From contig CAYLYF010000002.1 in assembly GCA_964387595.1 (NCBI GenBank), positions 7,403 through 71,402 on the forward strand: a stretch of 64,000 bases of DNA, in the 5' to 3' direction. Numbering within the stretch: position 1 is the stretch's first letter; every line of letters begins with the position of its first letter. The translations under genes and the position numbers were made by a program. Source of the DNA: an uncultured Thermodesulfobacteriota bacterium. Its GTDB lineage: Bacteria; Desulfobacterota; WTBG01; CAIYCZ01; CAIRTM01. Below, in pieces: positions 1-64,000 of this stretch. The notes beneath the pieces are model-generated. The model worked only from the letters and a program-made list of their open reading frames with translations. It was not told where the DNA came from and ran no database searches.

Positions 1-910
1 CCCGCCTGTCATAATATATGAGTCCTAATTTTAAGGAGATATCCTCTTCCAGGTCAGGTCTGTTGTTTTTTAAATAGGTATAATGAAAAATTGCATCAGT
101 AAGTTTGTTTGTTTTTACATATAAATAAGCGAGTTTGTTTCGGGAAGCCGCACTGTCCGGATTGACGATCAAAAGATCTTTGTATGCACAAATTGCTTTT
201 TTAAAATCATTAAGCTTTTCAAAAAGCTGTGCCAATTTGATATATGCAAGGTCAAGGCCGGGTTTTTTTAGTATTGCTTTACGATAGCATTTGATCGCGG
301 ATCTGTTTTTGCCGGTTTTTTCATAAATGTTCGCAAGATATAGAAGAGCTGTTGCCGGATTGTCTTCTCTTTTTAAAACCTTATGAATTGTTTTTTTTGC
401 ATTCCTGTAATCTTCCAGTTCAGAATATAAAACAGTGAGAGTGAAATAAATATTGTTATCCTCCGGCGTCAGCGCAAGCAGTTTTTTATATTCATCAATT
501 GCCGATTCATACTGATCATTTGTGGTGTACAATCTTGCCATCAGGATGTGTGCATCCGCGTTTAAGGGGTCAATATTAACGACCCTTATGCATGCGTTAA
601 TTGCTTTTCCGTATTTATTTTGGTATGCGTAAAGCTGTGCCAGCTGTATCAGGATATACACAGATTGCGTATCGATTTTAAGTGCTGCTTCAAATTCTGA
701 TGTTGCGCAGTTAATATCATTTATGGTTAGGCAGGACTGTGCTTTTAAGGTGTGATAATAAAGGTCTGAAGAAGGAAGCTCTGATATTTTGATTTTATCA
801 GAGTTGACCGTACTTGAGACCCTTGTATTTTTAGCCGGAGCTGAACAGGAATAACAAAACAGGATAAGACAAAATAAAACATATAAAATTTTATTATTTA
901 CGGATGACAT
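1..910 (-). CDS. TPR-repeat lipoprotein; 3' end of the gene lies beyond the window start (partial)
   Basis: An ORF not in the supplied track (it runs off the window edge) translates on the minus strand from ATG at 908-910 to the window edge. It has an N-terminal signal peptide with a lipobox-like Cys (LFCYSC) followed by repeated 34-aa TPR-like units (e.g. AxxxYxxA...P pattern). Confidence 0.6.
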   Translation of the reverse strand, partial: MSSVNNKILYVLFCLILFCYSCSAPAKNTRVSSTVNSDKIKISELPSSDLYYHTLKAQSCLTINDINCATSEFEAALKIDTQSVYILIQLAQLYAYQNKYGKAINACIRVVNIDPLNADAHILMARLYTTNDQYESAIDEYKKLLALTPEDNNIYFTLTVLYSELEDYRNAKKTIHKVLKREDNPATALLYLANIYEKTGKNRSAIKCYRKAILKKPGLDLAYIKLAQLFEKLNDFKKAICAYKDLLIVNPDSAASRNKLAYLYVKTNKLTDAIFHYTYLKNNRPDLEEDISLKLGLIYYDRR

Positions 911-926
911 TTTGAATATTGAATTA

Positions 927-1778
927 TTAATTATTTTTAAATTCTTTTGATACCACACATCTGAAGCCGATTGAAGGACTTCTGTATTCAGGTACATTTT
1001 TGCCTCTGAAAGCGCATTTTAGGTACTTTATATCACTCATCCATGACCCGCCTCTAAAAGCCTTATAAGTTCCATTATCAGGCCCGGCAGGATCTTTCTC
1101 CGGGGAGTTTTTGTAATACTGATCAGAGTACCAGTCCTGACACCATTCCCATACATTTCCGGACATATCGTTTAGTCCGTATCCGTTTGGCGGATATGAA
1201 CCCGCGGGATAAAGTTTTTTGCCGCGAACATAGCCTTTGTTGAAACTGGCCTGGTTAAATTTAAGCTTATCACCTGAAGGATAATTTTTATTTATCAGTC
1301 CGCCTCTGGATGCTTTCTCCCACTCTGCTTCAGTTGGCAGTCTTTTTTTTGCCCATTTTGCATATTTACATGCATCATTCCAGCTTACAAGGACAACAGG
1401 GAACTCAGCCGCATTGGCCGGATATGTATTATTATCCCAATTAAAATCATCGGCCCATTTCTTATTTTTTATACAGGGAGCAGGATGTCCGGTTTCAGAT
1501 ATGAATTTCTTATACTGGCGATTTGTAACTTCAAATTTGTCGATATAGTAGGCACTTAAATAAACACTATGCAGGGGCATTTCATCCGGTTTTTCATCTG
1601 TTTTATTATCAATACCCATTTGAAAGGGTCCCTCAGGTACAAGGATCATCTCAGTTTTTGATAAAAATTGTAAAGAATTATCCTCTTTTGACTCTTGTGC
1701 TGAATTATTGCATCCATAATACAGAAGGATCATTATGATTAAATAAGCTGTTTTGAGTATTTTTTGTATTTGAATCAT
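927..1778 (-). CDS. FGE-sulfatase (SUMF1/formylglycine-generating enzyme family) domain lipoprotein
   Basis: A signal peptide with lipobox (LLYYGC) is followed by conserved FGE-domain motifs (WEWCQDWY, FRGGSW, GFRCV). Confidence 0.8.
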   Translation of the reverse strand: MIQIQKILKTAYLIIMILLYYGCNNSAQESKEDNSLQFLSKTEMILVPEGPFQMGIDNKTDEKPDEMPLHSVYLSAYYIDKFEVTNRQYKKFISETGHPAPCIKNKKWADDFNWDNNTYPANAAEFPVVLVSWNDACKYAKWAKKRLPTEAEWEKASRGGLINKNYPSGDKLKFNQASFNKGYVRGKKLYPAGSYPPNGYGLNDMSGNVWEWCQDWYSDQYYKNSPEKDPAGPDNGTYKAFRGGSWMSDIKYLKCAFRGKNVPEYRSPSIGFRCVVSKEFKNN

Positions 1779-2007
1779 TTATTTACCTGGGGAGATTAGT
1801 TAAAGTATTTTTCAGGAATCAAACTGCTGCTTTATCTTAGAGACGACAGCTGTTTGATTAAATGAAGATAGTCTGGTTTTTATTGCAAGATTGTTCCAAG
1901 TCTTTAATTTTTGTTTAATAATAAAACATTTTAGTGCTAACTTAAAGATATATATTAAATGCTTTTATAAAAAAATTTGCAATCATAATAAGTTTTCGGC
2001 CACAAAT

Positions 2008-2028
2008 CGCACTAAAAAAAAGTGCGAT
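2008..2028. promoter_or_regulatory. Perfect palindrome TCGCACT-A8-AGTGCGA in the intergenic region upstream of the M23 peptidase gene
   Basis: A 7-bp perfect inverted repeat separated by eight A residues is read directly from the sequence. It is not positioned as a terminator for any adjacent gene. Confidence 0.3.
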
Positions 2029-2032
2029 TATT

Positions 2033-2087
2033 GTTGTTTTATTATTGGATGTTTTAAAATATTTTGTTTTATTATTGGATATTTTAT
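2033..2087 (+). repeat. Tandem direct repeat (2 x ~17-24 bp, TTGTTTTATTATTGGAT[G/A]TTTTA) followed by a TGTATAAT -10-like box
   Basis: Two near-identical copies spaced ~12 bp apart lie ~160-200 bp upstream of the M23 peptidase start. A TGTATAAT sequence sits at ~2089-2096. Confidence 0.4.
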
Positions 2088-2249
2088 GTATAATACTAAA
2101 ATATTAATAGGCTTTGATGATTTATGTTATGCAGATAACTTGGAAAATTTTTAGAACCGCTTTTCCTTTGACTTTAAAAAAAGCTCTGATCATAAATATT
2201 ATAATGTGAAATTACATTGTATGAAACATTTTAAACATTTGAAAATATA

Positions 2250-3197
2250 ATGATTAAAAAGAACCAGGTAACATTAATAATACAGCCTGACTGGCAAAAC
2301 AAAAGAGGGAATGTTCCTACGGTAAGGAAACTCATATTTCCTAAAAGAGTTTTCTATTCTTTCTCTTTTTTGATTTTTCTATTTATTGTTCTGGGTGCAG
2401 CAGGAGGCTGGACAATACGTAATAATCTGATCATTAAATCAAAAATAAAGAAAACAGAAACTGAAATCAATTCCAGACAATCACTTTATAATCAGGTTTC
2501 TGAGATCAGAAAAGAAGTAAGAATAATTAGAGATTTTCTGGGAAAAGGAACTTATAATGAGAGTAAGGAAAGTAAAGAACAGATGGGAATGGGCGGTTCT
2601 GATCCCGATGAAAGCCTGGTCCTGACACCGCTTGATATAGAAAAAGAACATGATCGTCTGAACTGTCAGAAAATGAACAAGCCTTTACATTCGCAGGTCA
2701 TCTTCCTCAAAAATAATATTCTTGAGGTCCATACCCTGATTTCAAGCATGACTGAAAAGCTGAGACATAAGCCGACAATCATGCCTGCTGTCGGTAATAG
2801 ATTATGGATCTCCTCAGGTTTTGGATGGCGAAAAAGTCCTTTTACCGGTCTTAGAAAATTTCATTACGGCCTGGATATTTCCAGCAAGAGGGGAACGCCT
2901 ATCATTACAACTGCAGATGGCGTGATCGAAAAAACAGGATCAAACAGGTTTATCGGTAATTATGTAACTGTTAAACATGATGAGGTCTATTCCACGTCTT
3001 ACGGGCATCTGCTTAAGGATGTTGTGGAAAAAGGTCAGGTCGTCAAAAGAGGCGATGTTATCGGTTTAATGGGCTCGACCGGACTTTCAACAGGTAATCA
3101 TCTTCATTATGTGGTGAATTTTAACGGTACTCGAGTAAATCCCTATGAGTATGTCCTGAATAGAAAAGATTTGAACATCGCTGCTTCAGCAAAATGA
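2250..3197 (+). CDS. M23 family metallopeptidase (LytM/EnvC-like murein endopeptidase) with N-terminal TM and coiled-coil region
   Basis: The C-terminal domain carries M23 signature motifs (HYGLD, GxxGxSTGxHLHY). The N-terminus has a hydrophobic segment and a charged coiled-coil-like stretch. Confidence 0.85.
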   Translation: MIKKNQVTLIIQPDWQNKRGNVPTVRKLIFPKRVFYSFSFLIFLFIVLGAAGGWTIRNNLIIKSKIKKTETEINSRQSLYNQVSEIRKEVRIIRDFLGKGTYNESKESKEQMGMGGSDPDESLVLTPLDIEKEHDRLNCQKMNKPLHSQVIFLKNNILEVHTLISSMTEKLRHKPTIMPAVGNRLWISSGFGWRKSPFTGLRKFHYGLDISSKRGTPIITTADGVIEKTGSNRFIGNYVTVKHDEVYSTSYGHLLKDVVEKGQVVKRGDVIGLMGSTGLSTGNHLHYVVNFNGTRVNPYEYVLNRKDLNIAASAK

Positions 3198-3235
3198 TCC
3201 GGCCTGTACGGCTGTCCCGCCTTATCGCAACAGCA

Positions 3236-4753
3236 CTATTTTTTCCGGCCTTTTTGCCGTGATTTTTTTGATTGTTTGCGTTTGTCCTTTGTCTTCTTTT
3301 TTAATCCTTTTTGAACCAGTTTTGGGGCTTTTGAAGGCAGCTGCATGCCGCCGCTGCCCATCATACCGGCGAGGTCAAGTCCGCCGCCGCCGCCCATCCC
3401 CGGCAGATTTGAAAGTCCGCCGGAAATTTTACCCAGCAGACCGGTTTTACCCATGTTCTTCATCATATTACGCATCATTTTAAAGCGTTTTAAAAGTTCA
3501 TTAATATCTTTAACTGTTCGTCCGCTTCCCTTTGATATTCTTTTTTTTCTGCTGTCATTAAGAATGTCAGGGGTGACGCGCTCTTTGGGTGTCATTGAGT
3601 TTATGATTGATTCAACCTTTACGATCTCACCTTCTTCGACTGACGCTCCGCCGGTCATTTGCTTGAAAAACGGTATTTTGTCTACCAGGTCCTGAAGCGG
3701 CCCCATCTTTTTTATGGCCTGTATCTGCTCAATGAAATCAATAAGCGTAAACTGGCCTTTAAGCATTCGTTTTGCATCTTCTTCGGCCTTTTTTTCGTCG
3801 ATGACTTCCTCAAAGTCCTTCATCAGGCCAACAACATCACCAAAGCCCAGTATCCTGGACGCGAGTCCCTCCGGCCTGAATTCTTCAAGTCTGTCAAATG
3901 ATTCACCGGTTCCGATGAATTTGATCGGGGTGCCGGTTACTTCTTTTATAGAAAGCGCGGCGCCACCGCGTGCGTCGCCATCCAGTTTTGTGAGTATAAA
4001 TCCGGAAATATTCAGTCTTCTGTTAAATTCCTCGGCAGTTTTAACAGCGTCCTGGCCTGTCATCGAGTCACAGACAAGAAAGGTATTGTCCGGAACTGTT
4101 TGTGATGCAATGCTTTCGAGTTCGTTCATGAGTTCATTGTCGATCGCAAGTCTGCCGGCAGTATCAAAGATGACAATGTCGCACCCGATTTCTTTCGCAT
4201 GAACGAGTGCCTGTTTACAAAGGTCCGGAGGGGAAGTGTTCTCTTTTGAATAAACGGGTATGTTTAGAGACTGACCAATTACTTTGAGCTGTTCAACAGC
4301 GGCAGGTCTGTAAATATCTGCCGCAACCAGAAGCGGCTTTTTATTTTCTTTGGTTAGATGACTGGCCAGTTTTCCGGCTGTTGTGGTTTTACCGCAGCCC
4401 TGGAGTCCCAGAAGCATGATCGATGAAACAGGTCTGGTTTTGTAGTTTATGGTCGTATCAACCGGACCCATCAAGGCTTCGAGCTCTGACTGGCAGATAC
4501 TTATAAAGTGATCACCGGCAGAGACCTTGATCTTTTTACCATCGTGGGAAACACGGGTGTTAACGGTTTCTCCGAGAGCTTTTTCCTTGACCTGGGCAAG
4601 AAATTTTTTGACGATTGACAGATTGACATCAGCTTCAAGCAGTGACAGCCGGATGTCTTTCAGGGAATCATCAATGTTTTCTTCGGTCAGCTCAATTCGG
4701 CCTTTTAGCCGGTCCTTAGCTTTATTAAAACCATTCGATAGAACTTCAAGCAT
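3236..4753 (-). CDS. ffh: Signal recognition particle protein Ffh (SRP54)
   Basis: An NG domain with GLQGCGKTTT P-loop and DTAGR motif is present. The M domain has a Gly/Met-rich region and there is a Lys/Arg-rich C-terminal tail. Confidence 0.95.
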   Translation of the reverse strand: MLEVLSNGFNKAKDRLKGRIELTEENIDDSLKDIRLSLLEADVNLSIVKKFLAQVKEKALGETVNTRVSHDGKKIKVSAGDHFISICQSELEALMGPVDTTINYKTRPVSSIMLLGLQGCGKTTTAGKLASHLTKENKKPLLVAADIYRPAAVEQLKVIGQSLNIPVYSKENTSPPDLCKQALVHAKEIGCDIVIFDTAGRLAIDNELMNELESIASQTVPDNTFLVCDSMTGQDAVKTAEEFNRRLNISGFILTKLDGDARGGAALSIKEVTGTPIKFIGTGESFDRLEEFRPEGLASRILGFGDVVGLMKDFEEVIDEKKAEEDAKRMLKGQFTLIDFIEQIQAIKKMGPLQDLVDKIPFFKQMTGGASVEEGEIVKVESIINSMTPKERVTPDILNDSRKKRISKGSGRTVKDINELLKRFKMMRNMMKNMGKTGLLGKISGGLSNLPGMGGGGGLDLAGMMGSGGMQLPSKAPKLVQKGLKKKTKDKRKQSKKSRQKGRKK

Positions 4754-4776
4754 GAGTAAGGTGTCGTATTAAAATG

Positions 4777-6711
4777 TTATTTATTAGATAATTCTTCCGC
4801 TACAGCTTTCACAATTGAATCCGGGTCAATTCCTGCGGCTTTAAAAAGCTTTCCGGTAGGGCCTGAAAAACCATACTGTGTAACACCAAGCTTTCTTAAA
4901 ACAACGGACTGTCTGTTATCAACAAGCCAGTTTGCAATTTTACTTCCCATGCCTGTTTCTGAGATATGGTCTTCGCATGTTATGATCACACCGGTTTTAC
5001 ATGCGGAAAATAATGTTTCGTCATCAAGCTTTTTAGGACAGGACAGGTTTAGAACTTTAGCATTAATTCCTTTTTCTTTTAAAATGTCATGAGCCTGGAG
5101 CGCGTGATTAAAGACTGAGCCGCATGAGATGATTGTTGCATCACTGCCTTCACGTATGGTGTCTATTTTTCCATATTCAAATTTGTAATTTTTACCATAA
5201 AACGGATTTCCGGAGTCATCAAGGATCGTGGGCAGCTTTGATCTTCCCATTCCCAGAAGAAAATTTCCGTAGGTTCCGGAGATGTAACGAGTTGCACGGT
5301 CTGTCTGATTCGGGTCGCCGGGAATAATGATGCCGAAACCCAGAAGGTTTTGAAATAGCGCGATGTAATCAATACACTGATGTGTTTTTCCGTCTTCACC
5401 CACATCAAGTCCTATATGGGTACAGGCGAGTTTAAGATTAGAGTGATTTATATCGTTTAAGCGGTGCTGGTTGTAGGTTTCACAAACTCCGAAAACACCG
5501 AAATCAGCAAAAAAGGTAAGTATGCCTTCAATGGATAATGCACCGGCAATTGTTGCGGCACTATGTTCCTGTATACCGGTCTGTATCAGGTTGTCCGGGA
5601 GAACGGACTGAAATCCGTTTGTTTTTACTGAACTTGCCAAATCGCAGTCAAGAACAGCCATCCTGGGACTATCTGAATTTTGTTTAGTGGCTTCAGCGAT
5701 GCTTTTTAACGCGCTGCCAAATGCTGACCTGTTGTCGGTTTTATCATCTTTTCCATAGATTATCGGATCGCCGGTTATGATCTCAGGCATAATTTCAATT
5801 GGTGCCCGATGAAAATCAAGAGGGATGTCTTTTCCCCTCATTTTTTTGTATTTTTCGAGATCCATTTCAACGGAAAGTTCTTTCACCGCTTTATAAAAAT
5901 CCTCTTCATTTAAGGGAACACCATGGAACTTCGCAATATTTTCCATGAAAGAGACCCCTTTACCCATTACTGTATCAGCTATAATTGCAGTGGGCGCTTT
6001 GTCGTCATTTACGGCTTTGTATAGGCTTTCATATATCTGATTAAAGTCATGACCGTTGATCTCAATAACATTCCATCCATCGGAAATGAAATTTTCTTTA
6101 ATGTTCTGGGGCATGATATCCTTAATGTTACCGGAGATCTGAAGATGATTGTTGTCGATCAGAACAGTAAGATGGGTAAGCTTGTTTTTTGCAGCAAATT
6201 CTCTGGCTTCAGAGATCTGTCCTTTTTGCTGTTCCCCGTCACCCATAACAACAAATGTGTTATAATTTTTCCGGTTTATTTTGGCTGCCATTGCAAAACC
6301 GCAGCCAACGGAAAGGCCCTGGCCAAGGTTTCCGGTACCCCATTCAATTCCGGGAACGATCCTTTCAACGTGACCTTCAAAGATACTTCCCGCTCTTCTG
6401 AATCCGGATATCGCATCATCAATATTAAAAAATCCGTTTCTGGCAAGGGCAGCGTAAACACCCGGTGAAGTATGGCCGTGACTGGTAACGATTCTGTCTC
6501 TGTCCGGATTATTGGGAGTGTCCGGAAAAAGGTTTGCACATTTAAAAAGAGTCAGATACATGTCAATTGAAGACATTGACCCGCCCGGATGCCCGGAAGC
6601 GGCAAGGGTGGTCATTGCGAGAATATCAGCTTTGCACTGACTGGAAAGATTTTCCAGCTCTAAAAGTGTGTTTTTATCTAGATCTGAGTTTGTAAAACCA
6701 TTTTGCTTCAT
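4777..6711 (-). CDS. tkt: Transketolase
   Basis: The ORF is 644 aa and carries the GHPGGSMS (ThDP-binding GHPG) and DRDRxVxSxGH motifs typical of Tkt. Confidence 0.95.
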   Translation of the reverse strand: MKQNGFTNSDLDKNTLLELENLSSQCKADILAMTTLAASGHPGGSMSSIDMYLTLFKCANLFPDTPNNPDRDRIVTSHGHTSPGVYAALARNGFFNIDDAISGFRRAGSIFEGHVERIVPGIEWGTGNLGQGLSVGCGFAMAAKINRKNYNTFVVMGDGEQQKGQISEAREFAAKNKLTHLTVLIDNNHLQISGNIKDIMPQNIKENFISDGWNVIEINGHDFNQIYESLYKAVNDDKAPTAIIADTVMGKGVSFMENIAKFHGVPLNEEDFYKAVKELSVEMDLEKYKKMRGKDIPLDFHRAPIEIMPEIITGDPIIYGKDDKTDNRSAFGSALKSIAEATKQNSDSPRMAVLDCDLASSVKTNGFQSVLPDNLIQTGIQEHSAATIAGALSIEGILTFFADFGVFGVCETYNQHRLNDINHSNLKLACTHIGLDVGEDGKTHQCIDYIALFQNLLGFGIIIPGDPNQTDRATRYISGTYGNFLLGMGRSKLPTILDDSGNPFYGKNYKFEYGKIDTIREGSDATIISCGSVFNHALQAHDILKEKGINAKVLNLSCPKKLDDETLFSACKTGVIITCEDHISETGMGSKIANWLVDNRQSVVLRKLGVTQYGFSGPTGKLFKAAGIDPDSIVKAVAEELSNK

Positions 6712-6861
6712 TTTAGCCTCTTTTATTAATTAATTTAGTTATATGTAGCACAGTTGATTTTGATGCGCTCCAACTGTATGACTTTATCACGATTAGAACT
6801 TTCCATTATAAATAGGTAAAAAAGAGATGTCAATGATGAATGAGAAAAGAGTGCTAAAAAG

Positions 6862-8304
6862 CTATTTTTTCCAGAATTCGGGGATGAAAATTATAAGAAT
6901 GGTGAAAATTTCAAGTCTTCCCAGCAGCATCAGCAATATCAGGACCCATTTGCCGAAATCAGGTATAAACTGATAATTTTCATAAGGGCCGACGCCAGAA
7001 AGCCCGGGTCCTATATTTCCAAGAGAAGCCGCTGTTGAAGATACGGCTGTGATAAAATCCAGTCCGCAAAGGGACATGAAAAGTGATCCGAAAATAAACA
7101 GTAGAAGATAACAGACAACAAAGACACAGATACTTCTAATTATGGTTGGAGATACTGATTTATCGGCTATTTTTACGGATGTTACGGCATGGGGATGAAT
7201 CATGGTAATGAATTCACGGTAAACCATCTTAAAAAGAAGCATTATTCTGATGCATTTTATACCGCCTCCGGTGGACCCGGCGCTGCCGCCAATAAACATC
7301 AGGATAAACAATAACATTATGCTGAAGGCCGGCCACTGGTCAAAATTTGTGTTGCTGTAGCCTGTTGTGGTCATAATGGATGTTGCCTGAAAGGCTGAGT
7401 CTAAAAGCGATTTGGCAAAAGTCTGGCCATTGGCATACAGGCAAAGGGTAATTAATATTGTGGTTATAAAAAGAATAGAGAAATAAGTGAGAAATTCTCT
7501 ATCTTTAAAAAAGCTCTTAATTTTACCGTTAAAAAGTCTGTAATGAAGAGAAAAATTAATTCCGGCTGCAAACATGAAGATTATACAGACGATCTCAAGA
7601 CCCGGATTATTAAACGACTCAAGACTTTTGTTCTTTGTTGAGAAACCGCCGGTTGCCATTGTGGTAAATGAATGACAGACTGCGTTAAAAAAATCCATGC
7701 CGAAAAACATTAACAGCATTACCTGACTAATAGAAAGAAAGATGTAAATTTTCCATAAAGACCGGGCTGTTTCGGCAATTCGGGGGGTCAATTTTTCAAG
7801 AACCGGGCCAGGGACCTCGGCTTTATACAGCTGCATGCCCCCGATTCCAAGCAGCGGAAGTATCGCAATTGAAAACAGGATAATACCCATTCCGCCAAGC
7901 CACTGGATCATGCTTCTCCAGAACAGAATGGATTTTGGAAGTATTTCAACATCGGTTAAAACCGTTGCTCCGGTTGTTGTAAAGCCTGATACTGTTTCAA
8001 AATAGGTGTCAGTAAATGACGAAAATGTTGAATCAAAAATAAAAGGAAGTGAACCGAAGAAGGTCGCAAGAATCCACCCGAGGGCAACGATCAAAAATCC
8101 TTCCCGGTGTGATATTTGTTTTTTTAAAGGTTTGAAAAAACCAAGAAGTAATATTCCGGCCAGAATAGTGCTGATAGCAGCCGGAAAAAAAGACGTGTAC
8201 GTGTCTTCATTGTAAACCAATGCAGTAATGCCGGGTATGGTCATTGTGATGCCGAGAAAAAGAAGCAGCATACCCTGGGTTCGTAGTATCAGTGTGAAAG
8301 ACAT
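6862..8304 (-). CDS. trkH: TrkH/KtrB family K+ uptake membrane subunit
   Basis: This polytopic membrane protein has repeated selectivity-filter-like GxTTTG/TTTGYS motifs. Confidence 0.9.
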   Translation of the reverse strand: MSFTLILRTQGMLLLFLGITMTIPGITALVYNEDTYTSFFPAAISTILAGILLLGFFKPLKKQISHREGFLIVALGWILATFFGSLPFIFDSTFSSFTDTYFETVSGFTTTGATVLTDVEILPKSILFWRSMIQWLGGMGIILFSIAILPLLGIGGMQLYKAEVPGPVLEKLTPRIAETARSLWKIYIFLSISQVMLLMFFGMDFFNAVCHSFTTMATGGFSTKNKSLESFNNPGLEIVCIIFMFAAGINFSLHYRLFNGKIKSFFKDREFLTYFSILFITTILITLCLYANGQTFAKSLLDSAFQATSIMTTTGYSNTNFDQWPAFSIMLLFILMFIGGSAGSTGGGIKCIRIMLLFKMVYREFITMIHPHAVTSVKIADKSVSPTIIRSICVFVVCYLLLFIFGSLFMSLCGLDFITAVSSTAASLGNIGPGLSGVGPYENYQFIPDFGKWVLILLMLLGRLEIFTILIIFIPEFWKK

Positions 8305-8358
8305 ATTTATTCTGATTCTGGTTGTGTTGGAATATATTTGTAATAATTTATGTTTAAA

Positions 8359-8632
8359 CCACGGCTTTAGAGCAGTTTCTTTTTCACTATAGCCTTAAGA
8401 CAGCTGAACCAACAGTTTAAACAGCTTGAACGGTTTAATCAAATTAAAAATCTCAAATAAAACTGAAAAGCAGTAATGCCAAACCTTTTACATTATTTAC
8501 CCTTTTTGTTCTTTTTCGTTTTGGCATTCATTGGGCATTTGAACTTTGGTCTTTGGCTTTTAGATTGCACCGTACCTACCGTTATGCCTAAACGTTATGG
8601 CTACAATATTTAAGAAAATGCTCTAGCCGTGG
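8359..8632 (+). mobile_element. MITE-like element family R2, copy 1 (~274 bp) with terminal inverted repeats CCACGGCTTTAGAGCAGTTT ... AAAATGCTCTAGCCGTGG
   Basis: A second, ~80% similar copy lies in inverted orientation at 17065-17326. The ends form ~12-18 bp TIRs. The element is non-coding. Confidence 0.55.
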
Positions 8633-8677
8633 ATAATTACAAAAAATGAAATCTGAAAGGTGTAGAATAGATATGAA

Positions 8678-8708
8678 TCACTCACTTCTAACTTCTCACT
8701 TCTCACTT
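8678..8708. repeat. Tandem heptamer array, (GTGARRA)x4 read on the minus strand (TCACTCACTTCTAACTTCTCACTTCTCACTT on plus)
   Basis: The array is read directly. It sits immediately 3' of the trkA stop codon, and the same motif recurs at 14545, 16168 and 17338. Confidence 0.5.
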
Positions 8709-8713
8709 ATTAA

Positions 8714-10078
8714 TTACCAGTATTCAAGTTTAACGGTTAACGCTTTTTCAACTTTTTTTATCGCACTTGAAAGTGCGAAAATAATGACATGATCACCGGG
8801 CTGTATAACGCTGTCTCCACTGGGTATAATCAGTTTATCTTCTCTTAATATCGAGGCTATAATTGCATCTTTGGGAAATTTCACTTTAGAAAGAGGCTTA
8901 TTTACAATGTCTGAAGTCTCCAGAGCAACGGCCTCAATCGCCTCTGCTTTTTTGTCATGGAATGTTGTGGCTGAAAGTACTTTGCCTTTGCGAATAAAAT
9001 GCAGTATTCGGTTGATCGCACAAAGGTTTGGATTTACAACCAGATCAACACCGAGCTTTGAAACAAACTGTGTATATGAGATATTATAGATGAGAGATAT
9101 GACTTTTTTCGCACCTTTCTGTTTTGCAAGCAAAGATAACAGTATATTGTCTTCCTCATCTTCTGTGACAGCTATAAAAATATCAGTGTTTTCAATCTGC
9201 TCTTCATCAAAAAGTTTTTCCATGTCACCGTCATGATGAAGAACCAGTGTCTTATCAAGCTCCTCAACTATTTTAAGTGATTTTGCTTCATCAGCCTCTA
9301 TCAGTTTTGTTGATATGTTCAGTTTCTCAAATTCTTTTGCCAGAGGAACATCAATATTTCCACCGCCGACAATCATTGCTCTTTTTACCGGGTTGTACTC
9401 TTTTCCAAAAAAAGTAAGCAGGGAATTTATGCTGTCATTGGTTGTGATCGCGTAAATGATGTTGTTAAAATAAATTTTATCGTAACCTCGGGGAATGATT
9501 ACCTCGTTGTCACGGTAAATAGAGGCGACCACTAAATCATTTAAACCGCTTTTTTCTCTTAAGTCTTTTAGTTCAATACCATCATAGAAAATCGGGTTTT
9601 CAACTTTTAATCCGATAATTTTAATTCTGCCGTTATTGAAATCAACGACATCAATTGCACCGGGTACCTGCAGGAGTTTCATGATTGAAGCGACAGCTTC
9701 GTAATCCGGGTTAATTAAATAGTCAACATTCAGGCTGCTGTCATTGAATATCTCCGGATTTTCAATGTACTCAAAATTTCTTACTCTGGCCACTTTTGTA
9801 GATGATTTAGTCTGTGATGATGCAACCGCACAGGAAATCAAGTTGACTTCGTCACTGTCGGTAACAGCAATAAGCATGTCTGATTCTTTTATTCCTGCCT
9901 GCTGAAGTATTTTTAAGGAACTGCCGGTTCCTTCGATTGCCTGAACATCAAGTGCGTCTCTGATCTTGTTTGTTTTATCTATATCTTTATCTATAACGAT
10001 TATGTCTTCTTTTTCTAAAGAAAGACTTTGGGCAAGATGATAACCAATGTCACCGGCTCCGATTACGATTATACTCAT
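8714..10078 (-). CDS. trkA: TrkA K+ transport NAD-binding peripheral subunit (tandem RCK domains)
   Basis: The N-terminus has a GxGxxG Rossmann motif (IVIGAGDIGYHLA). A second RCK repeat is present and the length is 454 aa. Confidence 0.9.
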   Translation of the reverse strand: MSIIVIGAGDIGYHLAQSLSLEKEDIIVIDKDIDKTNKIRDALDVQAIEGTGSSLKILQQAGIKESDMLIAVTDSDEVNLISCAVASSQTKSSTKVARVRNFEYIENPEIFNDSSLNVDYLINPDYEAVASIMKLLQVPGAIDVVDFNNGRIKIIGLKVENPIFYDGIELKDLREKSGLNDLVVASIYRDNEVIIPRGYDKIYFNNIIYAITTNDSINSLLTFFGKEYNPVKRAMIVGGGNIDVPLAKEFEKLNISTKLIEADEAKSLKIVEELDKTLVLHHDGDMEKLFDEEQIENTDIFIAVTEDEEDNILLSLLAKQKGAKKVISLIYNISYTQFVSKLGVDLVVNPNLCAINRILHFIRKGKVLSATTFHDKKAEAIEAVALETSDIVNKPLSKVKFPKDAIIASILREDKLIIPSGDSVIQPGDHVIIFALSSAIKKVEKALTVKLEYW

Positions 10079-10144
10079 GATAGTTATCCTGTTGTTTTTT
10101 TAAATTTCAGATATTTGATTCTTTTACAATATTATTTAAAAATA

Positions 10145-10327
10145 TTAAAGACTATTTTTATCATATTTTTCATTTAGAATATCAAGCTCTTTTTCTATAT
10201 CAAGATCAGAATTGTTTTCAGCTTTCATCATAATCTGCATAATCTCAAGCTGAGGTATATGAGAGGTTGTTTTTATCAGAGCTTCGATTCTTTTAATTAT
10301 TGGACTGTCGAAGGTTTTTGGTCTCAT
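10145..10327 (-). CDS. Hypothetical small protein (60 aa)
   Basis: The ORF comes from the track only and no recognisable domain was found. Its position just upstream of trkA is compatible with a leader or small protein. Confidence 0.25.
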   Translation of the reverse strand: MRPKTFDSPIIKRIEALIKTTSHIPQLEIMQIMMKAENNSDLDIEKELDILNEKYDKNSL

Positions 10328-10678
10328 TGTTAACCTGTGTAATCTATAGTTTATAGTGGAATTAAAAGTGATAATTACAGGAAAGGTTTTTTGTGATCTT
10401 AGTCAAACAGTGTGAGTACATTATTTGCTTCGTTTGATATGTGTTCATTTATTCTTGCAAGCAGTTTGTGTTTACTGTCTTTTATATATCATTAGGGTTA
10501 AGATATCTACTCTTTATCTTTGATCTCTAACCTGTTTATTCAAATTATTGTTAACTTCAAACTTTATAAACAGAGGATTATTTATGGAGGGTCAATCCTT
10601 AAGTATTCACGTTTAAAGTAAGCAAGGTTGTTTGCTTTATGGAAAATATAGAAAAAATTATAAAAATTATTTTTATGT

Positions 10679-11070
10679 TTCGTCAATAAAATCTGTGGGT
10701 AACTTTTTAGTATTAACTAGAGAATACAAAATTAAAACAGTGGGTTGTCAATATAAACACCCCGTTTTTTTTTAGCGTTAACTTTTATTAAAGAACCTTA
10801 TTCAAAAGATGAACGTCAAATATAAAACCTTGAACGTCCAACATTGAACATCGAACTTCCAACGTCGAATGAAAACCTAGCACCTAAAATCAACCAATTT
10901 TGTTTGTTTTGTTGTTTTTTTCCATTCACCATTCGATGTTGAACGTTCGATGTTCGATGTTCATTTGTTTTTACGTCCACTGTTCATCTATTTTCAACCC
11001 GTCCGTTTGTGCCGTTAAAAGGATCTGTAGTGTAAATTGTTTTTTTACCCGCAGATTCTGTTGAAGAACC
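10679..11070 (+). mobile_element. MITE-like element family R1, copy A (~392 bp) with ~20-24 bp TIRs (TTCGTCAATAAAATCTGTGGGTAA ... TTACCCGCAGATTCTGTTGAAGAA)
   Basis: A near-identical copy lies at 16411-16807 in the same orientation. The element contains a long internal imperfect palindrome rich in GAACRT/CGATGTTC hexamers flanking a T-rich loop. It is non-coding. Confidence 0.6.
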
Positions 11071-11177
11071 ATTTTACAAGTATCTAATGTGCTGTGCTTT
11101 GTAGGATGCAGGCACATTATAACCTGTAGAGCCGGTAATTACCGGTCTATCGTCTGCTGCTGCTGAAAAGTATTTTG

Positions 11178-12266
11178 TTATTCTTCAGGGATTTGTTTTT
11201 TTAGATGCATATCCTGAAGTACTTTAGAAATAAAGGATGGTTTTTTACCGATAGAATGAAGGTCGTTGTTTATTTCAAGGTCGTTTTCAATATGATAGAT
11301 TACATTAGCTTCAGTAAACTCAATCGCGCATCTTATGGCATTTTTTATTGTATATGGATTTGATCTGCCGTGTGCGAACATGACCGGCTTTCTTACGCCC
11401 AGTAAAGGTGCGCCGCCGACCTCTTCATAATCGAATCTTTTCTTAAATTTTAACAGGGCTTTTTTAGAAAACAGAAGCCCTATTTTTGACTGCAGGGATC
11501 TGGTGAGTTCTTCTTTTAAAACTTTTCCAAGTGCACCTGCAACACCTTCTGCTACTTTTAAAACGATATTACCGGTAAAGCCGTCACAGACAACAACATC
11601 AACATCACCATTAAAAACATCTTTTCCTTCAACAAAGCCGATATAATTAAGACTGCTCTTCTTTAAAAGCTGGTTTGCCTCTTTAATGGTGTCGGTGCCT
11701 TTTGTCTCTTCTTCACCGTTACTCAGGATACCGACAGACGGATTTTCTCTTTTAAGAAAATACTTAGAGTAAACAGATCCCATTATACCGAACTGTACCA
11801 GGTTGAATGGTTTGCAAAGATTCGTTGCTCCGGCATCCGTTACGATTGCATGGTCATTTATTGTGGGCATTAAGGTGGCAATCCCGGGCCGGTCTATTCC
11901 TTTTATCCTCTTAATAATAAAAAGTGCTGCTGATGCTACAGCTCCTGAGTTGCCGGCGCTGAAGAATGCGTCACCTTTACCGTCATTCAGCAGATTCATG
12001 GCAACATTAATTGAAGAGTCTTTCTTCTTTTTCAGTACATCAAGAGGATGATCGTGCATTTCAACAACCTCTGATGCATGAACGATTGATATGGGCAGAT
12101 CGGCAGTGTCAAATTTATCCATCTCGTTTTTGACAGCATCTTCATTTCCAACAAAGATGATCTCAGAATTATATTCGCGGCAGGCTGCAACAGCACCTTC
12201 TACAGCAGAATGCGGTGCAAGGTCGCCTCCCATTGCGTCAACTATGATCTTTGTCGGGTTTCTCAT
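11178..12266 (-). CDS. plsX: Phosphate acyltransferase PlsX
   Basis: The N-terminus has the DAMGGD motif and the ORF is 362 aa with a typical PlsX fold signature. Confidence 0.95.
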   Translation of the reverse strand: MRNPTKIIVDAMGGDLAPHSAVEGAVAACREYNSEIIFVGNEDAVKNEMDKFDTADLPISIVHASEVVEMHDHPLDVLKKKKDSSINVAMNLLNDGKGDAFFSAGNSGAVASAALFIIKRIKGIDRPGIATLMPTINDHAIVTDAGATNLCKPFNLVQFGIMGSVYSKYFLKRENPSVGILSNGEEETKGTDTIKEANQLLKKSSLNYIGFVEGKDVFNGDVDVVVCDGFTGNIVLKVAEGVAGALGKVLKEELTRSLQSKIGLLFSKKALLKFKKRFDYEEVGGAPLLGVRKPVMFAHGRSNPYTIKNAIRCAIEFTEANVIYHIENDLEINNDLHSIGKKPSFISKVLQDMHLKKQIPEE

Positions 12267-12583
12267 AAAATGTCCGTAAATATTTTAAGAATTAACTTGA
12301 GTTCTCTTATTAAAATACAATATCATTTGGCTATTTTCAAGCATACAACTATATATATTTAAAAATTAATGTCAACATATTTAAGAATAAAATATTTTAA
12401 ATGATATGATAAATCAATGAGTTAAAATTAATTATCTGTTTTTGTGGTTTAACTTTTTATCGTGCTATCGGAAGGTGATTTAACAACCGGTATTAGATTT
12501 GAAACGTTACGCAGAAGGATTATGTGATTTTTTTGTTTATCCTTAATGTTTACAGGTAATGAATTATTATACCTGATTGAATT

Positions 12584-13414
12584 TTAATTCTTAAATTTTG
12601 GGTCCAGGGCGTCCTGAAGGCCTTCACCCAGGAGATTGTAACCGAGCACGGTGATTAAAATAGCAAGTCCGGGAAAGAATGACAGCCACCATGCTATTTC
12701 GATATTTGCCTTGCCGTCTGTTAATATATTTCCCCAGCTGGGGGTTGGCGGCTGAACCCCGAGTCCTAAAAAGCTTAAGGAACTTTCGAGTAAAACAGCT
12801 GCTGCAACACCCAGTACAGCAGAAATAAATACCGGCGCAAGTGCATTCGGCAGAATATGAATAAATATTATTCTGAGATCGGAAGCACCCGATGCTCTGG
12901 CGCCAAGGACAAATTCCCGTTCTTTTAATGAGAGGAACTCTGCACGGACAAGACGGGCAACGCCCATCCAGGAGGTGAGACCGATTATCAGCATGATATT
13001 AAATATGTTTGGGCCTACAAACGCGATTACGGCAAGAATCAGAAAAAATCCGGGAATGCAGAGCATGATGTCCACAAAACGCATAATAACCATATCAATA
13101 TATCTGCCGTAATATCCGGCAAGTGCTCCAAGGGTGATCCCAATAATCGTTGATATCCCAACAGAAACAAAACCCACCACAAGAGATATTCTTGCACCCC
13201 ATATCATCCTGCTGAAAACATCCCGCCCCAGATCGTCTGTACCGAAGAAATGTGCAGCGGAGGGGGGGGCTAATATATTTTTAACATCAATATTTTTATA
13301 GTTATGCGGAGATATAACCGGGGCAAAAACCGCAATCATAAATAGCGCTGTGACTATTATAAGTCCTGATAAGGCCAGCCTGTTTTTAATGATTTTTTTA
13401 ATTAGCTTTTTCAT
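12584..13414 (-). CDS. Oligopeptide/dipeptide ABC transporter permease (OppC/DppC-like)
   Basis: The protein has six TM helices, an ABC permease EAA-like loop and the N-terminal extension typical of DppC/OppC. Confidence 0.85.
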   Translation of the reverse strand: MKKLIKKIIKNRLALSGLIIVTALFMIAVFAPVISPHNYKNIDVKNILAPPSAAHFFGTDDLGRDVFSRMIWGARISLVVGFVSVGISTIIGITLGALAGYYGRYIDMVIMRFVDIMLCIPGFFLILAVIAFVGPNIFNIMLIIGLTSWMGVARLVRAEFLSLKEREFVLGARASGASDLRIIFIHILPNALAPVFISAVLGVAAAVLLESSLSFLGLGVQPPTPSWGNILTDGKANIEIAWWLSFFPGLAILITVLGYNLLGEGLQDALDPKFKN

Positions 13415-13440
13415 TTTTAAATCAAAATAACTTTAACATC

Positions 13441-14439
13441 TTATTTAACTCTAATTCTGGGATCAGCAATGGCATAGCACATATCTGCAAGCATGTTTCC
13501 AAACATGGTCAGAAGTGATGTAATAAATAAAAGTCCCATGACTACGGGATAGTCCCGGGTCATGATTGCGTGATAAGAAAGCTGTCCCATTCCGGGGATG
13601 CCGAATATCTGTTCAAAAATGATTGATCCTCCGATAAGGCCGGGAACGGATAGTCCAAGAAGGGTAATGATCGGAAGTAGTGCGTTTCTTAAGGCATGTT
13701 TATAGATCACAGTTTTTTCAGAAAGCCCTTTTGCCCGTGCTGTGGTGATATAGTCGTTTCTAATGGTTTCAAGCATGCTGGATCTCATGTATCTTGACAT
13801 ACCGGCAAGTCCGCCGAATGCTGAGATGAAAAGAGGTAGAATTAAGTGATGTGCTTTATCAAAAAATCTGCCGATAAGGCTAAGTGACTCATAATTTAAT
13901 GATTTAAGACCTGAGATGGGCAGTAAATCTAAATTTACACCAAACAAAAGCATGAGTAAAAGTGCAAGCCAGAATCCTGGAGTCGCAAACCCGATAAATA
14001 CGGTTACGGTTGAAATACGGTCAAAAATTGAGTAGGGGCGGGTTGCTGAATATATACCTATGGGGATTGCAATTGTGAGTATGATAAAAATTGACAGCAG
14101 ATTTATAAGCAGGGTAACTGAAAGCCGTCGGTCAAAAAAAGGTGAATTTGAATCCCAAATTTTTTCAATAACCGGACGCGCGTCTGAAGAAAATGAATTC
14201 CCAAAATCAAATTTTACAATCCTTTTCAGCCACAAAAAGTACTGAGTTAAGATCGGTTTATCGAGACCATAATATTTTTCAAGCTTTTGCCGGGCTTCGG
14301 GTGTGATCTTAGGGTTCAGGTCGGTCATGATATCTGTTGGTTTACCCGGTGCAAGCTGGATAATAAAAAAGGTGATCAGGGTCACACCGATAAGGGTCGG
14401 TATCATTGATAACAGACGTTTTAATATATATAGGAACAT
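13441..14439 (-). CDS. Oligopeptide/dipeptide ABC transporter permease (OppB/DppB-like)
   Basis: Permease motifs are present. The start was chosen at [10 protein letters not shown], the typical OppB N-terminus. The track ORF extends 13 codons further, to 14478. Confidence 0.85.
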
Positions 14440-14544
14440 AGTTTGTCTTTTTGTTCTCTCACAGATGGCAGAGAACACGGGGGAAAATCGTTAATAGTTA
14501 ATTTTATTCCACACTCCGAAATCAAAATTCCACATTCTTATCAT

Positions 14545-14560
14545 CTCTCACTTTTCACTT
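14545..14560. repeat. Short heptamer array (GTGAAAA GTGAGAG on minus strand) overlapping the oppA-like stop codon
   Basis: Same motif family as at 8678, 16168 and 17338. This array is only ~2 units long. Confidence 0.4.
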
Positions 14561-16156
14561 AATCAATGTGTGCTTCTGCATTGATTTGGGTACATACCAT
14601 TTATGAAGGTTATAGCTTATACCGATCGGTTCCGGTTTGATATTTTTTATTCTCTTATGAACAATGGGGAGTGCATAGGGAACATATAGAAAAATATAGG
14701 GGACTTCCTCGGCAATGATTTCCTGAAATTTAAAGTACGCTTTTTTTCGTTCTTCCAGATCAAAGGTCCGCCGCCCTTTTTCAAGCAGTATGTCAATCTC
14801 TTTGTTTTTATAAGATATGAAATTAAACTCTTTTTCTGCTGTTTTACTGCTGTGCCAGATGTCATACTGGTCAGGATCAAGGCCGATTCCCCAGCCGAGC
14901 AGTACGGCTTCAAAACGCCTGGTATCAATACGTTCGTTTATGAAGGTAGACCATTCGAGTACCAGGATCTTTACCCTGATCCCGATCATCTCAAGCCGCC
15001 ACTGGATGATCGTTGCGGTTCGCAGACGCTGGGCATTTCCCTGGTTTGTAATAATGGTAAATTCAAAAGCTTTACCGTCTTTGTCAAGGATATTGTCACC
15101 GTCTGTGTCTTTCCATCCCGCTTCATTAAGAAGCTGTTTTGCTTTTTTAAAATTGTACGGATATTTTTTAACATCAGGATTATATGCCCAGGTATTGGGA
15201 ACATATGGACCTGTTGCTTCCAGCCCGAGTCCAAAAAGGATGCCGTCTATTATTTCTTTTTTGTCAATTGCATAAGCAATTGCCTGCCTGACCCGTTTAT
15301 CCTGAAAAGGGGGGTGCTTAAAATTAAATCCCAGATAAGTGTATCCCCGTGAAGGATATTTGTATTTTTGAAAATTATTTTTAAAATAATCTGAATGGGT
15401 CTGTCTGCTGTATTGAAGCGGGGTCAAAGACATCATGTCAATTGAGCCTGTCTGAAGCTCTAAAAACTGGGTTGAGATGTCAGGAATAATTTTGTAGACA
15501 TAATTATCCAGATACGGCCGGCCTTCAAAATAATTGGGATTTGATCTAAGGATCAATTTCTCACCGGACAGCCATTTTGTTAATTTAAAAGGGCCCAGTC
15601 CCAGGGGTTTCCGGGTTAACGGGCTTTTGGTAATATCTTTTCCTTCAAGAAGATGTTTGGGGAGCACGACCATATTCCCCCAGGTTGAAAGTGCCGGCGC
15701 AAAAGGTTTCTCATATGTTGCTTTAAAGGTATATTTGTCAATGACTTCCGCCTTTTTCACCTGCATAAAGTCACCGGAATAGGCAGTGGGAGTTTTAGGA
15801 TCGATTATTGTTTTAAAACCAAAATAGACGTCGTCTGCTGTAAACGGGACGCCGTCTTCCCAGACGATATCTTTTCTTAAATGAAAAATAAGGGTCAGGC
15901 CGTCTTTTGAGACTTCCCAGGACTCTGCCAGATCACCGGTCAGCGTCAGGTCTGTATCATATTTTACCAGACCGTTATAAATAAGACCGGAAATATCATG
16001 TGATGCACTGTCAGAGGCCAGCATGGGAATGAGGTTTGACGGTTCCCCGATGGATGCAACAACTAAAGCGTCACCGAATTGGCCAATGCTGTTTTGTGAA
16101 AGGACAGACAAAGGTGTTGTGCTAAGGATTATTATGATCAGTAATATTTTTTTCAT
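14555..16156 (-). CDS. ABC transporter substrate-binding protein, family 5 (OppA/DppA-like)
   Basis: The ORF is 533 aa from MKKILLIII (signal peptide) and has family-5 SBP architecture. The 17 extra codons in the track ORF (to 16207) are encoded by the heptamer repeat array and are probably not translated. Confidence 0.85.
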   Translation of the reverse strand: MKKILLIIIILSTTPLSVLSQNSIGQFGDALVVASIGEPSNLIPMLASDSASHDISGLIYNGLVKYDTDLTLTGDLAESWEVSKDGLTLIFHLRKDIVWEDGVPFTADDVYFGFKTIIDPKTPTAYSGDFMQVKKAEVIDKYTFKATYEKPFAPALSTWGNMVVLPKHLLEGKDITKSPLTRKPLGLGPFKLTKWLSGEKLILRSNPNYFEGRPYLDNYVYKIIPDISTQFLELQTGSIDMMSLTPLQYSRQTHSDYFKNNFQKYKYPSRGYTYLGFNFKHPPFQDKRVRQAIAYAIDKKEIIDGILFGLGLEATGPYVPNTWAYNPDVKKYPYNFKKAKQLLNEAGWKDTDGDNILDKDGKAFEFTIITNQGNAQRLRTATIIQWRLEMIGIRVKILVLEWSTFINERIDTRRFEAVLLGWGIGLDPDQYDIWHSSKTAEKEFNFISYKNKEIDILLEKGRRTFDLEERKKAYFKFQEIIAEEVPYIFLYVPYALPIVHKRIKNIKPEPIGISYNLHKWYVPKSMQKHTLIK

Positions 16157-16167
16157 TAGCAATGGCC

Positions 16168-16202
16168 GTGAAAGGTGAAAGGTGAGAAGTGAAGAGTGAG
16201 AA
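16168..16202. repeat. Tandem heptamer array (GTGAAAG GTGAAAG GTGAGAA GTGAAGA GTGAGAA) on the plus strand, 12 bp upstream of the oppA-like start
   Basis: Five tandem 7-mers are read directly. This is the longest copy of the motif family. Confidence 0.5.
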
Positions 16203-16410
16203 GACAAATATAATTAAATTTCATTTCGTTATTTCTACAGTTTTTTATTCTTTAAATAGTTTCTTAAACCCATAATCAGTGAGCGGACTTCGTTAATATT
16301 TTTGATGATATTTCCTGTCGTACAAAATTTCAAACGTTCAGATATGATTAGTTGAGTTTCCAGTTCAGAAAGTGACCCTAATGATATGTTTAAAAAGTAT
16401 AGAAATTCGC

Positions 16411-16807
16411 TTCGTCAATAAAATCTGAGGATAACTTTTCAGCACTTATTATAGAATACAAAGTTAAAACAGTTGGTTATCAATATAAACACCCTGTTTT
16501 TTTAGCGTTAACTTTTATTAAAGAACCAAATTCAAAAGATGAACGTCCAACATTGAACATCGAACTTCCAACGTCGAATGAAAACCAACCACCTAAAATC
16601 AACAGATTTTTTTTGTTTGTTTTGTTGTTTTTTTTCATTCATCATTCGATGTTGAACGTTCGATGTTCGATGTTCATTTGTTTTGACGTCCAATGCCCGT
16701 CCTGAGCCTAATCGAAGGGTTCATCTATTTTGCAACCAGTCCGCTTGTGTCTTGCAAAAGATCATTAATAAAGATTACTTTTTTACCCACAGATTTTGTT
16801 GAAGACC
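16411..16807 (+). mobile_element. MITE-like element family R1, copy B (~397 bp), flanked by a 9-bp direct repeat TAGAAATTC
   Basis: The copy is ~85-90% identical to copy A and has TIRs GCTTCGTCAATAAAATCTG ... CAGATTTTGTTGAAGACC. A putative target-site duplication TAGAAATTC lies immediately on both sides. Confidence 0.6.
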
Positions 16808-17064
16808 TAGAAATTCTTTATCCGATCTCCTTCCAGCACCTTCGCTAATATTGCTTGTAATAGATATAGCAGACCTTCATATCTGCGAAGTTAACCCATA
16901 TTCTTCTTCTTTTGGGAATGATGCTGTTAATTTATATAGTTTCTACCAGAGATACAGATTGCTTCCAAACATCCATTTCCTTGTGATTCATACATTTATG
17001 TCTAATAGTCTATACTATTAGAATATCAGAATCTTCACTGATTACCCATCCATTGCAATAATGG

Positions 17065-17326
17065 ATTAGAGCATTTTTATAACGTGTAGCCATATGTTTT
17101 AAGTGACGGCTGGTGAAGTTCAATCTAATGTCAAAAGCCAAAGTTCAAATGACAAATGAATGCCAAAAAAGAAAAAGCACAAAAAGGATAAATGAGTTTG
17201 GCATTGGTGTTTTTCAGTTTCATTTGACATTTTTAATTTGAACTTAAAATTTCATGTTTATCCGTTAAAACCGTTCAAACGGCAGTCCAACTATCCGAGG
17301 CTATAGTAAAACAGAAACTGCCCTAG
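17065..17326 (-). mobile_element. MITE-like element family R2, copy 2 (~262 bp), inverted relative to copy 1
   Basis: The reverse complement aligns along its length with 8359-8632, with TIRs CTAGGGCAGTTT ... AAAATGCTCTAATCC. Confidence 0.55.
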
Positions 17327-17337
17327 CTCCTTATCCG

Positions 17338-17362
17338 TCACTCTTCACTTCTCACTTTTCAC
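17338..17362. repeat. Tandem heptamer array (GTGAAAA GTGAGAA GTGAAGA GTGA on minus strand) immediately 3' of the AMMECR1 stop
   Basis: Read directly. Same family as at 8678, 14545 and 16168. Confidence 0.5.
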
Positions 17363-17367
17363 TACTT

Positions 17368-17934
17368 CTAAAATATCTCCGCAGAAAAAATATAAATTTC
17401 CATATCATCATCCTTCCAGGCATCCGATGGAAGACCGGCCTTATTGCAGGTCTGTGATAAAAAGGTTTCTTTGTCCCAGTTGTACTGCAAAGCTACCTGG
17501 GGCAGCAGGAGTCCGGAATAAGGGCCTTTGATCATCATAAGTCCATGTTTACCAACTTCTATCTCGCTTATTTCCTTTATCTGTTTCATAGGCGTTAAGA
17601 CAGACAGTTCAATATCAAGATCAGATAGTTCATCTTTTTCTAAGGAAGGAAATCTCGGGTCCTGAAAGGCTGCTGCAAGGGCCATTTCATTTATTGTTTC
17701 TGCAAGAGGTTTTACCGCATGGACATAGCCTATGCACCCTCTGAGCTTGCCACCTTTATGTAAAGAAACAAAGGCCCCTCTTTTTTCATTAAGCGTATCA
17801 GTTAAAGCTTTGGGTATGGATGGCGACTCATTACGCAGTTTTTTTTCAATAGCTGTTATTGCGATTTTATGGAGCTCATTTTTTTCATCTTCAGTAAGGG
17901 CTTTATCTATTGATGCTGTGGTTTCTTCATTCAT
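17368..17934 (-). CDS. AMMECR1 domain protein
   Basis: Conserved LRGCIGY, DPRFP and GLLLPQV motifs of the AMMECR1 family are present. The ORF is 188 aa. Confidence 0.85.
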   Translation of the reverse strand: MNEETTASIDKALTEDEKNELHKIAITAIEKKLRNESPSIPKALTDTLNEKRGAFVSLHKGGKLRGCIGYVHAVKPLAETINEMALAAAFQDPRFPSLEKDELSDLDIELSVLTPMKQIKEISEIEVGKHGLMMIKGPYSGLLLPQVALQYNWDKETFLSQTCNKAGLPSDAWKDDDMEIYIFSAEIF

Positions 17935-18338
17935 TGTATATTCCTTTGTTTCCTGATAATTATTAAACTTGTGTGTTGCAGTCAGGATATAATTTTTTAA
18001 TTAAATGATTAAATGATTAATTGAATTTTCAGTCAAGGGTTTTTTAGATAAATTATGAAGGATGGCTCAACTTCTGCTTGCAGGTCCTTTGTTTAGATTA
18101 AATTTGACTCAACGGACTTGCTTTAGGTTTTTTGTTCCAAGAGCGTAATGATCGTGCTATAATTTATTTATATATGTAATATTAGCTACTTATGAAGCAT
18201 TAACATATCTCTGAATATCATGCAAAAAAATTGCGGGAGTATTGGTTTTTTTTATTTTTTAAATGAAAGATTAACGCAGACAATTTTCTGACCGAAAAAT
18301 CTAATTATAGTAAATATCTTTCAGGAGGGCGTTTTACG

Positions 18339-18690
18339 ATGCGTAAAATATTAATAATGTGTTCAAAGGGAACATATTGCCTTGTTTTAATTCTGTGCAT
18401 GTCGGCGATCCTGTTAACTCTGCCTGAAACGCCACAGGCACAGCTTGCTGATTCTGCCTGACCAATGTTCAGACATGATGTGAGGCGCCACCGGTCTTAC
18501 CTCTGCTTTAGGCACAGAGGTGGGTATAAGAAAAATGTATTTTTGATACTGATAATCCCGCGTATCTGTGGCGTTTTCAGACCGGGGGAGCCATTGAGTC
18601 ATCTCCCGCAATCGATGAAGATGGAACCGTACGCCGAAGTAATATATGTTTCACAAGTTAAGACCGGGATTTTATTTTAACTTTTTAGTG
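18339..18690 (+). pseudogene. Remnant of a secreted PQQ-repeat (beta-propeller) protein gene
   Basis: After an AGGAGGG RBS and ATG comes a 40-aa signal-peptide ORF. It is followed in a shifted frame by WPMFRHD (a typical mature N-terminus of PQQ-repeat proteins), then by TGGAIESSPAIDEDGTV (a PQQ repeat) in another frame, then a stop. Only ~350 bp remain. Confidence 0.5.
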
Positions 18691-19140
18691 TTTAATTGAT
18701 TAAAAATGTATATATCAAAAAATGAATTAGATAATCTTATTATCATATGTGTCAATTTTTTTAAAATAATATGAAACGAATAGAGTGAAATGATTAGAGA
18801 TGGATCAAAACAAGATATGCATAACTGTTGACTCAGATCTTGAATATCTTATCCCCGGTTTTTTATTAAGAAAAAAAGAGGATGTCGATTCCATAATGTT
18901 ACTAATTGAAAAGGTTGAATTTGATTAAATTAGAATTCTGGGACACAGTATGAAAGGTTCCGGGGTAGGGTACGGCTTTGACAAGATAACCGAAATGGGT
19001 GCTTTAATAGAGGTTTTTTTGAAAGAGAAAAATGGTGAGAAAATAAAAAAGGTTGTTAATGATCTTTGTGTTTTTTTAGATAATATCAAGGTGGTTTATG
19101 AATAGTTTTTTTTTATAAATTTAAGTGCTGTTATTTTAAT

Positions 19141-20079
19141 TTAGTCCTCAAACATCGCATCGACAAAATCTTTTGCATTAAATTCCCGGAGATCGTCCAT
19201 CTTTTCACCGATACCAATATATCTGACCGGGACATCAATTATCTCAGATACGGCTACGATTACACCGCCTTTTGCCGTACCGTCAAGTTTTGTAAGTGCT
19301 AATCCTGATACATCTATTGTTTCTTTAAAAACTTTAGACTGTGACACGGCATTTTGACCGGTAGTGGCATCAAGGACTAAAAGTGTTTCATGAGGCGCCT
19401 CCGGATGTGCTTTTTTAATCACTTTATATATTTTTTTAAGTTCTTCCATTAAGGGGGCTTTTGTTTGCAGTCTGCCTGCTGTATCGATTATAAGAACATC
19501 TATATCATTGGCTTTTGCTGATTTTAAAGCATCGAATGCTACTGCAGAGGGATCGGCCCCATGTTTATGTTTTATAACTTTGCATCCGACCCGGTCACCC
19601 CAGATCTCAAGCTGTTCGATTGCGGCTGCCCTGAAAGTGTCTGCAGCGGCAAGCATAACTGAATGCCCTTCATTTTTAAATTTATTTGCGAGTTTTGCAA
19701 TAGTTGTTGTTTTTCCGGTTCCGTTTACGCCGACAGCTAATATGGTAAAAGGTTTACTGTTTTTATTGATAACCAGTTTTTTATCGTGTTTTTGAAGTGT
19801 TTCCAGAATATTATCTTTCAGCACCTCTTTTAGCTTATTCGGATTTTTAAGTTCATTCCGTTTTACTTTAAAACGGACCTCATCCATAAATTTCATTACG
19901 GAGTTAATGCCCAGATCAGATGAGATCAGGATCTCTTCAAATTTGTCCAGTATTTCATCATTTATCTCTCTTTTTCCGAGAGTCGCTTCGTCTAAACGAC
20001 GTATTACCGTCTGATGTGTTTTTGCCAGTCCGTTTTTCAGCCTGCTGAAAAATCCGGGCTTCTTCTCATTATTATTCAT
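19141..20079 (-). CDS. ftsY: Signal recognition particle receptor FtsY (short form, NG domain only)
   Basis: The ORF has GVNGTGKTTT P-loop, DTAGR and TKLDGTAKGG motifs and is 312 aa. Confidence 0.95.
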   Translation of the reverse strand: MNNNEKKPGFFSRLKNGLAKTHQTVIRRLDEATLGKREINDEILDKFEEILISSDLGINSVMKFMDEVRFKVKRNELKNPNKLKEVLKDNILETLQKHDKKLVINKNSKPFTILAVGVNGTGKTTTIAKLANKFKNEGHSVMLAAADTFRAAAIEQLEIWGDRVGCKVIKHKHGADPSAVAFDALKSAKANDIDVLIIDTAGRLQTKAPLMEELKKIYKVIKKAHPEAPHETLLVLDATTGQNAVSQSKVFKETIDVSGLALTKLDGTAKGGVIVAVSEIIDVPVRYIGIGEKMDDLREFNAKDFVDAMFED

Positions 20080-20100
20080 GTAAGAACCAGAAAATGGAGG

Positions 20101-23100
20101 TTAATTTAGGTTAACAGAAACTATCTTTGACACACCTTTTTCCTCCATGGTTACACCATAAAGTGAATTAGCGGCCTGCATGGAAAGCTTATTGTGTGTT
20201 ACGATCAGGAACTGAGATCGTTCTGCCATTTTATGGAGATGAGAAATGAATCGTCCAATGTTTGAATCATCCAGTGGCGCATCAATTTCATCCATTAAGC
20301 AAAATGGACTGGGTTTTGTCAGAAAAATTGCAAACATCAGAGAAATAACCGTTAGCGCTCTTTCACCGCCTGAAAGAAGATCAAGGCTCTGCAGCTTTTT
20401 GCCCGGAGGCTGTGAGAAAATATCAATACCGGTTTCAAGAATGTTGGATTCATCAGTGAGCTGCATGTATGCTTTACCGCCGTTAAAAAGAAGCGGAAAT
20501 AGCTGTTTGAAATGATTATTGATTTCATTAAAGGTTTCAGAGAATTTCTGCCGGGTTATCTTGTTTATTCTTGTGATGACGTTCTGCAGCGAATCTATGG
20601 ACTGATGCAAATCATCAGACTGTTCTGTTAGAAAGGTGTACCTTTGTTCAAGATCTTCAAATTCTTTAGCAGCGCCAAGGTTAACATCACCGATATTATC
20701 AAGACGTTTCTTTAGCTTTTCAAGGTGCTCTTTTGATTCTTCTTCGTTAAAATTATTGTCGTCCTGTGCCGGCGGTAAGGCGGCAAGGTCCATTGCGTAC
20801 TTATCAGACAGGTCATCTTTAAGATGGTCCGTATGGATGGTTGCCTCGTTCAGCTTAAGTTCAATATCCCGGACTTTGGGTTCTATCTCATCCCAGCGCG
20901 TTCTTAAATTCTTTAAAAGTTCATCGTCGGATTTAACTATTTCTTCAAGTGAATGCTCATTTCTTCTTTCCTCATCAATCCGTTTATTCAGTTCCTGACT
21001 TTTCATTATTTTGGATTGAAGTTGATTTTTCGTCCCTTCAATATTATTTGAAAGTGTACCGGTGTTTGATTCCAGTTTATTTTTTTCATCTTTCAAACTG
21101 TTGATCTTTGATTTTGATGAAATGAGTCCATTGTTCAGCCGGTCAATATCAGTAAGCAGGTTTTCCTTTTTTTGTTTAACCGATGCCAGTAATATCCTTA
21201 ATTCGGTGTGATCGGTTTCCAGACTTAACAGTGATTCTTTCTGAGCATTTTCTGAAAGGGTGAGCTCGGCAAGATAGGACTGTTTGTTTTGTTCTTCTTT
21301 TTCGATTGAATCTTTGTCCAGCTCGAGTTTCTTAATGTCCCTTTGATGATTTTCAAGCTGGTTTGTGCTTTCAGCCGCGTCTTTTGCCAGTAAATTTAAT
21401 TTTTCTTCTTCCAGCTGGTTTTCTCGAATAAGCTGTTCATCAATTGTCTTTTCCTGAACAAGCATGATATTGAGTTCATTTTGCTCTCTTGAGAGTTGTT
21501 CTAAAAGTAAAGTTGCACTGTTTAAGTCTTTTTCAATATTTTCTTTTGTTTCATTAACAGTATTAAATCTTGTTTCAAGCTGACTTAGCGATTCAGTGTA
21601 TTCTCTTATCTCTCTGTTTCTTTTTAATATTCCGGTACCAGAACTTGTTGTCGATCCCCCGGTGATGGTACCTTTTTCATCGATCAGATCACCTTCTAAA
21701 GTAACGAAGGTACATTTGCTTGAAATGTTTTCTCTAAGGCTGATCGCAGTTGTTATGTTATCGCAAAGATAGACATCAGATAAAAGTGAATCGATAACTT
21801 TTCCATAATCATCTTTTGCTTTTATAAGTTTTAAAAGGGGAGTGCAGCCTGTAATTTCCGGATTGTTCAGAGAAGGGCCACCGGCAGACGGGGTTAGAAA
21901 AGAGATCTTGCCGTTTTTCTGACTTTTTAAGTAATCAATTGCTTTTAAACCGTCTTCGGTAGAGCTGAAGATCAAGGCCTGCAGCTTTCTGCCAAGTGCT
22001 GCTTCAAGGGCTGTTTCGTGTTTTGGTTTGGTTACAATAAAATCTGCAAGTAGACCGACGATACCGTTTATTTCGTCATGGTTATCTTTATGGGCCTGCA
22101 TTACAGTTCTTACGCCTTCATCAAAACCTTCAAGATTGTTCTGAAGTTCTGTAAGAGAGTTTAAGTGCGCCTTCTTGTTTCCGATTTCATCTTTCAGATC
22201 GTTATATACCGTTGTCTTTTCATTGAGAGAGGTTTTTAATGATTGAATTTTGTTTGATTGTGAATTTATGCTTATATTCTTTTGTTCAAGACTATCAGAG
22301 GTTTCATTTACTTTATTCTTTTGATTAATGATCCTGACTTTCAGCTCTAAATGGTTTGATATACTTATATTATTTTCTTCTTCAATTTTTTTAAGCTTCT
22401 GGCTTATCTCTTCCTGGAGCCTGGTGTTCAGTTTAATTGAGTTGTTGATCTCTGTTCTTTTAAGGGTTATCTGCATCAAGTCATCTTTTTCAATTCCGAT
22501 CTTTTCCTGAATCGCAGTTAGACTATTCTTTGAGACGGAGAGATATTCAGACGAACCGTTAAAATCACTTTCAAGAGAACTTATTTTCTGCAGGATAGCT
22601 TCAAGATCGTTTTTCCTTGTTATTATTTCATTATCAATATTTTCCAGATCATCAGAAAGTTCTTTTATTGTCTGGCTGCTTTTTATGATCAATGAATGTG
22701 TGTTTTGAAGTTCTCTTTCATTGAGCTGGATACTGCTTTCCTCATTTTGAATAGATTCTTTATGCGAATAATAATCCTGCTGCAGTTGCTCTATTTTCTT
22801 ATGGAGCTCTTCAAGATCAAGGCGGTTTTTTTCAAGGTTTGCCTCTGTTGAATTTCTATTTGCAGAGAGGTTGATCTCTTCATCACGATATTTAGTTAAC
22901 TGCTCCTTTAATTCCCGGGTTGATTTGTTAAGATTTTTTAGTCTTAAAGCGGTAAGCAGCAGTTCGATATTTCTGATCTCTTCTGTTATGGTCCGGTGTC
23001 TTTTAAGCCTTTTAACCTGGAGACTCAGTGTATGCATCTGGATCTTAATCTCATTTAAAAGATCATTTAAACGATGAAGGTTATTCCGGGTAGAATTCAT

Positions 23101-23694
23101 TTTATTCACCGCTTCTTTTTTTCTTGAGCGGTATTTGGATATTCCGGCTGCTTCTTCAATAAGGATTCTTCTTTCATCCGGTTTAAGGCTCAGAATAAAA
23201 TCGACCTTACCCTGTTCCATGATTGAATATGATTTTGTACCTACGCCTGAATCCAGAAAAAGTTCAACGATGTCTTTTAAACGGCAGGAGACCTTATTTA
23301 TAAAATACTCGCTTTCACCGGATCTGAACAGTTTTCGGGTTACCATCAGCTGGTTGGCAAGCTTAGAACTTTCAGAAGTTCTAAGCGTATTCCCATTACC
23401 GTTTCCATTGCCATTTCCATTGCCGTTATCATTTACGTTAGTCAGTATCAACGATACTTCTGCCATTCCGTTTGCTTTACGTGACTGACTGCCGTTAAAG
23501 ATCAGGTCTTCCATCTTTGAGCCGCGAAGATGACGGGCATTGTGTTCTCCCATTATCCATCTAACAGCATCAATTACATTGCTCTTGCCGCATCCATTCG
23601 GTCCGACAAGTGCTGTTATTCCCGGCTCAAAATTTAATTTGACCGGGTCTACAAATGATTTAAAACCTGAAATTTCTAATGAACTTATTCTCAT
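20101..23694 (-). CDS. smc: Chromosome segregation protein SMC
   Basis: The ORF is 1197 aa with an N-terminal Walker A (GPNGCGKSN), long coiled coils, a hinge, and a C-terminal signature LSGGE plus Walker B. Being adjacent to ftsY is a common arrangement. Confidence 0.95.
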   Translation of the reverse strand: MRISSLEISGFKSFVDPVKLNFEPGITALVGPNGCGKSNVIDAVRWIMGEHNARHLRGSKMEDLIFNGSQSRKANGMAEVSLILTNVNDNGNGNGNGNGNGNTLRTSESSKLANQLMVTRKLFRSGESEYFINKVSCRLKDIVELFLDSGVGTKSYSIMEQGKVDFILSLKPDERRILIEEAAGISKYRSRKKEAVNKMNSTRNNLHRLNDLLNEIKIQMHTLSLQVKRLKRHRTITEEIRNIELLLTALRLKNLNKSTRELKEQLTKYRDEEINLSANRNSTEANLEKNRLDLEELHKKIEQLQQDYYSHKESIQNEESSIQLNERELQNTHSLIIKSSQTIKELSDDLENIDNEIITRKNDLEAILQKISSLESDFNGSSEYLSVSKNSLTAIQEKIGIEKDDLMQITLKRTEINNSIKLNTRLQEEISQKLKKIEEENNISISNHLELKVRIINQKNKVNETSDSLEQKNISINSQSNKIQSLKTSLNEKTTVYNDLKDEIGNKKAHLNSLTELQNNLEGFDEGVRTVMQAHKDNHDEINGIVGLLADFIVTKPKHETALEAALGRKLQALIFSSTEDGLKAIDYLKSQKNGKISFLTPSAGGPSLNNPEITGCTPLLKLIKAKDDYGKVIDSLLSDVYLCDNITTAISLRENISSKCTFVTLEGDLIDEKGTITGGSTTSSGTGILKRNREIREYTESLSQLETRFNTVNETKENIEKDLNSATLLLEQLSREQNELNIMLVQEKTIDEQLIRENQLEEEKLNLLAKDAAESTNQLENHQRDIKKLELDKDSIEKEEQNKQSYLAELTLSENAQKESLLSLETDHTELRILLASVKQKKENLLTDIDRLNNGLISSKSKINSLKDEKNKLESNTGTLSNNIEGTKNQLQSKIMKSQELNKRIDEERRNEHSLEEIVKSDDELLKNLRTRWDEIEPKVRDIELKLNEATIHTDHLKDDLSDKYAMDLAALPPAQDDNNFNEEESKEHLEKLKKRLDNIGDVNLGAAKEFEDLEQRYTFLTEQSDDLHQSIDSLQNVITRINKITRQKFSETFNEINNHFKQLFPLLFNGGKAYMQLTDESNILETGIDIFSQPPGKKLQSLDLLSGGERALTVISLMFAIFLTKPSPFCLMDEIDAPLDDSNIGRFISHLHKMAERSQFLIVTHNKLSMQAANSLYGVTMEEKGVSKIVSVNLN
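23392..23427 (-). repeat. In-frame hexanucleotide microsatellite (6 units) encoding (Asn-Gly)6 inside smc
   Basis: CCATTRCCRTTT-type repeats are read directly and translate as NGNGNGNGNGNG in the SMC N-terminal head-proximal region. Confidence 0.7.
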
Positions 23695-24065
23695 TTACAA
23701 AACCTCATGTATGATATTTATATTGTTTGCGTAACTGACTGATTAAACAATATATATTTTTTTATTATATTTCAGATTGTTTGTCGGGAAATTTTGCTTA
23801 ATCGTATCAGAGAAAAATACTAGTGTAAAGAAAAAAACACAATATATTGTTGTCCAAACAACCAATATTACCACCTGTTGTATGTGCTTATTTTTATATA
23901 ATCATTTAAAATAATTGAAAACAGCTTATAATTTATGGTTTTGATGATTTTAATTATTTTAATTAGTAATAATTTAATCTGTATGCTATTTTCTTACTAA
24001 GAATGAAGTATATTAATACAGCTATTTATCACTTTAACCTATTGAAATATGTTTGGAATTTAAAA

Positions 24066-25460
24066 ATGACCGCAATAATTGACAGATTATCTAAGGTGCT
24101 TGGGACACATAAAGTAACGGCTGATAAGGATATTCTTTGTAAGTATTCTGTTGATGAAACTTCAGATTTAGAGTTTTTTCCTGACATACTGGTTCGTGCT
24201 GAAACCGTTGAGGATGTCAGCAATACTTTAAAAATATGTAATGAATTCAGGGTTCCTGTTACGCCAAGAGGCGCAGGTACAGGTGTTACCGGCGGTTCTG
24301 TACCTGTTAAAGGCGGTCTGGTTCTCTCAACTGAAAAGATGAACCGGATAATTGAAATTGATAAAGTAAATATGATAGCTGTTGTTCAGCCGGGTGTGAT
24401 TACTTATGATTTACAAAAAGCGGCTTTAAAAGAAGGTCTTATGTATCCGCCTGATCCTGCAAGCCTTGAAACCTGTTCGATCGGTGGAAATGTGGCTGAA
24501 AATGCCGGTGGCCCAAAAGCAGTAAAATATGGAATTACCAAGGATTATGTTTTGGGTCTTGAAACCGTCCTCGCTGACGGTACCCTTATAAATACCGGCG
24601 GTAAAACAGTTAAAAATGCAACCGGGTATAATTTAACCGGAATTATTCTTGGTTCTGAAGGTACTTTAGCTGTGATTACGAAAATTTATTTGAGGCTGGT
24701 ATCTTCACCGCATTCTTTTAGAGATATTTTAATCCCCTTTGACAGTATGGAAAAAGCTGTTGATGCTGTAAATTCTATACTTCTCCACAGGATTGTCCCG
24801 GCTACAATTGAGTTTATGGAAAAAGATGCGATTGATCTGGTCTCTAAACATACAGATGAAAGCATTCCCCATCCGGAAGCCGGTGCGCATTTATTAATTC
24901 AGATAGATGGTGATTCTGATGATGCGGTCTATTGCTTAATCAACAGAATAGCGGAAGTCGTTGAAGTGGATAACAATCAAATACTTGTTGCAGATTCATT
25001 AAGTCAGAGCAATAGGATCTGGAAAGCAAGGAGATCGATCAGGGAGTCCATTACCAACTGTAGTCCTGTATTTTTAGCAGAGGACTGTGTTGTGCCGCGT
25101 TCTGTAATACATCTGTTTTTAAAATCATTAAAAGAATATTTTATATCAAAAGGACTTTTTTCGGTAATGTTTGGACATGCCGGTGACGGTAATGTCCATG
25201 TTGATATATTAAAAGGAGAGATGGACTATCAAAAATGGAAAATTCTTATACCTGAACTTAAAAAGGAGATATATAAAAGGGCCATTGATATGGGTGGTAC
25301 CATAACAGGAGAGCATGGAATCGGTTATTTAAGGAAAGATTATTTGTCCATGGCTCTTTCAAAAGAGGAGATAAGTCTGCAGCAAAGAATAAAAAAAGCT
25401 TTTGATCCAAACCTTATCCTTAATCCAGAAAAGATATTCCCCTTTTCAGAAGACTCTTAA
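24066..25460 (+). CDS. FAD-linked oxidase (GlcD / D-lactate dehydrogenase family)
   Basis: An FAD-binding PCMH-type domain (RGAGTGVTGG) and a C-terminal FAD-oxidase domain are present. The start is taken at MTAIIDRL; the track ORF begins 21 codons upstream, at 24003. Confidence 0.8.
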   Translation: MTAIIDRLSKVLGTHKVTADKDILCKYSVDETSDLEFFPDILVRAETVEDVSNTLKICNEFRVPVTPRGAGTGVTGGSVPVKGGLVLSTEKMNRIIEIDKVNMIAVVQPGVITYDLQKAALKEGLMYPPDPASLETCSIGGNVAENAGGPKAVKYGITKDYVLGLETVLADGTLINTGGKTVKNATGYNLTGIILGSEGTLAVITKIYLRLVSSPHSFRDILIPFDSMEKAVDAVNSILLHRIVPATIEFMEKDAIDLVSKHTDESIPHPEAGAHLLIQIDGDSDDAVYCLINRIAEVVEVDNNQILVADSLSQSNRIWKARRSIRESITNCSPVFLAEDCVVPRSVIHLFLKSLKEYFISKGLFSVMFGHAGDGNVHVDILKGEMDYQKWKILIPELKKEIYKRAIDMGGTITGEHGIGYLRKDYLSMALSKEEISLQQRIKKAFDPNLILNPEKIFPFSEDS

Positions 25461-25522
25461 TATGCTAAGTAAAAGGTATATTAAGTAATATATTATTATA
25501 AAATACAAAAAGTTCTTTAGCT

Positions 25523-26194
25523 ATGGTAACAATAAAAAATAAAAAGCCTTCCCATGTTTTTGAAGTAAACGACTGTGCCATAATCACCCGGATGGGCGGT
25601 GTAGGGACTGCGATAAATCTTAGAGAATTGAAGGAAAGACTTATCAGCTGTTCAATTGACTGTTTATATTATCATTTCTGTGAAACCCTTATTCGTCCTA
25701 CATTTGATAACCCTGAATATAGAAATGATTTTGCCCTGTGGTCTGCTTATAAATTAAGGGATAGAGTCCTGGCAGAACGCCTTGGAATTATTAACCCATA
25801 CAGTTTTGATGATTTGGAAGGTTTAAGAGAAAGGGTGTTAGAAATTATAGACGAGCGTCTAAGCAGCCTTAATTATATACCTTCTGTTCCAAAAGGTGAT
25901 GAGTTTATTTTTATGCGGGCCGCAACTGTTGTTTTTGATACTGGTATTGTATTACACCAGCCTGAAGATCTTTTTTTAAAACTGCCTTTAATGAGCAGAA
26001 GTACGATTTATTATCACTTTATGGAAGCAAGGAGACGTACTCAGGACAGGGTAGATGATTTTACGTTCTGGATAAAGTTTCATCCTGAAAAAAATCAGCA
26101 AATAATTGAAGAATTAGCAAAAATTGATTTCTATTTTTTAAATTTAAATGAGCTGAAAACGGTCCTGATCGATACACTTAAAAATATCCATTAA
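25523..26194 (+). CDS. Conserved hypothetical protein (223 aa), co-directional and adjacent to the treT-like gene
   Basis: No motif was recognised and there is no HAD DxDGT signature. It is tightly packed, with a 6-bp gap, ahead of the GT4 gene. Confidence 0.5.
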   Translation: MVTIKNKKPSHVFEVNDCAIITRMGGVGTAINLRELKERLISCSIDCLYYHFCETLIRPTFDNPEYRNDFALWSAYKLRDRVLAERLGIINPYSFDDLEGLRERVLEIIDERLSSLNYIPSVPKGDEFIFMRAATVVFDTGIVLHQPEDLFLKLPLMSRSTIYYHFMEARRRTQDRVDDFTFWIKFHPEKNQQIIEELAKIDFYFLNLNELKTVLIDTLKNIH

Positions 26195-26200
26195 ACGGTT

Positions 26201-27463
26201 ATGATGAAACCAAAAACATTAAAAGATTATAAAAAAATTGCAGGAAAAATTGCGATCTCACAGCTGGAACAGCTAAGTCAGAATCTAAAAGGGGCAAAAG
26301 TTGTTCATGTAAATTCAACCCGTGAAGGCGGCGGCGTTGCTGAGATACTTAACTGGATGATCTCTTTAATGAACGATCTGGGTCTTAATGCCAGTTGGGA
26401 AGTAATCGAGGGTAATGAGAAATATTTTGATGTAACCAAGGCTTTTCATAACGGTATGCAGGGAACTCCGATCAGGCTGACCGGTGAGATGATAAAGAAT
26501 TATGAAGATACTCTAAATACAAATTTTAAACGTTTACAGCCGGTACTTGAAGAGGCTGATTTTGTGTTTATTCATGATCCGCAGCCGGCAGCTTTTCTTG
26601 ACATGTGTCCCAATAGAAAAGGGAAGTGGGTCTGGAGATGTCATATTGATTCAAGTAATCCGTCAAGAGAGGTTTGGAAATATTTAAGAAGTAAGGTTGT
26701 TAATTATGATGCAAGTATATTTTCAATGCCGACTTTTGCCCAGCCTTTACCCCACCCGCAGTTTGTGATTGCACCCAGTATTGACCCTTTAAGTGAAAAG
26801 AACTGTGAAATTAATAAAAAGGAAATTAAGGAGACATTAAAGAAATATAATATACCTGATAATGTTCCAATACTCACCCAGGTATCAAGGTTTGATAGAT
26901 TCAAGGATCCTTTGGGAGTGATCGAGGCATTTAATGAACTGACCAAGACAATCCCTGCTGAACTTGTTCTGGCCGGAGGGAGGGCTACGGATGATCCGGA
27001 AGGGCAGGTCGTTTTAGAAGAAGTACAAAAAGCAGCAGCTGATAATAAACACATACATGTATTGATGCTGCCCAGTGATGCTCACCGGACTATAAATGCA
27101 TTACAGCGGGCATCGACTATTATTATTCAGAAATCGATTCAGGAAGGTTTCGGGCTTACCGTTACAGAAGCACTGTTAAAAGAAAAACCTGTGATCGGCG
27201 GCAATGTGGGGGGGATAAAGCTTCAGCTCCATAACTATTATACCGGTTTTCTTGTTGAAACCCCGGAAGGAGCTGCTTTAAGGATCAGAGAGCTTCTCCA
27301 TGATAATGAAAAAATTAAAAGAATGGGGAGAACGGCAAAACAGTTTGTAATCGAAAACTTTTTGCTCACCCGGCATCTCAGGGAATACCTCACTCTTCTC
27401 GTCGGTTTAAAGTGCAATCTTACAAATTATGTACTTACCGAATCAAAGGATTTCAACTCATAA
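26201..27463 (+). CDS. treT: Retaining GT4 glycosyltransferase resembling trehalose glycosyltransferring synthase TreT
   Basis: Motifs shared with archaeal/bacterial TreT as recalled from memory include VHVNSTxxGGGVAEIL, WRCHID, PSIDPLSEKN, TQVSRFD, REGFGLTVTEA and GGIKxQ. The ORF is 420 aa. Confidence 0.65.
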   Translation: MMKPKTLKDYKKIAGKIAISQLEQLSQNLKGAKVVHVNSTREGGGVAEILNWMISLMNDLGLNASWEVIEGNEKYFDVTKAFHNGMQGTPIRLTGEMIKNYEDTLNTNFKRLQPVLEEADFVFIHDPQPAAFLDMCPNRKGKWVWRCHIDSSNPSREVWKYLRSKVVNYDASIFSMPTFAQPLPHPQFVIAPSIDPLSEKNCEINKKEIKETLKKYNIPDNVPILTQVSRFDRFKDPLGVIEAFNELTKTIPAELVLAGGRATDDPEGQVVLEEVQKAAADNKHIHVLMLPSDAHRTINALQRASTIIIQKSIQEGFGLTVTEALLKEKPVIGGNVGGIKLQLHNYYTGFLVETPEGAALRIRELLHDNEKIKRMGRTAKQFVIENFLLTRHLREYLTLLVGLKCNLTNYVLTESKDFNS

Positions 27464-27478
27464 TAAAATTTTATACTT

Positions 27479-28963
27479 ATGGTTAATCCACAAAAAAGGC
27501 TTGTTATTGTTTCTAACCGTCTGCCCGTTATTATTGATAAAATTAACGGCGGCTGGGAAGTCAAGGAAGGGTCCGGCGGTCTGGTCACAGCTCTTGCTCC
27601 TGTACTGAGGAACAGGGGCGGTGTATGGATCGGATGGCCCGGTACTGTTATGAATGATGAGGTTGAGACACTTCTTACTTCGGAAACCAGGGACACCGGT
27701 TATCAGTTGAAACCGGTAACACTGACCTCGTATGAAATTGATAAGTATTATCATGGATTTGCCAATGAAATTATTTGGCCGCTTTTTCATGATCTGCAGT
27801 CAAGATGTAACTTTGATCCTGAGTTCTGGCAGGTTTATCAGGCTGTTAATAAAAAATTTGCTGAAGTGATTCTTCAAAATACGAAGACGGATGATTATAT
27901 ATGGGTTCATGATTATCAGTTGATGAATGTTGCAAAAGAAATGCGTGTTTCTAATCCGCAAATCAAGGTCGGATTTTTTATGCACATTCCTTTTCCTTCC
28001 CTTGATATTTTTCTAAAACTGCCATGGAGACATGAACTGCTAAGTTCACTTCTTGAATATGATCTGATCGGTTTTCAAACGATGCGGGACAGAAGAAATT
28101 TTATACAGTGTGTAAAGACTCTTGTAAAAGATGTTGCCGTGCAGGGTAAGGGACAGGTACTAACAGTTCTGTCCAGAGATAGAAAAATAAAAGTCGGTCA
28201 TTTCCCCATAAGTATTGATTATAAATATTTTGTTGATAAGACAGCAACCCAAGAGGTGTCAGACTGTGCCTGGTTTATACATGAAAATTTAAATGATCGC
28301 CAGATTCTACTTGGAATTGACAGACTTGATTATACGAAGGGAATCATCGAAAGACTGAAAGCTTTTGAAAATGCTTTAATCAGATATCCTGAATTAAGAG
28401 GTAAGGCATCATTTATACAGATCGTTGTACCCAGCAGAACCCGAATAACCGAGTATAAGACCCTGAGATCTGAAATAGAGGAGACCGTGGGAAATATCAA
28501 CGGCAGGTTTACAAAATACGGATGGGTGCCTATTCATTATATATTCGGCAGCCTCGATTTTTATGAACTGCTTGCATATTATAAGTCTTCTGAAATTGCT
28601 GTTATCACCCCGCTTAAAGACGGTATGAATCTGGTGGCAAAAGAATACTGTGCCTGCAGTCTTGATGGGAATGGCGTGCTGATCTTAAGCGAATTTGCCG
28701 GTGCTTCTGCACAGCTGCACCGGGGCGCCATTATGGTTAATCCCTATGACGTAGATAAGGTGGCGGATGCTATCTATCAAGCATTTAAAATGAATGCTGA
28801 TGAAAAAATAACCCGAATGAGAAAAATGAGACACTCAATTAAAAAACAGGATGTCTTTTGGTGGGTGGACTCTTTCCTGCAGGCGGCTTTTACGGAAAAT
28901 CTTAATAACTTTCCTGTCCTTGAACATTATGATTATATGCCTCAAATCGAAATTTCAACATAG
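27479..28963 (+). CDS. otsA: Alpha,alpha-trehalose-phosphate synthase (GT20, OtsA-like)
   Basis: N-terminal VSNRLP...GGLVTAL...WIGWPG is present and GT20 motifs run throughout (HDYQL, IDRLDYTKG, PLKDGMNLVAKEY). The ORF is 494 aa. Confidence 0.85.
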   Translation: MVNPQKRLVIVSNRLPVIIDKINGGWEVKEGSGGLVTALAPVLRNRGGVWIGWPGTVMNDEVETLLTSETRDTGYQLKPVTLTSYEIDKYYHGFANEIIWPLFHDLQSRCNFDPEFWQVYQAVNKKFAEVILQNTKTDDYIWVHDYQLMNVAKEMRVSNPQIKVGFFMHIPFPSLDIFLKLPWRHELLSSLLEYDLIGFQTMRDRRNFIQCVKTLVKDVAVQGKGQVLTVLSRDRKIKVGHFPISIDYKYFVDKTATQEVSDCAWFIHENLNDRQILLGIDRLDYTKGIIERLKAFENALIRYPELRGKASFIQIVVPSRTRITEYKTLRSEIEETVGNINGRFTKYGWVPIHYIFGSLDFYELLAYYKSSEIAVITPLKDGMNLVAKEYCACSLDGNGVLILSEFAGASAQLHRGAIMVNPYDVDKVADAIYQAFKMNADEKITRMRKMRHSIKKQDVFWWVDSFLQAAFTENLNNFPVLEHYDYMPQIEIST

Positions 28964-28973
28964 GAGCATTAAA

Positions 28974-29810
28974 ATGATCAAAAGTATTTTAATTCCTGTA
29001 GATGGTTCAGAGAACAGCAAAATAGCGGTTGCGTACGCGATGTTTTTTGCAGAGTTTTTTAATGCAGAGACCTGCGGACTTAATGTTATTGACATTAGAT
29101 CGCTTGAAGGACCTTTTTTAAGTGATATCAGTGCATCTCTTGGCTTTGCACCGTTCCAAAACTATCTTCCTAAATTTGAACAGATATTAGAGGAGAGAAG
29201 CGATCTCATCCTTAGCAGTATTGCGGATATTGTCAATAAAACAAAAATAAAGTTTAGACAAAAAAAACTCACCGGTGTCGTGTCGACAATTATTTCTGAG
29301 GAGTCAAAAAAATTTGATCTGGTTGTTGTTGCTCAAAGAGGGGAGCATGAACAGTGGTCAACAGGACTTTTAGGATCAACAACCGAATCTGTTGTGAGAA
29401 AAGCACCACGACCGGTTTTGGTAACGCCTAACAATTTTAGACAAATAAAAAAAGTAACTGTTGCATATGATGGAGCGGTCGAATCAAGTAACGCTTTAAA
29501 GACAGCCTGTGAGATCTTTTTAACTAATGATTTTGAGGTTACGGTTGTTATGGTAACGGATGATATTGAGACAAAAGACAGGCTTTCTGCTGAAGTGAAG
29601 GAGTATACGGCTCCATATAATAAGGAGGTTGACATTGTAGCCTTAACGGGTGATGCCGGTAAAGAGATCTTAAATTACGCCGAGGAAAATGGTATGGATC
29701 TTATAATAATGGGTGCGTTCAGTCATGGCAGGTTCCATGATATTATCCTCGGAGGTACTGCTGCCTATATCATAAGAAAGTCGACAATACCCGTCCTGTT
29801 AAACAAGTGA
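28974..29810 (+). CDS. Universal stress protein, tandem UspA domains
   Basis: There are two Usp domains (ILIPVDGSENS ... and VAYDG...; a G-x2-G-x9-G(S/T)-like ATP-binding motif near each C-terminus). The start is taken at ATG 28974, preceded by AGGAG; the track ORF begins upstream at 28851. Confidence 0.8.
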   Translation: MIKSILIPVDGSENSKIAVAYAMFFAEFFNAETCGLNVIDIRSLEGPFLSDISASLGFAPFQNYLPKFEQILEERSDLILSSIADIVNKTKIKFRQKKLTGVVSTIISEESKKFDLVVVAQRGEHEQWSTGLLGSTTESVVRKAPRPVLVTPNNFRQIKKVTVAYDGAVESSNALKTACEIFLTNDFEVTVVMVTDDIETKDRLSAEVKEYTAPYNKEVDIVALTGDAGKEILNYAEENGMDLIIMGAFSHGRFHDIILGGTAAYIIRKSTIPVLLNK

Positions 29811-29823
29811 TTAGACATTTATG

Positions 29824-30609
29824 TTAAATTGTTTTATCCATTAAGTCTTTTATTTCCGGCCAGTAATCCTTGTCCATCATGTGACGGGTATCAATTTTTG
29901 AAAGGGATTTCAAGAGTGAAGATCTAATCCCTGGAAACTGATCTGAAAGATCCGTTATCAGATTCTTTATTCTCAATCTGTTTCCAGCTGTTTTTTTTGC
30001 AGGACATTTGTTGTCAGGAATGGGAAATCCGGCACTTTTGATAAAATTAATTATGATGTTTTCGTGTACATAACATAAGGGCCGAATAACGGTGTTCCTT
30101 CCGTCTTCAGAGTACAGCAGCGGAGACATGGATTTTATTCTGCCGTTAAAAAACTGGTTTAAAAGAAGTGTTTCTATAAAATCATCCGCATGATGACCCA
30201 GTGCAATCTTATTATAATTATTTTCAAATGCAATTCTATAAAGTATCCCGCGTCTCAGGCGTGAACAAAACGAGCAGATACTTTTCCCCGGTGTTTTAAA
30301 ACCCGATAATACTTCAGATATATTTGATCTTTCTGTTATAGGATCTAGATCAGAATAATTTTTGATGATATATTCGGAGATCAGAGAAGTGTCGAAATCA
30401 GGGAAACCCGGATCTATGGTTACAGGGTGAAGCTCAAAGTCAACCGGTGCTTTTTTACGCAGCTCATAAAGAACATGAAGCAATGTCCAGCTGTCTTTTC
30501 CTCCCGAAAGTGCCACAAGTATTCTGTCGCCATTTTTTATGAGGTTGAAATCACCTATGGCTTTGCCTGTTTTTGTTGTTAAGTACTTAGTCAGATTCAT
30601 GAAGGTCAA
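29824..30609 (-). CDS. ttcA: tRNA 2-thiocytidine biosynthesis protein TtcA-like PP-loop ATPase
   Basis: The SGGKDS PP-loop and the CSFCSRLRRG Fe-S cysteine motif typical of TtcA are present. Confidence 0.75.
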   Translation of the reverse strand: MTFMNLTKYLTTKTGKAIGDFNLIKNGDRILVALSGGKDSWTLLHVLYELRKKAPVDFELHPVTIDPGFPDFDTSLISEYIIKNYSDLDPITERSNISEVLSGFKTPGKSICSFCSRLRRGILYRIAFENNYNKIALGHHADDFIETLLLNQFFNGRIKSMSPLLYSEDGRNTVIRPLCYVHENIIINFIKSAGFPIPDNKCPAKKTAGNRLRIKNLITDLSDQFPGIRSSLLKSLSKIDTRHMMDKDYWPEIKDLMDKTI

Positions 30610-30648
30610 TATTTAATTAAGGTGAATTTAAAGATGCGGGTATAAGCG

Positions 30649-31959
30649 TTATTCTTTTCTAAGATAGGACAGTTCTTTTGGAAGCGGGGTGCTGTTTCCC
30701 ATATTATCTTCGCCATAATTGACTTTTGCTAGAATCTGGAGGTCTTTAATGGCAAGGGTTTCGCCGTGAAATTCAATTTCTGTGATGTTCTCTTTTTTTA
30801 TCATGCCGCCTGCCCACATAAGATCTATAACACTTGAGGCATCAAATTCTTTTTCATTCGCGATCATTGTAACTTTTGAGCCGTAATGATTGGCCACTTT
30901 TGCAACGAGTGTTGAGGGCCTGAGATGAAAGCCAAGTCCATCAGGAACATTCACAGCAGCTGAGCTAAAAACACTGTATCTATTTAGAATATTTTGAGCA
31001 ATGGTATTACCCTGTTTTATAAAAAAAGTATAATAATATAAAGAAAAATTGATGACAGTATCTGTAACTTTTTTGCGTTTTATGATTTTTGATATTCTTT
31101 GATGGGTGCATTCGTTACGGATAGTGGTTTCATGGCGTTCAATGAAGTGACAGAGCTCCTTTGCGATACCGAGCAAATGAAGTGTTATGGAGATGTGACC
31201 GCGTAAAGTGCGGAGGTCATTGTCCTGAGATTCAAGCGGTGTTTTATGAATATAAGTGTCATACATTGACTGCGCATTATGAGTCGCAGATTCGATATGC
31301 CGAAGAGTCTCTTCATTGATCCTGTCCGGGATGTAGTCTGAATCAAGATTTTTTGCTGGGATCTTTTTGGTAAAGATAACTTTTGCGGAAGCATTAAAGG
31401 AATTGGTATATTCTGTCGCAACTCTGTTAACTTTTGCTTTGACATCAGTTGTCTCGGATTCATCAATATTTTGAGGTAATGTTTTAACAGCAATTGACTC
31501 AATAAAATCTTCATCTTTTAATTTGCCCTTCGGGATCTTTAATCCCAGGCTTTCGGCTTCATTTATAAGGTTTTTAAACAGGAGAAGTATTGATTCATCA
31601 AGAAAAGACAATTGCTTTTTTGCATCATTCGTAAAATCTTTTACATATTTACCTTCAAGCTTGTAATGATTTATCCTGCGGATGATATGGCTAATGGTGT
31701 ATGCTGTCCTGGAAAAGTTTCTGATCGATGCGATCAGTTCACCAAAAAATAACCATTTTTTATTATTTCTTGCGCCATGGTCATCAAGAAAATCTTCAAG
31801 CTCCATCGATTCTTTAACCAGTGATACATAGTGCTTTTTGTTAAGATTGTTTTCTATGTTTCCGGTAAAGCATGACGCAAAATTAAGGATATCAAAGGCG
31901 GGTTTTGCCGCGAGTTTTGAAAAGTCATCTTCAGTTATAATTTCAGAAAAAAATTTCAT
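30649..31959 (-). CDS. Protein with C-terminal HPr (phosphocarrier) domain fused to a ~330-aa N-terminal region of unknown function
   Basis: The last ~90 aa (VNVPDGLGFHLRPSTLVAKVANHYGSKVTM...LMWAGGM...) match the HPr fold signature, including the His in GFHLRPS. The N-terminal two thirds has no recognisable motif. Confidence 0.6.
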   Translation of the reverse strand: MKFFSEIITEDDFSKLAAKPAFDILNFASCFTGNIENNLNKKHYVSLVKESMELEDFLDDHGARNNKKWLFFGELIASIRNFSRTAYTISHIIRRINHYKLEGKYVKDFTNDAKKQLSFLDESILLLFKNLINEAESLGLKIPKGKLKDEDFIESIAVKTLPQNIDESETTDVKAKVNRVATEYTNSFNASAKVIFTKKIPAKNLDSDYIPDRINEETLRHIESATHNAQSMYDTYIHKTPLESQDNDLRTLRGHISITLHLLGIAKELCHFIERHETTIRNECTHQRISKIIKRKKVTDTVINFSLYYYTFFIKQGNTIAQNILNRYSVFSSAAVNVPDGLGFHLRPSTLVAKVANHYGSKVTMIANEKEFDASSVIDLMWAGGMIKKENITEIEFHGETLAIKDLQILAKVNYGEDNMGNSTPLPKELSYLRKE

Positions 31960-31977
31960 AATTGTTTTGAAAGAGGG

Positions 31978-33954
31978 TTAGAAAATAGATTGTAAGACTG
32001 CTGTATTTTTTAAATCGACAATTAATAATCCAAGATCATTTTTGCAACTTCTGCTGGATGTTTTTTCTATTAAGCGGTTTATGAATGCGCAGCTTTCCTT
32101 TATTAAATTATCCGAAATTCCAGTTTTCCCTGTATTCTTATGGCTAATTAAAGCGCTGTAAACATTTGACAGGATATTTCTGGATTGATTTAGAAGTTCA
32201 GGATTATTCTTTAGAATGGATGTGATCTCAAATGCATTTTTATAATATGCCAGCACATGTTTTTTTAAAGGATTATTATTAACAAGAATTAAATTACGAT
32301 AATTTCTAAAAGCTTCAAGCATTGACAGTTTAGAAGCGCTGGTTCTGGTTGTTTCTGAAAGGGAGAAAAGGATAGGGCAGTAGGTCAAACGAACATCAAC
32401 CTCTTTTGGAATGCTGCTGTCAGCTTCAAAGTTATAATGCGTTGAAGTAATATAACCCTCTGCTTTGTAGCTGATATTTGTACTGCATTCAGCAGGAAGC
32501 GTTATTGTATAATAACCCGAACTGTCTGTTGTTGTTGTCGCTCCATGGTCGGCCTTAACCGTCGCATCCGCAACAGGATTGCCTGAAAATCTGTCATAAA
32601 CATGACCTTTTAGTATACCCGTTGAAGAAGGGGTTATGACAATATCCTGCTGCAGATAATCTCCGGTGTCTACGGAAACCGGGGCTGCAGCCTGTCCGTA
32701 ACACTCATGTGATACGGACAGGGTATATGTCCCCGGCGAAATATTTTCCAGCGTATATGTACCGTCAATATCTGTATCACCTGATGTAAGAAGTGTATCG
32801 TCAATACTGACCTGAGCGCCCTTAATTTTATGTCCGTCAATGCCGTCAGTAATTTCTCCGGATATTGTTGCCAACGGGTCAAGGTTTATGTCAATTGTAA
32901 CTGAAATTCCGTATAAAAAAGTTGCTGGAATCACAAAGTCAGAGTAACCGATTTTTGCTGCAGTTATATTTGAAGAACAGATCGATGCATAAACTTTATA
33001 TTCACCGATAATATTACTGAAACTTATTTCACCGGTATCGGTAGTCAATTCAACATCGCTAATAGGATTGCCGGTTATAGAATCCGTAATTATTCCTTTT
33101 ACCAGGCCAAAATTATTCTTATTAGGAGTCAGTGTGAAATCAAGCTCGTTTGCCATTGATAGGGGAAGCGTTTTTAAGGATTTATATGAAAACTGGTAGC
33201 CTGAAGCTGAGACAAAAATAGTGGTCAGTCCGGAAGGTGCTTTAATCGTAAAAGTACCGTCTTTTGCCGAGTCGACTTTTGCATTTAAACAAATTATATC
33301 TGCGTCCGTTATTATTGCGCCGGTGCATTGGTCCGTAATTGTACCGGTAATAATGACTTCATCATTATTGTGAGGCGCCAGCTGCACATTCATTATAGTT
33401 GTTATGATCGGCAGGATCTGAGTAGAGGATGAAATAGCAGATTCAAAATCTTCAGCACAGACGGTAAGACTGTTCACGCCAGAAGGCGTGGCCATATTAA
33501 AAAGACCGTCTTCGTCAGTGACTGAAATACCGCCGAGATTGCTCATAACATATGCATTTTTAATCGGCTTGCCAGACGTTTTGCCGGTTATTTTGCCTTT
33601 AATATAACCTGTCACCGTTGATGACGGGATGAGCAGTATGTCAATATTTGTTGTCTGTCCGGGATTCGCAGGGATGCCGGATATAAAATTTGATTTATAA
33701 CCGGGAGCTGAAAAGATTATTCGATATATATCCGGCGGAACCCGCAGAGAAAATGTTCCTGCAGTTGTAAACGTTGAAACTCCGGTTGTGGTTGTTATGG
33801 CTGTGCCCGGAATTAGACTGTTCCTGAATGCATCGTGTATGGTCCCTTTTATAAAGGCTGGCTGTATGGCATAGCTGGTTGATGTTAATATTAGACATAT
33901 TATCAAAAATACGGGTATGTATAAGATGATCGCTGGTCTGGTTTTATCTGCCAT
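31978..33954 (-). CDS. Secreted protein with multiple carboxypeptidase-regulatory-like (CarbopepD_reg/Ig-like beta-sandwich) repeats
   Basis: A signal peptide starting at MADKTRPAIILYIPVFLII is followed by repeated ~80-aa units with the G(x)I(x)D(x)2TGxPI(x)2A pattern. Confidence 0.6.
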   Translation of the reverse strand: MADKTRPAIILYIPVFLIICLILTSTSYAIQPAFIKGTIHDAFRNSLIPGTAITTTTGVSTFTTAGTFSLRVPPDIYRIIFSAPGYKSNFISGIPANPGQTTNIDILLIPSSTVTGYIKGKITGKTSGKPIKNAYVMSNLGGISVTDEDGLFNMATPSGVNSLTVCAEDFESAISSSTQILPIITTIMNVQLAPHNNDEVIITGTITDQCTGAIITDADIICLNAKVDSAKDGTFTIKAPSGLTTIFVSASGYQFSYKSLKTLPLSMANELDFTLTPNKNNFGLVKGIITDSITGNPISDVELTTDTGEISFSNIIGEYKVYASICSSNITAAKIGYSDFVIPATFLYGISVTIDINLDPLATISGEITDGIDGHKIKGAQVSIDDTLLTSGDTDIDGTYTLENISPGTYTLSVSHECYGQAAAPVSVDTGDYLQQDIVITPSSTGILKGHVYDRFSGNPVADATVKADHGATTTTDSSGYYTITLPAECSTNISYKAEGYITSTHYNFEADSSIPKEVDVRLTYCPILFSLSETTRTSASKLSMLEAFRNYRNLILVNNNPLKKHVLAYYKNAFEITSILKNNPELLNQSRNILSNVYSALISHKNTGKTGISDNLIKESCAFINRLIEKTSSRSCKNDLGLLIVDLKNTAVLQSIF

Positions 33955-34049
33955 GGTTCTCAGGTTCCATGAGGATGAAAAATAAAGGGTTAATAAAACC
34001 GGCTGGTTATTCACTTGAATGATTTATGCTAAACATTCTGCTGGGTGGA

Positions 34050-34256
34050 TTAATCTTCGGTCTGTAATTCTTCTTTAGGCTGTGATGCTGGTTTTTTTGC
34101 TTTAATTTTATCAAGAAGTCCTGCCGGCTCAAACTCAATTTCAAATTCTTCTGCTTTATCATCAACATCTGGTAAATTTTCGATCTCTTTTGAACGGTTT
34201 GATCTTTCTTCTTCAGTCAGGTGATTCTCTGTTAGCCTTTTATCAGTTTTGTACAT
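34050..34256 (-). CDS. Hypothetical small acidic protein (68 aa)
   Basis: The ORF comes from the track only. It is highly charged (E/D/K-rich) with no recognisable domain. Confidence 0.3.
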   Translation of the reverse strand: MYKTDKRLTENHLTEEERSNRSKEIENLPDVDDKAEEFEIEFEPAGLLDKIKAKKPASQPKEELQTED

Positions 34257-34278
34257 TTTTGATTTATCCTGTTTTAGA

Positions 34279-34638
34279 TTAATTATTACCTATTGATTTG
34301 TATAGATCTTTCATATCAACAACTACTTCTTTTAAGGCCAGTTTGTATTTTTCCTGTGAAAACCCGAGGGGGAGCTGTTTTTCCGGTTTCTCATTGACCC
34401 TTATTTTTTTCTTAGCGCCCGCAATTGTGAATTTTTCATCATAAAGCATCTTCTTTATCTTGATGACAGATTCAACATCTTTTCGGCGGTACAATCTTTG
34501 ATTTGATTTGGTTCGGTAAGGTTTAACCAGTTTGAACTCAGATTCCCAGTATCTCAGAATATAGGGTTCTACCCCTGTTATACTGCTGACTTCTCCAATT
34601 TTAAAATAAAGTTTATCCGGTATTATTTCAGACATCAA
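34279..34638 (-). CDS. MerR family transcriptional regulator
   Basis: The N-terminal HTH (YFKIGEVSSITGVEPYILRYWESEF) is characteristic of MerR. It lies downstream of ihfA, a pairing I recall (from memory, unchecked) as common in Deltaproteobacteria. Confidence 0.8.
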   Translation of the reverse strand: MMSEIIPDKLYFKIGEVSSITGVEPYILRYWESEFKLVKPYRTKSNQRLYRRKDVESVIKIKKMLYDEKFTIAGAKKKIRVNEKPEKQLPLGFSQEKYKLALKEVVVDMKDLYKSIGNN

Positions 34639-34662
34639 AACAACCCTTAATTAGACTGCGAT

Positions 34663-34938
34663 TTATTCGTTCAATGCTTTTTTTAATACTGGACTGGCTT
34701 TAAATGTCAAAACACTGCGGGCTGATATTTCTATTGCCTCACCTGTTTGTGGATTCCTCCCGCGGCGAATATTTTTGTCTCTTACATTAAAATTACCAAA
34801 ACCGGAAATCTTAACTTTGATGCCTTTTTCAAGCTCAGATCTCATTATCTCAAAAACCAGTTCTACGATCTGGATGGATTCTTTTTTTGAGAGTCCTATT
34901 CTCTCATATATTGAATCTACTAAATCAGCTTTTGTCAT
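34663..34938 (-). CDS. ihfA: Integration host factor subunit alpha
   Basis: The 91-aa ORF has the IHF/HU fold with GFGNFxxRxKxxRxGRNPxTGExIxIxAR beta-arm motifs. Its position after pheT matches E. coli. Confidence 0.85.
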   Translation of the reverse strand: MTKADLVDSIYERIGLSKKESIQIVELVFEIMRSELEKGIKVKISGFGNFNVRDKNIRRGRNPQTGEAIEISARSVLTFKASPVLKKALNE

Positions 34939-34965
34939 AAATGAGCTCCTTCATTAATTTAGTGT

Positions 34966-37377
34966 TTAAATTCTTAGCTCGATTCCTAAAACAGTATAAA
35001 GATAAGATACTAATTTGTCACGTATTTTATTAACTTCTTTGTCTGTTAAGGTCCTATTATCAGAATGAAATTTTATTCTGAATGCGAGACTTTTTTTACC
35101 TTTTTCTATATTATTTCCCTGGTAGAAATCAAATATTTTAATTTCAGAGATCAGCTTATTTTGAAAGCTTGAAATAGCCTCCAGAATCTTATCTGCGGTC
35201 ATGCTATTATCAACTAAAAGGGCTAAATCCCGGTATACTGAAGGATTCCTCGAAAAAGGAACAAATTTGGGACTGTTTGACGTGTATTTCAGGAGTTTTT
35301 GGAAGTCCATCTCAAACATATACGCACTGTTTTCAATCCCGAAATTTTCGAGGATATCAGGGTGTACTTCGCCGAGCGTTCCGATATTTTCATTATTTAT
35401 CATGATCGTAAGGGTTTTTAATGGATGGAAATAAGGTTCCTTAAAATCAGTGGTGAAAGTAAATTCATTAATATTCAGCCTGTTAAACAGGGTCTCAACA
35501 GTATTTTTAACATCATAAAAGTCACTATTTTCGTTTTTTATACTCCAGTTTTCACTGTTTCTTAATCCGGAGATTAACCCGGATATTTTTTTTGATTCTA
35601 TATGCTCTGAGTCATTACTGCCTTTTAAGAAAATATTGCTGATCTCAAAAAATTTAATACTTGAGATATTGTTGTTTTGATTATGCTTTAGATTGAGAAG
35701 CAGGCTGGGCAGAATCGAGGTCCGCATGACTGACTGGTCGGCAGATAAAGGATTTAATATTTTCATATGCTGCGTTCTTGGATCAGAATCATCGAAGTTC
35801 ATTGCGTTTAAATTTTCAGGTGCAACAAAGCTGTAATTTATGACTTCTGAGTATCCCATTGATATGATAATGTCCCGGAGTTTTCCCGCAAAATTTATGG
35901 ATTGATTTGCCTGTTTAGCCGTTAGCGATGCTTTTGGAAAGGTTACCGGAATGTTATCATATCCATTAATTCTTGCGATCTCCTCAACAAGATCGATCTC
36001 TCTGTTAATATCATATCTGTAGCTGGGTGCGATTATAGTGAGAAGGTCAGGCGCCTCATTAATGATCTGCATGTTGAGTTTGATCATTATCTGTTTTACT
36101 TCATCAAAAGAAAGAGAAAGACCCAGGGTGCTGTTTGCTTTGGATATTTTAAGTTCAATTTGTGTCTGTTTCTTATGGGTATCTGAAGAAACATCAATAC
36201 AGCCTTTTAGTACGGTTCCTTCAGCAAGTTCAGATATCAAGACGGCTGCCCTGTCCAGAGCAGAAAGTACCGTATTAATATCGATCCCCTTTTCAAAACG
36301 AAGTGATGCTTCGGATTTTAAATTAATTTTTCTGCTTGTTTTTGAAATTGAGGCGGGATCAAAATAGGCACTTTCAACAAGAACTGAATCTGTCTTATCT
36401 GTAATTCCTGATTTTAAACCGCCCATGATTCCGCCGATCGCAACAGGAGATTCATTGTCGCATATCAGTACTGAACCTTCCGGAAGCGTTCTTTCAGCTT
36501 CATCAAGGGTGATAAATTTCTCATTTTTTATCGATTCCCTTACAATTATTTTACGGCCCTTAATCAGGTTTGAATCAAAAGCATGTAAAGGCTGACCCCA
36601 TTCAAGAAGGATGTAGTTTGTTATGTCAACGATATTATTTATTGACCTGATACCGCAATTTTCAAGTCTTCTTCTCATCCATAATGGAGACGGCTTGATC
36701 TCAACATTATTAATAAGACGGGCGGTATATTTTGAACACAATTCAGGTGTGTTTACTTCAACTTTAACTGTTTTTTCAATTTCGCAGCCTGTTTCTTTCA
36801 CCGTAAATTCAGGTAAAGTGATAGGTATATTGTAAATGGCAGAGACTTCACGCGCAATTCCGATAACGCTTAAGCAGTCTGACCTGTTGGGGGTGATGCC
36901 CAGGTCAAGCACAGTGTCTGAAAGGTTCAGTGCATCTTTTATCGGGGTTCCCGGCTTAAGGTCGGAAGACAGATGTATAATACCTGAACCATCAGTGCCG
37001 AGGCCAAGTTCTGGTTCAGAACAGATCATTCCTTGTGAGACTTCACCTCTTATCTTTGATTTTTTGATTCCCATTCCGTTAGGAAGTTTAGCGCCGGGAA
37101 GGGCCAGTACGACCTTAATCCCGTCACTGATATTCGGTGCACCGCAAACCACCGGGATCTCTTCTGTTCCGGTGTTTATTTTGGTAAGAGAAAGTTTATC
37201 CGCATTGGGATGGGGACTGACTTTAATTATTTCAGCAACAATTATATCGTTCCACTGGGAACCCACTTCGATTATTTCTTCCACCTCGATGCCTGCCATG
37301 GTGAGATCATGTGATAGCTCATCTATGGATTTATCGATCTTTACGAAATCTTTTAACCAATTAAGACTTAGAAGCAT
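34966..37377 (-). CDS. pheT: Phenylalanine--tRNA ligase beta subunit
   Basis: The 803-aa ORF has a tRNA-binding domain, B3/B4 and B5 domains and FDX-ACB. It follows pheS. Confidence 0.95.
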   Translation of the reverse strand: MLLSLNWLKDFVKIDKSIDELSHDLTMAGIEVEEIIEVGSQWNDIIVAEIIKVSPHPNADKLSLTKINTGTEEIPVVCGAPNISDGIKVVLALPGAKLPNGMGIKKSKIRGEVSQGMICSEPELGLGTDGSGIIHLSSDLKPGTPIKDALNLSDTVLDLGITPNRSDCLSVIGIAREVSAIYNIPITLPEFTVKETGCEIEKTVKVEVNTPELCSKYTARLINNVEIKPSPLWMRRRLENCGIRSINNIVDITNYILLEWGQPLHAFDSNLIKGRKIIVRESIKNEKFITLDEAERTLPEGSVLICDNESPVAIGGIMGGLKSGITDKTDSVLVESAYFDPASISKTSRKINLKSEASLRFEKGIDINTVLSALDRAAVLISELAEGTVLKGCIDVSSDTHKKQTQIELKISKANSTLGLSLSFDEVKQIMIKLNMQIINEAPDLLTIIAPSYRYDINREIDLVEEIARINGYDNIPVTFPKASLTAKQANQSINFAGKLRDIIISMGYSEVINYSFVAPENLNAMNFDDSDPRTQHMKILNPLSADQSVMRTSILPSLLLNLKHNQNNNISSIKFFEISNIFLKGSNDSEHIESKKISGLISGLRNSENWSIKNENSDFYDVKNTVETLFNRLNINEFTFTTDFKEPYFHPLKTLTIMINNENIGTLGEVHPDILENFGIENSAYMFEMDFQKLLKYTSNSPKFVPFSRNPSVYRDLALLVDNSMTADKILEAISSFQNKLISEIKIFDFYQGNNIEKGKKSLAFRIKFHSDNRTLTDKEVNKIRDKLVSYLYTVLGIELRI

Positions 37378-37406
37378 AATTTAACCTGTTAGGATTGAAG
37401 GCTTTA

Positions 37407-38423
37407 TTAGAATTGAGACAGAAATCTGAAGTCGTTTTCAAAGTAAAGCCGTATGTCATTAATGCCGTATCTGAGCATCGCGATTCTTTCAACTCCCAGC
37501 CCGAATGCAAGGCCGGTGATATTCTCCGAGTCATACCCAACATTTTCAAAGACTTTTGGGTTTACCATTCCGCATCCCAGTATCTCAAGCCAGCCTGTTC
37601 CGGAACAGACCCTGCAGCCGCTTCCTCTGCAGATCACGCACTGGATGTCAACTTCAGCGCTGGGTTCGGTGAACGGGAAAAAACTGGGCCTGAACCTGAG
37701 AGATGTATCTTTATCAAATATCTGATGGATGAAGATCGTAAGAAGACCTTTAAGGTCAGAGAAAGCGATGTTTTCATCAACCAGCAGTCCCTCTATCTGA
37801 TGGAACATGGGTGTATGAGAAACATCAGAGTCGCATCTGTAAACCTTGCCCGGACATATTATCTTTAAAGGAGGCTTGGTTTTTTTCATGGTGCGGATCT
37901 GAACCGGCGATGTGTGTGTCCTGAGCAGTTTTTCCTCTGAGATGTAGAATGTGTCATGCATCGCCCGTGCCGGATGATCTTTGGGAATGTTTAATGCTTC
38001 AAAATTAAAGAAATCCAGCTCGATCTCAGGTCCTTCTACCGTTTCAAAACCGAGTGATGTAAAGATGCTCAGTATCTCATCTGTTATTAAGGTAATGGGA
38101 TGTCTTCTTCCCACGGGCAGTGTTCTGCCGGGCAGGGTGGCGTCAAAACCGTCTTGTGACAGATCAAGTTCTTTTTTGGTTTGCCGGGAATTTACAAGAG
38201 ATTCTTCGATCGCATTTTCGATCTCTTTTTTTACTTCATTAACAAGCTTTCCGAATGCCGGGCGTTCTTTTGTCGGGATATCTTTCAGGCCTTTAAGCAC
38301 CCGTGTTAATGTACCGTTTTTACCGAGGATTCGGCTTTTATACTGGTATATTTCGGTCTCGGTTGTCAGCTCACCCAGTTCTTTCAGGCTCTGTTCTTTT
38401 ATTTTTATCAGGTCTTCGTTCAT
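37407..38423 (-). CDS. pheS: Phenylalanine--tRNA ligase alpha subunit
   Basis: The 338-aa ORF carries class II aaRS motifs ([12 protein letters not shown], GxGxGxER). Confidence 0.95.
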
Positions 38424-38534
38424 TAACTTTACTTAAATTATGTTTAAAGAAGTATTATGGAATAATGATGCGAAAAAAGCCCCTGTTCTAAAGCAGAGGC
38501 CCTACTCCGGTAGCTTTGTGAATTGCGTTTATTC

Positions 38535-38918
38535 TCAGCAGCTTGCAGCGACTTCAGTGTTCTGATTGATCTGATCTTTTGCAATGCTGATAAGTTCTGA
38601 AAAATTTTCCGGATTATTAATAGCCAGTTCAGAAAGTATTTTTCTATCGATATCAATGTTTGCTTTTTTAAGACCAAAGATGAACTGACTATAGTTTAAA
38701 TCATTTGCTCTTACAGCTGCATTGATCCTTGCGATCCACAGTTTCCTGAACTCGCGTTTTCTGACCCTTCTGTCCCTGTAGGCATAATTTAAGGCTCTGT
38801 CAACGGATTCTTTAGCGACTCTGTATAGATTACCGCTTGCGCCTCTGAAACCTTTAGCCAGTTTCAAGACTCTTTTTCTTCTCTGTTTTGATGTACATCC
38901 TCTTTTTACTCTTGGCAT
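38535..38918 (-). CDS. rplT: 50S ribosomal protein L20
   Basis: The ORF begins [26 protein letters not shown]. Confidence 0.95.
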
Positions 38919-38978
38919 TATAACCTCTCAGTACTAATAGTGTTATTATCGGCAGCCTGTATTTTGCTTAGATATGAT

Positions 38979-39176
38979 CTAGGCATAAGGGATCATGCTG
39001 CGTATGTTCTTTGCTTCTGATTTTGAGATCAGAGCGGATTTTCTTAAGTTACGTTTTCTTTTGGTTGATTTTGATGTGAGTATATGGCTTGTGTAAGCTT
39101 TGTTACGCTTAACGCCTCCGCTTTTTGTCAGTTTAAAACGTTTTGCAGCGCCTCTGCATGTTTTTAATTTTGGCAT
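38979..39176 (-). CDS. rpmI: 50S ribosomal protein L35
   Basis: The ORF begins [24 protein letters not shown] and is 65 aa. Confidence 0.95.
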
Positions 39177-39196
39177 TGCTCTTTTTTCTCCTTATC

Positions 39197-39712
39197 TTAT
39201 TTCTTTTTTGGTGCGAGCATCATTACAATATTATGACCTTCAAGTTTAGCTTCGCGCTCTATTATGCCGTATTCAACTGTACCTTCAGCCATTTTAGTGA
39301 TAATTTCTTCGCCCTGTTCTTTAAATCGACGTTCACGCCCTCTGAACACCACTGTAACTTTTACTTTGTTACCTTTTTCCAGAAATTCCTGCGTGTGTCT
39401 AAGCTTTGTTTCCAGATCATGATTGCCGGTAAAGGGCCTTAGTTTGATCTCTTTTGTATGTACAATATGGACAGTCTTTTTCTGTACCTGTTTTTTACTC
39501 TGCTGGTATTTGAATTTACCATAGTCCATGAACCTGCAGACAGGCGGGTCTGTGTTTGGTGATACTTCCACCAGGTCAAGTCCCTGTTCATTTGCCAGTG
39601 CCTGTGCCTTACTGGTCTCAAGTATTCCCAGCTGATTTTTATCCTGATCCACAACTCTTACTGTTGGTACTGTTATTGCGGAATTAATCCGTGGTCCCTG
39701 TTTTTTAGCTAT
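39197..39712 (-). CDS. infC: Translation initiation factor IF-3, probably initiating at a non-AUG (AUA) codon
   Basis: The IF3 N- and C-domains are present. Conserved residues (IAKKQGPRINSAITVPTVRV) continue 20 codons upstream of the track start (GTG), back to an ATA codon that sits 8 nt after a GGGGG SD and directly after an in-frame TAA. Confidence 0.85.
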   Translation of the reverse strand: MAKKQGPRINSAITVPTVRVVDQDKNQLGILETSKAQALANEQGLDLVEVSPNTDPPVCRFMDYGKFKYQQSKKQVQKKTVHIVHTKEIKLRPFTGNHDLETKLRHTQEFLEKGNKVKVTVVFRGRERRFKEQGEEIITKMAEGTVEYGIIEREAKLEGHNIVMMLAPKKK

Positions 39713-39733
39713 GTTATTTTACCCCCATGCTCG

Positions 39734-41653
39734 TTAGTTTGATAGTGTCTGTAATTCCTGTTTGCACTCATTATTTATAAGTTCGATGAAATCATTTACA
39801 GGAATTGCTCCAAGGTTCTTACCATTTCTCATTCTGGGTGCTACCGAATTTTGCTCAACCTCTTTGTTGCCGATTACCAGCATATAAGGTATCTTCTGCA
39901 TTTGAGCTTCTCGAATTTTGTGATTTAAGCTCTCGTTACGAAGATCTATCTCTGTGCGTATATTATTATCAAGCAGATCTCTGTAGACTTTTTCAGCATA
40001 CGTATTTTGCTCATCTGATATGGTTATTACTTTTGCCTGTACCGGTGACAGCCAGGTTGGAAATGCGCCGGCATAATGCTCTATTAGAATCCCCAGGAAA
40101 CGTTCTATTGATCCGAGGATCACTCTGTGGAGCATCACCGGCCGGTGTTTATTCCCATCTTCTCCGATATAGCTCAGATCAAATCTTTCCGGCAGTACAA
40201 AATCACACTGAATCGTGGCACATTGCCATGATCTGTTAAGACAGTCTTTTAGCTTAAAATCTATTTTAGGCCCGTAAAACGCGCCGTCTCCTTCGTTTAT
40301 TTTATAAGAAAAATCAAAAGTGTCAAGTGCCTCGGTCAGGGCAGTTGTTGCTCTTTCCCAGTCTTCATCTGTTCCAATTGATTTTTCAGGTCGGGTGCTG
40401 AGTTCGATCTCAAACTCAAAATCAAATACCTGCATCACATCCTTAACAAACCGAATAATGTCTATAATCTCGCTGTTTAACTGTTCGGGTGTGCACAGCA
40501 GGTGAGCATCATCTTGGGTAAACTCCCTAACCCGCGTAAGCCCGTGGAGTACACCTGATTTCTCATGTCTGTTTACTGTTCCCAGTTCGAAATATCTGAT
40601 CGGCAGGTCGCGGTAGCTTCTCAAACTGGATTTATATATCAGCATATGCGCCAGACAGTTCATGGGTTTTAGACCGTATTCTTTGCCATCAACCTCGGTA
40701 AAATACATATTTTCTTTGTAATTCTGTAAATGCCCTGATTTTTCCCAGAGATCAATTTTAAGTATTTGCGGCCCTTTAACCATCTGGTACCCGCGTTTCA
40801 AATGTTCTTTAATCTCAAAATCTTCGATCAGCCGCCGCAGCATTGCGCCTTTTGGGTGATAAACAATCAGCCCGGCACCGGCCTCCTCATAAATATTAAA
40901 AAGATCCAGCTGACGGCCAAGTTTTCGATGATCTCTTTTTTTGGCCTCTTCAAGCATATTTAGATGCTCTTTTAACTTTTTCCTGTCAGAGAATGCAGTT
41001 CCGTAAATACGCTGCAGCATCTTGTTCTTTTCATCTCCTCTCCAGTAAGCGCCTGCAATACTGGTGAGTTTAAAGGCTTTTACCTTTCCGGTCGTATTAA
41101 GATGCGGACCTCTGCAAAGGTCAATAAAATCTCCCTGCTCATAAATGCTCACTTCATCGTCATTGATCTCATTTATGATCTCGACTTTATACTTTTCGCC
41201 TTTTTCCTTAAAAAGTTTTATCGCATCTTCTTTTTTAAGTACGAATCTTTTAAAAGGAGTCTTTGATTTTATGATCTCCTTCATCTTTTCTTCGATCTTT
41301 ACCAGATCCTCAGGTGAAAAAGTCTTGTCATAATCAAAATCGTAATAAAAACCGCTTTCAATAGACGGGCCGATTGCTACCTTAACATCAGGGAAAAGCG
41401 CTTTTACAGCCTCTGCCATGATATGAGAGGTGCTGTGCCGTATGATATCAAGACCTTTTTTTGAGTCCGCTTCAATAAAGCTGATTTCAGCATCTTTTTG
41501 TACCGTGTCTGAGAGGTCATGATCCTTATTGTCCAGCATGGCTGCAACTGAATTCAGGCCGGGTTTATAGCTTTTCAGGACTTCAGCAAGGGTCGTTCCT
41601 TTTTCAGCTGTTATGATGCTTTTGTCGGGTAATGTCAGTGTAAGTTCGTTCAT
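39734..41653 (-). CDS. thrS: Threonine--tRNA ligase
   Basis: The 639-aa ORF has TGS, second-additional, class II catalytic (HRxxxGS, FxQDDAH) and anticodon-binding domains. Confidence 0.95.
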
Positions 41654-41753
41654 TATTTATCTGTTTATGTTATTAAAAAAGCACCACAAAGTATCATTTT
41701 ATGATGCCTGTTTTTAACAAAATGCTTTATTTTTAATGTTGCTTTACATTTCA

Positions 41754-41828
41754 TGGTAGGCGCGGGCGGTATCGAACCGCCGACTTCTACCACGTCAAGG
41801 TAGCGCTCTCCCACTGAGCTACGCGCCT
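41754..41828 (-). tRNA. tRNA-Val (anticodon GAC), CCA encoded
   Basis: The reverse complement folds by hand into a cloverleaf: acceptor AGGCGCG/CGCGCCT, D-arm GCTC-AGTGGGA-GAGC, anticodon arm CTACC-TTGACGT-GGTAG, T-arm GGCGG-TTCGATA-CCGCC, then A-CCA. Confidence 0.85.
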
Positions 41829-42079
41829 GCACGATACAAATGTAAACAATTCAGATACCAATATTTTTAAATTTTGTCAAGAAAATTATTATGTTACGAC
41901 TTATTGGGGATAAATTTTTGTCTTATACAACCGTCAGAATAAAGGCCTTGTCTCAGTAAATATATGTTTAACGGCAAAAAGTTCTATTTTTTATAAAATG
42001 TTTCCTTTAATAAACCGTATTCTATTTTTAAGTAGCTAAAAAAACATAACAAATTGTCTGGCATAAGTTTTGCTTAATA

Positions 42080-42424
42080 TTGCGGGTTAAGTCTGATGAT
42101 AAGAACATTTTAGAGCAGGAACAAACAGAGATAAACCTAAGCGGTTCAGGAATAAAATTTCATACCAGCGATAATCTGAAAACCGGTGATTTTCTGGACG
42201 TTTAAATGGTGCTTCCCATATCCTCCGGGGTTTTGATCGAGTTTATTGCAGAGGTTGTCAGGGTTGTCCGGTCTACAGATACGATGTTAAACGGTGATGA
42301 CTGTGCAAATGAAATCGCTGTGAAATATGCCGCGATCAATGAAGATGACCGGGAGATGATTATTCGGTATACTTTTAAGAGACAAAGAGAACTGCTGCGA
42401 GCATTTGAAAGCAATTCAGCTTAG
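42080..42424 (+). pseudogene. PilZ-domain protein gene interrupted by an in-frame TAA (nonsense) at 42203-42205
   Basis: The ~41-codon N-terminal part (TTG start) contains NLSGSG (the DxSxxG-like PilZ motif). The downstream 72-aa ORF (42206-42424), in the same frame, has the YcgR/PilZ-like C-terminus (RYTFKRQRELLR). Confidence 0.45.
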
Positions 42425-42428
42425 TTTT

Positions 42429-43073
42429 TTATATTTTACTCACGATTTCTTTACTGTTTATAAAAATTTCATTACAATCTTTTTCATTAAGTCCGGCGCC
42501 AAGTATTACTTTCCTGGCATATTCTAATGTAATCAGATCAGAAGGGCTGTGTGAATCCGTATTGATAACCATTTTAGCCCCGTGTTTTTTTGCAAGGGCA
42601 GCAACATGGCCATTGGTTATTGAGTGTCCTTTCCTGGCCGTGATTTCAAGATAAATTCCTTTTTCAGCAGCAAGTTCAGCCTCATCATCAGAAATAAGTC
42701 CCGGATGGGCCAGAATATCAATGTCTGACATCAGAGCTTTCTTATTTGTACCGGGCATAACAGGTTCTGTGATAGTTTCACCGTGAACCACTATAATTTT
42801 AGCTCCCTGTTTACGTGCTTCGGCTGCAACTGTTTCAATATCTTCAGGATGTACATGGGTTATTTCGATTCCGGGAATTGCCTTGATCTCTTTTCTTTTA
42901 TTTATGTCACTACAAACCCTGATAGACCTTGAGATTAAAAAATCAAAATTTGATGTATCCGCATGGTCCGTTATGGCAATCGCTTTATAGCCTACGAATT
43001 CTGCTCTTCTGATAAGCTCTGAGGGTATCAGTTCGCCGTCACTAAAAAATGTGTGTGTATGTAGATCTATCAT
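42429..43073 (-). CDS. PHP-domain metal-dependent phosphoesterase (YcdX/HisJ-like)
   Basis: N-terminal DLHTHTxxSDG and further His/Asp metal ligands typical of the PHP family are present. The ORF is 214 aa. Confidence 0.7.
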   Translation of the reverse strand: MIDLHTHTFFSDGELIPSELIRRAEFVGYKAIAITDHADTSNFDFLISRSIRVCSDINKRKEIKAIPGIEITHVHPEDIETVAAEARKQGAKIIVVHGETITEPVMPGTNKKALMSDIDILAHPGLISDDEAELAAEKGIYLEITARKGHSITNGHVAALAKKHGAKMVINTDSHSPSDLITLEYARKVILGAGLNEKDCNEIFINSKEIVSKI

Positions 43074-43085
43074 AACATTATCCCG

Positions 43086-44420
43086 TTAAATTATAGTTCC
43101 GTTTAATGAATGAATATTGGTTTTGGTTACCGTAACATTTTTTGTGCTTCCAATAATATGAGTGTCTGCCTTACAATTGACAACTTTATTTGTCCTTGTC
43201 CTGCCTGCAATAAAATCATTATCATATCTGCTGATATTTTCAAATAAAACTGAAACCGTTTTATCCATAAGTCCGGAGTTTATTTGTCTGCTTATTTTTC
43301 GCTGAATTTCATTTAATATTGTCAATCTTTCGATTTTAGTTTTATAGGGGATCTTACCCTCAAATTTTGAAGCTTTTGTTCCCTCCCGATCAGTATAATG
43401 AAATATAAACAGGTCATCATAGGAGATATCTTTAATGACAGTTAAAGTATCATTAAAATCATTATCGGTTTCTTCAGGAAAACCTACGATAATGTCAGAA
43501 GTTATACTGATCCCGGGAACAGTTTCTCTTAGAGCGGAGATCTTATCCAGATATTCCTGTTTTGTATAAACACGGTTCATCCTCTTTAAAAGCGTATTTG
43601 AACCCGACTGCAGAGGCAGGTGGATATGTTCGCAGAGTTTGTCAAGTTCTTTAAATGAAAGAATAAGTTTATCAGAGAGATCTTTTGGATGAGAGGTTAC
43701 AAACCGTATTCTTTCCAGTCCTTTAATATCATTAATTCTTTTTAGCAGATCCGGAAATGAGTATATATCTTCACGGTCGTTTTTGTATGAATTAACATTC
43801 TGGCCAAGAAGCGTGATCTCTTTAACACCTGATCTGACCAGCCCGTTGATTTCCTTTATTATTTCAGCAGAACCTCTGCTTGTTTCAGGCCCTCTGACAT
43901 AAGGAACAATACAGTAGGTACAGTAGTTATTGCATCCGTGCATTATGGACACAAAAGAACATATACTTCCAGGTTCCGGTTTATAAGGAAGGTCAGGGTA
44001 AACTTTTGAGGGGTTATTCATTTCAATGTTTACAATTTTATCCCCGTTTTCTGCCGCAGCTATAAGCTCCGGCAGATCATTGATCTTTTGCGTACCAAAG
44101 ATAATGTCAATAAAAGGAAATTGTTTTATGATCTTTTTGCCGTGATGCTGGGCCAGACAACCGCCGACACCGAGTATAAGAGACGGATTTTTCTGCTTGA
44201 TCTTGTTTATTCTTCCAAACTCGCTATATACTTTATCTTCTGCTTTTTGTCTTACACTGCATGTTATTATCAGGATATGTGAGGCGTTTTCATAGCAATC
44301 CGCTTTTTCAAAGCCATGATTTTCAAGCATTTTCAGGATCCGCAGAGAGTCATAATCATTCATCTGGCATCCAAAACTTTTAATAAACAGCCTACGGGTC
44401 TTCTTGTTGATGTTAGACAT
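43086..44420 (-). CDS. miaB: tRNA-i6A37 methylthiotransferase MiaB (radical SAM MTTase with TRAM domain)
   Basis: The N-terminal MTTase domain carries GCQMN, followed by a radical-SAM CxxxCxxC (CNNYCTYC) and a C-terminal TRAM domain. The ORF is 444 aa. Confidence 0.8.
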   Translation of the reverse strand: MSNINKKTRRLFIKSFGCQMNDYDSLRILKMLENHGFEKADCYENASHILIITCSVRQKAEDKVYSEFGRINKIKQKNPSLILGVGGCLAQHHGKKIIKQFPFIDIIFGTQKINDLPELIAAAENGDKIVNIEMNNPSKVYPDLPYKPEPGSICSFVSIMHGCNNYCTYCIVPYVRGPETSRGSAEIIKEINGLVRSGVKEITLLGQNVNSYKNDREDIYSFPDLLKRINDIKGLERIRFVTSHPKDLSDKLILSFKELDKLCEHIHLPLQSGSNTLLKRMNRVYTKQEYLDKISALRETVPGISITSDIIVGFPEETDNDFNDTLTVIKDISYDDLFIFHYTDREGTKASKFEGKIPYKTKIERLTILNEIQRKISRQINSGLMDKTVSVLFENISRYDNDFIAGRTRTNKVVNCKADTHIIGSTKNVTVTKTNIHSLNGTII

Positions 44421-44482
44421 AATATAAGTTATTACAGATAATTAAGTATTAATAGTTGATGCTATTGTTTAATTGGAGCTAC

Positions 44483-44797
44483 TTATTTAGAGAGAAGCTT
44501 ATTTGTTTCTGAGTGACGTTTTGCAAGAGTATCAATTATGGTTTTTGCAAGCTTAGGGGAGGTGTCTAAAACAGTGTCCAGATCATCACAATTAAAAACC
44601 TTTACATGGCTTTTTCCAATTGAACGAACAGTAGCGCTTCGTTTTTCTCTTAAAATTGCACTCATCTCTCCAAAATATTCATCGGGATTTGAGATCCTTT
44701 CGATCTCTGTACCTGATTTTGAGACCAGTAAACCATATTCAGCTTTTACCATTTGAAAGATCTCGTCTCCTTGGTTCCTTCCTCTATTAAGGTCTCA
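44483..44797 (-). pseudogene. Truncated cyclic-nucleotide-binding domain gene fragment (C-terminal half only)
   Basis: Contains the phosphate-binding cassette FGEMSAILxxxRSATV. The reading frame opens only ~15 codons upstream of the first Met and the N-terminal beta-strands of the cNMP domain are absent. Confidence 0.5.
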
Positions 44798-45059
44798 GCA
44801 TCTCCATAATGTCTGTCATTTTAGTTATAAATCAATACTGGATTTATGTATTTTGTTTGTAATAATGTTATAATTAATTTGCAGAAAATAAAAAAAATGT
44901 CAACTTGTTAAAGATTTTGATTTTCAGACGATACACATTTATGATAATACGTGTAAAATATGTATGTTTTGTTATGTTAAATTTAATTTTTTTTATATAC
45001 TCAAAACAATATACTACTTCAAAAATAATACGCAATATTTTTAGGGTTAAAACTTATAA

Positions 45060-46102
45060 ATTAAAAGTGTTGCAGAGGGAAGGGCTATTGAGAAAACGCC
45101 TTCTTCTAAAGGGGATTCAATAAAAGGAACCAGACCGGCACCGGTCCCGTTTTCCGATAAAGCTGTTGTTGAAAAAAAAGAAGAAATTAAAGTAGAAAAA
45201 GTTGAACAAAAATCTGCGAACAGTCCTGAACCTTTACCTTTTTCTGAAAATCCGGTGAATCAGACGAAACAGACCAAGGTTAAGATTACAAGGGAACTGC
45301 AGCAGTTAAGCATGTCGCTTCAGATGATTCCGGTTAGAACAACATTTCAAAAAATGGCCAGAGTTGTCAGAGATCTTGCAAAGAAAGGTAATAATCTTGT
45401 TGCTTTTAATACCAATGGCGAGGATACAATGCTTGATAAAAGTGTTATTGACAGGATAGGTGACCCCTTAATTCATCTTGTTAGAAATTCTGTTGACCAT
45501 GGTATTGAACTGTCACCTGATGATAGAGTGAAAGCGGATAAGGATAAAACCGGAAATATAGAGCTTAATGCTTTTCATAAGAGCGGGAATATTCATATTG
45601 AGATTAAGAATGATGGAAGGGGACTGGACCGGGAAGCGATACTTAAAAAAGTGACTGAAAAAGGTCTCGTTAGTGAAGGGCAGACCCTGAGTGAACGTGA
45701 TATTTATAATCTTGGTTCTTCCCGGCTTTTCAACTGCAAAGAAGGTTACGGATGTGTCAGGTCATGGAGTGGGTATGGATGTGGTTAAGAGAAATATAAC
45801 ATACCGACCCTTTCTGTTGTAAAGTCAATACCGCCGTCAACTGAGGATTTAACAACAATAATTAATAAGGGGGATATGATCAAAATACGGGAATTATTGT
45901 TGACAGTGGATCGGAAGTTTTTGATATACAGGTTGATGCAGTTGAAGAAACACCTACATTTGGCACAGCAGTAAGTACAAATTTTATAAAAGGAATCGCA
46001 AAAACAAAAGGCGGAGCAAAGATCCTTTTAAATATTGAAAAAGTTCTGACCACAGATGAACTGCAATCAGTTTCTGAATCAACCATTACTGAAAGTAATT
46101 AA
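45060..46102 (+). pseudogene. cheA: Histidine kinase CheA, degraded: no P1/P2 domains, frameshift in the P4 kinase domain, internal deletion before the P5 (CheW-like) remnant
   Basis: The 45060-45790 frame encodes a K/E-rich linker plus P3/P4 motifs (DPLIHLVRNSVDHGIE, DDGRGLD). A -1/+1 frameshift near 45700-45710 moves the conserved LPGFSTAKKVTDVSGHGVGMDVVKRNI into another frame, which stops at ~45822. Positions 45868-46102 encode only the C-terminal half of a CheW-like domain (GIIVDSGSEVFDIQ...AKILLNIEKVL) with no start codon. Confidence 0.75.
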
Positions 46103-46107
46103 CTGAT

Positions 46108-46911
46108 TTGATGGACCTGAAATTATTTAATCAATTTAGAGATCTCGTTTATAAAAACTGCGGAATAAACTTAAATGAGTCAAAAGTTACGATGGTCAGT
46201 TCGCGCATCGCCAAAAGGATGCGTGTTTTAGATATAAAAGACCATTCAGATTATCTTGAATATCTCATAAAGGATAATAGCGGTGATGAGATAACAAAGT
46301 TCATGGATGTTATCTCGATAAATGTAACAAGCTTTTTTAGAGAAGCGGAACATTTTGATCTGCTTGAAAAGGTAATAACGGAAATTGTTGAAAGCGGCCA
46401 AAAAAAAATCAGGATTTGGTGCGCAGCGTCATCAACCGGCGAGGAACCCTTTACAATTGCAATGGTTTCCAACATTATCACAGCAGATAAATTGATAGAT
46501 CTGAAAATTTTAGCTACAGATATATCCACTAAAGTTCTGGCAGATGCGAAAGCGGGTAAATATAGTATTGATAAAATAAAAACGATCCCAAAAGCGCTGC
46601 TAAGAGAGTATTTTACCAGGGAAACAACAGGAGATAAAAACCTTTTCTGTGTGAAGGATGAGCTGAAAAGGCTGATTGCTTTTAGACGGCTTAATCTATT
46701 TAAGCCGCCTTTTCCGATGAAGGGTCCGATGGATGTTGTATTCTGCAGAAATGTGATGATGTATTTTGATAATCAGACAAGAACACGACTTTTGTCTGAG
46801 ATCTACAGACTCTTAAAGCCCGGCGGTTATCTTATAACCGGGCATGCTGAAAATCTGACCTCTGTAAAGAATAATTTTAAATGTGTACAGCCTTCTGTTT
46901 TTCAGAAGTAA
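46108..46911 (+). CDS. cheR: Chemotaxis protein methyltransferase CheR
   Basis: The 267-aa ORF has the CheR N-terminal helical domain and SAM-binding motifs (IWCAASSTGEEPFTIAM). Confidence 0.9.
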   Translation: MMDLKLFNQFRDLVYKNCGINLNESKVTMVSSRIAKRMRVLDIKDHSDYLEYLIKDNSGDEITKFMDVISINVTSFFREAEHFDLLEKVITEIVESGQKKIRIWCAASSTGEEPFTIAMVSNIITADKLIDLKILATDISTKVLADAKAGKYSIDKIKTIPKALLREYFTRETTGDKNLFCVKDELKRLIAFRRLNLFKPPFPMKGPMDVVFCRNVMMYFDNQTRTRLLSEIYRLLKPGGYLITGHAENLTSVKNNFKCVQPSVFQK

Positions 46912-46964
46912 ATTTAATCGAATAATTTATTTGAAGAGATAATAAATAGTTCTGGAGACTCTGG

Positions 46965-47444
46965 TTGAAAACAAAAGTAATCGGAATATCAGATATGATG
47001 GTCTCAAAAACACCCAATGAAACGCTGATAACGTATTCACTCGGTTCATGTCTTGGAGTTGTGATTTATGATCCAGTTGTCCACGTAGCCGGGCTTCTCC
47101 ACAGCATGCTGCCGCTTTCAAAGATTGATCCGCAAAAAGCAAAAAAATCGCCTTTTATGTTTGTAGATACCGGAGTACCGCTGCTTTTCAGGGAAGCTTT
47201 TAAATTGGGGGCTGAAAAACAAAGACTTATCGTTAAAGCAGTAGGGTGCTCTTCACTTTTGAAAAAAAAAGGATTTTTTAAAATCGGTGAAAGAAACTTC
47301 ACTGTTCACAGGAAGTTATTATGGAAAAATAATATTCTGATAGAAGGTCAGGATGTCGACGGCAACGGCTCAAGAACCGTAAAAATACAGGTTAAGAGCG
47401 GTAATGTTATTATTAAATCCGGCGGAGAAAAGAATGAATTATAA
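46965..47444 (+). CDS. cheD: Chemoreceptor glutamine deamidase CheD
   Basis: The catalytic Cys/His motifs LGSCLGV and GLLHSMLP are present and the ORF is 159 aa. Confidence 0.85.
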   Translation: MKTKVIGISDMMVSKTPNETLITYSLGSCLGVVIYDPVVHVAGLLHSMLPLSKIDPQKAKKSPFMFVDTGVPLLFREAFKLGAEKQRLIVKAVGCSSLLKKKGFFKIGERNFTVHRKLLWKNNILIEGQDVDGNGSRTVKIQVKSGNVIIKSGGEKNEL

Positions 47445-47489
47445 AATTTAATTTTAACAAATCGTATTTCCCTAATTGGAGGCTGATAA

Positions 47490-47876
47490 ATGTCATTTAA
47501 TATATTAATTGTTGATGATTCAAAAACTATCCGATCCGTTATAAAGAAAACACTTGATATTGCCGGGGTGCCGATCGGTGAGTTATATGAAGCAGAAAAT
47601 GGTCAGGTTGCACTTGATGTGATGAAGGATAACTGGGTTGACCTGGTATTTGCCGATATCAATATGCCTGTAATGACGGGTATTGAAATGATCCAAAAAA
47701 TGTCTGAAGATAAAATACTTGAGAATATGCCGGTAATCATTGTGGCAACTGAAGGAAGTAAAACCAGGATAGAAGAGTTTCTTAAACAGGGGGTCAGGGC
47801 CTATATCAGAAAACCCATAAGTCCTGAAGCATTAAGAAATATCGTTAAAGAAGTAATGGGGGATTATGATGAATGA
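47490..47876 (+). CDS. cheY: Chemotaxis response regulator CheY
   Basis: A single receiver domain with DD (VDDS) and D (FADINMP) is present, with T and K positions conserved. The ORF is 128 aa. Confidence 0.85.
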   Translation: MSFNILIVDDSKTIRSVIKKTLDIAGVPIGELYEAENGQVALDVMKDNWVDLVFADINMPVMTGIEMIQKMSEDKILENMPVIIVATEGSKTRIEEFLKQGVRAYIRKPISPEALRNIVKEVMGDYDE

Positions 47877-48078
47877 TGAAAATAATGAACTTCTGATAAG
47901 ACTCTGTTGTGATGTGTTTGAAAATCTGTCTTTTATGTTTGGTGAAACAATTGATTTTGATGAGGCTGAAACAAAGACGATTTCACTTGAAGAATGGAAT
48001 GAAATTGTTTAAAGCGAAGAATATCTGGCTCTTAACATTGAGGACGAACCCATATTAATTAAAGCAAAGGTTGAATAG
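47866..48078 (+). pseudogene. Possible CheC/CheX-like phosphatase gene fragment (two short in-frame pieces separated by TAA)
   Basis: A 47-aa ORF (…LCCDVFENLSFMFGETIDF…) followed by a 22-aa piece resembles only the N-terminal region of CheX/CheC. The assignment is weak. Confidence 0.3.
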
Positions 48079-48081
48079 TCT

Positions 48082-48735
<654 letters not shown>

Positions 48736-48763
48736 TTGTTTTTTGTTAACATAATATCTATTA

Positions 48764-49282
48764 TCAGACGTTAACTATATGCCTGTTTATAATGACGTTC
48801 ATATAATTAATTACAAATTTTGAGTATCTGCCTACTTTATAAACCTCACACAGTTTCTTGTTAAATTTATCTAACTCTATAATATTACTAATTTTTAATG
48901 AAAATAGTACCATGGGAGTATTGATGTATGGAATATTATTTTTCTTGCAATACTTACAGATCATTCCATCATCAGTTAATATGCCGTCGGTATTTTGGAA
49001 ATAATAATTATCAATAAGTGTATTGTCAGGATATTTAAGACCTGTGAAATGATTATCCTTTTCATTTTTAAAAAATTTAACGGAGTCAGTTATTTCAACA
49101 AAATTGCGGCAGTCAAGTTTATGGTTTAAGCCGTTTAATTCTTCAAATATAGGTTCCGGTACGAGAATATTTTTAAAACTTGCGTAAAGTTTTAAAATAT
49201 TAATTTTATCCATATATATAATAGAAGATGCATCTGCTATAATGCGACCGTTTTTAAATAGTATTTTATTATTTAAATCCAT
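48764..49282 (-). CDS. Hypothetical protein, possibly PIN-like nuclease fold (DUF4411-like), in an AT-rich islet
   Basis: The 172-aa ORF has markedly lower GC (~28%) than its neighbours. The N-terminal …IIADASSII… and …LVPEPIFEEL… resemble PIN-like acidic-residue motifs. The assignment is tentative and from memory. Confidence 0.4.
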   Translation of the reverse strand: MDLNNKILFKNGRIIADASSIIYMDKINILKLYASFKNILVPEPIFEELNGLNHKLDCRNFVEITDSVKFFKNEKDNHFTGLKYPDNTLIDNYYFQNTDGILTDDGMICKYCKKNNIPYINTPMVLFSLKISNIIELDKFNKKLCEVYKVGRYSKFVINYMNVIINRHIVNV

Positions 49283-49397
49283 TATTTTAATGTAAAACTA
49301 TTGCAAAATCAGCTAGTTGGGTATTGAAAAAATATTTTATTTGTTATATCTATATTCTAAATACAAATATACTATATTTAATACTGGAGGAACAATA

Positions 49398-50858
49398 ATG
49401 AATTTAATAAATTTACAAAAGAAAAAACAACTCTCCATAAGATGTCTGCTTATTTTAGTACTTTGTCTGTTGTGCCCTGCCCTCTTATTTGCAGAAAATC
49501 AGGACAAAGGATCATTAAGCAATAAATACGGACTACCTGACTTTACATCGCTTGCAAAGAAACTGACACCGGTGACGGTAAATATACAGACAACAAAAGT
49601 TATCAAACCAAGAGTCAGACAGTTCGGCAACAGCCCTTTTGGGAATGATCCGCGTCAACAGGATCCTTTTGACGATTTTTTCAAACATTTTTTTGGTGAT
49701 TCTCCCAGAGATCGAAAAGAAAGAGGCGGTGGATCCGGTTTTATTATTGATAAAAATGGTTATATCATTACGAATAACCATGTTGTTTCCGGCGCGGATG
49801 AGATTATTGTTAAGACACATGATAATAAAGAATATGATGCAGAAGTTGTCGGCACTGATCCTAAAACAGATATTGCTTTAATTAAACTGAAAAAATTTGA
49901 TTCTGACCTGCCTTATGCTGAGATCGGTGACTCGGATAAACTTCAGGTCGGTGAATGGGTGCTTGCTATCGGAAATCCCTTCGGACTTCAGGAAACGGTT
50001 ACAGCCGGCATTGTAAGTGCAAAAGAAAGAACTATAGGTGCCGGTCCTTATGATGATTTTATACAGACGGATGCATCCATAAATCCCGGAAACAGCGGAG
50101 GTCCCTTGTTTGATCTAAGCGGTAAAGTTGTGGGTGTGAATGCGATGATCTATTCACCCAGCGGCGGAAATGTCGGTATTGGTTTTGCCATTCCAATTAA
50201 TCTTGCAAAAAAAATAGTAAATCAGTTGAAAAACGGCGGTAAGGTCGTACGCGGCTGGCTCGGGGTTACTGTACAGACTGTGACCAAAGAACTTGCTGAC
50301 CAGTTTGATCTTAAAGAAGGTAAAGGTGCGATTGTTGCCGGTGTTGAAAAAGGCAGCCCCGCAGATAAATATGGAATTCTTCCCGGTGATGTGATTATCA
50401 AGTTTAAAGGCGTTGAGCTGCATAAGATGTCTAATCTGCCGACAATGGTTGCGGATACGCCTGTAGGTCAAAAGGCAGATGTTACGGTGATAAGAGAGGG
50501 GAAGGTAAAAGTAATTAAAGTAAAAGTCGGTGAATTAAAGGATGATGTGAAAGAGATCTATGCTGAGAATGAAAAAGAAAAGATCGGTATTGTTGTCCGG
50601 GAAATAACACCTGAATTTGCAAATTCGTACGGCCTGTCGGAAAACAGCGGAATAATCATCACCCATGTAGAACCGGGGTCTACAGCTGCAGAATCCGGGC
50701 TTTTAAAGGGCGACATTATAAGGGAAGTAAATAGAAAGACTATAAAAACGATCAGTGGTTATAATTCAGCGATAAAACAGAACAGCGGAAATATTCTTTT
50801 TCTGGTCAAAAGAGGAAGAAGTACTTTATGGGTTGTTGTAAAGACGTCTAATAAATAA
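49398..50858 (+). CDS. degP: Periplasmic serine endoprotease DegP/HtrA (trypsin domain + 2 PDZ)
   Basis: A signal peptide is followed by the catalytic triad region (HVV…D…GNSGGPL) and two PDZ domains. The start is taken at ATG 49398 after GGAGG; the track ORF begins at 49317. Confidence 0.9.
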   Translation: MNLINLQKKKQLSIRCLLILVLCLLCPALLFAENQDKGSLSNKYGLPDFTSLAKKLTPVTVNIQTTKVIKPRVRQFGNSPFGNDPRQQDPFDDFFKHFFGDSPRDRKERGGGSGFIIDKNGYIITNNHVVSGADEIIVKTHDNKEYDAEVVGTDPKTDIALIKLKKFDSDLPYAEIGDSDKLQVGEWVLAIGNPFGLQETVTAGIVSAKERTIGAGPYDDFIQTDASINPGNSGGPLFDLSGKVVGVNAMIYSPSGGNVGIGFAIPINLAKKIVNQLKNGGKVVRGWLGVTVQTVTKELADQFDLKEGKGAIVAGVEKGSPADKYGILPGDVIIKFKGVELHKMSNLPTMVADTPVGQKADVTVIREGKVKVIKVKVGELKDDVKEIYAENEKEKIGIVVREITPEFANSYGLSENSGIIITHVEPGSTAAESGLLKGDIIREVNRKTIKTISGYNSAIKQNSGNILFLVKRGRSTLWVVVKTSNK

Positions 50859-50871
50859 ATTGAGAGTTGTC

Positions 50872-51525
50872 ATGGAATCTTTTGAAGCACAAAGAAGATC
50901 TATGATCGATCTACAGCTCAAATCCAGAGGAATATTATCATCGAAAGTTTTAACTGCGATGTCAAATGTTCCCAGGGAAAGATTTGTGGGGCCTGAAAAT
51001 TTAAATAATGCTTATAATGACGGCCCCGTTTCCATAGGCTCAGGTCAGACCATATCACAGCCTTATATGGTGGCCATAATGACAGAGGCTCTTCTTTTAA
51101 CAGAGTGTGATAAGGTGCTTGAGATTGGTACGGGGTCAGGTTATCAGACAGCTGTATTGCGGGAAATAGCAACAGCTGTATATTCAGTTGAAAGGATCGC
51201 TACCCTGGCAGAAACTGCGCGAAATGTACTGTGTTCACTGGGATATAATAATATCGTCATCAAAGTGGGTGACGGTACACTGGGCTGGCCTGAGGAGGCA
51301 CCTTTTGATGCGATCATAGTAACTTCCGGGTCACCTAAAGTCCCTGAGATATTGCTTAACCACTTAAATGATGGCGGCCGAATGATCATCCCGGTTGGAA
51401 CAAGGAGTCTTCAGCGCATTGTAAGAATTACAAGGACTAAAGATAACTTTAATACAAAAGAAATGCTGTCCTGTGTTTTTGTCCCTCTAATCGGAGAAGG
51501 CGGATGGCAGGAAAATGAAATCTAG
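50872..51525 (+). CDS. pcm: Protein-L-isoaspartate O-methyltransferase
   Basis: The SAM-binding VLEIGTGSGYQTAVL motif and PIMT family motifs are present. The start is taken at MESFEAQ. Confidence 0.9.
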   Translation: MESFEAQRRSMIDLQLKSRGILSSKVLTAMSNVPRERFVGPENLNNAYNDGPVSIGSGQTISQPYMVAIMTEALLLTECDKVLEIGTGSGYQTAVLREIATAVYSVERIATLAETARNVLCSLGYNNIVIKVGDGTLGWPEEAPFDAIIVTSGSPKVPEILLNHLNDGGRMIIPVGTRSLQRIVRITRTKDNFNTKEMLSCVFVPLIGEGGWQENEI

Positions 51526-53532
<2,007 letters not shown>

Positions 53533-53927
53533 ATCTTTTTAATGTGTAAAATGAAACGAATCCAGCACACTCAGCACTAGTTCAAGCTCCGCCAGGACTT
53601 TAAGATCACCTCATTAGTATTATTGCTTAAAAAAAAAGAGATTTTGGAAAAGCGTAAGAAAACCTATGAAGCAGCGCGCTTGAAAAATCCTAATAGAGGG
53701 TCAAAGGATATCAGGAATTGGGATCATATCGATACTGTTTATTTGAATCCAGCTGATGTACAACCAGCACAAAGTGAGGCAGCCTTAATGAAAACATTCA
53801 GGTGACAACTACCTTGACAAACGGCGTTAATGTGAAATTGTTCTTCACGTTCTGTTCCTGCGTATTGTCGTGTTTGGTTTCATTATATAGAAGAGTATTC
53901 GGGATTCAATTAATTAAGATATGGGTT

Positions 53928-54863
53928 CTAGCCTTTGTTATAGATCTCAACTCTGTTTCTTCCGTTAAATTTAGCATTGTAAAGTGCTTCATCGGCATAT
54001 TTTACAAGTTCTCTATGCGTTGATGCACCGCTTTGTCTCATGCCCGCAATTCCAATACTGATCGTAATATTAATCGTGTTATCTGCTATCTCAAATTTAT
54101 GTTTTTCAATATTTTCTCTGATCCGTTCCATCATGGAATCGGTTTCTTCAAGTGTTGTTTGCGGAATTATTATACCGAACTCCTCACCGCCATATCTGGC
54201 ACAAATGTCCACATCTCTTATCTTATCTTTTATAATTTCTGACATTGATTTGAGTACTAAATCGCCAAATTGATGTCCATATTGGTCGTTTACTCTTTTA
54301 AAGTAGTCAATATCTATAATCACACAGCATAAGGGTAGATTATATCTTTTTGATCTGACGAATTCATCATTGAGTCTTTCATGGAAATATCTATGGTTAT
54401 AAAGATTTGTTAGACCGTCTTTTTTTACAAGTTCTTCCAGAATTATATTTTTTTCCTGCAGTTCATCGCAGACGTTCTTCATTTTTACCTGACTGTTAAC
54501 ACGTGCTAACAGTTCAGCAGGGTTGAATGGTTTTGTTATATAGTCAGCAGCACCTATCTCAAAACCTTTTATTTTATCAAGGGTATCAGTCTTACTGGTA
54601 ACCATTATGATAGGAATATCTTTTGTTTTATCAATTGTTTTCAGTTTCCTGCAGACCTCATAGCCGTCCATGTCCGGCATCATAACGTCCAGCAATATTA
54701 CGTGCGGATCAAACAATTTTAATAGCTCGATCGCTTCGCGTCCGCCTTCTGCGGCTAGTACATTAAAACTATTATTTGTGAGCAGTTTTTTAGCCAGGTT
54801 TCGAACAACTTCATTGTCATCAATAACCAGAACGCCTGTTTTTTTATTATCCATGGGACTCAC
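53928..54863 (-). CDS. Response regulator receiver-GGDEF diguanylate cyclase (PleD/WspR-like)
   Basis: An N-terminal receiver (VLVIDDNEVV…LLDVMMPDMDG) is followed by a GGDEF domain with an intact GGEEF active site and an RxxD I-site-like motif. Confidence 0.9.
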   Translation of the reverse strand: MSPMDNKKTGVLVIDDNEVVRNLAKKLLTNNSFNVLAAEGGREAIELLKLFDPHVILLDVMMPDMDGYEVCRKLKTIDKTKDIPIIMVTSKTDTLDKIKGFEIGAADYITKPFNPAELLARVNSQVKMKNVCDELQEKNIILEELVKKDGLTNLYNHRYFHERLNDEFVRSKRYNLPLCCVIIDIDYFKRVNDQYGHQFGDLVLKSMSEIIKDKIRDVDICARYGGEEFGIIIPQTTLEETDSMMERIRENIEKHKFEIADNTINITISIGIAGMRQSGASTHRELVKYADEALYNAKFNGRNRVEIYNKG

Positions 54864-54892
54864 GTTATATCAGTTATTTATATTCGTTTATT

Positions 54893-57022
54893 TTATTCTC
54901 CTAGTCCCTTTAGATATAGATAGACATTCACGCTTGTATCTGAGGACCTTCCACTGGAGCCTGAGCTTTTTTCAATGGAGAATTTTGTTCCCCAGCAACC
55001 GGAAGCATAATCAATTCCGAATTCAGTATCAAGTTCACCCTCATCCAGGGTATCGTATCTTGCATCAAAGAAAACATGTAATGAATTATTAATTTTTAAT
55101 CTTCCTTCCAGATCAATTATTTCATAATAGTTGCGAAAGTATCGGTATTCAAGTTCAAGATATTCATTTTTAGTATTGTTCCAGTTTAAGAGAACATTGT
55201 AGTACCGCATTTCGTTACTGTCATGGTCATATGCAGCTTTTGATTTAAAATACAGATTAGTTAACAGGCTTATTCTTATTTCACCAAAAATATCTGAGTA
55301 ATCATCTTCAGGCTCACCTTTTAAATATAATCCTCCTTCAGGGTCACTGAAATTAACGGACTGACCCAAAAGCAGATACCCGACCTCTTTTTCCGACAGG
55401 TTATTTGTTTCGTCTTTATAGAGTGCCGTAAAACGGTTTTTTACATAGTAGGAAAGGATATGTCTTTTATAAAATCTGTCAGGTATGTCAAATTCAGGCA
55501 TATCGTCCTGATTATTTTCAAAGGTATATTCATAGAGGATTCCCGGTTCAATTGTATGTTTCAGTTTCTTTATTTTTTTATTATCATAATTAAATATTTT
55601 AATAAAGTTTGTAGATAATTCTGCTTTTATGCTGGGGAATATTCCTTCTTTATTAAAATCATCATTATGGTTAAGATTTAGATAAGAAATTCCTTTCATA
55701 CCGATTTCCGGGTTGAATTTTAACCAGTTATTGAAAGTTTTAGGAAGTGATATTTTAGGGAATATGGTCAGCCTGTGTCCTTTTACACCGCTGTCTCTCC
55801 AAAGATAGTCATATGAAGCATCAAGCTGGTAGTATAATGACGAATCATTTAAAGGTTTTCTCATCCCTGATAAAATTACCTGGGGTAACCTTTGAAGCGT
55901 ATTTGGATCAGAGTGGAGCAGGTTTTTATAAACATCAAAGTTAACCAGAAGATTATAGGATTCCCAGTTTTTGTTTAAAAAGACAAATGATTCATCACGC
56001 TCTTTAGAGCGCAGGCTTGATTTTTTTATCGCACTTGATGAGCGTCTTACCTGCTCTCTGTAGTCCCCGTAAAATTCCCTGTCAGAGATGTAATTAACAT
56101 CTGCTTTCAGATACAGGTCTTTTGAGAAATAATGTTCGCCTTCAAAATTAAGGTGGATTCTTTCGTGACTTCTGTCTCTTTTGTCTCTGTATTCATCTTC
56201 AAAAAAGTCACTTTCTTCATTGATATAATATCCGTACAGTTTTGCCCATGAATCTTCTTTAAACCGGATTCTATATTCAAGACCGTTGCCGATCCCCTTT
56301 TCGGATGCGTAATCAAGCCAGAAGGTCGCATCAGAATTTTCATTAATAGACCAGAAAAAAGAATTGTTAAATTCCAGACCGTCACTGCTGGAATGCCCAA
56401 ATTCAGGATATAAGAAACCGGTCGCCCTTTTTGTTTTAGCAGGAAAAAGTGCATAGGGAATATACATTACCGGTACACCTTTTATTTTAAAGAATGAATT
56501 TTTAACCTGAGCATAGCCTTCAACAGTTAAGCTGATTTTTTTTGCATCTATCCGCCATAAAGGATTGGGTCCGTCACAAGTTGTAATCGTTCCGTTTTTC
56601 ACGCTGTACTTATCGGCGCTTATTTTTTTTATCTCCTTACCTTCAATATGGAAGTTTTCCTCTTTTAAAAAGATAACAGCGTTATGAACCTGACCCACTT
56701 GAGATGTGAAATTAATTTCAAAAGAATCACAGTTGATTTTGTCGCCGCCTTCCTGAAGAATTACATTTCCCCTGGCATTTGCAATCTGTGTATTCAGGTT
56801 ATATTTAATATAATCTGCATTTATGGTCCTTGACCCCTGATGCAGTTCTGCGTTACCTTTCGCAATAAAACAGTTATTTTTATTATCCTGAAATAATTTA
56901 TCAGCTTTTAAGTCTATCGGCAGATCATTAAATTCACCTTTTTTTAAAAGCGGGTCTCTTGAATAGACATTTTGACTAAACAGTATAAATATTATAAACA
57001 AAACTTTAATGGAGTGTTTCAT
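54893..57022 (-). CDS. lptD: LPS-assembly protein LptD (OstA family)
   Basis: The 709-aa ORF has a signal peptide, an OstA-like N-terminal beta-jellyroll and a large C-terminal beta-barrel region rich in alternating aromatic residues. Confidence 0.75.
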   Translation of the reverse strand: MKHSIKVLFIIFILFSQNVYSRDPLLKKGEFNDLPIDLKADKLFQDNKNNCFIAKGNAELHQGSRTINADYIKYNLNTQIANARGNVILQEGGDKINCDSFEINFTSQVGQVHNAVIFLKEENFHIEGKEIKKISADKYSVKNGTITTCDGPNPLWRIDAKKISLTVEGYAQVKNSFFKIKGVPVMYIPYALFPAKTKRATGFLYPEFGHSSSDGLEFNNSFFWSINENSDATFWLDYASEKGIGNGLEYRIRFKEDSWAKLYGYYINEESDFFEDEYRDKRDRSHERIHLNFEGEHYFSKDLYLKADVNYISDREFYGDYREQVRRSSSAIKKSSLRSKERDESFVFLNKNWESYNLLVNFDVYKNLLHSDPNTLQRLPQVILSGMRKPLNDSSLYYQLDASYDYLWRDSGVKGHRLTIFPKISLPKTFNNWLKFNPEIGMKGISYLNLNHNDDFNKEGIFPSIKAELSTNFIKIFNYDNKKIKKLKHTIEPGILYEYTFENNQDDMPEFDIPDRFYKRHILSYYVKNRFTALYKDETNNLSEKEVGYLLLGQSVNFSDPEGGLYLKGEPEDDYSDIFGEIRISLLTNLYFKSKAAYDHDSNEMRYYNVLLNWNNTKNEYLELEYRYFRNYYEIIDLEGRLKINNSLHVFFDARYDTLDEGELDTEFGIDYASGCWGTKFSIEKSSGSSGRSSDTSVNVYLYLKGLGE

Positions 57023-57067
57023 TGGTTTTTGATCTATATGGAATTGAATTATTTCTGTACCTGATAT

Positions 57068-58372
57068 CTATAGTGGTATTCGACCGCTTACATTTTTACT
57101 TTTGCTTAATAATAACTCTCTTATTTCCCCCACAGCAAATAAAGATCCGGTTACCAGAATAAGATCATTTTTACCGGCTTCTTTCTGGGCAATTTCAATT
57201 GCTTCAGATGTTGTATCATACCAGAATAACCCGTTATTGTCTGAAAAAACAATATATTTTTTTATTGTTTTTTGATTCGCAGCTCTGTTTATTTGGGGCT
57301 CACAAAATAATGTTTTATATGCTCCGGGAAGCATTATATTTATAAGACTTTTAATGTTTTTATCTTCAAGAACGCCGATTATTAAATATAGCCTGTTAAA
57401 ATTAAAGTAATGGTAAACAGCTGACCTAAGCTCTTTCCATGCAGCGGGATTATGTGCTCCGTCCAGAAGAACAGGTGTTTTTTTTGAAATGAGTTCAAGC
57501 CTTCCAGGCCAAAAAGTTTTTTTAATCCCGTTTTTGATGTTTCTTTCTGATATCGTATAACCTGAATTGATTAAAAGTTCGGATGACTTGATCGCAAGAG
57601 AAGCATTTGTGATTTGGTGTGCTCCGATTAAACCGGACTCGATATGTTTAATTTCAAAAAAAGAGCTTCTATAATTAAATATTTTATCAGAAATGACTTT
57701 TGTCTTAAAATCTCTGCCCGCAAGGAAAAGGTCACTGCCGGAACTATTGGCAATATTATCAAGTATGATTTTTGATTTTGACTGTTTTACACCTGCAACG
57801 ACCGGTCTGTTTTTTTTAATGATGCCGCCTTTTTCACAGGTTATTTTGGAAATCGTATTTCCCAGATATTTCTGATGTTCCAGACCGATATTTGTGATTA
57901 CTGAGACCATCGGGTTTATAATATTTGTTGTGTCATACCTGCCGCCAAGACCGGTTTCAATGACAACAGGATCTGCTTTTTTCTGATAAAAGTAGATAAA
58001 GGCAAGAGCTGTTGTAAATTCAAAAAAAGTTACATTTTTAATAGCCTTATCAAAACAGACTTTTTTAATATCTTGTATTAATTTAGTGGCATTTTGTTTT
58101 GAAATTTGGGAGTTTTTTATTTTTATTCTTTCACAAAAATCAATTAAATGGGGAGACGTATACAGACCGGTTTTATAACCGCTGTTATTCAGTATTGAGT
58201 GTAAAAAAGCAGCGGTTGAACCTTTGCCGTTTGTACCTGCTATATGGATGAAGTTAAGCTCTTTTTGGGGATTACCAAGATGTTTGAGGATTTTCCTAAT
58301 ATTGGTCAGCCCGGGTCTTATCCCGAATCTGCGCAGTTCGAAAAGTGAGGTAATTGTTTTCTGATATGTCAT
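57068..58372 (-). CDS. folC: Folylpolyglutamate synthase / dihydrofolate synthase (Mur ligase family)
   Basis: A P-loop (HIAGTNGKGST) and Mur-ligase middle and C-terminal domains are present. The ORF is 434 aa. Confidence 0.85.
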   Translation of the reverse strand: MTYQKTITSLFELRRFGIRPGLTNIRKILKHLGNPQKELNFIHIAGTNGKGSTAAFLHSILNNSGYKTGLYTSPHLIDFCERIKIKNSQISKQNATKLIQDIKKVCFDKAIKNVTFFEFTTALAFIYFYQKKADPVVIETGLGGRYDTTNIINPMVSVITNIGLEHQKYLGNTISKITCEKGGIIKKNRPVVAGVKQSKSKIILDNIANSSGSDLFLAGRDFKTKVISDKIFNYRSSFFEIKHIESGLIGAHQITNASLAIKSSELLINSGYTISERNIKNGIKKTFWPGRLELISKKTPVLLDGAHNPAAWKELRSAVYHYFNFNRLYLIIGVLEDKNIKSLINIMLPGAYKTLFCEPQINRAANQKTIKKYIVFSDNNGLFWYDTTSEAIEIAQKEAGKNDLILVTGSLFAVGEIRELLLSKSKNVSGRIPL

Positions 58373-58382
58373 TTAATGAAAA

Positions 58383-59183
58383 TTATTCAGGTAAAGTAGC
58401 ATCTTTAAGTTCACGAATAAATGCGCCAACGATGTTAATCATTTCAGGATTGGAAATGTTTTGCTCAATTTTATTTATAATCGCACTGCCTACGATCACT
58501 GCATCAGAATATCGGATGACTTCACGGACATGTTCCGGGCGTGAAATTCCAAATCCGACACCGATAGGAAGGTCGGAAAATTTTCTGATCCTGTCAAGGT
58601 AGCCAGACAGGTCGGTATCCAGGTTGTCTCTGGTGCCGGTCACACCGGTCACCGATACAAAGTATATAAAGCCCGATGCTTTTTCAGATACAAGCTGCAG
58701 CCTTTCATCCGTACTTGTGGGTGCAAGCAGAAATATCATATCGAGTCCGTTTAATTTCGCAGCTTCATTTATAGCGGATGCTTCTTCCGGAGGCAGATCC
58801 ACAATTAAAAAAGCGTCGACGCCGGCACTTTTTGCATCATGACACAGCTTTTCGATACCATACTTCAAAAAGGGATTATAATAGCCGAAAAGAATGACAG
58901 GGGTTTCTGAATACGTGCGGACCTTTCTTACGTGTGCAAAAATATTCTGCATTGAAAAGTTCTTTGACAAAGCCCTTTGTGAAGCGGCCTGTATCGTTGG
59001 TCCGTCTGCCATAGGATCAGAGAAAGGGACGCCCAGTTCTATGATATCAGCGCCATTTTCAACCAGACATTTAAGGAGGTCGTCGGTAGTGGCGGAATCC
59101 GGGTCTCCTGCCGTTATAAAAGGGATAAGTGCTTTTTCATTTTTTTGTTTTAGTTCTTCAAGAACCTTACTGATTCGGGACAT
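58383..59183 (-). CDS. trpA: Tryptophan synthase alpha chain
   Basis: The 266-aa TIM-barrel TrpA has ELGVPFSDP and GFGIS motifs. Confidence 0.95.
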   Translation of the reverse strand: MSRISKVLEELKQKNEKALIPFITAGDPDSATTDDLLKCLVENGADIIELGVPFSDPMADGPTIQAASQRALSKNFSMQNIFAHVRKVRTYSETPVILFGYYNPFLKYGIEKLCHDAKSAGVDAFLIVDLPPEEASAINEAAKLNGLDMIFLLAPTSTDERLQLVSEKASGFIYFVSVTGVTGTRDNLDTDLSGYLDRIRKFSDLPIGVGFGISRPEHVREVIRYSDAVIVGSAIINKIEQNISNPEMINIVGAFIRELKDATLPE

Positions 59184-59199
59184 GTAATTCTTTCCTGTG

Positions 59200-60387
59200 T
59201 TATAGGGTTATACCAATTTTTTCTGCTGCAATATGAATATCCTTATCACCCCGTCCAGACAGGCAGATAATCGCTATGGAATTCTTATCAAGGTTTTTAG
59301 CTTCTCTTATCAGGTAGGCAACGGCATGTGAGCTTTCAAGTGCCGGGATAATGCCTTCAAGTCTGGAAAGTTCCTGGTATGCATTTAAGGCTTCATCATC
59401 AGTCACGGTAAAGTACTTGACCCGCCCTGTTTCTTTAAGATAGCTGTGCTCAGGGCCGACACCCGGATAATCAAGACCGGCTGCAATTGAATGGGCAGGA
59501 AGGACCTGCCCGTGTTCATCCTGCATAAGGTAACTCTTTGCACCGTGAAGAACACCGGGAGAACCGTCGGTAAGTGGTGCAGAGTGCGGGCCCTTTCCGA
59601 TCCCCATTCCTGCCGCTTCAACACCGATGAGTTTCACATCGCTATCCTCAATAAAGGGATAAAAGATACCCATTGCATTGCTTCCTCCGCCGACACAGGC
59701 AATGACGATATCCGGCAGCTTTCCTTCTTTAACTTCTAACTGTTTTTTTGTTTCATCTCCAATGATCCGCTGAAAATCGCGGACGATCATCGGATAGGGG
59801 TGCGGGCCTGCAACAGAACCGATGATATAAAAGGTGTTCCTGACATACGTTATCCAATCCCGAATGGCTTCGTTCATGGCATCTTTAAGGGTCCGGGTCC
59901 CGGAAGTCACCGGAATCACGCGTGCACCCAGCAGTTTCATCCTGAAAACATTTAAAGACTGCCTTTTTACATCTTCGGCGCCCATGAAAATATCGCATTC
60001 AAGGCCGAACCGGGCCGCAACAGTTGCAGTCGCTACGCCGTGCTGCCCTGCCCCGGTTTCAGCGATGATCCTTTTTTTACCCATTCTTTTTGCAAGCAGG
60101 ATCTGTCCGACGGTATTATTGATCTTATGCGCACCCGTGTGATTTAAGTCTTCACGTTTCAGATAGGTCTTAATACCGTATTTATCGGTGAATCTTTCAG
60201 CAAAATAGAGCGGGTTTTCACGTCCTACAAATTCCTTTAAATAAAAGTTCAGCTCGTTTTTAAATTCTTCATCGTCCTTGTATTTATTGTAGGCCTGCTC
60301 AAGCTCAAGCAGTGCCGGCATCAGAGTTTCTGAGACATATCTGCCGCCGAAATCGCCATACCGGCCCATTTTATCTGGAAGTGTCAT
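59200..60387 (-). CDS. trpB: Tryptophan synthase beta chain
   Basis: The PLP-lysine motif (HTGAHKIN) and GGGSNAMG are present. The ORF is 395 aa. Confidence 0.95.
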
Positions 60388-60414
60388 GGTTTCTCCAAAA
60401 AAGTAAATTTTAAA

Positions 60415-61194
60415 CTAATAGATAAATTCCTTAAGTTTATCACCGGGGTTTTGTTCACGCATGAAGGTTTCTCCTATTAAAAAAGCATCTACTCCTGCAT
60501 CGGAAAGCATCAGTATATCCTCTTTTGTTTTAATACCGCTTTCAGTCACTATGATTTTTGAGTCCGGAATAAAAGACATTAAATCAATGGTCGTCCGGAT
60601 GTCGGTATTAAATGTCTTTAAATTCCTGTTATTAATACCGATGATTTCAGCATCGGTTAAAAGAACTTTTTCAAGTTCATCTTGGGTATGAATTTCAACA
60701 AGGGCTGAAAGTGAAAATTCTTTGACGACAGATATAAGCTCTTCGAGCAGTGGTTTTTCCAGGATTGCAGCGATTAACAGAACTGCGTCTGCACCGTTTG
60801 CACGGGCTTCAACCACTTGGTACGGATCAAAAATAAAGTCCTTTCTTAAGACCGGTATGTTTACAAGATTTTTTATATCTTTTAAATATTCAAGTTTTCC
60901 CTGAAAAAAATCAGATTCCGTAAGTACGGAAATTGCGGATGCATTGTTTTTTTCGTACTGTTTTGCAATTTGCAGCGGGTCAAAATCAGCTCTTATAAGA
61001 CCTTTTGAGGGAGATGCTTTTTTGACCTCCGCAATAATCCGTATGTCTGACGCCTTATTTTTCTTCAGTGAATCTTTAAAGTTCAGAACTTTAGACTGTT
61101 TCTGAGCTATGTCAGTTAAGTGATTAATGTTACAGTCTTTTTTGGCTTTATTAAGAACCTTCTTTTTTGATTCTACAATTTTATCCAGTATCAA
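60415..61194 (-). CDS. trpC: Indole-3-glycerol phosphate synthase (monofunctional, no TrpF fusion)
   Basis: The 259-aa ORF has IGPS motifs (IAEVKKASPSKG, LIGINNRNL). Confidence 0.9.
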   Translation of the reverse strand: MILDKIVESKKKVLNKAKKDCNINHLTDIAQKQSKVLNFKDSLKKNKASDIRIIAEVKKASPSKGLIRADFDPLQIAKQYEKNNASAISVLTESDFFQGKLEYLKDIKNLVNIPVLRKDFIFDPYQVVEARANGADAVLLIAAILEKPLLEELISVVKEFSLSALVEIHTQDELEKVLLTDAEIIGINNRNLKTFNTDIRTTIDLMSFIPDSKIIVTESGIKTKEDILMLSDAGVDAFLIGETFMREQNPGDKLKEFIY

Positions 61195-61195
61195 C

Positions 61196-62215
61196 TTAAT
61201 TCATGCTCCCGGTTAGTTCTGCAAGCTCATTTAGCTTTTTAAGGGCATTTCCGCTGTCAATTGATTCTGCTGCGATCTTTATGGCATCATTTAGATCATC
61301 CGTTTTTCCTGAGGCAAAGATAGCTGCTGCTGCATTTAAAACGACGATATCCCGATGAGGCGATTTTTTCCCTTTTAGCAGATCAAGAATTATCCCGGCA
61401 TTTATATCAGGAGTTCCGCCTTTAAGGTCATTTATGTTTGAAAGCGTAAATCCCAGATCAACAGGTGAGATCCTGTATTCAGTTATTGTTTCATCTTTAA
61501 GGTCATATACGATAGTTTCATCACACAGGGTTATTTCATCCAGACCGTCACAGCCGTGGACAACCAGGGCTCTTTTCCTTCCGAGTTTTTTTAATACATT
61601 TGCAAGCTTTCCGGTCAGGTCAGCTGAAAAGACACCCAGTAGCTGTATATCCGCATCTGCCGGGTTTGTTAGGGGGCCAAGAATGTTAAATATCGTTTTG
61701 ATCCCGATCTCTTTTCTTGGAACCGCAGCATATTTCATCGCAAGGTGAAGGTTTCTGGCAAAAAGAAAACCAATCCCGATATCCTCAATACATTCTGCTA
61801 CATTTTTCGGGTTAATATTTATGTTTATACCCAGTTTTTCAATGACATCAGCGCTTCCGCACATGCTTGATGCAGATCTGTTTCCATGTTTTGCGACCTT
61901 TAATCCTGCACCGCTCACCACAAAAGCAGCTGCAGTTGATATATTAAAGGTATTTGACATGTCACCGCCGGTACCGACAATATCAATCAGGTCATGATTA
62001 GACTTAACCGGAATGCTCAGTGCTTTTTCCCGCATTACTTTGGCGGCTGCTGTTATTTCATCAATTGTTTCACCTTTGACGGCTAACGCTGTTAGAAAAG
62101 CTGCGATCTGTGATTCCGATGCCCTGCCTTCCATGATCTGATCCATGGCCGCAGTCATCTTAGCTTGTGAAAGGTCTTCACCTTTAATGAGTTGTGTGAT
62201 TGCTTCTTTAATCAT
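61196..62215 (-). CDS. trpD: Anthranilate phosphoribosyltransferase
   Basis: The GTGGD motif and the glycosyltransferase family 3 fold signature are present. The ORF is 339 aa. Confidence 0.95.
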   Translation of the reverse strand: MIKEAITQLIKGEDLSQAKMTAAMDQIMEGRASESQIAAFLTALAVKGETIDEITAAAKVMREKALSIPVKSNHDLIDIVGTGGDMSNTFNISTAAAFVVSGAGLKVAKHGNRSASSMCGSADVIEKLGINININPKNVAECIEDIGIGFLFARNLHLAMKYAAVPRKEIGIKTIFNILGPLTNPADADIQLLGVFSADLTGKLANVLKKLGRKRALVVHGCDGLDEITLCDETIVYDLKDETITEYRISPVDLGFTLSNINDLKGGTPDINAGIILDLLKGKKSPHRDIVVLNAAAAIFASGKTDDLNDAIKIAAESIDSGNALKKLNELAELTGSMN

Positions 62216-62218
62216 GAA

Positions 62219-62809
62219 CTATTTTTTTGCTTTCCAAAAGGCAGTTGCCATTTTAAGGAAATTATTTAAAATTTCCTTACCCTGCCCGGTTAATATTGAT
62301 TCGGGATGGAACTGTATTCCTTCAATTAGATATTTTTCATGGGATACCCCCATAATTTCATCCTGGTCAGTCCAGGCTGATATTTTAAAGCAGTCAGGTA
62401 TCGTTTTTTTATTAATGATTAAGGAATGATATCGGGTTGCTTCAAAATTATTTGGGATATTTTTGAAAAGATTTGAATTGTTATGTTCGATTTTAGATGT
62501 CTTGCCATGCATTATTCTGTTTGCGCGGATAATATCAGCGCCAAAAACCTCGCCGATGCACTGATGACCCAAACAAACACCCAGGATAGGATATTTACCT
62601 TTACAGGTTGAGATGATCTCTTTTGAGAGTCCCGCACTTTCAGGTCTTCCCGGTCCCGGAGAAATGACTATTTTATCAGGTTTTATTTTATCAATATCTG
62701 AAAATGTTATTTTATCGTTTCTAAATACTTTTACCTTTTCCTTCAACTCTCCAAAGTACTGAACCAGGTTATAAGTAAAAGAATCGTAATTATCTATCAT
62801 TAAAAGCAT
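62219..62809 (-). CDS. trpG: Anthranilate synthase component II (glutamine amidotransferase)
   Basis: The class I GATase triad region (GVCLGHQ) is present. The start is taken at MLLMIDNYDSFT, 2 nt after the trpE stop. The track ORF starts 7 codons upstream and overlaps the end of trpE. Confidence 0.9.
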   Translation of the reverse strand: MLLMIDNYDSFTYNLVQYFGELKEKVKVFRNDKITFSDIDKIKPDKIVISPGPGRPESAGLSKEIISTCKGKYPILGVCLGHQCIGEVFGADIIRANRIMHGKTSKIEHNNSNLFKNIPNNFEATRYHSLIINKKTIPDCFKISAWTDQDEIMGVSHEKYLIEGIQFHPESILTGQGKEILNNFLKMATAFWKAKK

Positions 62810-62810
62810 T

Positions 62811-64000
62811 TTACAGGTCCTCATGTGCATGTTTGATTGCTTTTATCATTCCTTTTGCTTTGTTCTGGGTCTCGACAAATTCATTTTCCGGTTTTGAATC
62901 CATTACAATTCCGGCACCGGCCTGAATATATATCTTGTCATTTTTAACCAGCATTGTCCTAATGGTAATACAGAAATCCATGTTTCCGGAAAATCCAAAA
63001 TAACCCACTGAGCCGGAGTATGGGCCTCTGCGGTGTTTTTCCAGTTCATCTATTATTTCCATAGCCCTGATCTTGGGGGCACCGGAAACAGTACCGGCTG
63101 GAAATGATGCCATTAAAACATCAAATGCATTTTTGCCCTTTTTTAGGATCCCATAAACACTGGATACCAGGTGCATCACATGGGAGTATCTTTCAATGAC
63201 CATAAAATCCTTAACCGTGACACTTCCCATTTTTGATACTCTGCCCACATCGTTTCGGCCGAGGTCTACCAGCATAATGTGCTCAGCGATTTCCTTGGGA
63301 TCCTTTTTTAGGCTGTTTTCCAGCCGAATATCCTCATTTTCATTTTTTCCTCTGGGCCTTGTTCCGGCAATGGGTCTTAAAAAGATTTCATCATTTTCAA
63401 GGCGTACCAAAACTTCGGGTGAAGATCCCACAATGATATCTTCATCCATCTTCAGGTAGTACATGTAGGGTGAAGGATTGACCATGCGAAGGGAGCGGTA
63501 CAGTTTGAAAGGATCTGTATTTAAATCTGTCTCAAAACGCTGCGAAAGCACCACCTGGATTATTTCTCCGGCACGTATATATTTTTTTGCTTTATTTACG
63601 ATATCCTTGAAGTCTTTTTTCTTAAAATTTGAGCGGACACGCATTTCCTTACCCGGTGAACAGGCCGCAGGTTTCTTTAAGGGTCTGTTAAGCAGTGAGA
63701 TGATAGTATCAATTATCTGGACTGCCTTTTTATACTGAGAATCAATGCCTGGATTTTTTTCATCCAAATGGACATTGCATACCACTTTTACGTTATGTTT
63801 CAGATTGTCAAAGATAACCAGGGTATCTGTGATCATGAAATAAGAGTCATTCCAGTCTGTATCATCTTTTACTGTATCCGGAAGTTCTTCAAAAAACTTA
63901 ACCATGTCGTAGCTCATAAAACCCACTGCACCGCCGTAAAATCTGGGGAGTCCCTCAAGCTCGACCGGTTTGAACTCCTGCATAATGTCACGGAGGATCA
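62811..64000 (-). CDS. trpE: Anthranilate synthase component I (C-terminal ~390 aa; N-terminus beyond window end)
   Basis: Chorismate-binding domain motifs are present (GGAVGFMSYD, PEVLVR, IAGTRPRG). The ORF continues past position 64000. Confidence 0.9.
   Translation of the reverse strand, partial: ILRDIMQEFKPVELEGLPRFYGGAVGFMSYDMVKFFEELPDTVKDDTDWNDSYFMITDTLVIFDNLKHNVKVVCNVHLDEKNPGIDSQYKKAVQIIDTIISLLNRPLKKPAACSPGKEMRVRSNFKKKDFKDIVNKAKKYIRAGEIIQVVLSQRFETDLNTDPFKLYRSLRMVNPSPYMYYLKMDEDIIVGSSPEVLVRLENDEIFLRPIAGTRPRGKNENEDIRLENSLKKDPKEIAEHIMLVDLGRNDVGRVSKMGSVTVKDFMVIERYSHVMHLVSSVYGILKKGKNAFDVLMASFPAGTVSGAPKIRAMEIIDELEKHRRGPYSGSVGYFGFSGNMDFCITIRTMLVKNDKIYIQAGAGIVMDSKPENEFVETQNKAKGMIKAIKHAHEDL

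Follow-up and report, generated by a model that had tools for sequence, protein, structure and literature searches.

A phosphocarrier domain of the HPr superfamily is fused to a novel helical domain in a widespread family of bacterial proteins

The window, a stretch of 64,000 nucleotides from an uncultured Thermodesulfobacteriota bacterium, contains a gene for an HPr-domain protein that carries a novel domain fused to the HPr and is a member of a widespread and undescribed two-module family that spans several bacterial phyla. Its 436-aa product consists of three parts, namely an eight-helix domain of ~330 aa, an HPr-type domain and a tail of 24 aa. The reading favoured here, to which a probability of about 0.4 is assigned, is a phospho-switch of the regulatory phosphotransferase system (PTS), in which a new effector domain would sense the state of HPr in cis, with the adjacent sigma factor as the likely target in Planctomycetota. 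The gene and its parts are the following.

30649..31959, minus strand: complete open reading frame of the fusion protein, 436 aa with the stop codon at 30649-30651 (open reading frame list and translation)
30973..31959, minus strand: N-terminal all-helical domain, aa 1-329 (AF2 models and family profile)
31444..31548, minus strand: linker between helices 4 and 5, aa 138-172, poorly conserved and modelled with pLDDT 52-63
31258..31314, minus strand: conserved stripe of helix 6, aa 216-234, with the HNxQSxYD motif (conservation counts)
31132..31149, minus strand: H271-F-I-E274-R275-H276 motif at the C-terminal end of helix 7 (translation HFIERH)
30724..30969, minus strand: HPr-fold phosphocarrier domain, aa 331-412 (Pfam PF00381, Foldseek and translation)
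30916..30933, minus strand: active-site motif G343-F-H345-L-R347-P348 (translation GFHLRP and alignment with HPr structures)
30832..30834, minus strand: codon of Ser376, the Ser46 equivalent (aligned with Ser46 of 3le5 and 3le1)
30652..30723, minus strand: conserved C-terminal tail, aa 413-436, absent from canonical HPr (conservation)

The open reading frame starts with ATG, and the same Met start is found in full-length homologues sharing 30-93% identity. A reading of the sequence made earlier without database searches (the sequence-only reading) had placed the gene between ttcA and a CarbopepD-repeat gene, and this is indeed its position. The neighbours, a PP-loop/TtcA-like gene at 29824..30609 and a gene for a CarboxypepD_reg-repeat protein at 31978..34014, share the minus strand with the fusion gene and are separated from it by gaps of 39 bp and 18 bp, respectively. 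The strand is an addition to that reading, as are the multi-phylum size of the family, the conserved 24-aa tail and the invariant pairing with a sigma factor gene in Planctomycetota. A scan for promoters and terminators around the fusion gene returned counts not above the shuffled expectation.

Homologues of the fusion protein were collected in two ways. A word-indexed search revealed 127 relatives, nearly all of them ~436 aa long and full length, which belong to Desulfobacterota/Thermodesulfobacteriota MAGs and to Desulfonema limicola (dnl_43550). When an HMM of the N-terminal domain alone was run against 1.84 billion representatives, at least 484 clusters at 50% identity matched with E<=1e-3, and 408 with E<=1e-10. 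Among the 150 matches listed, the N-terminal domain begins near residue 1, except in P0187, P0250 and a few fragments, total lengths are either ~430-460 or ~500-576 aa, and almost all near-full-length entries continue for about 100-200 residues beyond the domain. The HPr module was present in every near-full-length member that was listed and checked, and all atypical members inspected carry the HPr motif. In the longer class (~520 aa) an insertion of 80-130 aa lies within the HPr domain, after the Ser46 helix, while P0187 has an extra N-terminal TIR domain and P0250 a trailing fragment of a metallophosphatase. Counting one genome per species, at least 533 species genomes carry the family, so the fusion occurs in hundreds of bacterial species; the hosts are Thermodesulfobacteriota, many Planctomycetota, Nitrospinota, Nitrospirota and Candidatus Accumulibacter, the last with its own subfamily of 528 aa. 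The source annotations name these proteins either ‘HPr family phosphocarrier protein’ or ‘hypothetical’, and no earlier description of the architecture was found in a literature search, part of which was poorly targeted. Since more than 240 full-length homologues retain the arrangement of N-terminal domain and HPr, a chance architecture can be excluded, and the hundreds of independent full-length members likewise rule out a fusion artefact or misassembly.

The C-terminal module is an HPr-superfamily domain, divergent from canonical HPr. Pfam PTS-HPr (PF00381) matches aa 335-400 with E=4e-8; the score of 33.6 bits exceeds the gathering cutoff, which is 23, and 40 of 40 aligned family members match the model as well. 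The NCBIfam model TIGR01003 scores 36.9 bits, which is under its cutoff of 47.9 and marks the module as divergent. In a phmmer comparison with PDB sequences, ‘GLGFHLRP’ was aligned with ‘GLHARP’ of the HPr proteins of Mycoplasma capricolum and Thermoanaerobacter; this alignment equates His345, Arg347 and Ser376 with His15, Arg17 and Ser46, respectively. In canonical HPr, His15 is phosphorylated by Enzyme I (EI) from phosphoenolpyruvate (PEP), Ser46 is the target of HprK, and partners universally bind to the face that helices 1 and 2 form around His15. An AF2 model of the fusion protein, built on a family alignment of 40 sequences (mean pLDDT 87.1, full-length pTM 0.81), gives aa 331-412 the secondary structure beta-alpha-beta-beta-alpha-beta-alpha, that is, the open-faced beta-sandwich of the HPr fold. 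Foldseek against the PDB matched this unit with ~30 HPr structures at target TM values of 0.6-0.82, the closest being 3lnw, 3le1 and 3lfg (TM about 0.8, rmsd 1.7-1.8 A). The proposal that the C-terminus is an HPr domain with a phosphorylatable histidine is thus borne out by the Pfam profile, motif alignment and fold.

Conservation counts refer to 240 members with a length of 400 aa or more. His345 and Arg347 are each retained in 237 and Pro348 in 238 of them, and the residue equivalent to Ser46 is serine in 196. The module is a genuine HPr and looks catalytically competent. It could be argued that it is a structural relic devoid of phosphotransfer, and that all function resides in the helical domain, given that it falls under the NCBIfam cutoff, that tblastn with E. 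coli HPr and NPr does not recover it at 1e-3, and that the ~520-aa class tolerates a large insertion inside it. Yet each of the three active-site residues persists in at least 237 of the 240 members, which come from at least four phyla; such retention would hardly be expected if the active site had no role, and makes a relic most improbable.

Regarding the N-terminal domain, AF2 models of this region (pLDDT 87, pTM 0.81/0.87) contain eight helices at residues 10-33, 41-60, 67/70-98, 104-137, 173-194, 216-236, 247-277 and 295-328, which the linker at aa 138-172 divides into two groups of four; this poorly conserved linker includes the conserved L161-P162. Residues of six kinds (His, Arg, Asp, Glu, Asn and Ser) form a near-invariant cluster on helices 2, 3, 6 and 7. 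The best-conserved element of the domain is HFIERH, with His271 retained in 239, Glu274 in 216, Arg275 in 238 and His276 in 234 of the 240 members. The stripe of helix 6 comprises Glu216 (232/240), Arg220 (222/240), His227 (226/240), Asn228, Ser231 (218/240) and Asp234 (237/240), so that retention along it is 222-237 of 240 with the exception of Ser231. Other conserved positions are Glu55 (227/240), Asp59 (236/240), Ala63 (234/240), Asn66 (233/240) and His91 (217/240), and, in helix 7, Arg253 (233/240) and His261 (227/240). The spacing 216/220/227/231/234 (i/i+4/i+7) would put the conserved residues of helix 6 on a single face, and the spacing 253/257/261...271/274/275 suggests the same for helix 7. 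Measured by these counts, the constraint on the N-terminal domain is equal in strength to that on the HPr active site.

Nevertheless, aa 1-334 match no family in Pfam, searched with the fusion protein and 40 relatives, or in NCBIfam, searched with the fusion protein. Scans of the fusion protein with PADLOC and PHROGs likewise gave no match to the N-terminal domain, matches to SieB, DUF3253 and the like are at noise level, and its profile retrieved only junk from PDB sequences (E>=0.07). The sequence-only reading had stated that the ~330 N-terminal residues are not EI, EIIA, HprK or FPr, and this proved correct: the region is no known PTS domain, DhaM and DhaL being ruled out by the same searches, while the C-terminus aligns with HPr profiles. 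An anti-sigma factor of the Rsd/AlgQ type was also rejected, as hhalign of the domain profile against E. coli Rsd gave a probability of 0.2%. Because no match was found in current family or structure libraries, the fusion protein probably passes a nutrient-sensing phosphate signal to a new output.

The only non-generic Foldseek matches of the helical part are CHAD proteins, which raises the question of whether it is a very divergent polyphosphate-binding module of this type that tethers HPr to granules or couples polyphosphate to the PTS. PptA (6rn5) was matched with E about 0.01-0.02 and a probability of 0.97-0.98, and the Chlorobium CHAD-polyphosphate complex (6qva) with a probability of 0.57-0.77. 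In its all-helical nature, its size of ~330 aa, its eight long helices and its conserved His and Arg residues the domain resembles CHAD (PF05235; PptA 6rn5, CtCHAD 6qva; ~300 aa), and ‘long’ CHAD in particular (PMC6537752), and a polyphosphate accumulator, Ca. Accumulibacter, hosts one subfamily of the fusion proteins. The structural match is weak, however, with TM of 0.27-0.30 and rmsd of about 17 A amid GPCR-bRIL junk, and it did not improve when the N-terminal domain was searched alone (TM about 0.3). Sequence and profile similarity are also lacking: none of 40 members matches Pfam CHAD (PF05235) at E<=10, a PDB search with the domain profile retrieved no CHAD chain with E<=10, and hhalign against an alignment of YgiF-type CHAD, itself narrow, gave a probability of 0.2%. 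CHAD is characterised by a pair of four-helix bundles in pseudo-twofold symmetry, by a conserved surface that is highly basic and by its frequent occurrence in polyphosphate operons (PMC6537752). In the N-terminal domain no internal duplication or twofold repeat is detectable, the pI ranges from 5.3 to 9.3 across 20 members and is thus not strongly basic, and the invariant residues are a mixture of acids and bases. Polyphosphate gene context was not seen either: no ppk, ppx or CHAD neighbours were observed, and tblastn with the YgiF CHAD domain found nothing in the window and 86 related loci. A CHAD identity is therefore regarded as distinctly unlikely.

The relative arrangement of the modules was assessed from the model and from residue covariation. 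In the AF2 model helix 8 joins the first HPr strand through a linker of only two residues, and this short connection together with the full-length pTM of 0.81 argues for a fixed geometry between the two domains. Mean-field direct-coupling analysis (DCA) was performed on 285 sequences, a shallow alignment with Neff of 224, and recovered known contacts inside HPr (A356-V363, V355-L407, V336-L407 and F344-A411). Within the N-terminal domain it gave a ladder between helices 4 and 8 (A113-F305, D112-Y309, K115-F312), couplings between helices 3 and 7 (H91-G254, H91-H261) and between helices 2 and 3 (L54-F72, E55-A77), and the pair A77-H276. The couplings A77-H276 and E55-A77 would place the HFIERH motif beside helices 2 and 3, and the ladders suggest that helices 2, 3 and 7 contribute their conserved residues to one site and that the two helix groups are packed intimately rather than being independent bundles. 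The top 100 couplings also include inter-domain pairs, which link helices 1 and 2 of HPr (V352, A356, H358, I378, L380) to helices 4-6 of the N-terminal domain, and pairs between the tail and the N-terminal domain (W69-Y415, K239-Y432, I256-M420). The former are suggestive, given the shallow alignment, of the HPr helix 1/2 face being packed against the N-terminal domain. The latter suggest that the tail packs on the N-terminal domain as well; it has the consensus N-Y-G-E-D-x-M-G-N-x-x-P-L-P-x-E-L-S-Y-L-R, with Glu417 retained in 231, Pro427 in 227 and Tyr432 in 222 of 240 members, and AF2 models it as a short hairpin and a helix.

Analysis of about 1.3 Mb of flanking DNA revealed no EI, EIIA-Ntr, HprK or RapZ gene conserved beside the family. 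A tblastn search of the window and 86 related loci with E. coli PtsI, PtsN, Crr, RapZ, RpoN and NPr found nothing in the window, and a lone PtsN-like open reading frame in one of the loci (L014). In Planctomycetota, a gene for a sigma-70-family protein was found by tblastn immediately upstream of the family gene, divergently transcribed, at 46 of 46 loci. Its product is ~270-330 aa long and has RpoS and RpoD as top NCBIfam matches, all under the cutoffs; the gaps between the two genes are 44-838 bp, mostly about 200 bp. The family proteins at these 46 loci share 32-98% identity (median 51%), and the GC content of the loci is 58-74%. Genes for HemW, ParB, BshC and a metallophosphoesterase are each retained in 19-30 Planctomycetota loci, so that the sigma factor pair is by far the most conserved linkage; it is confined to Planctomycetota.

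A regulatory device of the PTS-Ntr type with a new output, as had been proposed from the sequence, is plausible and remains the best reading of these data. A regulatory-type Enzyme I would phosphorylate His345 from PEP, and the helical domain would read the phosphorylation state of this residue in cis, with HPr helices 1 and 2, the face used for partner binding, packed against it. The helical domain might itself take the phosphoryl group at a His/Arg site (H271/R275/H276, H261, H91), or, alternatively, its binding of a partner or ligand might change with the state of HPr. The fusion would then serve a regulatory PTS without transporters as an output branch contained in one polypeptide, and in Planctomycetota its likely target would be the divergently encoded adjacent sigma-70-family factor. 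A phospho-switch acting in cis is supported by the competent-looking HPr, the equal constraint on the N-terminal domain, the two-residue linker and the inter-domain DCA couplings, and also by the sigma factor adjacency, kept at all 46 loci despite the 32-98% identity of the family proteins. Planctomycetes and their relatives possess a regulatory EI but lack PTS transporters (PMC2405797). A precedent for control of sigma factors by HPr comes from E. coli, in which the helical anti-sigma factor Rsd is bound by HPr in its dephosphorylated form (PDB 4xwj; PMC6055147). Against it stand the lack of a PTS neighbour at the loci analysed, the limitation of the sigma factor link to Planctomycetota, the dissimilarity of the N-terminal domain to Rsd and the shallow alignment used for DCA. 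Moreover, if the HPr face is buried on the N-terminal domain, access of EI would require opening of the structure or action in trans. The fuller version of the phospho-switch, in which the N-terminal domain is a new phospho-responsive effector or acceptor lacking described relatives and the fusion, as the output of transporter-less regulatory PTSs in Planctomycetota, Thermodesulfobacteriota, Nitrospinota and related groups, directly controls the Planctomycetota sigma factor, is considered rather unlikely. If true, it would make the protein a PEP-sensing regulator of a sigma factor contained in a single polypeptide in this phylum.

The same conserved site may be viewed in a different way. The polar cluster of acids and bases is typical of a catalytic site or a phosphate/metal site rather than of a protein interface, DCA groups E55, A77, H276, H91 and H261, and the model attaches HPr to the N-terminal domain in an apparently rigid manner. 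These features would fit an enzyme-like acceptor: the conserved site would hold a small molecule or a nucleotide, and phosphorylated HPr would pass the phosphoryl group of His345 on to it. An analogy is offered by DhaM, whose HPr-like domain phosphorylates ADP held by the all-helical DhaL. Yet the N-terminal domain matches neither Dak2/DhaL nor any other enzyme family, and no metabolic gene is conserved alongside it, which leaves an enzymatic role unlikely. In another variant the direction of transfer is reversed: the N-terminal domain would replace EI as a phosphodonor, autophosphorylating on a conserved His from a small-molecule donor and passing the phosphoryl group to His345 for signalling to separate partners. 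The absence of a linked EI gene from the window and the 86 loci, the several invariant His residues and the DCA coupling of the HPr face to the N-terminal domain are in line with this idea, which is purely speculative. It has to be considered very unlikely, as the domain bears no resemblance to a kinase or a PEP-utilising fold and Planctomycetes are reported to have EI (PMC2405797).

Compared with known systems, the C-terminal module shares with HPr/NPr (PF00381, TIGR01003) the fold, the G-x-H-x-R-P site, the Ser46 equivalent and the surface of helices 1 and 2. Canonical HPr/NPr proteins are, however, stand-alone proteins of ~85-90 aa, whereas here the module forms the C-terminal quarter of 436 aa and differs in its conserved 24-aa tail, its sub-cutoff NCBIfam score and the 80-130-aa insertion in one subclass. 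In FPr, DhaM and MTPs, too, HPr is joined covalently to a further phosphorelay domain, but the partners in those proteins are recognisable PTS domains, namely EIIA-Fru, EIIA-Man and EI, while the partner found here matches no family. The E. coli HPr-Rsd-sigma70 system resembles the fusion family in that the phospho-state of HPr is tied to sigma factor activity through an all-helical partner, which is paralleled here by the pairing with a sigma factor gene. Unlike Rsd, the N-terminal domain is twice the size and shows no similarity to it, and the sigma factor link is a genomic one restricted to Planctomycetota.

Many bacteria have no sugar transporter and yet retain EI and HPr, and in some cases HprK. 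To our knowledge, the targets of such regulatory PTS chains outside Proteobacteria are largely unknown. The family described here would be a concrete and conserved candidate output for them: its phosphocarrier stays attached at all times to the domain that is its presumptive target, and the gene itself would thus specify where the signal goes. The hosts are environmentally important and poorly studied, and include sulfate reducers, Planctomycetota, nitrite-oxidising Nitrospinota and Nitrospirota and polyphosphate-accumulating Accumulibacter. The HPr label in databases masks a domain of ~330 aa whose conservation equals that of the HPr active site, and the sigma factor pairing in Planctomycetota provides a directly testable hypothesis joining carbon and energy status to transcription.

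Gene neighbourhoods of the family differ by clade and consist mostly of housekeeping genes. In the clade of the window the order is thrS-infC-rpmI-rplT-pheS-pheT-IHF-MerR-small ORF-CarbopepD-family gene. In Desulfonema it is sufC/sufD-like-family gene-ispD, with rpoD 4.7 kb upstream, and in another Desulfobacterota clade the family gene is divergent from ffh.

By far the most conserved neighbour of the family gene in Planctomycetota is a gene of the sigma-70 family. This RpoS/RpoD-like gene, encoding about 270-330 aa, lies divergently beside the family gene in all 46 Planctomycetota-type loci counted (within loci L027-L086). The mutual identity of the family proteins in these loci is only 32-98%, yet the pairing with the sigma gene is kept. 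In one example, locus L035, the pair is arranged as follows:

6971-7957 (-), sigma-70-family gene
7950-9290 (+), family gene

The only PTS-like gene found close to any family member is an ORF resembling PtsN (EIIA-Ntr), located about 4 kb downstream of the family gene in one Thermodesulfobacteriota MAG (locus L014, 13415-13705), which shares 34% identity with E. coli PtsN over 98 aa.

The domain architecture of the family varies. In about a quarter of the members the HPr domain is interrupted by an insertion of 80-130 aa, placed after the Ser46 helix ('YDASSPLELFRANEKINA...') and before the next strand. This long class, with proteins of about 500-576 aa, is represented by P0171, P0122, P0209 and P0116/P0117, and also comprises the Ca. 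Accumulibacter proteins (the cluster of P0173, 528 aa). The 759-aa protein P0187 carries a TIR_2 domain at its N-terminus (aa 5-115, E=3.5e-24), followed by a linker of about 130 aa, the N-domain, and an HPr domain with the insertion, an arrangement reminiscent of defence/NADase-type fusions.

Three family members, P0211, P0243 and P0191, lack the HPr His345. In P0211 and P0243, Arg347 and the helix-6 stripe of conserved N-domain residues (E216, R220, H227 and S231) are also missing, and the helix-7 motif H271/R275/H276 is retained. The joint loss of the HPr histidine and the stripe may be a natural co-loss, or alternatively may reflect an alignment or frameshift artefact. P0191 has lost the HPr triad and retained the N-domain residues.

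Within the window, the MerR gene and the CarbopepD-repeat gene flank a highly acidic ORF of 68 aa (34050-34256, -) that lacks any Pfam match. This ORF is likely to be a genuine, conserved gene, since 8 related loci have a homologous small ORF at the corresponding place (cluster c16). The window also contains a compact trehalose-related cluster (25523-28963, +), next after which comes the gene of a tandem-USP protein:

25523-26194 (+), DUF5752 protein
26201-27463 (+), TreT-type trehalose synthase
27479-28963 (+), GT20/OtsA trehalose-6-phosphate synthase

The presence of both TreT-type and GT20/OtsA genes thus places two alternative trehalose routes side by side. A chemotaxis gene cluster (window 45255-48735, +) includes a CheA-like fragment, CheR, CheD, CheY and a CheB-like gene; the CheA-like and CheB-like frames look broken up, the short ORFs measuring 177, 115 and 80 aa, and may represent frameshifts or pseudogenes.
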